Translations under genes and position numbers: made by a program
The notes under the pieces: generated by a model
Told to the model about the DNA's origin: nothing
The model's input: the letters and a program-made list of their open reading frames with translations, nothing else
Database searches by the model: none
In this document: piece by piece, positions 1 through 64,000 of the stretch
How positions within the stretch are numbered: position 1 is the stretch's first letter
How the letters are laid out: each line of letters opens with the position of its first letter
Assembly (NCBI GenBank): GCA_964199315.1
Contig: OZ116709.1
Location: forward strand, 5,518,001-5,582,000
Source of the DNA: Orbicella franksi
Lineage: Eukaryota
Length of the DNA: 64,000 bases
Direction: 5' to 3'

Positions 1-641
1 GTGACGTAGCTGCTTTGAATGCCTCCATGATCAGTGGACAAATTCCGGGGTTTGTAACACATTATCTGCAATTTGCCTATCGACACTAGTGTTTAGTCAT
101 TTTATGTATTTCCTGCTTATGTATCTCTGCTATCAATAGGAGCTTCATGGCTCCTATTGATAGCAGAGATGCTTTGTAAGCTCCTTGAAGGAACTACCCT
201 GAAAATTTATCTTTAGATTTTTATTTTCAAATAAAGGTGTGTATCTATCTTAACCAGATGCTTTGTTCTTTTTACCAATCGGTTTTAATTTTTTTTTTAC
301 GAAGAGAAGAAAGGGAAATTTGGTCTTCACATGCCGCTGTTTCGAAAGCTAGCGTGAAGGTTTCATCGTGGTGGTGAATCCTGTGACTGTTTGCCATATA
401 AGTTTCCCCCAGGCGTTGTCACGCAATTTTAAGCGGCTGACACGCACAAACCCTAACCTTGGGAAAGACCGGGGGGAGGACGAGGGTACGAGAAGTAAAA
501 GAGAAATGGTGAGATACCAGAATTTCGAACAGAAGGTCGATTTCGATCATGATATCCTCTTGTAGTTGTTAAAATGTACGTTAGGATGGTATCAACCCCG
601 TAAAGCCAATTTCGATGAAATGCATCTAGTTATAAATGGAC

Positions 642-804
642 TATAGTTGAACCCCGCCACCTGGAACTCAGGGAAACGAAAAATAGTTCAAGATGTCGGG
701 GACTCGAGATTGCCGATAGTAAGTGAAAAGGGAAAATGATTTAAGTTCGAGATAGCGGGCAGTTCGAGATACCCGAGTTCGAGAGAGTGAGGTTCAGTAC
801 TGTA
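642..804. mobile_element. Small Tc1/pogo-like MITE remnant
   Basis: Imperfect termini TATAGTTGAACC ... GAGGTTCAGTACTGTA with repeated internal TTCGAGAT motifs, a pattern typical of Tigger/pogo-type MITEs. TIRs are degenerate. Confidence 0.4.
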
Positions 805-1527
805 CGCTAAATTATGGGCCATTTTACTGCAAGCAGAGCAGAGTGCATATTATCACCCCTCCCCCCTCCTTCCTTCTCCTGCCTCCAAACGAGACCCCCC
901 TTAGCCCTTCAGTGAAGGTTTCTCTTTTGTTTGAGACTCAAAATATAGTTATACTTGATTTCGAGAGCATAGACAAGGACTTTCGAAATTTCAGCCATAG
1001 AAAATCAAAGCACTTTTATATTGACACGAAACAATCAACAAAGCCCTCTGTTTACTCCGCGCGCGTCATTCATCGAGCAAAAATTTCTGGGAGCACAATA
1101 AGGACTTCAAACGGCCATTTTGACCGAGCTGACTCTTTTTAGATTGTTAAAAGCCTTGGAAACGAATAACACATGGCAAAGCTATCACTGCGATAACAAT
1201 CAGTGATTTGGGAAGTTTCATTCGGTTGTGGGGTAATATCTATTACAGGGTGACTTATCCAAATATTTTATGAGCTTTTTCGGTCACTGATTAGCTGACC
1301 AATTGGTTTTTGCGATAAGAAAATGAAAGATTAAACAACGCAGGTTTTTAGTACTGTTAATTAGTCGAGGCTCATAACTGAACAGGCCGGAAAAAGAATT
1401 CCAATTTTATCAATTTTAAAAGCGTTCGGGACGGTAGCTGGGCTATTTGGTAACCCAGTCTACTTGACAATGATCAACAATTATGTCAGCCAGAAAAATT
1501 TCGTCACGTCCTAAACATCGCCCATAC

Positions 1528-1950
1528 CTTTTGAATTTCGTTTTCCAACTGCCCAAGTTTTTGCTTGAGTTCCGTGCTTTGTAGCTCCATGGTGTCGGCT
1601 CTTACTGTCGTCTCGGCTAGATCTGTCTCAATCTGGTGTATTCTCTCGTCTTCGTCGATCTCGACGCTCTCCAGGGTTCGCACCACTTCACTCTCCTGCA
1701 CACACTTTTCCTCGTATTCTTCACTCTTCATTTTCCTTTCCTCCAATAGGACTTTCTTCTCGTCCAGCTCTTTCTGAAGAAGTGAAATTCTCTTTTTCAT
1801 CGAGTCGATGTCAGACTCATGCTGGTTGTAAGTGGCTTCCACCTCTTTCATACTCGTTTTGGCATTATGCTCCCGTTCCTCGGCGTCGTCGATTTTGTCT
1901 TTGAGTTTTTGCATTCGCTCGCGAACTTTGAGTAGTACCTCGCTAGACAT
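1528..1950 (-). CDS. Tropomyosin-like coiled-coil protein, first coding exon (141 codons); gene continues left of the window
   Basis: MSSEVLLKVRERMQKLKDKIDDAEEREHNAK...LENEIQK is a continuous heptad coiled coil resembling cnidarian tropomyosin N-halves. It ends at a phase-0 donor AAG|GTATGG. The upstream part of the listed 256-aa ORF does not look coding, and no downstream exon was found in 1-1500. Confidence 0.8.
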
Positions 1951-4820
1951 CTTGAATGAATTGTTTTTGTTGTGAACCAAATTTGAAAATGCTACAAAAC
2001 AAAGGAAAAACGGGAAAGCACTGTTAAGGTGGCACCTCTTTTCAGCGGCGAGTGGAGATGATCGTGAGATATCGTATGGCGACTGTGGTTTATTAGGTCG
2101 GAATTTGGAAATATTCCTGGAATGTTCAGGGCGAGTCTTAAGTGCTCGAGTTCGATAACTAAAACAGAAATGAATTGTAAATACGAAAAGCCTTTTTCGT
2201 GACCCATGGACCCCGTTTAAATGGCTAAGTATGGATCGGGTTACCATCCTACTAAAATTCCGTCTAAAAAACACTATTTATCCATACACCATTCTAGTGT
2301 CTACGACTATGAAAGAATTGTCTTAGTCGAAGAACAATTAGTTAACCTTTATTGGCATGAAGTATCTTTATCTCAGCAGCGATCGATTCCTTGTTCCTGT
2401 TCAAAACGTTTTGGCTTTTACTGTATTTAAGGAGAGAATAGATCTTTATCACGGAACCCAGCTGGTGTTCTTAAATGTAAATATAGCTGCAATTCTTGTA
2501 ATCACACACTGAGATTGTGTCAATTGAATTCGACGGGTCGATAGTAATCCTTATTTCGGTTCATTGTTATTAACAAATCTATATTTCATTTGAAAGTATA
2601 TCTGTATTTTCTACCATTTGTCGTATGCGGCTCGAAACATGTTTACACGCATTGATCGAAAAGAGCGCTCTGTCCGTTTGTGAAACGAAGAGACTCGATA
2701 AAAACCCTTTGATGTACACCACCTCTTTTCAACATCATTCAAACGTGTCTGGAAAAATATTTAGGTTTCATTCGTCTGCTCAATTCCTTGTGCAAGAAAA
2801 AAATAAACACCTGGTGACACTTAAATCGTAGCTTTCTTTCGAAAGCCATAACTGTGAGATTCTTTCTCAATCATGGGTCATAAATCAGTTTTACATATAT
2901 TACAACAATATTTACCACGACCAATGTCTTTTAATCAGCAGCAAACGGAAGGCTAGCTCGATTTGCTTTTGTTGTGACAAACATTTCCCATTCTTTACGT
3001 GCTTAAGAATACGATATTTCCCTCTCAGGCCGCCCTTGTCACTACATGACGGTAAGCGGGGGGGGGGGGGGGGGGGGGGGAGAACGAAAACAAGGGATCG
3101 GAGAAAGCAAATCCGCTTATTACGCGCGTGACTACGAAAGGTAAAACCAAATAAGGAAAATGATCTACAGTCCCAATTTAGTGTTATAAACATGCTTGGA
3201 TTGGAGAGAATTGTTGCCACATACCTACACGTCTAACTGCAAATGTTCTGAGCAACCCACGCCTTCCATGGATATTTCAGGTTGCGAAGATTCTGTCTAC
3301 TTAGTTGCGTTCAGTTAAGAGACGATCTTCCTTCGATTTATGGAGAGATGGGAACATTATAAAGAGATACAGAAACAATCGATCATTCGATCTTTGTAGA
3401 TACGAACTCTTCCGCAGGGGGTTATAATTTCGTTGAATTTCAGTTCGTTTTAGGTTTCTGATCAAAGATGTGTCTTCATCTGAGCTTTCGGAACGCGATT
3501 TTAAATCTCTCTTTCTCATTGACGCCAAGCAGCGCACGAATCGAAATAGAGAGAAAACGACGTAGAGGTTCGAAAGCGATTAATTAATAAAGCAATGCAT
3601 CATTGTCTCATCTTATATTCATTTATAATTTGTCTGTCGTCATTGTAGCTGATGACAGCTGCAAGTGCCTGCCTACTTACAGACCTGTGTAAAGGTACCT
3701 CCAGTGTTGGGTTACACGCGAATTGTGGACACGAACTTATTAGTTAGACTTTGAAACTCGAAACGTACACCCAGGAGCGCTTGATTCTTAAAATGGATTC
3801 TCTCGGCAAAGTGGGGAGGGGGCATAACTTTCGACAGCCGAAAAACACCGAACTGATAGTTGTTTGGCCCTCCCCACCCCTCACTGTCTGGGAGAGTCTC
3901 AATGCACGCCATCACAGTCACCGCTGTTTTTAACATTTTTAACCTTTATCCATAATTACCCATGTGAAGGTCCTGATAATCATATCTCTCGTTTAACTGC
4001 ATTTTTATGACGGTGGCCAATAAATGTAAATTGTCTAAATTAATTTTCAACTTCAATATAATGCGTTAATGGGCCCAGATGTAATTAACGAGAACTTTAA
4101 ATTGAGTTTGCCCTGGGACCAAAATGTGTGCCGTCATAATTGAGATTAAGCAACCAGTTGAGATATTTTTACACAGTTTGACAACCTATGAGATACCATC
4201 TAGAAACTTATACGTTTTGGTAAATTATCTTAGGAATCTTCTACACAAGGCAACCTGTCTGCCTGAATGGTATGAACGCATTTAAATGATGACACTTATT
4301 TCTGACTAAGTATTTTAATAAAATTATCAAATAGTCTCTCTACCGTGATAGGTAAATGTCTTGCTTATCAGTTCAAGTTTTCTGGACGAGGACGTGCCAT
4401 GATTCACGAGATGTTGATCATGAATGACAGCACCTTGTAATTAGATACGACTTATTGTCGAACTGGAGGTAATGAAATAAGTGATTGGTTGATCGCCGCG
4501 CGTTTGGCTTTTTCTCCCAAATATATTGACGAACGTCCATTTTCTGCTCAAAACATCCGGCAGTAGATAGGTTTTGGGTCTGATTTAAAGGGCATGTAAA
4601 CCCAAAGGGCATGTAAACCCAAAAAAAGTTTTTCTTATTCGACGCAAACAGCAACGTAGAAAACGAATTTGGCATTTATTTTGCTCGTTTGGGTTTCGTT
4701 AAGGAGAAAAACAGCTTTTACGAGAAAAAAATCCACTTCCGGTGAAAACAATAGTCATCTGTCGTGACGTAAGCGGTGGAACACAAACATTGCGCAATAG
4801 GGATTCCATATGAGAATTCT

Positions 4821-5708
4821 ATGGCGGATCGGGAAAGTGGGAGTAGCTCGGAGGATCTTTTATCGGATGACAGCGATTCAAATTTGGTGAATTTGTATGA
4901 TAGTGATGTAGAAAATTCAGTTGTAGCTGTGGAACAATCTGGGCCTCGTCCGTATCAATCTGAGCCACGAAGGGTCCGACAAAACGATCAACAAGAAGCC
5001 AGCCCAGAACCAGATGACAACAACTCAGACCGTCTTGGAAACACAGACTGGTGTTTGATCATTTTGCAATTAAATTACATTTTTAGCAGATGAACATCAA
5101 TTGAACCCGGCGCATAGTCAGATTAGCACGCAAATAGAAGCTCACCAAATTTTGTTGTTGTCTTTTTTCCCGACCTTTCTTGGGTGCATTAAAAGGTGCG
5201 AGTGTCAAGTATGTCAGCCAATGCCGACTGCTCACGAAAGTGTTTGCTGCGCTGAAATCGGACAAGTCTGGCAAAAAGTAGAAAATCAGAGGCCAGAAAT
5301 ACAAATGAAATGTATTACCTAGCATCCAGGATTTCAGTCGACCTGTCTTGATGTTTGGGTGTTTGAAACTGCTTATTACGCATTCAGGCAGCAGCACGAC
5401 ACAGATAATCACACAGGAAACAAGTGAGTTTACTTTTATTTTAACTATCGCGGTTCAATTGTCAGATTTACCTCTGCCGTAACTGGTTTTATTTTAGTGC
5501 AACACTAGTGTAGATAGTTATTTCTCTGTATTTTTCGTGTAGGAGATTTCGATACATTGCCTATCGGCAGCTTGTTCGTTGGTGCTGGCGTTATCTTGGT
5601 AAACATGTCCGAGTTGCGCTGCCATCTTGTGCTGTAAACAAGATCCGAAGCACCTTTCCAGCCGATTTTGGCACCACGTATACTGGGTTGAAGCCACCAA
5701 CCCAGTGA
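4821..5708 (+). pseudogene. P2X7 cytoplasmic-ballast-like (probable KolX-type) protein, 3 exons, one nonsense codon
   Basis: Exons 4821-5050, 5196-5423, 5543-5708 with GT-AG introns give ...TDWCECQVCQPMPTAHESVCCAEI...KCIT*HPGFQSTCLDVWVFETAY...KRFRYIAYRQLVRWCWRYLGKHVRVALPSCAVNKIRSTFP. This matches the WCxCxxC/ExxCC/HPGF/YxAYRQ/LPSC pattern of the P2X7 C-terminal ballast family. TAG at 5320-5322. Confidence 0.85.
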
Positions 5709-5944
5709 GGGATAAGAAGGTGATTGCTAATTTACATCATAATTATTGAAAATATGTTACAGCACTGGCAGCAATGGGCTTAACATATACAAAGGCACAA
5801 ACGTGGTTTGCCGTAATTACCTTTCTAGTTACTCAATGATGTGCAAGCGTGACACATATTGTTCTACTGCTGTTTCTTTGCAGGGTTTCTCAAAGGAAGC
5901 AGAGATTATCTGTGTTGCGAAGAATAGCAGATAAAGTGGTTTAC

Positions 5945-6363
5945 CCTATTAACCTCAAGCTTTTGAAGAGCTCTACTTCTTCTAGGCCTTTTATCGGCAC
6001 TGTCAGCCATTTCCGGTTGTTTGCTGCCTTCATTTTGGATAGGCCGCTTTCGTTTGTCGCAAGAATTTGTTGCTGCTGGAGACTGTATCGTCGGTACAGC
6101 ACCAGAAAGTAAAGGACTTTGCTTTCTCAGCCCCATTTCTACCATGAAACTTTTTTCGTAACAATCCGGAGAAAAATGAATGTTGCAAATAACCGAATGC
6201 TCCGTCGGCTCTACGAAATCGGCCCTTTTCGCTAGGCTCGATTTGCGCCTTGAACAAATTTTACCCACTGCCGCCTCAAATTAGCGTCTTTTGGAAACTT
6301 ACGCGTAGTATGGCCTGTTTTGTTCGAATTACTGCAAAACTGAACGACGCAGCGTTTTACCAT
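5945..6363 (-). pseudogene. THAP zinc-finger exon (transposase N-terminus), frameshifted
   Basis: MVKRCVVQFCSNSNKTGHTTRKFPKDANLRRQWVKFVQ, a frameshift near 6235-6250, then KRADFVEPTEHSVICNIHFSPDCYEK...GAVPTI: the THAP C2CH signature with the AVPTI box. Donor AGG|GTAAAC at 5945. Confidence 0.85.
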
Positions 6364-7161
6364 AATGAAGATGTGGTGTTTTTCCAAAAGAAACTATGTA
6401 AACATGTGCTTATTCCACAACGTGTTCAAGAAAGACCTTTGACTTCCCGTAACTAAAGGTCCACCCGTGACGTCATTTGCTAGATTACGCAATTCAAGAT
6501 GGCGGATGTTTAGAACTTTGAAGCGATTTTTCAACGTAAAAACGGGCTAAAGTGAACAAAAGATCTACAGATTTGGCAGATGTCATGTATGTACTAAACG
6601 ACTATGTGGTCCCCCAAATAGCATTTTTTGGGTTTACATGCCCTTTAATCGTGATATGTACTGGTTTTTTTTTTTTGGGGGGGGGGGGGGTAGAGACTTT
6701 AAAGTTTAATGATTTTTAGCAGGCAACTGCTCAGAATTAATCCTTTAATATGTAAAATTCACATTTCGAGTACTCTCTTGTGTGACTTAAAGACCCATAA
6801 AAGGAAACACAAACAACTCACCTAATTTGGCAAGGTCACTCCGAGAAGTTACAGTCTCACGGCTATTTTGATTTTGAGAATTTTTCAACCAATTTTGGTT
6901 CCAACATATTTTCTACGTTTGCAGTAGACACATACACTAGCACAAACAGACTCAAACTTCGTGGATTGATTTTGTTTCTTGATCGCTTTTATGTGCTCGT
7001 GAGGTATAAATAACTCCCGTGATCTGAGTAGAGGGTAAACCAACCAAACTAACTATCAATTGCAGGTCTAGAGTTGGCAGTCCGCTATCCGTTATCTTAA
7101 GCAGAAATGCACCTGTTACACTTGTCATAACTGTCATAAACACACCTTTGGTTCAGAACTG

Positions 7162-7203
7162 TAGTAGCTCTAGCAGCTCTAGCAGCTCTAGCAGCTCTAG
7201 CTC
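7162..7203. repeat. 9-bp minisatellite (TAGCAGCTC) x~4
   Basis: tagtagctc tagcagctc tagcagctc tagcagctc tagctcc read directly. Confidence 0.85.
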
Positions 7204-8559
7204 CTAAGCTGCTATTGTTTTTTCACTGTAGCCGCCGCAAGAGACGAAGAGACCTCATTTTCTCTTGGCAGCCGGTATTGCTTTAGGACAAGAGACCATT
7301 TTCTCTTGTTTAGGGCTAGGAGCATTGTTTCTGTTGCTTGCTCGAGCCATTCATTCTACATGACCCATTTGCTTTGTTCACCACCATGGTGGTCGAAACA
7401 AAGTATAAGATATGAGATAAACATGCTAACCTCACATTAGGCAGTTCATAATTACACGTAGCCGTAAAAGTATGCCCATGGCAGATAATCGAACGACTCG
7501 AGAAATGTTTGAAGCTAACTCGTGATCCAGCTGTGTTTGGTGACTTTAATGACAACAAATGTTGAAGCTAAATGATGCTGTACTCTCATTGACGCGATGG
7601 GCATTGTACTCTTCAGTCCCTAGATCCTCGCCGGTACGACAAAACACATCTGGCAAATTGATAGAGTTGATAAATCGCGGTGACCGCGATTAAAGGGACA
7701 ATGTCATGAACCGCGCATGTGCGACGTTTCGGTCGAAACTTGAAAAGTTCAGGCGAAATTTTTCAAGTTGGAATTCGGCAAATTCAAAATGGCGTCGACT
7801 AGTGGCGGGAGCCAGTCGTGATGTGTGAACAAGTGTAATTTGACTGCAATGAATAGTCCATGCTATTAAAACGCAGGGAGAAAGCTGTTATGAAGGGATA
7901 ATCTGGAAGGAAGGGGGTTGTTTTGGACCAATTTTCTGTCAATTTAGGGACCGCCTGTCAGCCCTTGATACGATGCTTCCACGTAGTAAATACCGAGTCT
8001 ATAATGGCCAGTTGAGGTACTCAGCTCATCTTAACCTCCTTATCATAAATGTCCTAGGAATTGCGTTTACTTAGCTTTTAAATGACGCAATGAACGTATA
8101 ATTCTGTGGAGATATACTAGATAAAATAATTGAAAAGCAGCGTGTGGTTTGAGACGGTTAACAGTCAATTTGACGGATATTTTAGTGAAATACGGCATGA
8201 TATTTTGGCTATTTATTGCATCGTGGCCTAGCTTCAGATCGTAACGTAGTGCGAAATTTGCATTCACTTAGCTTTCAATTGGTGTATTAAATCTGTTGAG
8301 ATTTACCGGAGAAAAAAAAATGTTTACACGACACGGTTAGCCTTATGAAGTTGAAAGATACTTGGTTCATGTTGCAATTCGACAACATGAGTGAAAAACG
8401 GCATGGTTTTTAGGCTATTAAACGCATCTTGACCTTTAAATCGTGACAAGAATCAGATGTCACATGTAATATCACAAGTTTCTGGTTGCACTTGAGCAAA
8501 CTCACTTTGACGAACGGACAGAATAGAGCCGGGGACATTAAAATTCTGAAGTCGTAACT

Positions 8560-8832
8560 ATGAAGATCATCTGTGCAGGATTTCTAAAAAAAGGAACTAA
8601 ATCAATTGCCAAAGCCTTGCGGCACCTTGGATTTACAGTGTTCGACTGGGAAGAGCAAACGTTTGACTCCCTAGATCACTAGGTTGATGTGTTTCAAAAT
8701 GGCGCCAAACCTGATGGGAAGCGAGTTTACCAGAATGCTGATGCATGCGTGGATACGCCTGGAAACTTCTTCTTGGAGGAAATACTGGAAGCTTTACCTG
8801 ACTGTAAAATGATTTTGAGCAAATCGAGTTGA
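8560..8832 (+). pseudogene. Sulfotransferase-family (Sulfotransfer_4-like, P-loop) pseudogene, N-terminal fragment
   Basis: MKIICAGFLKKGTKSIAKALRHLGFTVFDWEEQTFDSLDH*VDVFQNGAKPDGKRVYQNADACVDTPGNFFLEEILEALPDCKMILSKSS*; resembles the family start MKVICAGxxKTGTKS and the DxP/PDxKxIL motifs. In-frame TAG at 8680-8682; no C-terminal half follows. Confidence 0.75.
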
Positions 8833-8996
8833 AAGTTGAAAGTTGAATCGAAGGACCGATGGAAGGATCAAGTGAATCTCCCATCCATACCTACAAAGCC
8901 TAAAAATACTCAATTCTATAAAAAAAATATTGAGTCTTCATAACACGTGTTTAGAACTTTTCGAACCTGTAACGGGCAATACATCATGCAGTATAG

Positions 8997-9153
8997 ATAT
9001 ATGTTATTTACCAGCTGGGCGGTCGGTTTATGTATAGTAAAAAAAAGAGTACGAGTTGCTCCCCGATGCCGCAGGCTTAGGCAGCATTTTCAAGTCCGAG
9101 GTCACAGTTTTTCACTATACGGACTGACGTACCTTACGCCGGTAAATAATAAC
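8997..9153. repeat. Foldback MITE-like interspersed repeat
   Basis: Ends GTTATTTACCAGC ... GCCGGTAAATAATAAC are imperfect inverted repeats; the interior (GGCAGCATTTTCAAG..GAGGTCACAGTTTTTCACTATACGGAC) resembles a common coral repeat. Confidence 0.5.
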
Positions 9154-11678
9154 TTCTTTATTATTTTCCTCTCTCTCTCTCCCTCTCTTCTCGGACCGGA
9201 CTCGAGTGAGGGGCGGAAATCGAGCCTATTGCTTTATCCGCACAAAAGATGTCAGCAAGAACTGAAAACTAACTGTCAATGTGTGTCATTTTCACTCTGA
9301 AGAAAGTTCTATTCTCCGCTGACACGTCAAATCATTTCGGCGATACTAGCAGTTTGTTTTTCACTTTCAATAGGAACGCATATTCGAGGAAAGCCCTAAA
9401 CCAAATGATATCCGTACTGACAACCCTAAAAAGCAATTCGACTTCCGCTCTCTTGAAGAGTCGTATCTAAAATTATGTCTGATTTGATTGACCTTGTACG
9501 AATCGGCTTTCGCTTTCTTGTGTCTGTCGTACTAATCCTATTCACTTGGTTTTCACTTTCTTTTCCACCTCCAATGACGGCGATGATGATAAATGAAACT
9601 TTATTTAAGTGTCAAGGCCTTATAGTTCTACTACAGTTGTGGTTACACTACTGATCACTTTTTTGTTCTCTCAACTATTAGCCTGGGGAAGGGTCTTGAA
9701 GTGGCCGTGATTTCAAACATTTCTTATATGAACAGCATTCAAACTATAACAGTGACTTCATTAATAAATAAGGTTTTACTGATTTTGGTGTTAAGTTTAG
9801 AGCGGTTCTGATATTTTTGAAATCCAAGATGGCGGACTTATCGAATCATCCAAAAAATGGGGTGATTTTTGTTGCAAAACTTTATATGTTGCCAAAGGAA
9901 AGAGGGGGAGGTGATACCGCCCCAATTACGTATAATTTCACCCTGGGAATGTTAAATTTTTTGTAGTATTAGTTCATTTAAACATACCATTATTGTTTTG
10001 GACTAATTTTAAATCGATTCATGCTGTTTTTAGATGTTTGAAACAAATAGTAAAATCCACCATATTGGGACTCAAGATGGCGTATTAAAGGACGTCATAT
10101 CATAGTGTATGACGTCATTACTACTTTATCTTATAGGACAAAGTTCAGGATAGCTACTAAAATCAAAATTTTATCAACGCATCTAATAGCAATGAAAGTC
10201 GAAGGTTTATGTCGTCATATCCCCTTCCTGCATCGTTTGTTTATTTCTTTTTCACTTTTCTGAAGTCATGAATGTTGTCAGTAACAACACTATAATACTA
10301 ATTTCAGGTACACTTTCTCGATTGACAAACTGCCATATTTTTGAAACTCTACGCTTAAATAGCCTCGAGTTGTTATGTCCAGAATAGGAGGCAATGTAGC
10401 TTCTTTATTTGCTTTAATACTCCGAAACAAAATGGCGCAAAATATATACAAAATATCGCAAGGCACGATGGTCCATGTAGTGCTTACGTCACCGGAAATA
10501 CAATCGAATTACATGTCTTGACATACACTGTTAATAACGTTTTCGTAACAACCCTCTGCTGATCGGTTCGTGTTTCGCTTTCTAGAATATAATGCTTCAA
10601 ATGCTGCACCGAATGTGTGAAAATATATCCCTTGATGAGGTTGACTGTTGAGAGGAACAATGCTACCAGGCTAAATTTACTCCCTTAAGAGACAGTACGC
10701 TTAGTCAAACAGTGGGTGAGTTTTGTTATTATTGTTTTTTTTACTGGTTCCTTTCTCCTCTGTGTATCTTTCAAAAAGAGCGATGTTATTTTGCTCCAAA
10801 AAATGTCCAACGTACAGATTGCTATACGGGTAGAAAGTGTTAATTCTTGAGAAGTTAAAAAGGCATTATCGTGAACATTAATCGGTAACTAGACTATGTG
10901 TGGAGTTATGGCCATATTGTCCGCTTGATATGACAAAAGGATATTGTTTATCACTAGGTTATGTGAATTGGGCAAATTCAACACGAGAAAAATGCTCAAA
11001 TTGCTTTTTGCTACCGAGAAGTAAACCATTGTGCCAACCCCAGTAACTCAATCATATTTGAATTATACATGCAAACTTTTAGTAAAATGAGTTTCACTTG
11101 TTTTGAGTGCTATAGTAGGCTGTAAACCGCCGCGGTCAGTTCTTTATGAAATTTCCTATAAAACTCTAAAAGTAAACGTCTTCTTTTATTGCCAGTAAAA
11201 AGAAACTAGAGTGAATTTTATATTTCAGTACACTTCCTCTCTGCTTACATTAGCTACCCGCAAGTATTGATTTGCGAAAATTCAAAGAAAAATATATGGT
11301 ATGTCAATAAATGATAAACCCTACAATTTCAGTTTCTAGGAATTAGGATAAATACGCTGACTTGAATTAAACAAACGAAATGTAGCCGATAAGCTGTCAA
11401 TTTTTGAGCTATGTTCTAACAAATAACCAAATACAGAAGTCGAATATTAAACGTTTACTTCTTTCGTACGCAAAACCAACAAGAAATTCGTTTCGAGAAT
11501 TATCAGGTTGCTAAAACTTCGCTGGAAAACTGTCAAAATATTACATACATGTGTTAAAACGGAAAACTAAACTAAGTCATAGTTTAAAAATATTCAATCT
11601 ATAGGCACTGATAAATCGGTAATCAGAAAAGGACTATCTGAGGTTCCAGCATTCATTGCGACCAACGCTACAATGATC

Positions 11679-13721
11679 ATGGCTGAACATGAAGGTGTCG
11701 CGCCACTACCACCTGAGGAAACAATGGATTTTGATGACGAAACTTTAAAAGGTGAGGAAACAATAACAAATTTAAGCAGATTACTTTGAAATTTAGCACT
11801 CGAAGGCATTGCTACATGTTAGAATGCAAGTTTCAATACCAAATTTGCTATGATGATGTGCAGTGCAGTTAAACCCAAGTTAAGGTAACTTGCAGGCTAT
11901 GAGACGAAATACCGCCACGTCTTTTTGAGCCTTGTACCCTAACAGTGTTTCGATTCGCCTCTTTTAGCAATAGCAGAGGTTTTCATGAATCAAGGTGATG
12001 AGGAATACAGCAAGGACGATTTTAGAAACGCCACTGACTTCTACACAGACGGAATTAACGTGAACTGCAAAGATGAAGAACTAAACGCCAAACTGTACAG
12101 TAACAGGGGGACAGTACAGTTTCTTAGGGGTGAGTACTTTTTCATTCATTTGTAAACTTTTCTGTTTTGCTCGTTTTACATATGCGTCATTCCTTGGTCC
12201 ATATAAGGCCTGACGTCAAATTTTTTCAAACATGTAGATGTCCATAGAAACTTACAGGTGTCTTGACAACTGAAATAACTAGTACTAAAACAATATATTT
12301 TGTGGTGGCCAGACTCTCGTTAATTTCTGTAATAAGGGAATCTTATATTGAAACAAATTTATTCTGACACGGGACAACGCTTCGTCTCATTGTTTGTCTT
12401 CCTCTCTTTCCTCTTGTGATTCGCCTTTTTCTTTCCTTAGTTTTCATTTTCCAATTTTATCGCCTCTGTGCATTGCTCAATCTATCTCACAACTGTTTTT
12501 AATTTGTTCACAGAGAATTATTATGATTCACTGAGTGATGCCCAATCTGCCACTGAATTGCAGCCAACTTATCTCAAGGCCATTGTTATAGGTGAGGTTT
12601 AGAACAGTTTATCGCGTGTTTTCCATGCCCTGAAGACCAAAACCATGAAACTCAAAAGGAAGTTTTATCAAGAACTGCAACGGTAGTGTTTTGTAAACAA
12701 GACTATTATTACTCATTCTAGTCAGGAGCTAATTTTAATCTCCTTTGAATTTGTTGAATAAAATTGATCACGTTATGACGCAGGATAAAAGAAGGTCATC
12801 TTGATCAAAACGACCATTTTAGGATAAAAACCAGCTGCAGACATAAATATATGTGCCATGCTTGATGTCATTCATGCACATTATCATAATTTCTTTTAAT
12901 TCTATACCCCAGTCACGCAGGAACACGTAAACTTAGTCACTGTTGTATGCATGTAGTTCATAGCGCAATTCATTTTTGCGTGTTGCAACAATAATGCGAA
13001 GGTCGAAACACTGACACTTTGCAAGGTTTCTTTACAATGGCTTGCCTTGTAAACTCGACTGCAATGATTTTTTCAAGAATCAGATATTCCTTTATTTGTT
13101 CTTAGGGGCGAGTGCCTGTGCTCATCTGTACCAGTTTGAAGAAGCCATCACGTGGTGTGATAGGGGATTAGCAGTATCCTTTTTACATCATTCCGATCAA
13201 TGATCGTAGCATGAAAAGTATTTAAGCATTTTCTTTGTACTCAAACATAACAGGCGAAATGATATAAAGCAATTTCTTAAAGAAATTTCATCCCTCACGG
13301 CTCCACACAAACTCAAAACGTTCACATTGCCAGCCTCTATCTATGCACAAAATCTAAGCAAATGTATGTTTTAAGCTTCTCGAGTAGTTCCTTAAAAGTA
13401 CCACCTTTAAGTCAGAGCTTCCCTAAATCTTTAGGAAACAACTTTGGGAATATTCCGGTGACATATATAGGCTGTTACTGGATTGGTATTCGTTATCCTC
13501 CTTATTCCATTTTCGTGTTATTTTATCACCACTACTTACCGAGAAAGTTTCTTAAAAATGACAAATGATGCGTTATATTCTTTAACTGTCGGAAGATTGA
13601 CAAGGATAACGAGTATTTGTTGGAATTAAGGACAAGGTGTGTCGAGAAACAAAACAAGCTGCAGGAAACAGGCCGGGACAAAGGGACGAGTCAGTCAGAA
13701 ACACAAAGTGAGACAGGCACG
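11679..13721 (+). CDS. 5' exons of the TPR-CHAT gene: TTC4/Cns1-like 3-TPR module
   Basis: Phase-consistent exons 11679-11751, 11968-12129, 12514-12591, 13106-13173, 13596-13721 give MAEHEG...AIAEVFMNQGDEEYSKDDFRNATDFYTDGINVNCKDEELNAKLYSNRGTVQFLRENYYDSLSDAQSATELQPTYLKAIVIGASACAHLYQFEEAITWCDRGLAIDKDNEYLLELRTRC. This aligns by eye with the TTC4 TPR region. Ends at a phase-0 donor ACG|GTAGGT. Confidence 0.8.
13174..13595 (+). other. U12-type (minor spliceosome) GT-AG intron
   Basis: 5' end GTATCCTTT (exact U12 consensus); branch site TTCTTTAAC at 13578-13586, about 10 nt before the AG; no polypyrimidine tract. Confidence 0.85.
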
Positions 13722-14766
13722 GTAGGTTAATAAATCGCGCGTATGAAAATTTTTAAATTACAGTAATGAATTGAATGTCATATCCAGTATCAAATGACAG
13801 AAATCAAGTTCTTGTCAGTTGAATCTACTAGCTGTGAAACTATTTTGTTTTTTGGAATTAGTCAGGTGAATGCCATTTGAATAGAACTTCACAGGATCGG
13901 AGGAACGAGTGTATTAAACAGATGTCCCAACTAAATCATTTAGAAGTTGAGAGAACCTACGTAGGTAATAGTCTTCAGGTCACTGACAAAATTATTCGGT
14001 TGTGTACAGATTTTGAATCGTCAGAGCGTTAAAAAGAAAGTATACCACACCAATGGTCAGTGGCAATTTTCTTGTACGAGCCGTCATTTGAAGGAGGCAG
14101 ATTATTTGCAAAGCTACCGTTAGGGGTGTAAACTCTAAAAACATATATGTCATCAGGCTAAACTGTGTCGCTAAAGTCTACAATTTTGATTCTGTCTTCT
14201 AAATCAATTGCTCAGGCCTTTGAAAAGCTGATATATGATGTTGGGAAAGTAAACATCAAATTACTGTATAAGACATTTCAACAATTATAGAAAACTTTTT
14301 GACTCAAAACTCAGTGAAAGAAATCCTCAATTCCTTCTTACAAAGTAATTTACGTACAAAAAAGATGAACAAGAAATAAAACAGATGATATAACGAAAAA
14401 AAAAAAATTCAATAGCCTAAACGTTAACGTCTAGAAAAGAACAGTTGTTGAATAGGGTTTATTTTTTCTACTCGCCTTACAGAGCTTGGAACGTTCCGGA
14501 CGTTTTGGAATTTTGGCCTAATCTAAGCGACTGCAGTCTTAGAAATGGTGACTTCTAGAGGGATCATTTTAAATTGTCCTGAGCAAATTTGATGAAATGA
14601 TGTGACATGAGAAACGATCACCATCACTGTGTCCTCTCACTGTGATGGTATAGGCACCTGAGTATTCAGGGATTCAAAAGCATACTTAAATAAGTTCAAA
14701 ACTATCTCTTTCCTGGCGTTTGCATTGTAACTCATATTTAAAGTACCTATTTGCTTAACCCATTAA

Positions 14767-16794
14767 AGTGCCACTAACCCCAAAAGGGTTTTTTTTCCTT
14801 TAATAAAATCTACTAGTTTCCCTGATTACTTCAGCGAAAAAATTATCTCGATTGATAAAATCCCTGCGTTTCTAAAAGCGTTTAAACATGTAATTTCTAT
14901 GTTCACGACCGCGCAAAGTGGGATCTGGGTCAGGCTACTAGTGACGTCACTTCGGGAACCGGACTAAAACACCTAAGAGACTTCTGACAGAGCTTCGAGG
15001 GCAGTCAAAACATTTTCGGGTTATTTGTGACTCATATTTTATCAAAACTGGACAAGAACTTTACGTGAAAGTACTGTATCATCTAGCATTACAATTCGGA
15101 GTCTAGCTACGATTTGGACGGCTGCGAAGTACATATTTTTTCCATTTCGAAGTGCGGGTTGCCAGTCGAGATCACCGCGTTGTATAATTATATTTAGGCC
15201 GGGATCGACAATTTGCCGGTCCATTTGGGTTATAAAGGTACAAACAATGACTGAAGAGTTAGCTTACAGCTCTTAAAGAGTTATAAGGATGTCAATGAAC
15301 ACGTAGAGTTGGTAATTTGACTTTACGGATCGTGCAAATTTCGGAGTGACAAAACACTTTTACATTCAAATATTAATTTCCCCCGAAATACAAGTTAAAA
15401 TGCGATGTAGTCGTACTCCACTCCTGCCTACTTCTCCAGATCAATGATTGAAAATAGTTTTAACATAAGAGATAGGCAGAGATGTGGGCAAACAATATTC
15501 GAAGGCGAGGTAACTTTTCGCCTCGTTATTGTCGACCGACCGTAGTATATTCATATTCAATTACCGTGTACGAACACAAGCTACGCAAATTTGCATATTC
15601 CGTACTAGTGAAATCATGGAAAATGGTTCGACAAGATCTTGGAAAGAGTTTCAGTATACTTTCAGTTCAATGAATACATTTCTACTTCACTGTTATTTTG
15701 AATGAAATGTCCATTTTACGCACGCTAATAACCTGGGAGTCCTCGACTTACTAGTTTGCGTTTCGGTTGACTGACAAGCGCATTCTTCTTTCAGCACAAC
15801 AATCTCCGTCGGAAGCTATAGGGTCGAATCTTAATCGTTTGTTTCACTTTACTCATATATTTATAATGCTTGATCCATTCTAAGTTTGTAATTTAGATGT
15901 ATTTCGTTCCTCAAAGACGAAACTCGAAGAGCAAAACAATTTTGTATTCGGAATGGCCATTGAGAAACACGGCCAGATTACAGGCGACCTCTGGCGTGCG
16001 TGTGTTTTTATTAAAATCCACAAATACATAGCTAGTTCACCAGTTCGGAGCCTCAACAATCTTCTTCGCGTCGTTGTAGAACGTAGGTTTAGTTTACTAT
16101 TCGTTTAGACAAGTCTCTATTTCAAAACGCGATGCGTTTAATTTACCGTGTAATTTCGTCACCTGTAGTTTCGTCTGAGACTCGCGTCGGAGGATCGTTT
16201 GCGCTCGAAATAGTCAGATGGCTTCAAGCTTATCCCAAATTCGTATCTTATGCAGTACCTTGACAATTTCAAGCTTCCCACTAGAGATAGAGAAGAATAT
16301 ACAGGCCATGAAAATCTCTAGGTTTTTATAGTAGTGGCGAACCCGAGATCGAAGAAATCCTCAATGACTCCCCGGCTTTAGCTTTGCACAGATCAGCCCA
16401 CTTCTTTGGTCTTTTTCTCGTTTCTGGTAGAGTTTCAACGAGATAGAGGTATTGAATGAAGAGGAATACTCTATTCTACGCATCCTGTATTGCTACAGCC
16501 TCCAACAACATATCTTCCTTGCATTCTACAACGATTTTGACACACACTATCGCACGTTCATATGCATTCTTCTCAGAGACAAAATATTGTTATTCCCGAA
16601 GTGACGTCAAAAGCCAACTCGTCCCATTCTCCGCTATTCCTCGGTCGTGAACATGGAAAAGGGCAAATTTACAAACTTTAAAAATTCATAGAAAATTAAC
16701 GAAAATAGCTAAAACGATAATTTCTTCACAGTGGTGATCAGGAGAAAAAGGAAATTTATATTAGCCAAAAAAAATTTGGGGGGCTAGTGGCACT
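14767..16794. mobile_element. Second non-autonomous Kolobok-like element (TTAA TSD) in the long intron of the TPR-CHAT gene
   Basis: TTAA at 14763-14766 and 16795-16798; TIR AGTGCCACTAACCCC / GGGGCTAGTGGCACT. Decayed THAP on - from ATG 16524 (MQGRYVVGGCSN...LHSIP...KKWADLCK...RYEFGISLKPS). Weak ballast-like remnants on + (CIIIFRPGSTICRSIWV at 15181-15231; KLRKFAYSVLVKSW...LGK near 15580-15640). Confidence 0.75.
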
Positions 16795-16883
16795 TTAAGT
16801 GGAAAGGGTACCGCGAAACATGGCAATCTGCCAATCACATTGCTTCCGATAGGAAATCAAATCAAACAACGTTTATCCTACAG

Positions 16884-19800
16884 GTAGATACTTCCTCTCA
16901 ACAAGCAACCGACTTGACTTCACAAAATGTTCACATCGCTAAACACTTTAGCCCAGGTGTTAAAGCTCTAAGCTACTACAGCCTTCGTCTTGACATGGCG
17001 AAAGAAATGGGAGACAAAACACGCGTAGGAGATGCGCTTGGCAAACTTGGCGATGCTTATCAAGTTCTCGGTGCTGTCAAAAAAGCCATGGACTGTCATG
17101 AGGAACAACTAAGAATTGCAAAAGAAGTCAGAGACAAGACTGCCGAAGGAAGAGCGTATTCCAACATCGGCAGTGCTTATCAATGTCTCGGCGATTTCAA
17201 AAGAGCAGCGGACTGCCACGTCGCAAGTCTTCGTATCGCCAGAGAAGTAAAGGACAAACGTGCAGAAGGAGCTGCATATGGCAATATCGGCAAAGCTTAT
17301 CAAAGCCTCGGTGATGTCAGAAATGCCATGAATTACCACAGACGACATCTGAAAATTGCCAGAGACGTGAATGACAAGGCTGGACTAGGAACTGCCATTG
17401 GCCACCTCGGCAACGCTTACCAAAGTCTCGGTGATTATAAAATGGCCATAGACTATCACAACGAACAGCTTAAAATTGCAAAGGAAATAGGAAAGACGAC
17501 TGTAGAAGCACATGCATATGGCGGTCTAGGCAGTGCTTATCAAGGCCTTGGCAATTTCAAAGAAGCCATAGAGTACCACAGGCGCCATCTCATCATCATA
17601 AAAGACGTGGGCGACAAGTCTGGGATAGGACCCGCCTTGGGGCTTATTGGAAACGCTTATCATGGTCTCCGTGATTTCAAAATGGCCATGGACTACCATG
17701 AAAAACATCTTACAATTGCTAAAGAAGCAGGAGACAAGGCTGGGGAAGGAACTGCGTATGGCAATCTCGGCAATGTTGTTCAAGATCTCGGCGATTACTC
17801 ACAAGCCATAGAGTACCACAGCCGCCATCTTACTATTGCTAAAGAAGTGGGCGACAAGAGTGGAGAAGGACGGGCCTATGGAAACCTTGGAAGGGCCTCT
17901 CAGGGAGTCGGCGACTTTGTAAAGGCAATAGACTACCACAAACTGCATCTAAGCATTGCCAATAAGATGGGCAACAAGGCCGGAGAAGGTACTGCGTATG
18001 GCCATATTGGCAGTGCTTATCAGGGTCTCGGTGATTTCAAAACAGCTCTACACTACCACAAGCTACATCTCAAAATTGCGAAAGATCTGGACAACAAGAA
18101 AATGGAAGGAGCTGCGTACGGAAACCTAGGCAAGGCATACCAGAGTCTCGGTGATTCCAGAAAAGCCATAGATTATCACAGGCTAAATCTTGCTATTGCT
18201 AAAGAAGTGGGAGACAGAGCTGGAGAAGGAGCTGCATATGGCAATCTTGGAAGGGCAAATCACGGCCTCGGTGATTTCCAAAAAGCTATTGACTATCACA
18301 GCCAACATCTCAATGTTTCCAAAGAAATGGGAGACAAAGCGGGAGAAGGAGCTGCGTATAGTCAACTTGGCAAAGCTTACCAAGGTCGCAGCGATTTCCA
18401 GAAAGCCCTTTACTACCACAACCTACATCTTGCAATTTCCCAAGAAATGGGAGACAAGGCTGGGAAAGGAACTGCGCATGGCAATATTGGCGTTGTTTAT
18501 CAAAGTCTCGGTGATGTCTATACAGCCATAGAACACCACAACCTACACCTCGAAATTGCCAAAGAAGTTGGAGACCAAGGTGGGGAAGGTGCTGCGTACG
18601 GCAATCTTGGCAATGCTTTCAGTGGTCTCGGAAAATTCAGAAAAGCCGTGGATTACTTCAACCGACAACTTAGTATTGCCAAAAACATTTCAGACATGCC
18701 TGGAGAAGGAGCTGCGTATGGAAACCTTGGCAATGTTTGGCAAAAGCTTGGTGCCTTCAGAAAGGCTATGCACTACCACTACCTACATCTTAGAAGTGCC
18801 AAAGACGCAGGAGACGAGGCTGATGAAGGAGCTTCCTGTGGCCACCTTGGAATTGTTTTTCAAAGCCTCGGCGATTTCAATAAAGCCATACATTACCAAA
18901 ACAAGCAACTTAGATGCGCCAAAAAAGTAAGAGACAAGGCTGGAGAAGGTAATGCCTATCACGCAATCAGTTGCAGCTTTGAATCACAGTGCCTCTTACA
19001 TGATGCTCTAGAAAACAGCCAGTTGAGCGTAGAAGCATTCAATAATGTCAGAAGTCTTCTTCAATCTGAAGATAAATGGAAGATTGACTTCAGAAAGAAA
19101 TGCAATGATTCGTACACTGCTCTGAGAAGAATTCTCTTGAAGCGAGACAGAATCGTTGAAGCACTGTTTGCTGCAGAATCAGGACGAGCCCAAGCCCTGA
19201 GTGATCTTCTCGTATCGCAATACGGCCTCCAAGAAAGTCAGACGGCGTCGATTGAAAAAGAAACGTACTTGGAGAAGTTAAGCTTCAGTTCGTCTAGTAT
19301 TGTCTTTCTGGTTGTTTCCCCAGGAGTGGTTGATGCCTGGGTACTTTCCAAAGGAAAGGATATCCATTACAGCAAAAAGGAACTTGATGGAGCCTACACC
19401 ATTGAGTCGTTAATAGAAGATGCGCGTCGGGACACTGGTGTGGAACTAAGGAGAAAGCATTCCCAGGACTCCTTGCCATCACGCAACTTCACCAAAACGA
19501 GGTCGGAAAATCCTTTAGTATCGTTGTATAACAATGTTATTGGCCCAATTGCAGACCTGGTTCAAGGAGACGAATTGATCATTGTCCCAGATGGACCACT
19601 GTGGCTAGCTCCGTACCCTGCTTTCGTAGACGGTGATTCAAAGTACCTGAGTGAATCGTTTAGAATCCGGCTGATTCCATCGCTGACCAGTTTGAAACTG
19701 ATTGCTGAATGTCCAGAAAGCTACCACAACAAGAATGGCGCTCTACTTGTCGGAGATCCATGGGTAGAGGAAATCAACCTAGAGAGGAGACGAAAAATCC

Positions 19801-20381
19801 CTTCACTTCCATTTGCTAAAAAAGAAGTGGAAATGATCGGAAAAATTCTCAAGGTGACGCCTCTTGTTGGAAAAGAGGCCACGAAGGCTGAGGTGCTTAA
19901 AAGGCTCGGCTCGGTTGCTTTAGTGCACATCGCAGCGCATATCCACAAGGAAAATGGCGAGATTATCCTTTCCCCGAACCTAGAACAAGCATCCTGTATC
20001 CCCAAACCAGAAGACTGCAGTCTAACAATGGAAGATGTATCAAGAATCACAATTCGAGCAAGACTGGTTGTTCTAAGTTACTCTCACAGTTCTCGAGGGG
20101 AGATCAACCCCGAAGGTGTGGTCGGTATCGCTCGGGCCTTCATGGGTGCTGGTGCCCGCTCTGTTCTGGTGTCACAGTGGAGATTGTTTGATGGCGAGAA
20201 CATGCTGGTCTTCATGGAAATCTTCTATCGTAACCTTATAGATGGGAGAAGTGCAAGTGAGTCTTTGAACCAGACCATGAAATCTCTCAGAGAGTCAGAG
20301 AAGTACAGTGATGTGAAATTCTGGGCGCCTTTTGTACTCATTGGCGATGACGTCACGCTTGACTTCGAGGAGAAAAACTGA
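16884..20381 (+). CDS. Terminal coding exon of a TTC28-like TPR-array + CHAT domain protein
   Basis: Acceptor CCTACAG| at 16883, in frame with the 1155-aa ORF. Sixteen full 40-aa repeats (consensus AGEGxAYGNLGxAYQxLGDFxKAIxYHxxHLxIAKExGDK) plus a degenerate one, then a CHAT domain (ELIIVPDGPLWLAPY, LVHIAAH, ARLVVLS, GIARAFMGAGARSVLVSQW, WAPFVLIG). Confidence 0.92.
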   Translation, partial: VDTSSQQATDLTSQNVHIAKHFSPGVKALSYYSLRLDMAKEMGDKTRVGDALGKLGDAYQVLGAVKKAMDCHEEQLRIAKEVRDKTAEGRAYSNIGSAYQCLGDFKRAADCHVASLRIAREVKDKRAEGAAYGNIGKAYQSLGDVRNAMNYHRRHLKIARDVNDKAGLGTAIGHLGNAYQSLGDYKMAIDYHNEQLKIAKEIGKTTVEAHAYGGLGSAYQGLGNFKEAIEYHRRHLIIIKDVGDKSGIGPALGLIGNAYHGLRDFKMAMDYHEKHLTIAKEAGDKAGEGTAYGNLGNVVQDLGDYSQAIEYHSRHLTIAKEVGDKSGEGRAYGNLGRASQGVGDFVKAIDYHKLHLSIANKMGNKAGEGTAYGHIGSAYQGLGDFKTALHYHKLHLKIAKDLDNKKMEGAAYGNLGKAYQSLGDSRKAIDYHRLNLAIAKEVGDRAGEGAAYGNLGRANHGLGDFQKAIDYHSQHLNVSKEMGDKAGEGAAYSQLGKAYQGRSDFQKALYYHNLHLAISQEMGDKAGKGTAHGNIGVVYQSLGDVYTAIEHHNLHLEIAKEVGDQGGEGAAYGNLGNAFSGLGKFRKAVDYFNRQLSIAKNISDMPGEGAAYGNLGNVWQKLGAFRKAMHYHYLHLRSAKDAGDEADEGASCGHLGIVFQSLGDFNKAIHYQNKQLRCAKKVRDKAGEGNAYHAISCSFESQCLLHDALENSQLSVEAFNNVRSLLQSEDKWKIDFRKKCNDSYTALRRILLKRDRIVEALFAAESGRAQALSDLLVSQYGLQESQTASIEKETYLEKLSFSSSSIVFLVVSPGVVDAWVLSKGKDIHYSKKELDGAYTIESLIEDARRDTGVELRRKHSQDSLPSRNFTKTRSENPLVSLYNNVIGPIADLVQGDELIIVPDGPLWLAPYPAFVDGDSKYLSESFRIRLIPSLTSLKLIAECPESYHNKNGALLVGDPWVEEINLERRRKIPSLPFAKKEVEMIGKILKVTPLVGKEATKAEVLKRLGSVALVHIAAHIHKENGEIILSPNLEQASCIPKPEDCSLTMEDVSRITIRARLVVLSYSHSSRGEINPEGVVGIARAFMGAGARSVLVSQWRLFDGENMLVFMEIFYRNLIDGRSASESLNQTMKSLRESEKYSDVKFWAPFVLIGDDVTLDFEEKN

Positions 20382-22263
20382 GGTAATTCTCCCTTTTACA
20401 GTGGTAAAGACCCAGTGGAGAAATGCTTGCGTCACATGTATTACTTTTCAGTTGCCCTTAACCAACATAAATTACCATTAACCGAAATTATTACCCGACT
20501 AATGGTTGAACCGAAAAAACTTACCAAATCATGTTCAGACTCACTGTTTTAGTCTCGTGAGTGGGATATTTCTGAGATTCAAAGTCTGTTACCTTTCAGA
20601 TGTTAGAAACGCCCTCGAAACCTCTTTTCCAAAATAATGCCATGGGTGGCAAATTACTCCTTAATTTTGGCGCCAAATTTCAGCGTTAATTTATAATTTT
20701 GCACGTGAAATGTAATTAAAATTACCATGACAACGTTTGGCGCGAAACTTCTCGATATAATAAACAAGTCAAATGCCCACGATTGTAAGCGCGATTTGTC
20801 ACCCACGATTTTAAAAGGTAATCAAATGCTACATTCGTGAAATTATTTCCTAATTTCACTCGGCACCATTTGATGACCCATGCCTGTGGTTGTTTAGCCG
20901 TCTTTTTTTAATAGCCAATAGAACAGCTTTACTAGTTCTTTATTGTTTAAATTTGTAAATTTCACTTTCGAGGATGTGGTAAATTTTTTACAGTGGAATT
21001 GCTGAGTGGCTTCTTATGGTCGATTCCGGTCATGCTTTATTCATGTTTTTTTTCGTTTTAGGTTCCAGACGAATGTGTTTGCTGACTGAAAAGTAACTTT
21101 GCCATCCTTGTGTTACTTGAAAGTTAACCGAGTTTGTCAAGAAGCGTCAATAGTTGGAAGAGGAGCAAAACTCTAAACTATACTGCTAACATCAAAGACA
21201 ATTTCCAATGCAAACCGTAATCAAAAGAGGAACCTCGCTGACAACACTTTTTTAAACGAAGGTTTTAATAATAGATAAACAAATTTACAGTTACGTGAGA
21301 ACAAGGCCAGACAGATTAATAGCGAAGTTTCAGTGTCTTAATTCTTAGATTTTTAAGTTAGAGCAAGCCAAGGAGAAACGAATTTATTCGTACAAAATGC
21401 TAAATACGAATTTTTTCGTTACATGTCTTGATGTTATTGGATGAACACCTTCAAACGAGTAAGGTGACCATGTGTAATATAACATCTGTATCCGCTGCAC
21501 AAACAAATAACTGTTTTGAACAACTGGTTCAAATGGGACTTTCTGTTTCAGTTGTATTTCACTTTCTAACTTGTTACTGAGCATTTTTGAATAATGTAGC
21601 TTCACCTCTCATTATTGCATAATTATTCATCGCGAGCTAGCAGAAAGTGTCGATTCTGTTTTAATTTTTCCTTCTCATATTTATCCCTGGGTATACAGCA
21701 GAGAATGTAATTTTATTTTGCGTGCTTCAAGCATAGATGAAAAAAAAATATATATTTCTTATTCGTTTGACTTATATGACAAAAATGATTCGTTTCTCGA
21801 AGATCAAGCTAGTAACTTTTTTGGCTCAAGTTTGAACGTGCCTCCTGTACTACGATTTTAACTGTAACGAATGAAGAATGTATAACGTCTTTTTGAGGAT
21901 TTTAATATTATAATAATATTATAGAGAACTTATGCAATAACGTAGTTACAGTACAACGATTCCAGTTAGGGTAACCCAACGCTTTCCTAGCAATTGTTCT
22001 GACAGGAGAGTAAGTGATAGCTGGCCTAAGAAGCTAAAAGCTAGATACAGAATTAACATATTTTTAAAACGATACTTAGCTTTTTTTACCTTTCATCTAA
22101 AATTGCGTTACAAATGAATATTAAATACAATGTATTTGTTCCGACTAAATAACGTATTGATGGAAGCTTGAGGTTAATAACAGTGGTAAATTTTTTTGCA
22201 TTATTGGTCCTTTTTTGTGGAGAAACTTAGATTGTTATTAAATAAAATAAACGTGTATGTTAT

Positions 22264-22640
22264 TAGGCCCCGACCATGCATACTAATGCATTTTTAAAAG
22301 TATCCGTTCTCGTCTCGACGAAAGCGAGGCAAAATATTTTCGTCCACACTAGCATTTTCGGTCTGTTTTCACGTGTCCACACTATTTTTCGTATGAAAAC
22401 GCATATTCTTGATATGTCTTCGCTCATCGTCCACACTAAAACACCTGAAAACGCTGATGGAAACGACAGTATGTGACTTTTTTTTCGGCACCGTTTTCAA
22501 ACGCATCCGTTTTCACCTATCCACATTAGAAACGGAGCGTTTTCAAAAGGCTCCACCTTTTTCGAAAGCCTACATTTTTATCAGCGTTTTGGATCGTTTT
22601 AGTGTGGAAGACAGGCGAGAACGCATCAAAGCGTAAGAGT
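22264..22640. mobile_element. Harbinger/PIF-type MITE fragment
   Basis: Begins TAGGCCCCGACCATGCATAC, with repeated GTCCACACTA motifs and an inverted TAGTGTGGA near 22600; right end eroded. Confidence 0.5.
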
Positions 22641-22726
22641 CGCGAACATTTTACTTGTTCCTCGGATTCTTTGTCTCGCCATTGCGGGAATATCAAACTT
22701 GCAAAATACCACACGCACATAACCTC

Positions 22727-23053
22727 TTAAGTAGTCAGTAGGGACACAAGCATAAGCATAAGAAGCTCATACGCTAGTGAGGACGGCTGCAACATAATTA
22801 AGCATAAGCGCTCCTCTTATGTTTATTTATGCTTATGTCGGTGTTATGTTCGGTGAGGACGTGGTTGGCAGCATAAAATGCTCGGTGATTGGCTGAAAGT
22901 CTTTCGCTTATGTTTATGCTTATGCCAACCATGTCCTCACTGGTCACAACAGCAACATAAGGATATGAAGAATGCAAGTTTTGATATTCTTATGCTTATG
23001 CTTATGCTTATGCTTATGCTTATGCTTGTGTCGCAAGTGAGAACCGGACTTTA
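22727..23053. mobile_element. MITE with inverted (GCATAA)n/(TTATGC)n subterminal arrays
   Basis: GACACAAGCATAAGCATAAG at 22743 and CTTATGCTTATGCTTGTGTC ending 23032 are inverted; this explains the HKHKHK ORF at 22944-23195. Confidence 0.65.
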
Positions 23054-23220
23054 ATCTTCTGGGCGCGCGCCTTAGAATTGAACTTAATGAATTAGTGACG
23101 CAACAAACTAACAAAGCTCCTTCAAAACGCAGCCTTGACGACAACAAAGAGAAAATTCCGATGCCTCGCTGTAAAGAGCAAAGTTCTCGTGGCACCGATT
23201 GTCATCTGTAGCACGTAGGA

Positions 23221-26200
23221 ATGAAGTTGGCTACTTTTTGTCTAGTTTTCTCTCTGTTTGTATACGATTTGAAATTCCATTCGGATGGTGCCTTAAGCGA
23301 TCAAACTTCAGCGAAAGTGGAAGATATTAACTACAGCATAGAGAAAGGTAAGACTAGAAAACAAAATTGATGTAATATATCAAACACGAGAGACAGTGTT
23401 TCATCGCGATATCCAAACAGTGAGAAGAGTGTTGGAAATTTGACGCGCAGCATTCGGAATTCGAGGTGTTTGGATAGCGGATGAAACACTGTCTCGAGTG
23501 TTTGATAAATCATATCATCTCAATCGAACAAAAACTAAGGAGTAAACGGAGAAATAAAATCGTCAGAATCTATGCTAATTAAGACAGGGTATCCAAACCT
23601 CTTTCACGGTTGTGATTTTCTTTGTTTTAACTCGGTGAATCATGAATGAGTTTGAGAAAAATGTTCCTAGTTCTACACGGTGCACTTATTAGCGGTTTGA
23701 TTAATTTATCCAGACCTGTCGGGTATACATAAGCTTATAGTTCGTCTTTGATCTCCAAAACTATTTTCTTTGAAGATGACACTCGTGATGATGAATAAAT
23801 AAGATCAGTGATTGAAATGATTTGTATGTAATTTCATTTATGTTACATCCTCGCGCTTAAAGCTGTGTCTGAAAAACGCATCTTTTCTAAAATGCACATT
23901 CAACGGAGTAAAAATTGCACGTCAGTTTAGCAACTGCTGCAGATGTAGAGGCGTCGATGCAACAGTCCGTACTAAAGAAGAATTGCAATTTCCAAGAGTC
24001 TTACTAGCTTGCAATTCACAACAAAACAACAACAACACAATACATTTAATATTACCTGACAATCTACATAGTCTTGAAATAAATGGGTGTTCGTCTTTAT
24101 ATATTTTCAGCGAACGATGCTGGTTTTGTTTTCCAAAGGGATGTTGTCTTTAGTGACCGATCAAATAAGTCCCTGAGGACGAACACCACCAGAAATAGAT
24201 CCAAGCGAAACTTTGTTGCACTGAAACGCTTCTGGTGGAATTCTGAGTCCATTCCCTACATGCTGGACAAGTCACTAGGTAAGGTTTTAACTTAATATTA
24301 AGTATGGGAACAAATGCGTCTTCGCACTAAGATGAAGGGTTTCCTTTCTGGTCGTTGCTTAGCAACATGACGTCATTGCCTAAGGCACCAGGTGATATTA
24401 GGAAGCTTAAGCAACGACGATGCCTACTTAAAAATGAATTTATATTTTACCCGCGAGATTCGCAATTGCCTAGATCTGTTCAGTACGCCAATGGCTCTAA
24501 AAAGGTGCTCAGGCTAAATATGCAATTACAGCTAGCGTTCAGTTCCAAATGGAAAGTACGAAAAATTAGCCATCGTCATTCGCGTTCCTCAGACAACGCA
24601 GAACTTGGTCATTTCAAGTTGTTGTTAAGCAGGGCACGGCAAAGAAATGTACACAGATTTATAACGTACGTGCACAGCTATTGTTTTGCTCATTAAGGTG
24701 GCCGAACACAGTTTTCGCGCGCGCTTTTGCTGATGCAATTCAGCGCGCGCACCAGGATTGCAAAAAACAAACATGCCTTCAATAGAACGATCATTTTATT
24801 TACTCAACCCCGCACTATCTGTGCTATTTTTCTCTATAATTGAACGCAGTGTATTGATGGCTTTAGTCTTTTATTACAAAGATATGTTAGAAAAGGTAAC
24901 GATGCAAAGAACCCAGCAATTCTCAGCTTTTTCTTTGTTACCGAAAGAACCCAGTTAAATGCAGCGCATGCGTAGTGAGTGAAAAAATTGCGATTAAATG
25001 AAAAATTGCACTCTCGGAAATACGCCTATTTCTCCAGAACCACCCATTAGAATTTCACGAAATTTGGCATGCACGAAAATACTTTAGGAAATAAGTAACT
25101 TGAGTATTGATATTCCAGTGAACCTTCAATAGGGGATAATTGAAGATCTCTCTGTTAAATTATTAGCAAAATGGTGTTAACTTGTGAGTATCGTTACAAG
25201 CTTGTTGCATGTAAATTATAAAGAAAATCTAATGACTAAATTTTCTACAAATAAACAAAACCGATTTTAAAGGCCTGTTTATATCTATTCATGTTGCGAT
25301 GGCAACGACACATACGTCAGCTTAACCATCAAAAAACCAAAGTTTGTGTTGTTAACTTGCTTGCTGCCATTTTTGGCGACCGAGGGATCAAGGGTTTTAG
25401 AGAAAAAGGTGAATGAAATACAGGTAACAAAAACTGTGTTCAGCCACCTTAAACCTTTTGTTCGGTGACGTTCTCGTTGCCGTCGTCGTCGTAGTTTTCT
25501 TAAGCTCCCGAATAAAAATTCTTCGAGCCTGGGTCTACTGGCTTCCTTCACGAGTTTTTTTTTTTGTCAATCCTTTAACTAGTAAAAATGACATATTTTT
25601 TTTGGCAGGATTATCTGGAAGAAAAGCTTTCCAAGCTGCTATCACCGAGTTTGAGTGGAATACCTGTATAAGATTTACAAGACACACCAATGAGGAAGAT
25701 TACATTTGGGTGCATCGCGGATCGGGGTGAGCGAAAATTTGTGTACGAGGGTTGATCCACACAAACTAACTTGATTTCAGATTCCTAGCTCTCCAGCTCC
25801 TACACGTAACTAAACAGTCATGAGCCTATCATATATGGATTGAAACAGATTTTCACTCAAATGGAAACGGATATCATATTTTCTATCTGTGCTTTCCAAA
25901 GGAACGTTACAGGACCTTACAGTTGTTTCGATGTTTCGAGTATTAATGCCCTGACATTTTTAATTCTGTTTGAGCTCAGAATTTCACATATGCATCTTAC
26001 CCTTCGCGCGGTAACTAGGTCAATTGCAAATTAATTACTTTGGTTAATAACTATTAATGGTTAATGTTGGTTTTAAGCTGGCTCCACTTTGCATGGCTCA
26101 CAACCAATCGGTGTGAAGATGTCTTTCGGTCATTTAGGAGGCACGACGCCACAATCAATTTATGATTTCGCTCATGGGAATTTTCACCCTGTTTCCCACA

Positions 26201-29200
26201 ATTTTTGGATCGAGTTTTGATTGACTTATCTCACTGTTCGCAACAATAACGTCTCGTTTTCTGAGTACCTTGGTTTTATCTTTGCGCGACCTTGAGATTG
26301 GACACCCACCTTTAAAAAACTAAGAGCTGGGTTTCACTAGCGACGGAGTCGTAGTCGGAGTCGTAAATAGAAGGATAGAGTGATACGATCTAGAGAAAAT
26401 CAAACTGACGGAGTCGGAAGCAGAACACCACATCCGCTGATGACTCCGTCGCTTACGATCTAGTGAAAACTAGATTGTCGGATTCGGAAGCAGAAGAGGA
26501 AGAATAAGCCAATCACAAAGTTCGTTTCCGGGCCTTGTGATTGGTTGGTTCTTCCGTTTCTGCTTCCGACTTCGACAATCTAGTTTTCACTGGACCATAA
26601 GCGACGGAGTCGTAAACGGAATCGGAAGAAATGGAAACGTTCTGATTCTTCTGACTCCGATTCCGTCGAGCTTATGACTCCACTTACGACTCTGATTTTT
26701 GATTTTCACAAGGTCGTAAGCGCTCTTATGACTCCGACAATGACTCCGACTCCGACTCCGTCGCTAGTGAAAACTAGCCTTAATAATTAGTATTTACTTT
26801 TTGGTAGATGTTTTTCAGCCACTGGAAAAACCGGTGGAAAACAGCTTCTATCTTTGGGCAAAGGTTGTCAAACAAAGGGTGTTGTTATTCACGAGCTTTT
26901 GCACGCTCTCGGTATGATGCACGAGCATTGCCGCCCGGACAGAAACCAGTTCATTAGGATCAACGCAAACAACATCAAGCCAAGTAAGCAAGGCTGTTTG
27001 TGTTATAGAATGATGCAAGGCAGGGTTGCAATTGACGTGTCATGTAAATTTTCGATCCTGATACCAATAGATCATTTCACAGTTGTCTGCTCAGTGACCC
27101 GGCCTTTGAGTGGCAGCGAGGCTGGAGGTTACCTTGTTTTAATACTGAGAGCTTACCGCTTTTGTTGTGTAAATCAAGTTATTCTAATGCTAACTACTGC
27201 AGTTCGCACTTAAATGAAAAAAGCAGAGAGATTTGTATCAAAACAATGTTACTTCCAACCTCGCTTGCAAATACAGGCCAGGTAACTGAGCATACAACTA
27301 TAAAATGGCCAATTTTAAGAGATGCTTTAATTTTCTTTTCGCAAACTCTACTGAGACGTCTTTGATAAAATAAGCCATGTTTGCACAACGTTGACACTAC
27401 GTTAGGTCTAGATTGGGTTCACGACAATGGTGGTGTAATGGACGTGTTTATCCATCTTCTCGTTTGGATCTGATTCACAAGTGTGGTGATCGTGAGAGAC
27501 TTAGACCAAGAGAGAGAGGTATAAGTTGGGCTGTGGACGTTTAACAGAGAACTAGGATGGGAACGAGCTCAAACTTGTTTTCTTAGATGTTTACTATTGT
27601 CCAACTCGCTGCGTTGTTGTTGTTGTTGTTGTTCTTTTTCATTGTTTTAGAAGCGAGAGTTGAGTACCGCGTATTGAAAGGCTATGTCATCGGAGAACCC
27701 TACGACTATGGGTCCGTGATGCACTATGGGTTCAATTTCTTTAGTGTCGATTCCAAGAGACCAATTATTGTCAAGTTAATGCCAGGAGGGAAGCAGATGG
27801 GTCAGCGGGATGGATTCTCTGATCTGGATTTAAGGAAAATTAACAAGTTCTACAACTGCACAAAATATATCAGTGAGTGTAGTTTACTTGTTTTAGTGAG
27901 GAATTCCTTTGAAAATCTATAGGCGTCACATATTGTACTTTATTATTTTTACAGAATCGATAAAGACGCCCAAAAAGGAGATAATCAAAATAGTTTCAGG
28001 TATGAGAAATGTAATGGTTATAAGTGCTGTGTATATGGAGCGCCGTAGCTGTTGCTGTGTTGTAATTAAACCGCGCACTCGGCCTTCTGCGGTTTCCCTC
28101 GTCTACGCATGCCTCGTTGACATTGTAGAATCCTGCGCTTGCTGGTGGCCTTTTGTCTTGTTCAGTATTGTGACATTAAACCTTGAGTTCGTCTTAACGT
28201 ATTGGTGGAGAATATTTCTCCTTGCTTGAAAGGCAAAACATGGGCGACCCGGCCGTTATATCGTTGCATTCGCTCAACAGACAATTTCATCCTATGATCC
28301 ATGTCTTTTTCAGTGCCAGGTTTGGTTTACACGTCCTTTTACTCTGAACATAGGAGACTGTAGTTTTGAAAGAGGACTTTGTAACTGGAAAAACTGGAAA
28401 AACGAAGAAGAAGATCAATTTGACTGGATGATAGGAAAAGCTGTTGCTAAGTCTCAATCGAAAACAACGCCTCAATACACGTCCAATCTGACTAATGGTG
28501 AGAACCCGAATGATGAATTACTTCTTATCAGTGTGCAGACTGACTGACTAGCCAACCTACCAGCTGGCTGGCTGGCTAACCGATTGACAGTCTAACTACT
28601 TGGATGCACACTAGAAGCTAAGTTAGTTTCAAGCAATTAGGCACCTGACTCAAGTGCAGTTGAAAATCTCAAGTTGCACTTTAGAAAACTTGAATTCACA
28701 CCTGATGACAAAGTATATTACTTGAAGCATTTTTCCAATCAAATCAGTCATACATATCACAAATGCGATTGCTCGGTAGTAAAATCGTGAAGAAATCCAT
28801 AGAGTTGCGTTGTTGCCAAAGAGCAAAGGAACAAACGACATCCTCTGTACTTCTCTAGAATGGCTCAACAACCCAGTTTTCGGCAAAGAAATTGCTGTGG
28901 GGCCTTAGCTAACCTAAAAAATGCATTTCCGTGTGACTCGTCCAATGGTCAACAGAGTTTTTCGGGTGCAAAGAAATGTCCTGGTTGAAACTTGAAACAG
29001 CAGCTGGTTTGTAATTTGCAGAAGAGCATTTGTTGTCGGATGATATGAAAAGCGACGGTTTAGGCTGTCTAAGAAAATGAAATTCTAACAAGTTGTTTAT
29101 TGGTCCGTTAATCAGGATTGTAGAAACATTGCACATCGCTTGCAATTGGCTTCCATTTCCTATTGGTCAAGTGCGTTCTCAAGTGTGCGTGTAGACCACA

Positions 29201-30420
29201 CTTGGTGGCGCACTTCGGCTTCTTTGATCTACGAACTTTTCCATGGTCACTAAGTAAAGTCCAAGTGAGTACATTTTACCCCTTCACACTCAAAGTAGGT
29301 TCCAAGTGTACGTAGATTATACTTACAAGCTCTAGTGTGAAGCCAAGTACTAACCAACTAGCGGGCCTGACTAACTGACAGACTGACTGACTGGGTGACT
29401 GGCTGAGCGACTGACTGACTGACTGCACGACAGACTGACTGACTGACTGACTGACCGACTGACAGTCTACATCTGACTGGACTGACCTACAAGTTTCATT
29501 TACTCTCTGTCCACACTCCAAAATCAGTTTTCCATAGTTTAGTAGATTGCGTGATTCTAAGTCCTTGTTTTCCCTTTTGATGACTGCCATTTAAGGGAGG
29601 TTCCTCTTCTTCACAAAGCCATCAACAAGAGCTGAGTACATGAGCAGCGGTGTTCTTTACAGTGCAGGATACTTCAAAGGTTCAAGTTGCTTGAGATTCT
29701 ACTATCACATGAGAACTGGCGGATACCTTAAAGTGTTTACAAAGGAAGCTGCATCTAAGGAAAAAAACCCTTACGTGTTGATCTGGGAACGAGAAGGTCC
29801 TCAAGGAAATAAGTGGAACGTGATGGAAAAATCTCTTTTAGGTGCCATGATTAAGGTTTGTTGGGCTGCTGTGTGTGTTTTTCGTTGTTTCCATCTTTGC
29901 CGTTGGTGGTTTAGTTGCAAACGTTAGGTTTTAGAATTTCTGTTCTTTTTCGTCCTTTGGATGCATCTTTGTACAAAGTAGACGATGCCAGATTTACATA
30001 CATGTCGTCTGTGAATTTCATAGAGCCAGATTATGTGGATTTCAGGCCTGTGTTGGACTATAGCCCACTGTTGACAATCCCTGTCCTTATGGTGTTCTGA
30101 GCACGCTGAACAAGGTTGTCTCATTTCTAACTCCCTCTCCCTGCGTTTGTACGTTGTTGCAGATTTACATAGAGGGAATCAAAAGTCCGACTTTAACTGG
30201 ATTTGTTGCAATAGATGACATACGTGTCTCGCAAGGGAAGGCTTGTCTTGGTATGCATAAAGAAGTAACACGCCACTGACAATTCAATTATATGACAAAG
30301 ATTACCTTTCAACCTATCAAAGAATATCTTTGAACATGATGCATGATGTTCTTTACAGGCATTAGAGTTTATAACAACGTGAAATACATCGTGATGAATC
30401 TCTTTTTCTTGCTAGGATGA
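23221..30420 (+). CDS. Secreted astacin (M12A) metalloprotease with one MAM domain (meprin-like), 10 exons
   Basis: Exons 23221-23347 (signal peptide MKLATFCLVFSLFV), 24111-24278 (propeptide FQRDV, RSKR site), 25609-25726, 26808-26983 (HELLHALGMMHEHCRPDR), 27651-27872 (YDYGSVMHYG Met-turn), 27955-27999, 28354-28497 (GDCSFERGLCNW), 29596-29855 (CLRFYYHM), 30163-30250 (VAIDDIRV..C), 30359-30420 (stop). All junctions are GT-AG and phase-compatible; the last exon is least certain. Confidence 0.9.
23378..23507. repeat. Foldback interspersed repeat in astacin intron 1
   Basis: TATCAAACAC.GAGACAGTGTTTCATC ... GATGAAACACTGTCTCGAGTGTTTGATA inverted arms. Confidence 0.7.
24697..25448. mobile_element. 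752-bp non-autonomous TTAA-target element (Kolobok-like) nested in an older repeat
   Basis: TTAA at 24693-24696 and 25449-25452; TIR GGTGGCCGAACACAGTTTT / AAAACTGTGTTCAGCCACC (18/19). The host repeat (AAGCTTAAGCAACGACG ... CGTCGTCGTAGTTTTCTTAAGCT, about 24397-25510) resumes right after the TSD. Confidence 0.85.
26324..26780. mobile_element. Harbinger-type MITE with TAA TSD and internal inverted GGAGTC/GACTCC arrays
   Basis: TAA at 26321-26323 and 26781-26783; TIR GAGCTGGGTTTCACTAGCGACGGAGTC / GACTCCGTCGCTAGTGAAAACTAGCCT. Confidence 0.8.
27066..27313. repeat. Foldback MITE-like repeat in astacin intron 4
   Basis: AATAGATCATTTCACAGTTGTCTGCTCAGTGACCCGGCC ... GGCCAGGTAACTGAGCATACAACTATAAAATGGCCAATT imperfect inverted arms. 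Confidence 0.7.
29366..29466. repeat. Degenerate (GACT)n microsatellite
   Basis: gactgactga runs read directly; explains the QSVSQSVS ORF at 29276-29590. Confidence 0.85.
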
Positions 30421-33230
30421 TTACGGTTATCATCTACCAGACAACACGACATTTAAAGAATGATGTTTAAACCTCAGTGACTTTGAGTTACACAACGGCC
30501 GTAACTGGAGTTTCTGTGTGACTCTCAAGCTACGAAATACTCCGATATCCAGCGAATTACAGCACATGGAGGACGTTTTCCTTTTATACCGTTAATTTAC
30601 GCTGTTCCTAAACGGCAAAACCAAACGAAAAAGATCAATAGCTATAGACAACAATATGCTCAGTACAAGCATGAAAAGTTCAGGTTCCGAACCGATAGGG
30701 AATGTTTTCGTAATGTTTTCGTCATAGCGTATTAGTAAAAAGATATTTTCAAGAGATAATTTTAATAACACTGAGAGGAAGGTGCTAAGCGTTTTTGGGA
30801 TGAAATTTCCAAATCTCAGGGAGTTACAGAAATTCTGCTTCAAAACTCAGCAAACAATAAACATTAAACAAGTTAACGAAAGAACAACAGACAAACAGCG
30901 AACAAACGAGAGCAATATTTTTTCTAGACAATATGTGTATTTATCAGTTAATTCGGTACATGAATTATAGTTCTGTAATAATCAGTAAAATGGCATTAGA
31001 TCTAAGTTACGCTTTGTCACCTCTCAGTTTAGTTTAGTATTGTCAGCTTTCTTTTTGTGTAAGTAAAGTCTCACGTATAACAAAGCAATTATTCTCGCCG
31101 TCCGTAGTCATATATCCATTTCTATTTCTTTTTTATCTTTCTTAAAATTCAAACCACTGCACAATTTGTCTGCGTCCAAAAGCCAGTGGAAGACGCTTTC
31201 AAGCTTGCCAAACGAACAACAATTTTTCAACTTTAAAAGTTATATGAACCAGTGATGTCTTTTTTGATCAGTCAGGCAGGTTGCTAAGTAACTGATGGCA
31301 TTGTCATGCTGAGGTGAAGAGCTTGTTCTATTTTCTGGTTAAAGCTGGTGACTCTAATTGAAAATAGTTCTGTCACAACGAGGAAACACCAAAAACTGGA
31401 CTCGTCTCTTTGGTCAAAAAAGCTCAAAGCTTTCCAACATTTATTTGCTTCTTTAAAGTGATCTCGGCTTTTTGGCGGTGCTGGTTCTGTTGATTCTAAA
31501 AAGTAGCAACACAACGTTAACCATAAAAAAAGTTCGCATTTAAACTATCAGTACTGAGATCATGAGCAATTTTCTGTCGTTCGGAATTACTCCTTTTCCT
31601 AGCTTTGAAAAAGCGTCAACTTAAATATTATATATTGTACATCTTTCATCGTGTAAAGGGTTCACAACAAAAACATTAACAGTAACTTGGTCATCTAGGC
31701 TGCTTATAGAGTTTCCGGAATGACAAATGTAAACATGTAGTGCCTGAAAACGAACCCAGAGCGAAAACAAGGAAACTGGTATCAGAAGAGGGAAGACGAG
31801 TGTAGTTACTCTAATGACTCTGAGTAGCCTCATGAGCGATGTTCTTGTTCAAGATCTTATACACCGTGTTGACAAATGCTCGTCCCAGAGGTTTTTAACC
31901 TAGTTAACATTGCTTGGCCTAGAAAATGTTAAGACATCTCAATTAAATTTTACAACAATTTTGGAAGTCAATTAAAATAAGTTCTGAACTGACTTTCCAA
32001 AGCTCTATGAAACAGACTTTTAACCTAGTTCCATCCTAGTTGCAATTTCAATACAAATTAGACACATTTTTGCATCCTCAAGCCCCACCATACCATTGGA
32101 TGGGAGGCAATTGGCTGCACGCCTAATTACAAAAGATATACACTACAAAAATACGAAAGCATAGTAACTGATGGCGCTACAAATCCTTGTCCATGTTAAA
32201 AATTAAGAACAAGGAAACGTTCAAAAATACAAAATACAGATGACCTTGTTATGTTCTCCAGACTGAGCAACGTCAGTACAGCCTAGAAAGCATTTGCTGG
32301 TGAAATCCACTGATGCTTAAACGTAAAATGGTTGGCTGAGCTGATTACATGTATTTTACACTGAGTATCCCAGTTTATCCTGCCCTAACACTGACTGTTC
32401 ATTCTTTTCAAGGAGGTTTGCTTTCTCTTCCCAGTTAGACCTTGCTTTACACTTTCGCCTGTGACCGTACCATTGCACATGATGTCCTCACTGGGTAAAG
32501 TTTTGATTTCACAGGGATACCACGCAATATGCATGTGTATGTACCCTGTGCTGATTTGAAATAAGTAATAATGAATGGCTTATGAAGCCATAAATGCCAA
32601 AAAACGTGGCCACAACCTATTACATTAAGCAAAAAGCAATCTATGTGATTTTTAAATCTACTTATCTCGATATTTGATATCAAATTTGACTTATAAACCC
32701 TAGTCTTTATGCTAAGCTGGTTTAGCCCTAGAGAGCCTACATTTTTGTTTCATTATCACGCTTTCTGCATGATAGTTAGTGTCTCTGACTTCGTTATTTA
32801 CATATTTCATGTTCTTTACATGCAACTGTCATGACTCTAAGCGTTATGATCTTGACTGCATGTCTCTATTAAACAAACACAACTTTTCCTTTCTTCTTTT
32901 TTAACTCCAGCTCCCCAAGAAGGCCAGTATAGGCTATTTTAGAGCAAATTTAGCTGTTGAACATGAACTGGTCTTAAAAGAATGAATATCAAAATATATC
33001 CCATGGTCCGAAGGCAAGTGCAAATGCCTAACCGATTGAAAATAAATTTGAAGTAAATTTGTAGGAGATAACGACCTGTGTTGTTCTGACTGATCAGAGA
33101 ATTGGAGTTTGTTTTTTATATGAGGGAACGAATATTTGTATTCCAAATCCAACGTGTCACGTTCAATTAACTTGCCCAAAATAGCGATAACTGGACCCAC
33201 ACTATGCAGGAACAAAACGCCAATACTAAT

Positions 33231-36200
33231 TCATCTGTCCATTTTCATGGCTCCCTTCATCCACTGAGTGAACTCGTTGACATTGGTGTAAACTCCATAC
33301 TTATGTGGCAAGGCACATCCTTCGCCCCAGCTCACGATGCCTGCAAGCATCCACCTGCCGTCCCCATCCAGCACTGGACAGGCCAGCGGCCCCCCGCTAT
33401 CGTAAGAGCATGCATCGATGCCGCCTTCTTCAAATCCAGCACACAGGAAGTTATTTCCTATCGTCCCGTTGTATGAGCTAGGAAAAAAATGAACAAATGG
33501 GCAATAAGAAATTTTGCATGCAATGTCAGCAAGAGCAGACGGAGAAGAGCTTTTTGTAAAGAATGCTCACTTCTCAGAATTGCAGGCTTCTTTTCCCGCC
33601 AGATCGACCCAGGCCTCTCTCAACACAGGAGAGGTGCTTCCGTTCCATGACGTGTGCCCCCAGCCGGTGACGATACAGCGTTTACCAGGTTTGAAGAAGA
33701 TGAAGCTGTCTGGCAGGCAGATCTGATTGACGTGGCGTCCATACTTCACTGAGCTGGACAGGTGCACTAGAGCTGAGTAACATCACATGGAAGACAAAAA
33801 AAAGGCTGGATGTCGATAGACAGCAGTTATTTTCTTATTGCGAGAGAGCAACTGCATCCTACACGCATTTAGCACAAATTTAATTTAGCTAATTTGAGAC
33901 CCTTTTAACTTAGACAACGTTGAAACTTTAGTGGTTAAACTTTGTTCATTTAGATTTTATGACGATTTTGTACCAAATTCTTTACATTTACTGTATCCTT
34001 ATATCAATTTCAGGGCGTTCTTACGGTTTTGAAAAGTTTTTGAAATCCAAGATGGCGGGCATTGTGAACTGTGTGACGCCATTTTGACGTAATTTGACGT
34101 CATGATTGACAGGTGATAACCAGTAAAGAAAACGAGTTTGGATGCTTTAAACACCACATAAGTTTCATCGCTACTGAGTTAATACTTTCGAAGATCATAA
34201 AAGGAGGGCGGCGTGGGGGTACAAAGAGCTCATGGTAAATAATAGGGTGACGTCGCCATACCTATGTCATTGTTCCCGGGATGAGAGGAGTTACTTGGCT
34301 TGTAGCCAGGATGAATCAATATCTGCCGCACTCCTTGCATAATTCCTCTCCCTTCATCTCTCAATAATGAATGCTCTCCAATTCGAACCTTCCAGTCGGA
34401 CGGGTTCTTTGACGTACGTTCGCCTGAAACGTAAACGGTTTTATTTAGAAATTATGTATACGCAATCCACCGTAGGGAAAAAGATGGCGGCTGTACATTT
34501 TACCACTATGCCTCGCGAACCTAACACAGCCCAAAAGGCACAAAGAAAGCCTTATAATTATAATATTTGTCCCTGTACTAAGGACATCGAGTGGCCAGGA
34601 TTTGAAGATTTTATAACGTTTCTTTTACGTTTACGTTGTTTAGGTTTTCGTGCGCTAAGAACTATGGGTAAATGTACCAGTCGCCATCTTTTTTCCTACG
34701 GAGGATTACTATTATTTTTTCATAAGATAATGAACAGTTACACTTTAGACTCTAGTTCTTTTTTCGAGCATACAAATTTGTCGTGAAAAAATACAATATA
34801 TCTAGATCTGTTTAGACTTTGGGTACTCAGCTCGGGCAAAATTCACAATTATGTTTTACATGAAAATGGATTTCTTATCCCGCATGACTAAATTTGCTAT
34901 TACAGGTCCTGCAGTTCGTAATAAACTGAAAAAATGTCGTGCGAAAAGGGCCTAAAGAAAGTTTTTGTTTTGATTTTGATACTTTGCTCGAGAGTTTTCA
35001 TTTACGAGCATTTTCTCTCTTCCAGCAAACGTTGTTGGCCTTTGTTGTTCAAACACAGGGTAGTTTTACAACTTACTGAAGCAGTGTGCCGTGGTAACGA
35101 TCCAGGACGGTTTAATGATGGTTCCTCCACAGGCGAGCTTTGTGCCGTTGAAGAATAGAGCAACCATCCAAGGCCAGGAATTAGGAACACTCTCGCGGCC
35201 CCCCACAATCCTTCGCGAGCGCCTTTCATATAACAGGGTGCGCCTTCCGCAATCACCTGAAACTAAACAGAATCACAGCGCTTCTGTGATTATCTCGTGA
35301 AACAAGACTTGATTAAGGTTTTTCACACTAAGGGAAGGCAGACAAGGTACTATAATTGAATTCCCCTTTTCTTGTTTCCCTTGAATCTTAACTAGCATAT
35401 GAAGGTCCAAATCGACATACAAGAAACCCCCGTGATATTTTCATTTGCTCACGATGTAAAGGTCGAGAGAATCGTCCTTGCTACAAACGGTATTTTACAG
35501 CGGCATAAGGGGTATGCTAGCCAGACTGGGAAAATATTTCAATGTATAACAGCATATTTTCAACCAAAAAAGAGAAATTATAGCTGACTTTGATGCCGTT
35601 AACTTAGACTTAATGTGACAGTAACATATATCCCGTGTTGAGTAAACCCAAACCAATCTACTTACCTGCCGCAGATCTGCAGTTTGGTCTCCCTCCCTTG
35701 GTTCGTGTTCCTGGGATCTGTTTTCCTTCCCTATCCACACACCAGCAGAACCCAGTCTTTCCCGGTCTCTTGTGGCACTGAGTGCTTTTAAAGTGACCGT
35801 TGTCTTTGCACTTGGGAACGTATACTCCTTCACGGGTCTTTTTCCTTTTAAGTCTACGTTCACGCATTCGCTGGCACTTGGATTTTCCTCTATGAAAGGG
35901 GATTTCGTCTGGGAAAAATACAATCAAATCAGGTTAAACAGAAAAACCTTTCTGACGACCTTCAAAGTTTCCATTGACACTAAGCAAATATGAACATGCC
36001 TTTTGACTTTGTTTGTGCGTTTGTGACTTAAACACATTTTGGCTAGAGAAGAGCTCGTGTAACAGATTTTGACCAATCACAGGATAGGTGTTACTTTCAC
36101 ATTCAAACAGGTGTTTAACTAAGAGCCAGTCCGCCGAAGAGTTTCCAGCATCTGCCACCAGGTACATATTTCGTCTTAATTAGAGACATTAGAGTCAGAG

Positions 36201-39200
36201 CTTTCCAAAAGGTCTAGATAGCAACAGACATGTAAAGATTTTAAGGAAAACGACCAATTTTTTAAGTTTAAAAGACATGTTTCGCAAGAACTTCTGTCAT
36301 CTTCAGTTGAATGAATGATTACAAAGCAAGTTGAATAATAAGTAGGCAAAAATGCTAATTAAGACAAATAGTAACAACAGAACGTGAAAAGGTGTAAATT
36401 AAAAGGATAATTTTAGATTTACATGGTGTAATTGCTGATTGAGGCAAGGTAGTTCTTTTTGAATATGGATAGCCTCCTTTATCTTGAGTTGAAAGCTGGT
36501 AGTGGCGTGATCTAAAATATGAAAGCAGTCTATTGAACACAATGAGCGACAACGTTCAGAATTGTGAAGATGTTTGAAGATGTGAGAGGCCCTATCAACG
36601 GCTAAGTGCTCACGTACGCGTGTGGAAAAATGTCGGCAGGTTTCGCCGACATAACAGGCATTACAGCCCGCACATGTAAACTTATAAACCACACGTGAAC
36701 GAAGCCCGCCGGGGATAGGGTCTTTCACACCGAAAAGGTTACCTATCTTAAAGGAAGAAAAAACTAATTTGATATCTAAATCATTACAATAGCGCTTGAT
36801 TAATTGTCGAATCTTCTTCTGAGTGATGACAGAAAAATGACCTATGTACGGCAGCTTAAAGTAAAACGTGGGCGAGGTGATAAGGGGGTAGCCCCGGGGA
36901 CAATGATTACTATGGGTCCCAGTGATGTAACGGTTAACCACTTTTTCAATTAAATGGGCAGGGAAAAGGTTCTTTTTGAGAATTTCAGTAAGCTTGGTTA
37001 TATCCTCGTGTAACCCCAACCAAGTGTTGTTGATCTTGTAGGCCCTGTCAACAAGAGTCCTAATGAGACCTACTTTGTATGAGTACGAGGTGAAGCTAAA
37101 ATAATTAGTTAATAACCCAGTAAAGGTTTTCTAACGGTAAACCCTAGTTAGGAAGGAATTAGTGTCACTATTATCAATAAGAACATCTAGAAAGGGTAAT
37201 TTGCGATTAAGTTCTTTTTCCATAGTAAACCTTATGTTGGGGTGCCTAGAGTTAATGTGGTCAAAAAATATAACAGCATCGTGCTCCGAGTGAAATAAAC
37301 AAAAAGTGTCGTCAATATACCTACGATAAAATAAAATTTTAGAGCATTGAAAATTTTCCAACCATAGTTTTTCATGATGCCCCATAAAAAGATTGGCTAA
37401 TACGGGAGCAAGGGGAGACCCCATGGCCACACCGTCAATTTGGTCATAGAAAGAACCGTTAAATAAGAAATGGGTCTGGGCGGTGGCTACAGTGAAAAGG
37501 CTTCTAAGTTCAGGTTTACTTAACTTAAGGTCAGGATTGCCCTCGGAAATGTAATTGACCGCCAGGTCAATACATTCCTCAAGGGGTATGTTAGTAAAGA
37601 GACTTTCCACATTGAAGGAAACCATAAATTTACCAAACATAGATAAAGATTGAATGTCCTGTACAAAAGTAAAAGTGTCTGTAGCACAGTGTTCAGTTGG
37701 CATGTGCGGCGCCAAAAGATGGCATAGATATTTGGCCAGGTTATAATTGTAGGTTCCAATAGAAGACACGATGGGGCGAAATGGCGGAGTTGAGTTAGGT
37801 CCAAAATCCTTGTGCATTGTGCGTTGATAGGGCCTCTCACATCTTCAAACATCTTCACAATTCTGAACGTTGTCGCTCATTGTGTTCAATAGACTGCTTT
37901 CATATTTTAGATCACGCCACTACCAGCTTTCAACTCAAGATAAAGGAGGCTATCCATATTCAAAAAGAACTACCTTGCCTCAATCAGCAGTTACACCATG
38001 TAAATCTAAAATTATCCTTTTAATTTACACCTTTTCACGTTCTGTTGTTACAATTTGTCTTAATTAGCATTTTTGCCTACTTATTATTCAACTTGCTTTG
38101 TAATCATTCATTCAACTGAAGATGACAGAAGTTCTTGCGAAACATGTCTTTTAAACTTAAAAAATTGGTCGTTTTCCTTAAAATCTTTACAAGTCAGAGC
38201 TTTATATTAGCAAGGAATTCATCTATGGATATTAGCGTCATCATCATCAGTTCCGCTTCTCCGTATGGAGAGTGGGGCAATAAATTTTACTTCTCCAAGA
38301 CACTCTGTCAGCCGCCGCCAGCCCTGCCTCTACCCAAGAACAGTAACCCATCGCCATTCGCTTTTTCTCCACTGTCCTACGCTATGTTTCCCTAGCTCTT
38401 CCTCTCTTGCGTTTTCCTTCCGGTGCCCACGTCAGTGCAGCTCATAGGATGGCACTGTTATCCATTCGTAGCATGTGTCCAGTCCATGTCCAGCCCCTTT
38501 TCCTTACTTGTTCGCTGATATATTCTATGTTAGCTCTCTTGCATGAGCACCTCTTCATTTCACACTCGCATAGGCCAATAGATTTTTAAAAGCCTACGCA
38601 GGCATTTCCAATGCAAAGTATCTAGTTTGACCTCATCCCCCTTTGTCATCCTCAACCGATTCACAACCGTACAGCAACACAGCTATTACATTAGACTTGA
38701 ACATCCCTATCTTAGAACAGATACTCAGTTGGCTGCTTTTCCAGATATTCATCAGTTTACCAAATGCTGCCTTTGCTTTACCCAGTCTGCATATGATTTC
38801 ATCATCTGCTTCACCAGGTAGTAACTTTGGCTCCCCAAAAAAGACAAAACTGTCTACGTCTTCAAGTTCTTCTCCATTTTCCATAACGTTCTCGTCATTT
38901 GCAGCGTTGAACCTCATTACTTTCGTTTTGGTAATGTTAATCTTTAGACCCGTTCCTTGGCTGGCACTAAATAATCGATCGTTCTTCAAATGGAGCTGCC
39001 TTCTTTTACTTGATAAGAATGCAAGGTCATCAGCGAAATTGAGATCTTCTAACTTGTCAGTAAACCTCCACCTAATCTCAGTATTTCCTTCCTCAAGCGC
39101 CTTCCTCATCACCCAATCAATGACAAGCAAAAAAATACCCTGACATCACGCACCCTTGCCGGACACCTGACTTAATGTCGAACCAGTCCGCCTTTCCTCC

Positions 39201-39791
39201 CCCATCGACTACTGCACACTTACTTCCTCTGCACATTGCCTGTACCATCCCAATAATTTTAAGGAGTAGCACAAAACCTCCTGATTCTCCAAAGGGTCTC
39301 TCTCCTGGACACTGTCGAAAGCTTTTTCATGGTCAATGAAGCAAATGATTATACATGCTTGCATTCTATTCAAATGACTGCTCAATAATGTTTCTTAAAA
39401 CAAATATCTGCTCCATTGTTCTTTTACCACTTCTGAAACCTGCTTGGTCTTTCCCTAGTTTTTTTTTATCAACTCCTTTGGATATTCTCTTGATAATTAC
39501 TTTTCCTATCACCTTAGCAGCAGCAGGCATCAACGTAATTCCTCTCTAGTTGCCACAGTTGGTCAGATCTCTCTTTTTGGGCAGTTTAACAATAAGACCT
39601 TTACTCTAAACTTCTGGTATTCTCTCTTCTTCCCATCATGCAAGGCATCAACTGTCGTCTCAATATCAGCTTTCATCCTGTCTACTGGCTTCTACTGTAA
39701 TAATGTCGATACCAGCTGCTTGATAATTCATGTCCTTGATCGCGTTCTTGATTTCTAGCTTCGTGACTGGTCCTTCTTCAATCTCTTCGTT

Positions 39792-39823
<32 letters not shown>

Positions 39824-42346
39824 TGATCTCGACTGTCATTACAGGGTCAAGCCTATTTAACACCTCCGTGAAGTTTTCTTGCCATCTTTAGCGTACTTCA
39901 TCTTCTTTGGGTAGTAATCTACCTCCCTTACTCTTTACCATGTCAATTCGTTTCGGCCTGACATTGCACAATATCTTTGTAGCCTTGTAGACGCCCCTCA
40001 TTTGTCCATGCCTTACTGCATCTTTTGCTTTTTGAACAATATTATTTGCCCATTCTCACTTATCATTCCTCAAACTGGATTTTACTTCTTGACTAACCTT
40101 TGGTACTCCGCTTTCTGCTATGCCTTTTGCCTGCTCGATTTTGCATCATTGACCTTTCTCTTCATTGCTCTTCTTTTCTCAACTTTCTTTCAGCTGTCCA
40201 CACTAATTCAGCTCTTTCCTTTCTTTGTGACCTAAGGCTGTCTTCGCCGTCTCGTTTAAAACCGTTTTAAAACCCTCCCATTTTTGCTCTTTGTTCGACT
40301 GCGTGTTTTCGTCGTCTTCATTTCAGTCAACTATAGCTTGCTCATCGCTATCATCCATCAGGCAACTGAACCTATTTCTCAGTTCAAGTTCGAATTTTTG
40401 TCAAACGGCAGGTATTGTTAACTTGCTACATTCATACCTACTGGTAGTCCTAGAGACTTTACAAAGCTTAAGTTACACAACACAGACCACTAAATTGTAG
40501 TCACTGGAGATGTCAGCTTCTCTGTACGACCTGGCATGGTGTCAGAGACTGATGGTTTGAACCTTGAATTCACTGCTACATGATTAATCTGATTACGGGT
40601 ATGATCATCAGGTGATGTCCAAGTGTACTTATTGATATCCTTGTTGAAGAGAATGTAGTTGATGTGATAGCAAAGTTATATGTTGGACAGAATGCAACAA
40701 ATCTTTCTTCATTGTCATTCCTGACACATTTCAGGCCTTCTTTTCCCATTACTCTCTCCTCACCCTCTCGCCTCTCTCCTACTTTAGCATTCCAGTCACC
40801 CATTATTATCAAGATGTCATGCTTTGGTACACTGTCTGTGACTTTCTGTAGTTGGTCGTAGAAATCGTCTTTGGCTTCCTCCTGTGCGTCTTTGGTTGGA
40901 GCATACTGATACCTGTACTGGATTGTTGTCTTGATATATCGAGAGTAAAAACAAGCTTTGATGATGCGGTCACTAATTGGTGCCCAGCTCTCCAGAGACA
41001 CAGCTGACCGCCTTATCAAGAGCAATAGCTACTCCATTTTGATGTAGTTTGTCGTCGCGTCCAGACTATAGGATTGTTTCCCCTGTCTGGGGCTTTACTC
41101 TTCCAAATCCTGACCAACGGCACTCACTAATACCAAGCATCCCAGTTTTTGTATCTTGTCATTTCTCTAACAACTTGCGCCGTCTTTCCAATGTTATATA
41201 GCGTCCTGATGTTTTTCCAGCGTCATATCTTTACCTTCGATCTTCTTTGGGTTAGCCAACAATCCACTGGTTATTACATTAGTCTGTCTTATTTATAATT
41301 AATTACGACTCTATTCATACTTAGACCCAAGAGAAAAACCTCAACCAGGAACCCGAAAATTAATAATAGATTATCTTAGTTAATGGGCGTATATTACCTA
41401 TTTCGTCCTCTTCCAGTGCAGGATACACTCCAATTCTCTTTTCTTTTGATTCTTGTGGCTGACGACGATGAGCTGTCAAATGAATCGTGACGTCGATATC
41501 CCGAATCGTTTTTCCTTCCGTGTTCACTTCCCAGCATTTCAACGTGGGTGTCGTAACGCACTGGATTTCTTTGAAGCTTCCGTCTGGTTTGCAGACTGGC
41601 GTAAATGAGCTTCTCTTTAGGGCTGCCTCGATTTGCTGTAGCTGACACGTCGTGTAATTCACTATAGAAAGAGGGAGAAACATCAGTATTATTTGACAAT
41701 ATGTGGGTATTCTTCTCTGCTGTGGAAGCTTTAAGCAATTCAAATGGTTACATGTTGAGAAAGATAAGTCAAGATAAAGGGTGAAGGAGTTAATTTCCAT
41801 ATAGCCCTTAATATTACGGTATTCCCTCTAAAGTAAGAGACTATGGCCATAGTCTCTTGCTCTCAAGGTACGTATTATTAGACATGGTACCCAGTTCTTC
41901 CGTGGATGATTTTACCACGCGTGTTGAGTGGATTTTTTCGCGGAGGTTGAAAAAGCGTGTAGGGCCTCTTGGGCCGTTCACGTTAGCAAATCTACGTCAC
42001 AAGATTGACTACTTCTAGACTCTCTGGGATATTCAAAACACGGGATGATCTAAAAATACATTGAGGGGAATTACCTTGGGGATTATCTATCTTACCATTC
42101 ATCCACTCTTGGTTCTAGCTGACGTTGTGAGCGTTCGCGACGTCGTCAATGTAGATATCGACGTGGTCGTCCTACAAAATCATGATCGGTGCTATACAAA
42201 TCTACATTCGTAAAATAACTAGCTCTTACCGCATGTTTGCCAGCACCCTGCTTTGCAGCAATATTGCCATTTTTGGCAATGTGAATTTATCAAACAGTCG
42301 ATTTTACATCTTCCTTCCACTGTATGAACTGAGCTCGGACATTGGT
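33231..42346 (-). CDS. Trypsin-family (S1A) serine protease with N-terminal WAP and two thyroglobulin type-1 domains; first exon(s) not located
   Basis: Exons in transcript order: 42346-42230 (WAP, 8 Cys), 41661-41398 (TY1), 35908-35666 (TY2, CWCV), 35256-35077 (RSRR|IVGG ... TTAHC), 34423-34262 (GNNDI), 33772-33571 (ICLP, TGWG), 33477-33231 (GIDACSYDSGGP, VSWGEGC, GVYTNV, TGA). Phases are compatible throughout. Confidence 0.88.
36205..38191 (-). mobile_element. 5'-truncated Penelope-like retroelement (RT + GIY-YIG) with an inverted copy of its 3' end, in a protease intron
   Basis: RT 37817-37134 (RPIVS, GVAMGSPLAPVLANLFM, RYIDD), TAG at 37131-37133, then in frame to GIY-YIG (VVYKFTCAGCNACYVGET) ending 36399. 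36231-36600 is the reverse complement of 37822-38191. Direct repeat AGTCAGAGCTTT at 36193-36204 and 38192-38203 is the probable TSD. Confidence 0.9.
38236..41275 (-). mobile_element. Decayed RTE-clade LINE (APE endonuclease + RT)
   Basis: APE pieces (MLGISECRW, YAPT, IIMGDWNAKVG) at about 41200-40600; RT pieces (IDHEKAFDSV, GVRQGC, RWRFTDKLEDLNFADDL) at about 39350-38650; C-terminal GKRKRGR..T*RRTVE; (TGA)n tail at 38238-38249. Many stops and frameshifts. Confidence 0.88.
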
Positions 42347-42589
42347 CTGGGGAAAGAAAAACGTTGTCATGGGATTCCTGAATACGCAAACTATAAACAG
42401 GTTTGGTTGGACACAGTCGTAAAACACGACACTATAGTAAAGCTGCGACAACTTTCCCCGCTTTAATGAGTTCTTTATTCTCATCCACAGTTTATTTGAT
42501 GATTTATCGAAATTATATATATAAAAAATGTTGTTATGATTACTCTTGGAGTTAAAGGTTGAAATTTTAATACGACACCCAGAGTATTG

Positions 42590-43812
42590 AAAGAAATCGA
42601 ACTACGACAGTTAAAGCACATCAGACACTTGTTAATTATAGTTTTCAAAATAACAACCTATTAACTGAAGTTAAAGTTCAAAACAACACGCAACTCTCGA
42701 GTGTAATACATACCAAACATCGCCCAAATGTTTGGTTGTTTTAAAATAGCTTCATCAAGGACTTCAATGGCGCCCATTTAGGTTCTATTGTAAAATAACT
42801 GACAGATCGCAATGATTTATTGTGGCCGACTTCCGTAAACGATGTAAACAAGCAGTGTTAGCAGTGTTACGGGTTCTAAGTGATCACGCACGATCCAGCC
42901 GACCTTATTAATGCAAGAAAAGCGGCCATTAATCAACTCCGTAATACAGTCTACAGATATTTTTATACGCTTTCGGCCCGGGGGGTCTTAACTTCACTTA
43001 ACGGCACGAAACTACAGTTAAAAGCAGGTAAATTTGAGCAATTGTCAAATAACGCAAACAGTTTTCCGTGCACTTAACGTGGTCTAATTATAAACATACG
43101 GTGCCATGCCAAAATCAAAACAAAAACAATAATTAGTGCGGTAGAGCTTTACGAGTTAAGTAGACCACAAGTTTATGATACTGTAATTTCACAACTGCGA
43201 TATTGAGATGGCTGGGCTTGGCAAACTTTCAACCCAGTCTTAGGGGGTTAAAGACGTTCCCGCTTTGGTAAATGTTCGACCCGTTAGCTTTTAGAGCGGT
43301 GAATCGAACGTGGCAGTAAATGAACTAATTTTAATCTCCTCCCCTAATTCCTCAGGATAGATTTTTAATTGCTCGTTAATGAAAATGTCTACGATGTAAT
43401 CATTCAAGGATGAAACCCCTCTGAAAGACGAACTGGAAAACATGTTTCTAAATTTTAGACAAAGCAGTTAATTCGGGTGTCTAATTATACCAGTGGCACT
43501 CAGACTCAGGAAAATTAAAAATGAACGTTAAGAAAGCAGTGAATTTCAAGTGAACTTTTCGTCAACAAATATGCGTCGAATATGATGCAAAAAAATTTTT
43601 ACGAGGTACTTATGAGCATCGTTCACCGCCCTGGCAATATTGTCAATGTTCGGAAGATCTTTTGAGTAATATTTTGTCAATTAAAGAATCGAACTACGAC
43701 GGTTATTAAGCACATCAGACACTTGTTAATAACAGTTTTGAAAATAACAAACTATTAAGTGAAGTTAAAGTTCAAAACAACACGCAACTCTCACGTGTAA
43801 TACATACCAAAC
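42590..43812. repeat. Pair of ~130-bp direct repeats (42590-42718 and 43683-43812)
   Basis: Both read AAAGAA(A)TCGAACTACGAC..AAGCACATCAGACACTTGTTAAT..GAAGTTAAAGTTCAAAACAACACGCAACTCTC..GTGTAATACATACCAAAC with scattered mismatches. Confidence 0.85.
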
Positions 43813-43896
43813 GTTGTCATTAGTTGAGACTAGCAAGTTAGTGTATTCGAACTGATTACCGTTATGTCCGCTACTTTTTAAGGTCAGAAAATAACC

Positions 43897-43900
<4 letters not shown>

Positions 43901-43944
<44 letters not shown>
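43901..43944. repeat. (AT)22 microsatellite
   Basis: Read directly. Confidence 0.95.
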
Positions 43945-43948
<4 letters not shown>

Positions 43949-45556
43949 GCATCACCAAGGACAAGAACAGTTTATAACATTTTTTTTTAACTTCTAAGAC
44001 GTCCTTTAAGTGTTTCGTCACTGAGTTGATTGCTCGATCGAAGTACGTCAAAAAGCAAACCAACCACTTATTCACCAGGAAATAACACTATACATGACGT
44101 CTAATTGGTAGCAGTAATGACAAATTGAGACATTTTCGAACAAACCTACAGAAGTCAATAAAGAGGGTTATTTATCGGCACGTTATGTAATACCCTTGGT
44201 TATTTTTTACGAGTCAGATGTTATTTTTGTAGGCTGTGCTTCCACAAATTTAAGTGTTTGAGTGGTGAAAGATCTGTTGGCGAAACGGCTCTGTAAAGGG
44301 CGTAATTTGGCCCTAGTTCGCGCTGTAAATTGCCATGTCCCAGAAATTATAACGGTTGGTTTTCTGCTGAAGTTTCTTACACAACTATGTGATGAATTTG
44401 CCTCAAAACAATTTCACATATGCTTGGAATTTCGGCTTCAAGAGAATCGAATCCGACTCAATGTCATGTCTCCCTGCGATGTTCTTGAAATGAATTGAAC
44501 ACTCGCAAATGTGACATTTAGAAACCAGACACTTGATTCGCAATTGAAAAACTGCAATTAACTATACTGGCGCAATCGTCATTAGTCCGTTCCGCCCGCT
44601 GATGGATATCGTAACAATCTATAAATATATAATTAACTGAAAGCTAATATGCTGAGAGATCGAATCCGTGGGTGGTAATATGGCCTGATGGAACACCCGT
44701 CAGAAGCGTTACAGAAGAATGAAAGATTGGGCATTGGGTTGAAACAAGATAATATGATCTTGGTTGAAACTGGAATGTGTAAGAAACTGCAAGGGAGTAC
44801 TTTCTAAATCGATTAATTTTGACACTACTTCTTTTTTGACAACATTTTCAGAGAGGTGAGAAGCCAACTGCGAAAACTAGCATGAAAACGTGTTTCAATA
44901 CCTGCCTTCAACGTTTCCGATGTAAAATCAAAATGACCAATCGAAAGTGCAAATCAAAGGCCCATACCACTTTTGTTCTAATAAGAACTTTTCCAACTTC
45001 AGATTTGATCAATAGATAAGAACACGTTTCTACAAAAGAATGCGACAAACTGAGAAGAAGCAATATTCAGCTCTTGCCGAGGTTTGTCTTTTGCTCATTT
45101 ATGGACACAAAACTAATTGACTTCTTTAAATACTCTTCATTAAAATACGACCGAATTAACCGTGATCTTTCTCCAGCGCCACTTGACAATTTGCCGTTAT
45201 CTATACCGGACCATATAAGATCTCTAGCTTCACTGGCTGTAGTAATCTAACCACAGATATCAGTTCAATACTCAAACACTATACACCCGTAAACGAGCCC
45301 GTCGTTTTTGCCTGAAATAGATATATGAACATTTTAATAGCCAGATCACTGTTATTTCAAGTACGTCAAGTACAAACCCTTTCTACCTAATTTTAAAGGG
45401 CCAGACATCTTTGTCTCAAATAGACCCTGCTGAAAGTCGCCGGAAAGCTAAGCGACATAAACATATATCCAGCACAAGCCATTGCATGCAATAAATACTC
45501 AGTTAAATAATACTAATCAGAAATCCTTTTTTCCTGAGTTTATGAAAGGCTCGTAG

Positions 45557-45970
45557 GTGAAAACTCAAATGTAAGCTATTGAGCAATACTTTCATGTACG
45601 CAGTGCTGTTTATTACGCATTCCAAGGTAGTTCTTACTTTTTGGTCTTAAGATAAGACGCTGGTGGGTGACCATTCAAGTGAAAGCATTGAGCAGTGCTT
45701 TCATGTAGTACTGTTTATTATGCTGTACAAGATGAATGCAAATTTTAAGTCTGTGTATGGAACCCTAGTGGGTGACCATTCAAATGTAAGCTTATTGAAT
45801 AGGACTTTCATTTAGTACTCGATAGTACTATTTATTATGCCTTACAAGGTGGATGTAAATTTGAAGTCTATGTATGAAACTCTAGTGTGTGACCATTCAT
45901 ATGAAATTTCAGTTACTGAGCAAGTCCTTTTATGTAGTACTGTTTATTATGCTACATAAGGTGGTTCACT
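45557..45970. repeat. Degenerate ~105-117-bp tandem satellite, ~4 units
   Basis: Unit starts GTGA(CCATTCA) at 45557, 45667, 45772, 45889, each followed by ..ATTGAGCA..CTTTCATGTAGTACTGTTTATTATGCT..CAAGGTGG; resembles a widespread coral satellite. Confidence 0.8.
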
Positions 45971-48900
45971 GCATATGGAATTGATTGAACCTTCTGGGTC
46001 TCTTTTTAATAATAAAACCCTCGTGTGTTAGCGTTAAATAAATATCTGTTTTCCCAAATAGCACTTTCATGCGGCCTGCTGCTTATTTCCCCTTTTTTTA
46101 CTTAAAACAAATTACATCACTTTATTTAAGTGTCGAAATGTTTAGCACTGCTGTATTGGGTGTTCTATCCAGTTTTCTTTCAGCTTTCTCTTCGCCCCGT
46201 CCTCGACTAGAGATCCTGCTCACAGGCAACTTTAAGATTCCCTACTGCATAGATGGTCTGACTCAGCAATTATTTACCTGGTATGAACAATTGCTGAGTA
46301 ATAACCAGTTAGGACAACTTTTATAACTATATAGCTAGCTCATTTGCCCCAATGCGCTATTTTTGTTCTACGAAAGCTTGAAATAACAAAAAAATAAATT
46401 TGGTCTTAATCGCTATATACGTGAATATAAACATATATATTTCGTGACGATACGCAATTATTATATTCAATATTTACACTTGTCGACGCTATTGTGGTAG
46501 CAAAAATGATTTATTGTGTCTGCATTTTTCTCGTTGCGGTTTTCCAGTGATAAAAAGAAATAGCCAAAATATTGCCTGGTGGTTTTTAGTTTTGCTTCCT
46601 TCGGAATGGTTAGACATTGTCAGGATATAAGTTCCGATAACATTTGAACTCGTTCTTATCATTATGTTAAGTTCCGGAAGACACAGGCTTGTCTCGATAT
46701 TCGGATAATCGGAACCTTTCGTCACGACTTCGGAACCACTTGTCGGAATGATGTTCGTGCAGTAGACGCTGCCATTCGAATATCAGCACGGTTCGTCCCA
46801 TTTTGGTATAATTCAGAGAATTTTTTAATCACATATAAAAAGAAAGCATATTTAGTCAACACTACAGAAGAAAAACAACCCTATACACTTTATGCAAACT
46901 AAATATGCTATTTAATGTTGTTTAGTCCTCAACTGGCACTTTTGTTTTCGCCTGCAGGCTCTTCAGCAGACATAAAATGAAACTTCTGCTCAGAATCAAT
47001 GTGTTCATAGAGTTCCAATTGTGAATGTTCCCTACCAAACACTGAATATATGCAACAATGTTATATATAATTTATGAAAAATATAAAAAATTTTGAACAA
47101 CATCGACTCAAAACGTTCCTCGAGTCGTTGTTGCCGAGTAACGGGCTTGTGCACACTTTTAGCTATCCTTTTTTCTTCTTTTCAACTTAAAGATAATAAT
47201 TTGAACACCAAAATTATGCAATAAAAAAGTATGTAGGTCACTATGCTCGTTTAAGAGAAAACATGCATTTATTTCCCTGTCGAGCTGAGCTTGAGGGAAA
47301 TCTCTTGATGTTATGCTTGTGCACATACTCGTGAGCGCACCCTAATGACGCGAAAATCATGTGTTGTAAGGATGCGAAATGGAATTCTGAGAAATTAACT
47401 AAAATACAGTTCCTCAAATTTAAATCATTATAATGGGATTGCTGCGACCTACCAGCGTTTCTTAAGCTTCTCAGTCCAAACGATCAATACTTTATACAAG
47501 CTAAAGCTGTGCTCTGTTACAAAATCGCCTTCACAAGCCTCAGCTGGTTGCCAAGAAACGTAAATACCGATCGATATTTTCAGTTAGTAAACAACATTTT
47601 TTGAAAACGACCTCTCTGACCAAGGGATTGAGACGCTGCAATGACCCATGCCAGGTGGACGTTAAGGTTTATATTAAGTGCCAGTTTCACTTCTAGCTAG
47701 TGCCATTTATGCTAGGTTTGCTGAGTATATTATATTTATACTTGTCAAAAATCCTCGAACACATATATAGCTGTGATAGTTTTTTAACCTTGGCCTTGCA
47801 TGTTCAATGGTTAAGTTTATCGCGAATATTTTTCTGGAGGGGAAGAAAAATTAAAGGCGCGGCGTTAATGACAGGTAGTAAATATATCGATTTGAAAGGT
47901 GACGCCCAATGAAAAGCTCTGGACCTGACCCCATAGCCGTTTGACTATTCAAAAATGAAAGTTATGACCTGAAAATTTTGCAATCTTTAACCACTGAAAT
48001 TTAAACTGACATCTAAAGTTTTAAGGATAAGGCATTGCCCATTTTAGAGTGGACTGCTAAAGCTTTGGCCTTTTAGCAATTGTTGCGGCGCTGCTACGAA
48101 TACTCCAAGTTCCACGCGAGAACTCCTTTTACTAACCAGTACCATCTTTTTGGATTTCGACGTTAAGCTTTCTTTAAATTACAATTGCACCAAGCTTATT
48201 GAGAGACTATTGCTTATTCCTTTTCAACTGCCCTTCATCCATAGCTTCTGCGCGTTCGACACAATTCAGATACTTGACTGACTTACTAAGCAAGGATTTA
48301 ATGGTTTTAAATTATTTAAAAGCACCACGAATCTAGTTATACTGTGGTGGGAAACAGCGAGCACGTACTAACTGTGACGAATACTGATACCGCAAACTGC
48401 GTGGCGCTATTAGACTTGGAGAACTTAAAATTGTCTATATTCCACTGGAATTTAATTCTAGCATTCTAGCACCTCAAGGTTAATACGTACTCTGCCAGAA
48501 AAAGAGCGCGTCCAAGTTAGAGATTATCAATGATTAGTAAAATTACCTAAAAATTGGATCAAACAAAAGAATCTTTCTAATTTCTTACCACTGATATGTC
48601 TTCAATGTATTGGCTACCTGCGGTTACGAACAAGAGGCCGGAAAACCCAGCACAGTTAATATTCAGGTCTGGAGCTGCGTTACTGACTGTTTTAGTTTGC
48701 CTAAATTCTACTACTCTTGATATAAGGCTCAGTTACTAATGAGAAAACGCCATTTTCCCGCGCTGAGTATCTCATGAGGCTTATAAAACTGAAACGGTTA
48801 GATAAAATGGCTTCAAAATTTCTTCCCTCGAACACAACTTTTAAGAATGTAGACTTTAAGGTGTTGGCTTTTATGTTATAATATGTATATGAGCGTTAAA

Positions 48901-51900
48901 AAAAAAAAAAAAGAAAGAAAATACAGCGACATCTATACATCAGGATGTTGATAGAATTAGACGAGATTTTTCCATTTGTGTCGTTTCTGGAAGAAAGCCC
49001 GAAGATTACCAAAGGTATAGATTAAGATCGATATTGACTTTAGCAGAGGTATAATCTCGTTGCGAAGTTTTCTTAAAATATAAGTACATCGTGGATAAAT
49101 CCACCGTATCGTGCTATTCGCCTGAAAAAACAAAAATAGAATTTTAATCTATTACGCGAGGAAAAAGGCAAAATTGAAATCCAGAAGTGCGCTGTGTGTA
49201 TGTGCATGTGCGTGTGTCTTTAATACTTTTTTTGTTGTTCGGTGAATGATCCTAGAATATTATCAGGACAGATCACTATCTTGAGGACATTTCCAGTGGA
49301 TACCGTGACAAACAAAAAGAGCCGGCTAGTTTATAAGGAGAAATACAGTTTTTTTTTTCAGACTACATAGCTATTCTTTTGGCCTTGTTCGATCTACAAC
49401 GAGGGAATAGTGATAATAAAGAATTCTGAGGTTTGGTTCGGCTGTGAATTCAACTGACGAGAGATTCAAAAGCAATACACAGGAAATAGCTGAGCGTAAA
49501 ACCAATTGAGGTCAACATGACAGTGGTTTGAAGCACTTTCTGCAATTCATTTGGTAGAAATAGTCTTCTTTCTCAAATGCATGTCCCTGCTCCACATTTC
49601 GTGTTGTTTTATTGTTGTTTTCAAAGTGGTCAAAGGAGAGGATTTTAAAGATTTTTGCAAGTGTGCCGTCGTCTCGCACTACTGCCCAGCCATTTATATA
49701 TATTTCCTCGGGGGCCTTTTCTTTTTTACTATCAAGTGTATTGGCCCCCTATCTCGAATTAACGCATGTTGTAATCCACTCGGAAAACGCCTCAGTCAAG
49801 ATTCACAACGCAATACGTAACAAGTCATCGAACCGATATCACATCTATTGGGATCACAAGAAAATGTAATTAACAAGTTAAACACAAGACTAATTTATAG
49901 ACTTCTTAGTTATTTGGGGCAATACGAGTACCTCTCTTGAAACGAATACTCCGTACGTAAAATCATGATTGATTTCAATGTCCACGAACTGATTCCAGAT
50001 TCCATTTCTTCGTAGATTTCACCGGCGTTTCGATTCGACACTTCTCTCAACTTTCTAAACACAAGCATGAGAAGCGAAACTGTTTATCCCGAATAAAATA
50101 CAATGAAATATTCCGTTTTCGCCTCGCGTGTGTGTTTGTGTATGTTTTATAGCACCTCCTAGGAAACGCAATTGCTCAAGAAATATGTCCATGTAACTTC
50201 AAAAAACCGTGTCGCGTTTTCACAGTTCTGCTTTTTGACGTCCACTTAGCCTGGCCAAGCGAAGGAAATTATTTTCATTTTAATTGTTTTCTTTATTTTG
50301 TTACAACATGAAAAGGATTCATGTGTTAGGCGCTTTAAATAAAATGTTCGCATTAGCGGCAAATTACGCGCGCTACTGACTGCGTAATTGGAAATAGAGA
50401 AGTATACTGGCGCATTCCTCTAACAAAATTTAACACTGGTGTCGAAGGAAACGAAGGGCTTGAAGGATTGGCAAACACAACGGCTGACATTATATTCGCA
50501 AGGCACATGCGATTTTACAGTTAAAAAGAAAAAAAAAATACCATTTTTTAGCCAATTCAGAAGCAATCCACTTTATGAATGACAACTTAGAAATGATGTA
50601 ACCGTAGGTTTTGTGCAAAGTATTCATAACAAAACGATACGTTTTTTTTTCTCTGTCGTAATAAGAGATGATTCTAAACACCCAGCACTGAATCAAGAAC
50701 AGTTAACAAAAGATTTCAACGAGCATTTAGGCGTAAAGAGACAATGACCGTACATACTGCGTAGGAAGTTGGCAGACAATATAGCCCTTCCAATAAACGG
50801 GAAAAGTAAATAGAGACTTCCTGCGGCATACGACTAGAGTCAGCTTACGAACTGTCAAAGCGCGGGATATTAATTTGAACCTTTTGTGTGGAGAAGTATA
50901 AACACCACAACTATGACAATGAGAAGAGGCCCGTGCGCAGCTGTGTTAAACCTTCTATCCCATTATTCAGACCATAAACAAGGGCTGGCGAATAAGATAC
51001 GTACATTTGTTCAATTTCTGGGAAACGGTGAGATACGGTTGTAACCGCGCGCTTTGTTATTCTGATCAAATTGATAATATGGTAGGAAAATTTCGCCATT
51101 GAAACTTACCTATACCACAGACAGCGAGGACCACGAAGACAAGGCTCTGTTAATTTTATGAACAAAAACGCTCGTTAGAACGACTAGGACATGACTAATG
51201 ATAGTTAATAAGTCTTAAACTAGAGAAAAACCTACCTGGAAGACTACAGAAATCAATCTGCTGCATGCCCGCATTTTCCGTACGTTAATTCTCTGTCACT
51301 GTATACTAAAGTGATATTGCGCCCTCGCGCTGGCTTTTATCAACGCAATTTTAGCAACCAAATTACCGCTCCAGGAAAAGAGGTAAAATTCAATTTCAAA
51401 GCGGTCCCAAATCGGCGTACGTGCATCTTGCTAGAGAACTGCATATTTGTTGATTTTAAATAGCCGTTATGAGCGAATGTTTTCCCAGCCAATAGGATTG
51501 AAGCCGTAAAAACAGGTGCGTTTTGATAGCTTCAATTAATTAGTACATATCTAGAATCTAATCTGTCTACCCTGTAAATATTAATCAGCTTTATATAGAT
51601 CTCGAATATTTTTTTCAACCATTAGCCGATAAGTATTGAACATTCCAAGAGATGTTTAAAGCGGACTGCGCCCAAGCACGATGCGAATTTTTTTTGAGTT
51701 AAATCTTTGAAGAAAGGCGAGCGTCTTTTGGCTAGCTTTTCTAGAAGATGCAAGGTATTGGCGAGTGTTAAAATTACGATTGAGACACCACTTCAAGGTA
51801 GGCAAACTACCTCCTTGTCAAGACGAGATGATACGTTGGTGTTTCATTTTCTCAAGTGGCAATAATCTAGAATTAAACCACAAGAAATCCGTTGTTTGCT

Positions 51901-53635
51901 TTGTAAAGTTGTCGCTACAAATTTATACAATTGCAAATAAAGTTTTCCAATCGACTTGCGTGAGAAAGAATTTCATTAGCGTAGTTGGCCATGCCTTTTA
52001 TACGAAACATGCAGACCTGGTAAATGTGGTCAAACACAACAATGGCGTTTCGTCACATTAATTTTCCCAGTTCTGTTTCAATGACCATTCATTTTCTTTT
52101 GTTTGAATGGAATAAAACACAAGCGGGGAGAACAACGCACTAGCCACAAAAACGAGACGCAGCTTAACATTTCCTCCGCAGAGAAAAGGGTTAAATATGA
52201 ACTTTAAAGGACCCGCATGGCGCGGGGCCAAGTTATTTACATTTTCATTGACCACTTCTCAGTCCAAAATGATGACTTATTTAAAAGCGGTTTCTAAACT
52301 TCCATTCCCAAGGACTTTCTTAGTCACCTAAGTTGGAAAATCTCAATTTCGCAGTTTTTCCGAGAAAACGGTGTAACAAGCCAGACTAAGTCGTCTATGG
52401 TAATATTGCAAACTTGTTTCTGTCTGGTGCGGTGGCGGCAGGTAAATAAGTAGTGTCATTCAAAGTTCTGCAGTTTGGCTCACTGCCCGCCTGCTGACTG
52501 TGACATACATACTGGAACAAGCTTCAGTATTTAGAACTTTTGTGGTTGTTCTTTATTTAAAACTCTATCGATCAAGACCTAACACTACCATTTTTCTACT
52601 TTTAATACAATCACTTGTATAAGTCTCGATTTTGGTAAAAATTACCGTCAGTTTGCTCTATAAAATTTTAATTTTTTTTGGAGTAGGTTTGCGTAATTGT
52701 GTATAATGTGGCAATGTTTTAGTTCGCTTTTACAAAATGTCGCATTTTCTGGCTTTTCTGCTTGCACGTTTATATAATTTAGTCTTTCCTCGAAGACATG
52801 GGCTTATTCATTCAGTAACCAAGAAATACTTTGCAATTGAATATTCAACTTTGTATTTACATAAAAGCAAGTGCTCTTCTTCAGTCAACATTATATGTAA
52901 TTTCATTTCTACCGCAATAAGATTAATAAATCTTTCCAATTATTGAAAAAAAAAAGCGTTACGTTAGAGTGGCCCGACCGTCGACAATTTTTCTTACTTT
53001 ATTTCTGTGGCTTTCTGTTTTGCTCACTTCCAAAATAGTAATTCTCTCCATTCTCGTAACTTGTAAATTTGGACTCTTACTTGTAATGTAGTCGGAAGCT
53101 GCTGACCAAAAGGATCGACGGCCGTAAAAAAACGAGAGGAGAAACTAATTATCTAATCACTATGGACCACTATAATAAATTGAAGCAGTTTTCAATGCAA
53201 ATCCAGACACATTCTTGTTTAACTGAATTAATCAAGTCCTTGTATGTGGCCAGCATATGTTTTTGTGCCATTACTGCATTGAGCCGCTGCAGGAAATTGG
53301 AAAATTCTACAGTCAACAATTTGGTTTATTCCAATGGTAAACAAACTATAGGTTGTAATTAACAATGTTCAATTTGTGCAACTGTAACTTGACATCATGT
53401 TTAACAAAGCATTATCAACAAAGGACGAGTCACCGCCTAGGGTATCACGTATCAGGAATTTAAAATTTATTGTAGCATGGTCCTGTATGCCTAGTTCCTG
53501 TCTTCTCCCCTTGAGGGGCTTCTTGCAGACGAGGACCATGCGGGGACTGGGGTCAATACTTCTGTGGTGGAACATTACTTTACCGGCCCCATATACAGTG
53601 TACGATATTTTTCGTTCTGGATATATGTGTATGAG

Positions 53636-53694
53636 GTCTGCATACGAGCCAAGTAGCCCATCGGGCCGGCGTTTATCTCTGGTTTCTGTAGCAT
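53636..53694 (-). mobile_element. 3' fragment of the SINE at 55236-55533
   Basis: GTCTGCATACGAGCCAAGT.GCCCATC.GGCC ... GGTTTCTGTAGCAT is shared with 55242-55300. Confidence 0.75.
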
Positions 53695-55071
53695 AAAACT
53701 ACCCCACCCCAAATTGCAATTTCACGTGCTTACTAAATGCTCGAACAAATTTGAGGTGCTTTTTATAAGAAAACTTAAACCATCCCTAAACGTACAAACG
53801 GACTCGATTGGTGTAAAGGTATTCACTTGAAGAGCTTGTGATCCTTTGTTATTATGCTAATTCGTACAGACTGTAAAGTATAGAAATCAAATCTTGGCAT
53901 TAATTTATTCACTTTGCCTTGAGAATGGTGTCACGATGACGCCGAAACGTCGGCTTTTAACTTTAATATTCGCTTGTTTATGTTTTAAGAAACCATCATT
54001 GATCAAAACCTGGATTTGTTTGGAAGTTATCTGGGCTTGCCTTGTCCCAAGTCAGCATTATAAATTTTGTTATTGAAGGACGGAAAATCAGGGAATACTA
54101 TGGCTTGATAAACCCCAGCGCAGGAGCGGAGAGCAAGGAGGAAGGCCTGAGGACGAAGCAAAAAAGAAAATCAAGGCATACAAATTAACGCATACATGAC
54201 GTACTACTTTAGAGCTTAGTAACCGTGCAGAACGAGAATAACAAAAATGCCGGTAAAATGTCTTGGTAGCGCCGGTAACTGGTAATTGAACGGTCTTTTT
54301 TTCTATAAATAATGTCCACTTGAATACCTCATCTTCGACCTAAGCCTCCTCTGTTCAGTTATGAAGGATAACAAGCTTCACGGTAAGAGTAACGGCCCTT
54401 TCCTCCTAATATTGTGCAAGTGAACAACGTTGTGACGTGTCCGTTTATCGAAAAGTTTTATTAAGCTACATGTAAGGGCAGTGAACTATGTATTGATGGA
54501 TCTATTGAACTTATCTTTATGCTGCATTTGTGCTTTTCTTTCCTATATTTGAACTAGGGAATATTTAATTCCATCGATGACGGTAGCAGAAAAAATAATT
54601 GCATTATTGAGGCTTCCAGGGGGTAGGGGGGTAGGTGGCTAGGGGGTTTCCTGATAGTGAACGGTTTAAATTTTTTTTCCTTCTCCGGGTTGCGATGAAA
54701 TAAATTATGATCACACGATGATATCCCCTTGCTCCCCAAAACCTGTGTTACACTGTAGGTCCTCATCATACAGACTGTTCTTAGAAGCAGCCGTGATCTT
54801 GTTACATGTATACATGTAGTTATTGCCCTGGCTTTGCTCTCTACGGTTCACTGTTCCCAAATTTTTGTTAGTACCTCTCCTGTCTATAGAAATACAGTTT
54901 TAAGTTGTCATTGTAGAGGGAAGGCACACACTTGTAGGGAGAATTTTGCCCCAATGTTTAAAATTCTAACAGATGGAACATTGCTTCATTTCAGGGGCAG
55001 TCAGCTCAATACAGACTTTGATATGAGTGTTAAATACTGAGTATAAGATTTACAAACTGCTACAGTGAGTC

Positions 55072-58057
55072 ATGTCAGCCACAAAGCTTGCATTACAGCC
55101 TCAAAAATACTATTACACATCAGAGGATTTCAAATGGCCCAGACATTGGCATTGTAGTGAAGATGGACAACATAAACAGGAGCTAAGCAAGGTATACTGA
55201 TTGTGAAACTTCTCAGCTGTTTTCAGAACTCATTAGGTAAAGTCTGCATACGAGCCAAGTGGCCCATCAGGCCAAAGCATACCTCGGTTTCTGTAGCATG
55301 AAGCGACTAGGAGTATTTCTTCTTCCCCCTCGATGAGATGCTAGTCCATTGCAGGGTTACCCCAAGCATTAAATTTGTCAGTACCCATTTATACACCTAG
55401 GTGGAGAGAGTAGAGGCACTGTGAGAGTAAAGTATCTTGCCCAGGAACACAACACAATGTCCCCGGCCAGGGCTCAAACCCAGTCCGCTCGATCCAAAGT
55501 CAAGAGCACTAACCATGAGGCCACCGTGCCTCCACAGTACTAATTACATGCTGTAAATTATGGTTTTAACAGTCTAGGACTTTGTATATTCTGATTCTGT
55601 AATCATTATCCTGATTCCCTGAAATAGCAGGTACGTGTATGAAATAATGGGAATCCAACATGGCATGGTTGTCTGCAAAAGTTAAATTTCTAAATCATTA
55701 CAATTCTTCTGTTTTTTAATTGGGATACTGTATATAGTTTGACAAGGAGCTTCAAGAAAGATGGGATGCTGCTGTAGATGCTGGTTGTTTTGCTTACAAA
55801 TTGCATCAAGTGGAAGGAAGAGTTGTGCCTGGAAAATACCGACTGTTTGTTCAAGTAAATACGACCAAATCTTTCTTTTGAGCTGGAAAATGACAATGTA
55901 GTAACTTTAAAACCCTCCATGTTGGTAGATTTATGTGGAAGCATGGGAAATTGTGTGTGAGCAAGTCATGATTGCTTTTGATTTTACTTCTGTGTGATTT
56001 GATGACAAAGTGGTACCAGGTTTTTTTAAGCCACCCATGTAGCATAAAGAAAAATATTAAATGCAACATTATTTTAACAATTACTGTGATGCAGGATTTT
56101 AGCTAGGATTTGAAAAGTGGGAGTTCAAATGTGCTACAGGGCTTACTCAAATGAACAATTTATGAGACAACATATGAATTAAAATAAAATGACAAGTGGC
56201 CATCCACAGGATGCCTGGATGCCCATCTGGCTAAAAGCTTGCTGTGATAACAAGTCATTCAAATATACAGTGTATGCTTTTGTACAGACTGAAGTAAGGA
56301 ATTTATCTGATTTAAACAAGCAGATTTCTTTCAAAAGTAATGTGAAAAATTATTAATTGATATTAAATGATAAATATTGTTGAATGTGCAAAATAAATTG
56401 TTTCTCCTAGTTAAATGAAATGAGATTCAACAAACGAAGGCAGCCTGAAGCAATCAGCAGCATTTCCCAGCCATTCAATTCAGAAAAATTTAACTTCACC
56501 AAAGTACACAGCAGAGAGGTATGGAAAATACTTGTATTCTAACCTGTTGACAATTTTATCATTTTTATGATATGTTTCATAAGGTCAATTCTTTTGGCTT
56601 TGTATATTGTAACACTGACGGTAGTACATGTAAGTGTTAAGTTTGGTACCTAGAATACACTAATATCAAAACATTGAATATGTGCATGTTAAACATTGTT
56701 TTATCAGCTACTGAGTGTGTGAGTGACGTGAGCTGCATACATGAACTCTGTTCAGCGGAATAAAATCTCAGATGGCTGGGTACAGCCACCAACTCTAGAG
56801 TGGGTGGCTTTGCACTAGGCTAAATTGAGTTCTGTTGGCACTAGTTGCACCTGAGACCTGTTGTACACCAGTTGGCCGGGTGCTTGTAGGTGAAACCTTA
56901 ATGGTTGAGCAATGACCAGTTAGCAGAATCTTACCTGTTGATTGAACTCCTGTTTGGATTAGATTGCTTTGAAAACATTTTTTTTAGGTAGATCACAGAG
57001 TGTCTCCCAAGAAAATCATGTTTACTAAGTTAACAGATGCTCTCAATGATATACAGTATTGTCTGTTTTTGTCCACAGGTGTTGTTTGAACTTTGTCCAA
57101 AGCACACACCAGCAGCAGCCACTTCAGAAGATGATTGCCATCTTATGATGATAAATGCCAGTCCTATGGAATATGGACATTCTTTGTTGGTGCCAAGTGT
57201 CAGTTCATGGCTTCCTCAGGTATTATTCATTATGCGAAATGCAATTGTCATTGCATTTTGAGTCTCCTTTAGCCGTGTTCTCCACACCCATAACAAACTT
57301 GTTACTTTGTGGGTGAATTCTTTAATCAACAACGGGCAATTTAACCCGTATTATAAAGAGTAAATCAAGCATACTCAGCCATAATAGGTGTTACGGGTTA
57401 TGGCCCTTAATGACAGCCCTGAATTGTGCATTGTGTTTGGGGTAGACAACTGCCTGGAAGTTTCAAGGTGTGAAAAAGATCTGGGATTGAACAAGACATC
57501 ATGATTTGCAGACATGAAAGTTGTAACTTAAAAGACAGTATACAAAAAAATATTAAATATCTTTGATCACACTGACCATCTTGATCCTGCTTTATTGAGT
57601 CCATTTACAATAGCTGAAACACAGTCTTGGCAAGCCAAGTCAGGATGAGGTCTTTTGAAGTGTGAATCAAATGATGTTTAAAACTTCCATTCAGGCAGAT
57701 TGATTGTTAGTCCATGTTATAGTAAAGAGAAAGCAAGCAAAAAAAAAACAAAGTGGTTATAGAGAAAGCAAAACAAAAGAAGAAAAAAAAAGAAGAAAAA
57801 GAAAAAGAAATAAAAACAAAACAAAACAGAAAAGCAAAAACAGCAACAGAACAACATAATTTATTGTACAACTGACAACAACAAAAAAAAGAGTGTAAAT
57901 TTGGATATAAATTACAGGTGAATCCTACATAAATATGCTTTTCAGTTAAAAATGAGATTTTTAGTTTTCTAAATTTTGAATTTATTCAATACATGCAGGT
58001 TCTTACTGAGGAAGCATTGTTGCTGGCTCTAGAGACATCTATGCTAAGTAACCACAG
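55072..58057 (+). CDS. GDPGP1: GDP-D-glucose phosphorylase 1, first five coding exons (gene continues beyond the Gypsy insertion)
   Basis: Exons 55072-55191 (MSATK..YYYTSEDF..LSK), 55738-55854 (FDKELQERWDAAVDAGCFAYKL..PGKYRLFVQ), 56411-56518 (LNEMRFNKRRQP..QPFNSEKFNFTKV), 57079-57219 (INASPMEYGHSLLVP..LPQ), 57999-58057 (VLTEEALLLA). These match GDPGP1/VTC2-family motifs; the HxHxH catalytic exon is not in the window. Confidence 0.85.
55236..55533 (-). mobile_element. tRNA-derived SINE with a conserved core (Nin/Deu-type), in a GDPGP1 intron
   Basis: The minus strand starts GGAGGCACGGTGGCCTCATGGTTAG (A box) ... GGTTTGAGCCCTGG (B box), followed by the core TGGGCAAGATACTTTACTCTCACAGTGCCTCT..CCACCTAGGTGTATAAATGGGTAC. 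Confidence 0.85.
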
Positions 58058-58337
58058 GTAACAAATTGAAACTTAGAAGTCATCTTCAGTATTAGCCATT
58101 AAATGTACAGTAATGTACCTTATTGTAAGTTTATTTCTTGTACTAAAATAGCCACAATTTGGCTGCAATTTAATGATAGAAGTGAGTCAAGGTTTTTGTG
58201 CTTCTTGCAATCATGCCCCTAAGAGTTCCCTCCCCCCCTCCCCCAACCACTGAGTTGTAAAGATTAAAATAACCAGTGAGAATGTTTCCCAAATTAAAAG
58301 GGCCAGTCACATTGTAGTGCACTGCACAAAATGCTGG

Positions 58338-58508
58338 TGTTACAAGTAGAACGTGAGGGACTGGGCCTAGCCCCAGGTTACTTATTATTATGGGATCGAA
58401 AATCCCACGCGTTGGAGAGAATGAAAACGAAACGAGGATCGATGAGAAAAACGTGTTGTCATTGTAGTTTTGTAGTAGTTCCTGTGCGAGATTGAGTAGA
58501 GTGTAACA
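58338..58508 (+). mobile_element. 5' LTR (171 bp) of a Ty3/Gypsy retrotransposon
   Basis: Bounded by the inverted heptamers TGTTACA ... TGTAACA and followed 2 nt later by the PBS. The 3' LTR is outside the window, so the left boundary is inferred. Confidence 0.75.
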
Positions 58509-58510
58509 TT

Positions 58511-58527
58511 TGGTGACCCCGACGTGA
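58511..58527 (+). promoter_or_regulatory. Primer-binding site complementary to tRNA-Trp
   Basis: TGGTGACCCCGACGTGA is the reverse complement of the 3' end of eukaryotic tRNA-Trp (..TCACGTCGGGGTCACCA). Confidence 0.88.
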
Positions 58528-58543
58528 CAAAGAAACGATCGAA

Positions 58544-59911
58544 ATGTCTATAGAAGTCGTCGAAGAGATTCAGATAGAGGTGAGAACAGCAATTTGTCAG
58601 CTTAGCGAAGCGAGTCTTCGAGAAATCTGTGCGGGGCTACATATCGAAGTTAAAGAGACGGATACGGGACGTCTGGCGTTAATACAAATCCTAACGAAAT
58701 ATTTAGACGCCGAAGAACTCGGAACTGAAGCACTAACGAATCTCAGAGAAACAATTAAAGAAAAGAAACCGGCAACGAAGGACGCGAAGAGTGAACAAGA
58801 GGGTGGTGTGAAAACCGAACATGTGGATCAGAAGTCTGCTGTCAAGTCAAGCACAAATGCAGTTACGCCTAAAGAAACCACAGCGATTCCACCGTTCAGG
58901 AAGGAATTTAAAATATCGGGACAGATTGGAGATTCACGTCAGAAAGATCGCTTGAGCTTTACCAGTCTTGCTCACCAAATTAACGCTGGATTGAAACGGG
59001 GCTATAAAGAAGAAGAAATTGTCGAGGCCGTTATTCGAGCCATCAATCCAGGCCTTAGATTGAGGAGCTACTTGGAAGGTAAGCCCGATCTAGATCTTGC
59101 CAGATTACGTAAAATACTCCGGTCACATTACCAAGAAAGGGGGGCTACGGAAATGTATCAGCTGCTCAGTTCGGCAGTACAGGAAGCTGGGGAGACCCCT
59201 CAGGACTTTCTTGTTCGCCTCCTTGATCTAAAGCAGAAAGTACTGTTTGCATCTCAAGAAGCAGGATCTGATTTGAAGTATGACCCAAAGCTGGTACAGT
59301 GCATGTTTCTGCATTCATTATTAACTGGGTTACGGAATGATAACATTAAAATGGAGATAAAACCATGCCTGCAAAACACCCAAGTGGAAGATGAAGAACT
59401 TTTTGAGAAATTGAATGCAGCAGTTAGTAATGAAACAGAAAGAATGCAGAAGCTTGGTTCCCGTCATGACCAGCTCACAAACCGAACCCCCACACAGCTT
59501 GTAGCTCAATTGGCCACCCATGACGACAGCCATGCCTCAGTTGAAGGTAAAACCCCAGAAAAGCCACCAAAAGTTAACCTTCTTACTGAAGTTAGAGAGT
59601 TGAAAGCGGAATTGGCTGCTATCCGGGAGGGCATGGAACAACAAAGCCGCGCTAGCCCTCACCCACAGTACAACCCTGTAGAGCAAGGGAGGGTTCGCCC
59701 TAGAGGGTGCTGGAATTGTGAAAGACAAGGAAGGGGTTTCCGTTGCAACCATTGTTTCAACTGTGGTGATGTCGGCCACTTCAGTTACCAATGCCTAAGG
59801 TCAAGCCGAAGGGGCTATAACTCAGCAAGCCCCCAGGGAAACAGACAAGGGTTGCCCCCACGGGACAAGGAGCAGCCCCCCCGATTCATGAGCAGTCCCA
59901 ACAATGCATGA
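58544..59911 (+). CDS. gag: Gypsy Gag (455 aa) with C-terminal CCHC zinc knuckle
   Basis: Intact ORF right after the PBS; capsid-like core ([30 protein letters not shown]) and [14 protein letters not shown]. Confidence 0.92.
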
Positions 59912-62900
59912 ACTGTGGAAAGAGGGAGGATTGGGCACATCAATACTTGCGGTGTTCACAGTGCCATACTAGCCACTATTGTTCAAAAGTTTGTCAAAGG
60001 GAACATTGGGAGAAGCATAAGAAACTATGTCAAGCCATTAGCGAAGTTGAACTGAGGGAAAGGGCAAGTGTTGAAACATTGAAAACGTCGTTCAGTTCCC
60101 ACCTAACCCCGAGACAACGCTCTAAACTCACCAAATTAGTGGGAAGAAAATGTGTGGTTTCCTGCTTGATTCAAGGGGAAAAGGTGGATGCCCTGTGGGA
60201 TACCAGAGCTCAAGTTTGTGTTGTGTCCAAACATTGGAAAGAAATTAACCTACCAAACGAGCCAGTAAGAGACATAAGCGAGTTATTGGGGGAAGATGGA
60301 TTAAATCTCCAGGCCGTGAACGGTACAAAAATCGCATATGATGGCTGGATTGAGGTAGAGTTCCAGTTGGTTGGGGAGGACGGGTACTCGGAGCCATTGA
60401 CAGTACCCATACTAATAGGAAGTGAAGATAATCAGGAGTATCCCATCATCGGCTTTAATGTCATTGAAGAGGTCATTAAGAGGAGTAGTAGCCCCAACAC
60501 AACCAGCCTATTGCCCCGAATAGTGAATGACTCGTTCCCATCTGAGAAAGAGGGCGAAGCAAGAGCGCTGGTTAATTTCATCCAAAGTATGGATGATGAA
60601 GCTGACACCGGTATGCTCAGAGTCGGCAGACAAGACATACGTGTCCCACCAGGAGAGACTGTGAGAGTCAAATGTCAGGTACACTTTGGACTATTAGAAG
60701 AAGATTTGCCTGTTGTGTTTGAGCCCAAAGAGGAAGGGGCGTGGCCTGAGGGGCTAGAAGTTCAGGGCTGTCTCCACCGAATCTCCCCGAGGTCTTCGAG
60801 CCGAATGTATGTTCCAGTATGCAACAACACCGAACGAGAGATGACCTTACGTAGGCGGACAGAACTGGGCACTATACAGTTAGTGCAGTCCGTCACGCCA
60901 CTGCCAGTCGAAGCTGAACAGAAACAAGAGAAAGAGGAAGGTGAAACTTGGAGTGAGGCAACCAGTTATGAGTGGGAGCCAAGTCAGCCCGAACAAAGTA
61001 AAGCAAAGTGGACTCCCCCAGTTGACTTGAGCCATTTGTCAAGTGAGCAACGGGTGATTGTCAAGGAGATGTTGAGGGAAGAATCCGGGGCCTTCGCTAT
61101 AGATGATGGTGACATTGGATGTGCCGAACATTTGAAATTGGAAATCAACCTGAGAGATGACGTCCCAGTACAAAAAACATACAATTCAATTCCAAAGCCC
61201 TTGTACGAAGAGGTAAAGTCACACTTGCAGGATATGATCAATCGTGGTTGGATAAGCAACTCAAAGTCACCCTACTCTTCCCCAGTGGTGTGTGTGAGAA
61301 AAAAAGACGGCAGTCTGAGACTATGTGTTGACTATAGGCAGTTAAACAGCAAAACTGAGGATGACCGCCAGCCCATCCCTCGCATCCAAGACATCCTGAA
61401 TAGTCTCAGTGGGAACACTTACTTTTCAGTGTTAGACCAAGGAAAGGCATATCATCAAGGATTCGTAGCAGAAGAACACCGACATCTAACAGCGTTCATC
61501 ACCCCCTGGGGTTTATACCAGTGGAACCGGATTCCTTTTGGCCTTAAAAATGCACCGGCAGCTTACCAGAGGTACATGGAGAAATGCCTAGAAGGTCTCC
61601 GCGATGAAATATGTATTCCATATCTTGATGATGTCCTGGTGTACAGTAGAACATTTTCTGAGCATGTAGACAATGTGCGAAAGGTACTTAAACGTTTGCA
61701 GGAGTATGGTATCAAGTTGAAGCCAAAGAAATGTGAGTTGTTTAAGCCCCGTGTTCGTTACTTAGGCAGAATAGTCTCAGCAGATGGCTACACGATGGAC
61801 TCAGCAGACGTTGCAGCAGTGGCAGCCCTTAAGGAAACTAAACCAAGAACTGTTGGTGAATTGCGCAAACTCCTGGGTTTCATAAGCTATTACCGCCAAT
61901 ATATTCGCGACTTCTCCAGATTAGCCAAACCCCTTTATGACCTACTTTCAGTTAAAGAATGCAGTGACCAGCCCAGCAGAGCTAAAGGACAGAAAGAGCA
62001 CCCCAAGTGGACGTTGCCGACATCGAAAGGACAATCGTCATCAAATCACAAAATCCCGTGGAATGAAAGACACCAAGAGCGATTAAACTTCCTAATTGAA
62101 CTTCTTATGCAGCCAGGGGTAATGGCTTACCCTGACTTTGAACGACCATTTGTACTGCACACGGATGCCTCAAGCGAAGGACTTGGGGCGGTGCTCTACC
62201 AAGAACAAGGGGGGAAATTGACAGTTGTTGGCTATGGCTCAAGGACATTGACGCCGGCGGAACGGAACTACCACTTGCACTCAGGAAAGTTAGAATTCTT
62301 GGCCCTAAAGTGGGCAATTACTGACAAATTCAGGGATTACTTATTCTATGCTCCATCCTTCGCTGTTTTCACTGACAATAACCCGTTAACGTATGTGATG
62401 TCATCAGCAAAGTTGAATGCCACGGGGCATCGGTGGGTGGCCGAGTTAGCGGATTATAACTTTACAATCAAGTACCGACCGGGCAAGACTAATGTTGACG
62501 CGGATGTTCTGTCAAGAATCCCATTGGACATAGACAAGTATATGAGCGATTGTACAGAGGAAGTACCCAAAGATGTCCTTGAAGCAACCGTGGAAGCAGT
62601 AAGGGAACAGGCAAAAGGCACAATCCCATGGGTTACGGCAATTGCCGCAGACTTGACAACTCCTGAACCGACATTAAAGGATCTGAATCTAAGACCCTTC
62701 AGCCCTAGTGAAATCAAGGAGGCACAGCACTCGGATAGTGCTATATGCCGCGTGCTTTACTACAAGACACACGGGATCAAACCGGGTGGTGGCCAACTGA
62801 AGAATGAACCCCATGGAGTTACCAACCTTATGAGAGAATGGAAGAAACTGGAAGTTGATGAACATGGTATCCTGCGACGAAGAACAAGCTCTAAGATACA

Positions 62901-64000
62901 ATTAGTTCTGCCACACAACTTCATCCCAGTGGTACTTAAAGAACTACACACAGAGATGGGACACCTTGGAGTGGAGAGAGTCGCAGAACTTGCAAGGTCC
63001 CGCTTCTACTGGCCACATATGTACCGTGACATAGAGTATTTTGTGACACAACGTTGCAGATGCATCAAACAGAAGAAACCAAACACAGTCACGAAAGCAC
63101 CTATGATGCACCTGATGACATCAGCACCCTTTGAAGTAGTTTCCATTGATTTTCTGCATCTGGACAAGAGCAAAGGTGGATATGAATATGTACTGCTGAT
63201 TGTTGATAACTTTACCAAATATGCCCAAGCCTTTGCAACGCGCAACAAGACGGCCCGCACTGCTGCTGAGAAGATCTACAATGAGTTTATCCCAAGGTTC
63301 GGTTTCCCAGCACGAATACATCACGACCAAGGTGGTGAGTTTGAAAACAAATTGTTCCACAACCTAGAACGTCTCAGTGGAGTTGCCAGCTCGCGAACCA
63401 CTCTATACCACCCACAGGGCAATGGCCAGGTAGAACGCATGAACCGAACGTTACTCTCGATGCTAAGGACCCTCCCGGAGGAAAAGAAATCGAACTGGAA
63501 AGATTCCTTAAACAAGCTTATACATGCGTACAACTGCACAAGACACGAAACGACTGGGTTCTCGCCATTTTACCTGATGTTTGGCCGTTCCCCACGATTA
63601 CCAGTTGATTTGCTGTTTGACCTAGACAACGACCTTCAACAGGGTGATTACCAGGACTATGTAAAGACGTGGCAAGCAGATATGAGACGGGCCTACGACC
63701 TAGCATCTAGGAACACCCAGAAATCGTCAGCCAGGAGTAAAGTGTATTACGACAAGAAGGCTTCCGCAGCAGTCCTATTCCCCGGCGACCGCGTACTTGT
63801 TAGAAACCTTTCAGAAAGGGGAGGACCTGGAAAGCTCCGTTCACACTGGGAAGAGCAAATTTATGTAGTTGAGGAACGCATATCTGATAGTCCAGTCTAT
63901 CGAGTAAAGCCAGAACTTGGCCGTGGGAAACAACGAGTGTTACACCGTAACTTGCTACTTCTTTGTGATGCTTTACCACTGCCTAAACCAACGAGAGCAT
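59836..64000 (+). CDS. pol: Gypsy Pol in the -1 frame: MYND finger, aspartic protease, dUTPase-like insert, RT, RNase H, integrase; runs off the window end
   Basis: Translated by hand with no stop from 59836 to 64000. LWDTRAQV (60193-60216), [12 protein letters not shown] (61621), LHTDAS, integrase H-x4-H..CxC, SIDF/HHDQG/QVERMN DDE core, GPY/F-like [11 protein letters not shown]. Confidence 0.93.

Follow-up and report, generated by a model that had tools for sequence, protein, structure and literature searches.

The Gag-Pol polyprotein of a Ty3/Gypsy LTR retrotransposon from the coral Orbicella franksi carries, in its "transframe" part, a genuine MYND zinc finger maintained by selection. As a whole reading, we consider it likely that this selected finger is reached by ribosomal frameshifting, was acquired once and lost at least twice in the evolution of these elements, and docks a peptide of a host partner. 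Few accessory domains occur in the polyproteins of LTR retrotransposons; those on record, namely chromodomains and an extra RNase H, have in every case shown how an element handles its host. In our literature search we found no description of a MYND finger in the polyprotein of an LTR element, the MYND domain being mentioned only in unrelated contexts. As far as the searchable literature goes, the proposal of the initial annotation of this DNA that MYND is not a standard LTR-element domain is thus upheld.

Apart from its finger, the element is an ordinary, young and full Ty3/Gypsy LTR retrotransposon. Its features are as follows, the positions being those of the window, i.e. the whole stretch of DNA that was analysed (64,000 nucleotides):

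58334–58337, + strand: target-site duplication CTGG, read directly (second copy at 65020–65023, past the window end)
58338–58508, + strand: 5′ LTR of 171 bp, with the termini TGTTACA...TGTAACA, found by direct-repeat detection and then read in the sequence
58511–58527, + strand: primer-binding site for the 3′ end of tRNA-Trp(CCA), found by complementarity
58544–59911, + strand: gag open reading frame of 455 amino acids, from the list of open reading frames, with its TGA stop at 59909–59911
about 59750–59794, + strand: single canonical CCHC knuckle, after a Cys-rich stretch of Gag, recognised by its pattern in the translation
59821–64000, + strand: pol frame, open from 59821 and continuing to 64569 outside the window (1582 codons)
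59905–60030, + strand: MYND zinc finger, residues 29–70 of the Pol frame (42 residues), from Pfam, sequence match and AF2/Foldseek
60097 (approximate start)–60495, + strand: retropepsin-type protease, from its model and the reading of the catalytic triad (60199–60207)
61294–61770, + strand: reverse transcriptase RVT_1 (Pfam, 119.7 bits)
62059–62457, + strand: RNase H (RT_RNaseH and RT_RNaseH_2; Pfam, 96 and 87 bits)
62911–63414, + strand: integrase, with H2C2 zinc domain and rve core (Pfam)
64849–65019, + strand: 3′ LTR, beyond the window, with one base different from the 5′ LTR

The order of the Pol domains (protease, reverse transcriptase, RNase H and integrase) is that of the Ty3/Gypsy elements (Metaviridae), as are the TG...CA ends of the LTRs, the short target duplication, the tRNA primer site and the polypurine tract, GGAGGGGAG, which precedes the 3′ LTR. 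A 14-nt complement in the primer-binding site corresponds to the 3′ end of tRNA-Trp genes clustered on one contig (C8), and the site gave a weak, below-threshold Rfam match to the primer-binding site of RSV, which likewise uses tRNA-Trp. The Gag knuckle, visible by eye, scored 18.2 bits with the zf-CCHC model of Pfam, slightly below its cut-off of 20.8. The AF2 model of residues 1–250 (pLDDT 84) matched the EIAV, HIV, FIV and Ddi1 proteases in Foldseek. The chromodomain, the hallmark of chromoviruses, was found by Pfam neither in the 1393 Pol residues lying within the window nor in the precomputed Pfam lists of full-length relatives.

The identity of the finger is supported by the following lines of evidence. 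First, its translation reads C-x2-C-x12-C-x2-C-x5-C-x3-C-x7-H-x3-C, i.e. a C4-C2HC pattern with the spacing of the family, in which the eight ligands are seven cysteines and the histidine of H-x3-C. The histidine of the "HW" pair is a non-ligand, this position being occupied by Gln, Asp or other residues in relatives. Second, the Pfam zf-MYND model (PF01753; gathering score, 22.7 bits) gave 34.4 bits for the entire Pol and, for a 110-residue piece, 39 bits (E 8.4e-10). Third, the best solved relatives in sequence are the MYND domains of CBFA2T1/ETO and DEAF1, an atlas look-up having given no more than a lead (a cnidarian zf-MYND cluster, score 0.88). Fourth, the finger was modelled in isolation, because Foldseek with the 250-residue model detected the protease alone, and it adopted the β-β-α cross-brace fold (AF2, pLDDT 85). 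The 44 best Foldseek matches of this model were all MYND domains (SMYD1-3, ETO, ETO2, ZMYND10 and DEAF1), with rmsd values of 0.9–2.1 Å across 36–50 residues and E-values that the small size of the domain keeps weak. A long helix is predicted on the C-terminal side of the finger, up to about residue 89. The translation, Pfam and fold data together agree with the claim, made from the sequence at the outset, that the MYND finger is complete with all eight ligands.

The finger lies behind a putative −1 frameshift cassette, the elements of which are as follows:

59836–59842, + strand: G GGA AAC, slippery heptamer in phase with gag (Gln-Gly-Asn) and putative −1 frameshift site
59849–59878, + strand: stem-loop with arms at 59849–59855 and 59872–59878, putative frameshift stimulator, from covariation
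59876–59882, + strand: C7 tract over the 3′ arm of the stem, of different lengths among copies

This arrangement, namely a zero-frame heptamer of the X XXY YYZ type, a spacer within the 5–8 nt range and a downstream structure, is that of −1 frameshift cassettes, and it also occurs in elements of other hosts, the frog included. In the sister lineages and the elements of other hosts, a heptamer that is identical or equivalent (GUUAAAC, UUUAAAC, UUUAAAU, GGAAAAC) occupies the homologous place and phase. The stem comprises 7 bp and starts 6 nt downstream of the heptamer. The case for it rests on covariation, because the folding energy of the region was not significant (MFE z-score of 0.37): in 16 sequences, two-sided changes affect six of the seven pairs, and 89% of the cells are paired, versus no more than 52% after sliding of the partner. 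From these features, we infer −1 frameshifting at the heptamer. Ribosomes translating gag would occasionally slip one base back at G GGA AAC, aided by the stem-loop, and would then translate the MYND finger, which starts 21 codons past the slippery site, followed by the long helix, the protease, the reverse transcriptase, the RNase H and the integrase. The finger would thereby be restricted to the minority Gag-Pol molecules, between nucleocapsid and protease. Its first cysteine codon overlaps the last gag codons, since the gag TGA occupies 59909–59911. Its location between the heptamer (59836–59842) and the protease (from about 60097), with this overlap of the gag end, is therefore as described in the initial annotation, and its position behind the frameshift is consistent with the further claim that it would be made only within Gag-Pol.

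Two other routes to Pol were rejected. The C7 tract is not retained as the shift site, as it is absent from the sister lineages, where the heptamer and the stem are conserved; among copies it occurs as C8, C9 and C17 variants, some of which fuse gag and pol into one open frame (2017 and 1872 amino acids). Similarly, the internal ATG in the finger, which gene callers assume to be the Pol start (P0001, for example), is not retained either: the sister lineages have no Met at this second position of the finger, so that no internal start can yield it. This start is further disfavoured by the conservation of the first cysteine pair, which is upstream of the ATG.

The finger is conserved in the coral genome, where the element has at least 26 independent near-identical insertions. 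It is present in 27 of the 29 near-identical copies that were read and, as the flanks differ among sites, its presence is not due to chance. The full set of eight ligands also persists in no fewer than eight sister lineages of this genome, which have diverged to 38–60% Pol identity, so the finger is neither absent nor degenerate in sister copies, an outcome that would have spoken against it. Selection on the finger, a check proposed with the first reading of the sequence, is indicated by a pN of 0.118, well under the pS of 0.725, between the window copy and the L040 lineage.

Beyond this genome, the finger marks a large and active clade spanning corals, fishes and a frog. An exhaustive profile search returned 354 clusters with a strong match (E ≤ 1e-30); most of the best 150 of these 354 align in one stretch from the finger through the protease. 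The seven full-length representatives tested all possess zf-MYND, reverse transcriptase and RNase H, and five of them an integrase. Hosts identified by name were corals, teleost fishes and a frog, from the genera Oculina, Stylophora, Hyperolius, Nothobranchius and Metynnis; the Gag and Pol sequences of the coral and the frog resemble each other to an unusual degree. Two lineages, one from amphioxus and a single-ORF one, are devoid of the finger while retaining the same protease and linker. As both are nested among the finger-bearing ones in the tree, the finger was lost at least twice, and transposition as such does not require it. We propose that the finger would have been acquired once, before the divergence of the large clade of corals, teleost fishes and frog, and lost later in at least two lineages. 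The suggestion of a captured host domain is plausible, with the correction that the capture was an old event ancestral to the whole clade and not one of this element's own. The finger-less sister lineages lend themselves to a natural comparison of effects on integration sites or silencing, and the finger itself is a concrete handle, i.e. 42 residues with a well-understood binding mode, with which a partner can be fished out.

Similarly to the MYND domains of ETO/CBFA2T1 (NHR4), DEAF1 and SMYD1-3, the coral finger combines the C4-C2HC pattern and spacing with a modelled β-β-α cross-brace fold. With ETO and DEAF1, it also shares the residues that contact PPPLI/PxLxP peptides, namely the Ser/Thr after Cys3, the Gln after Cys6 and the Trp, which are important for the binding of co-repressor peptides (PMC3555993). 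All three positions are present in the window copy, and among the 100 readable fingers of the best 150 matches, the Ser/Thr is found in 65, the Gln in 95 and the Trp in 86. As these contact residues are conserved, it is most likely that the finger serves to dock a proline-rich peptide from the host; it would then operate as a small zinc-stabilised platform for a short peptide (of the PxLxP or PPPLI type) of another protein. Some MYND domains use other motifs or surfaces (BS69; PMC3555993). Since no PxLxP-type ligand was found in gag or pol, where PPxL and PxLE were also sought and two chance PxL[ED] strings only were found, the partner probably comes from the host. The ETO, DEAF1 and SMYD domains differ from the coral finger in that they belong to host transcription or chromatin proteins, whereas the latter resides in a retrotransposon polyprotein, is reached by frameshifting only and has a long helix and a retropepsin behind it.

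As to what such docking might serve, we rank first the folding or assembly of Gag-Pol or the timing of its protease, second the tethering of the integration complex to chromatin, and third an interference with silencing. In the first case, which we put forward tentatively, the finger and its helix would control the dimerisation or autoprocessing of the protease, or recruit a chaperone or packaging factor. The finger is directly upstream of the protease, to which it is joined by a conserved helix and a SHLTP...LVGxKC motif, and it is confined to Gag-Pol. The p6* region of HIV-1 has the same place, as it follows a −1 frameshift, lies between nucleocapsid and protease and occurs in Gag-Pol only. 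This region is a short, unstructured stretch that influences the activation of the protease, whereas the coral transframe region folds into a zinc domain belonging to a known protein-binding family. Furthermore, some MYND domains bind chaperone co-factors, such as that of PHD2 with p23/FKBP38. The DEAF1 MYND self-associates in vitro (PMC3555993); for residues 25–96 of the coral Pol, the homodimer prediction gave a score of 0.03, which speaks neither for nor against self-association. Against such a regulatory role, the finger-less lineages keep the same protease and linker.

A role in integration targeting, in which the finger would determine the insertion sites, in the manner of a chromodomain, by anchoring the pre-integration complex to a co-repressor or chromatin protein, appears less likely. 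In its favour, chromatin tethers derived from Gag are known in retroviruses (MLV p12, foamy virus Gag). The conserved peptide-contact residues of the finger fit this role, as does the nature of MYND partners in animals, most of which belong to the chromatin co-repressors, for instance NCoR/SMRT and subunits of NuRD (PMC3555993; PDB 9de2). However, the finger is at the end of Pol opposite to the integrase, and the protease would cut the two apart. In addition, no insertion bias was apparent: the 20 upstream 2-kb flanks contained no tRNA gene, shared repeat or nested copy and had a G+C content of 0.396 versus 0.394 for the background, and the bases adjoining 29 LTRs (17–20 nt) showed no consensus. 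The chromodomain analogy drawn in the initial annotation therefore holds in that, like the chromodomain of chromoviruses and the integrase modules of Ty5, Ty1 and Ty3, the finger is a host-type interaction module fixed in the Pol of an LTR clade. It is weakened by the 20 flanks without bias and by the location of the finger, since the other modules are found at the C-terminal end of the integrase and accompany the cDNA, whereas the coral finger precedes the protease. We give little credence to the finger being a device that hooks onto a co-repressor or chromatin complex of the host (with PxLxP partners of the NCoR/SMRT or NuRD type) and steers landing or silencing. If true, this would be a second, independently evolved Ty3/Gypsy targeting system, situated towards Gag in Gag-Pol instead of on the integrase, and retained all the way from cnidarians to vertebrates.

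It is very improbable that the finger is a neutral passenger, i.e. a decaying relic, or an additional RNA-binding knuckle extending the nucleocapsid, even though it comes straight after the CCHC knuckle and was lost in two lineages, given that its ligands and its non-ligand Tyr, Gln and Trp are conserved from coral to frog, that its pN is well under its pS, and that the DEAF1 MYND shows no specific DNA binding (PMC3555993).

Returning to the MYND finger, it is worth comparing it with BS69/ZMYND11, in which a MYND domain is also joined to a long helix and its docking is linked to viruses, this coiled-coil-MYND being the target of the viral PxLxP motifs in E1A and EBNA2 (PMC4742278). There, the virus provides the peptide and the host the finger, whereas here it is the mobile element that provides the finger; furthermore, the helix precedes the finger in BS69 and follows it in the coral element.

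The MYND zinc finger that the initial annotation placed at window 59905-60030 is confirmed: translation in the frame of 59905 reproduced its Cys/His pattern exactly, and Pfam zf-MYND (PF01753; gathering score 22.7) scored it at 34.4 bits over the entire Pol, and at 39 bits (E 8.4e-10) over a fragment of 110 residues. Among solved proteins, CBFA2T1/ETO and DEAF1 have the MYND domains nearest to it in sequence. Modelled on its own with AlphaFold, the finger reaches a pLDDT of 85, and 44/44 of the top Foldseek matches of this model are MYND domains (SMYD1-3, ETO, ETO2, ZMYND10, DEAF1; rmsd 0.9-2.1 Å).

The LTR retrotransposon encoding the finger occupies the final 5.7 kb of the window and continues past its end; the remainder was read further along the contig (L031, spanning window 57001-67000). 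Its features, along the forward strand, are as follows.

Features of the finger-bearing Ty3/Gypsy element
Target duplication: CTGG, 4 bp, flanking the element
LTRs: 171 bp, ends TGTTACA...TGTAACA, the two differing at one base
Primer-binding site: complementary to the 3' end of tRNA-Trp(CCA)
58544-59911: gag ORF, 455 codons, carrying a CCHC knuckle
Open from 59821: pol frame, 1582 codons
Pol domains: finger, retropepsin (by AF2 model), RT, RNase H, and integrase with H2C2 and rve (Pfam)

The AF2 model of the retropepsin (pLDDT 84) matches the EIAV, HIV, FIV and Ddi1 proteases, and Pfam detected no chromodomain in the 1393 Pol residues inside the window. The third residue of the protease triad (window 60199-60207) is non-canonical in the window copy alone; wherever else the triad could be read, in 27 sister copies and seven diverged-lineage loci, it is canonical. 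The protease of the window copy is therefore probably inactive, though this copy is fully open. The Rfam model of the Rous sarcoma virus primer-binding site gives a weak hit, below threshold, at window 58477-58536 (20.8 bits vs a gathering score of 47), which is consistent with shared tRNA-Trp use, and nothing more. Elsewhere in the coral genome (G000:C8:19306492-19357326), 18 matches to the tRNA-Trp 3' end lie inside 51 kb, probably as a tRNA-Trp gene array; the two checked are tRNA-Trp(CCA) genes. Some 500 bp before the element begins, there is an A-rich low-complexity tract of AAAAG/AAAAC units (window 57765-57854).

The pol frame is -1 relative to gag, and a slippery heptamer of the X XXY YYZ type, G GGA AAC, occurs in the correct phase at 59836-59842, the gag frame reading Gln-Gly-Asn over CA G GGA AAC. 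Six bases past it, a 7-bp stem can form between 59849-59855 and 59872-59878. In an alignment of the homologous 48 nt from 16 copies of diverged lineages, six of the seven pairs have changes on both sides, and pairing holds in 89% of cells vs at most 52% with the partner strand slid. At the equivalent place and phase, the heptamer of other lineages is GUUAAAC, UUUAAAC or GGAAAAC, and elements of other assemblies, including a frog chromosome, show GGGAAAC or UUUAAAU, a spacer, a perfect 7-bp stem and then the finger. Gene callers place the Pol start at a Met within the finger (e.g. P0001); this start is ruled out, since in sister lineages the Met is replaced by Val, Lys or Asn, yet the first Cys pair upstream of it is kept. 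For the same reason, the frameshift, which we infer from these signals, is the only route yielding the whole finger.

Just past the stem, a C tract (window 59876-59882; L030 and L058-L060 among the copies) numbers 7, 8, 9 or 17 C, and some length variants bypass the frameshift because gag and pol are then read through as a single open frame (2017 and 1872 aa). In one relative (L062, 2152-2541), a Glu/Lys-rich insertion of 130 residues separates the frameshift site from the finger; the nucleocapsid-protease junction seems to tolerate insertions.

A six-frame search of the coral genome with the first 170 Pol residues returned 81 matches. Identity is 98-100% in 29 of them, of which about 20 keep a full-length open frame. 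The 29 copies represent at least 26 independent insertions, because their flanks differ except in four copies (G000:C7:5.92-6.10 Mb, L020-L023) that share the same flanks, recur at a spacing of about 60.3 kb and sit within a four-unit tandem segmental duplication. Absence or degeneration of the finger in sister copies, the outcome that the initial annotation set against its reading, was not borne out: the finger is intact in 27 of the 29, each of the other two having a single disabling change, and all eight ligands are kept in all of at least eight further lineages with 38-60% Pol identity and the same gag/-1/pol layout. Loss of a ligand (one in each case) occurs only in copies otherwise decayed, with stops. 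The suggested comparison of substitution rates agreed (pN 0.118 vs pS 0.725 for the finger, window copy against the L040 lineage), and indicates that the finger is under purifying selection.

Searching 1.84 billion representative proteins with a finger-plus-protease profile gave 354 clusters at E<=1e-30, and most of the best 150 show one uninterrupted match from finger through protease. Zf-MYND occurs with RT and RNase H in 7/7 full-length representatives, five of which also have the integrase. A word search with a full-length Pol alignment gave 573 hits; PF01753 is present in most of the best 120, and nearly all entries of these 120 lacking it are gene models whose start ATG lies within the finger or beyond it. 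Hosts include corals (Oculina patagonica, Stylophora pistillata), a frog (Hyperolius riggenbachi) and teleosts (Nothobranchius furzeri, Metynnis hypsauchen). The finger is missing from two lineages: in a Branchiostoma belcheri family, a linker rich in Gln/Thr/Asn takes its place, and a group whose gag and pol form a single ORF retains just the final Cys and the helix. Since both nest within a well-supported clade that includes finger-bearing rows, and such rows lie on either side of the root of the midpoint-rooted Pol tree, the simplest reading of this tree would be a single ancient gain followed by two or more losses. MYND had been noted as not a standard LTR-element domain, and indeed we found no literature description of a MYND-finger Gypsy architecture, MYND being met only in unrelated contexts; annotation pipelines already list the zf-MYND hit on individual proteins. 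The element is an ordinary Gypsy element with a clade-wide accessory domain that is undescribed in the literature searched.

In ETO/DEAF1, the residues important for SMRT/NCoR PPPLI binding are a Ser/Thr following Cys3, a Gln following Cys6 and, four residues beyond that, a Trp (PMC3555993). The window finger has all three, and among the 100 readable fingers of the best 150 hits they are found in 65, 95 and 86, respectively, with a Tyr before the fifth Cys in 96. This conservation supports a putative peptide-docking surface. Its partner would more likely come from the host than from the element, as neither Gag nor Pol contains a PxLxP motif. The position of the finger, which is that of HIV-1 p6*, would suit a function specific to Gag-Pol, whether in folding, in packaging or in protease timing. 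Integration targeting as a consequence of docking is possible but not favoured, given that the finger is separated from the integrase and that neither the LTR-adjacent bases nor 20 upstream flanks showed a target preference. Upstream of the finger in a finger-bearing relative (P0103, residues 126-163), a PP1_bind match (PF15276; 37 bits vs a cut-off of 27) may represent a second host-docking motif in this region.

Finally, the Gag cores of the coral (window 58544-59911) and frog (L065/P0241) elements are strikingly alike, with long common stretches around FKISGQIG...SLAHQI, and their Pol identity is 48%; this likeness points to very strong constraint or else to horizontal spread from one phylum to another.
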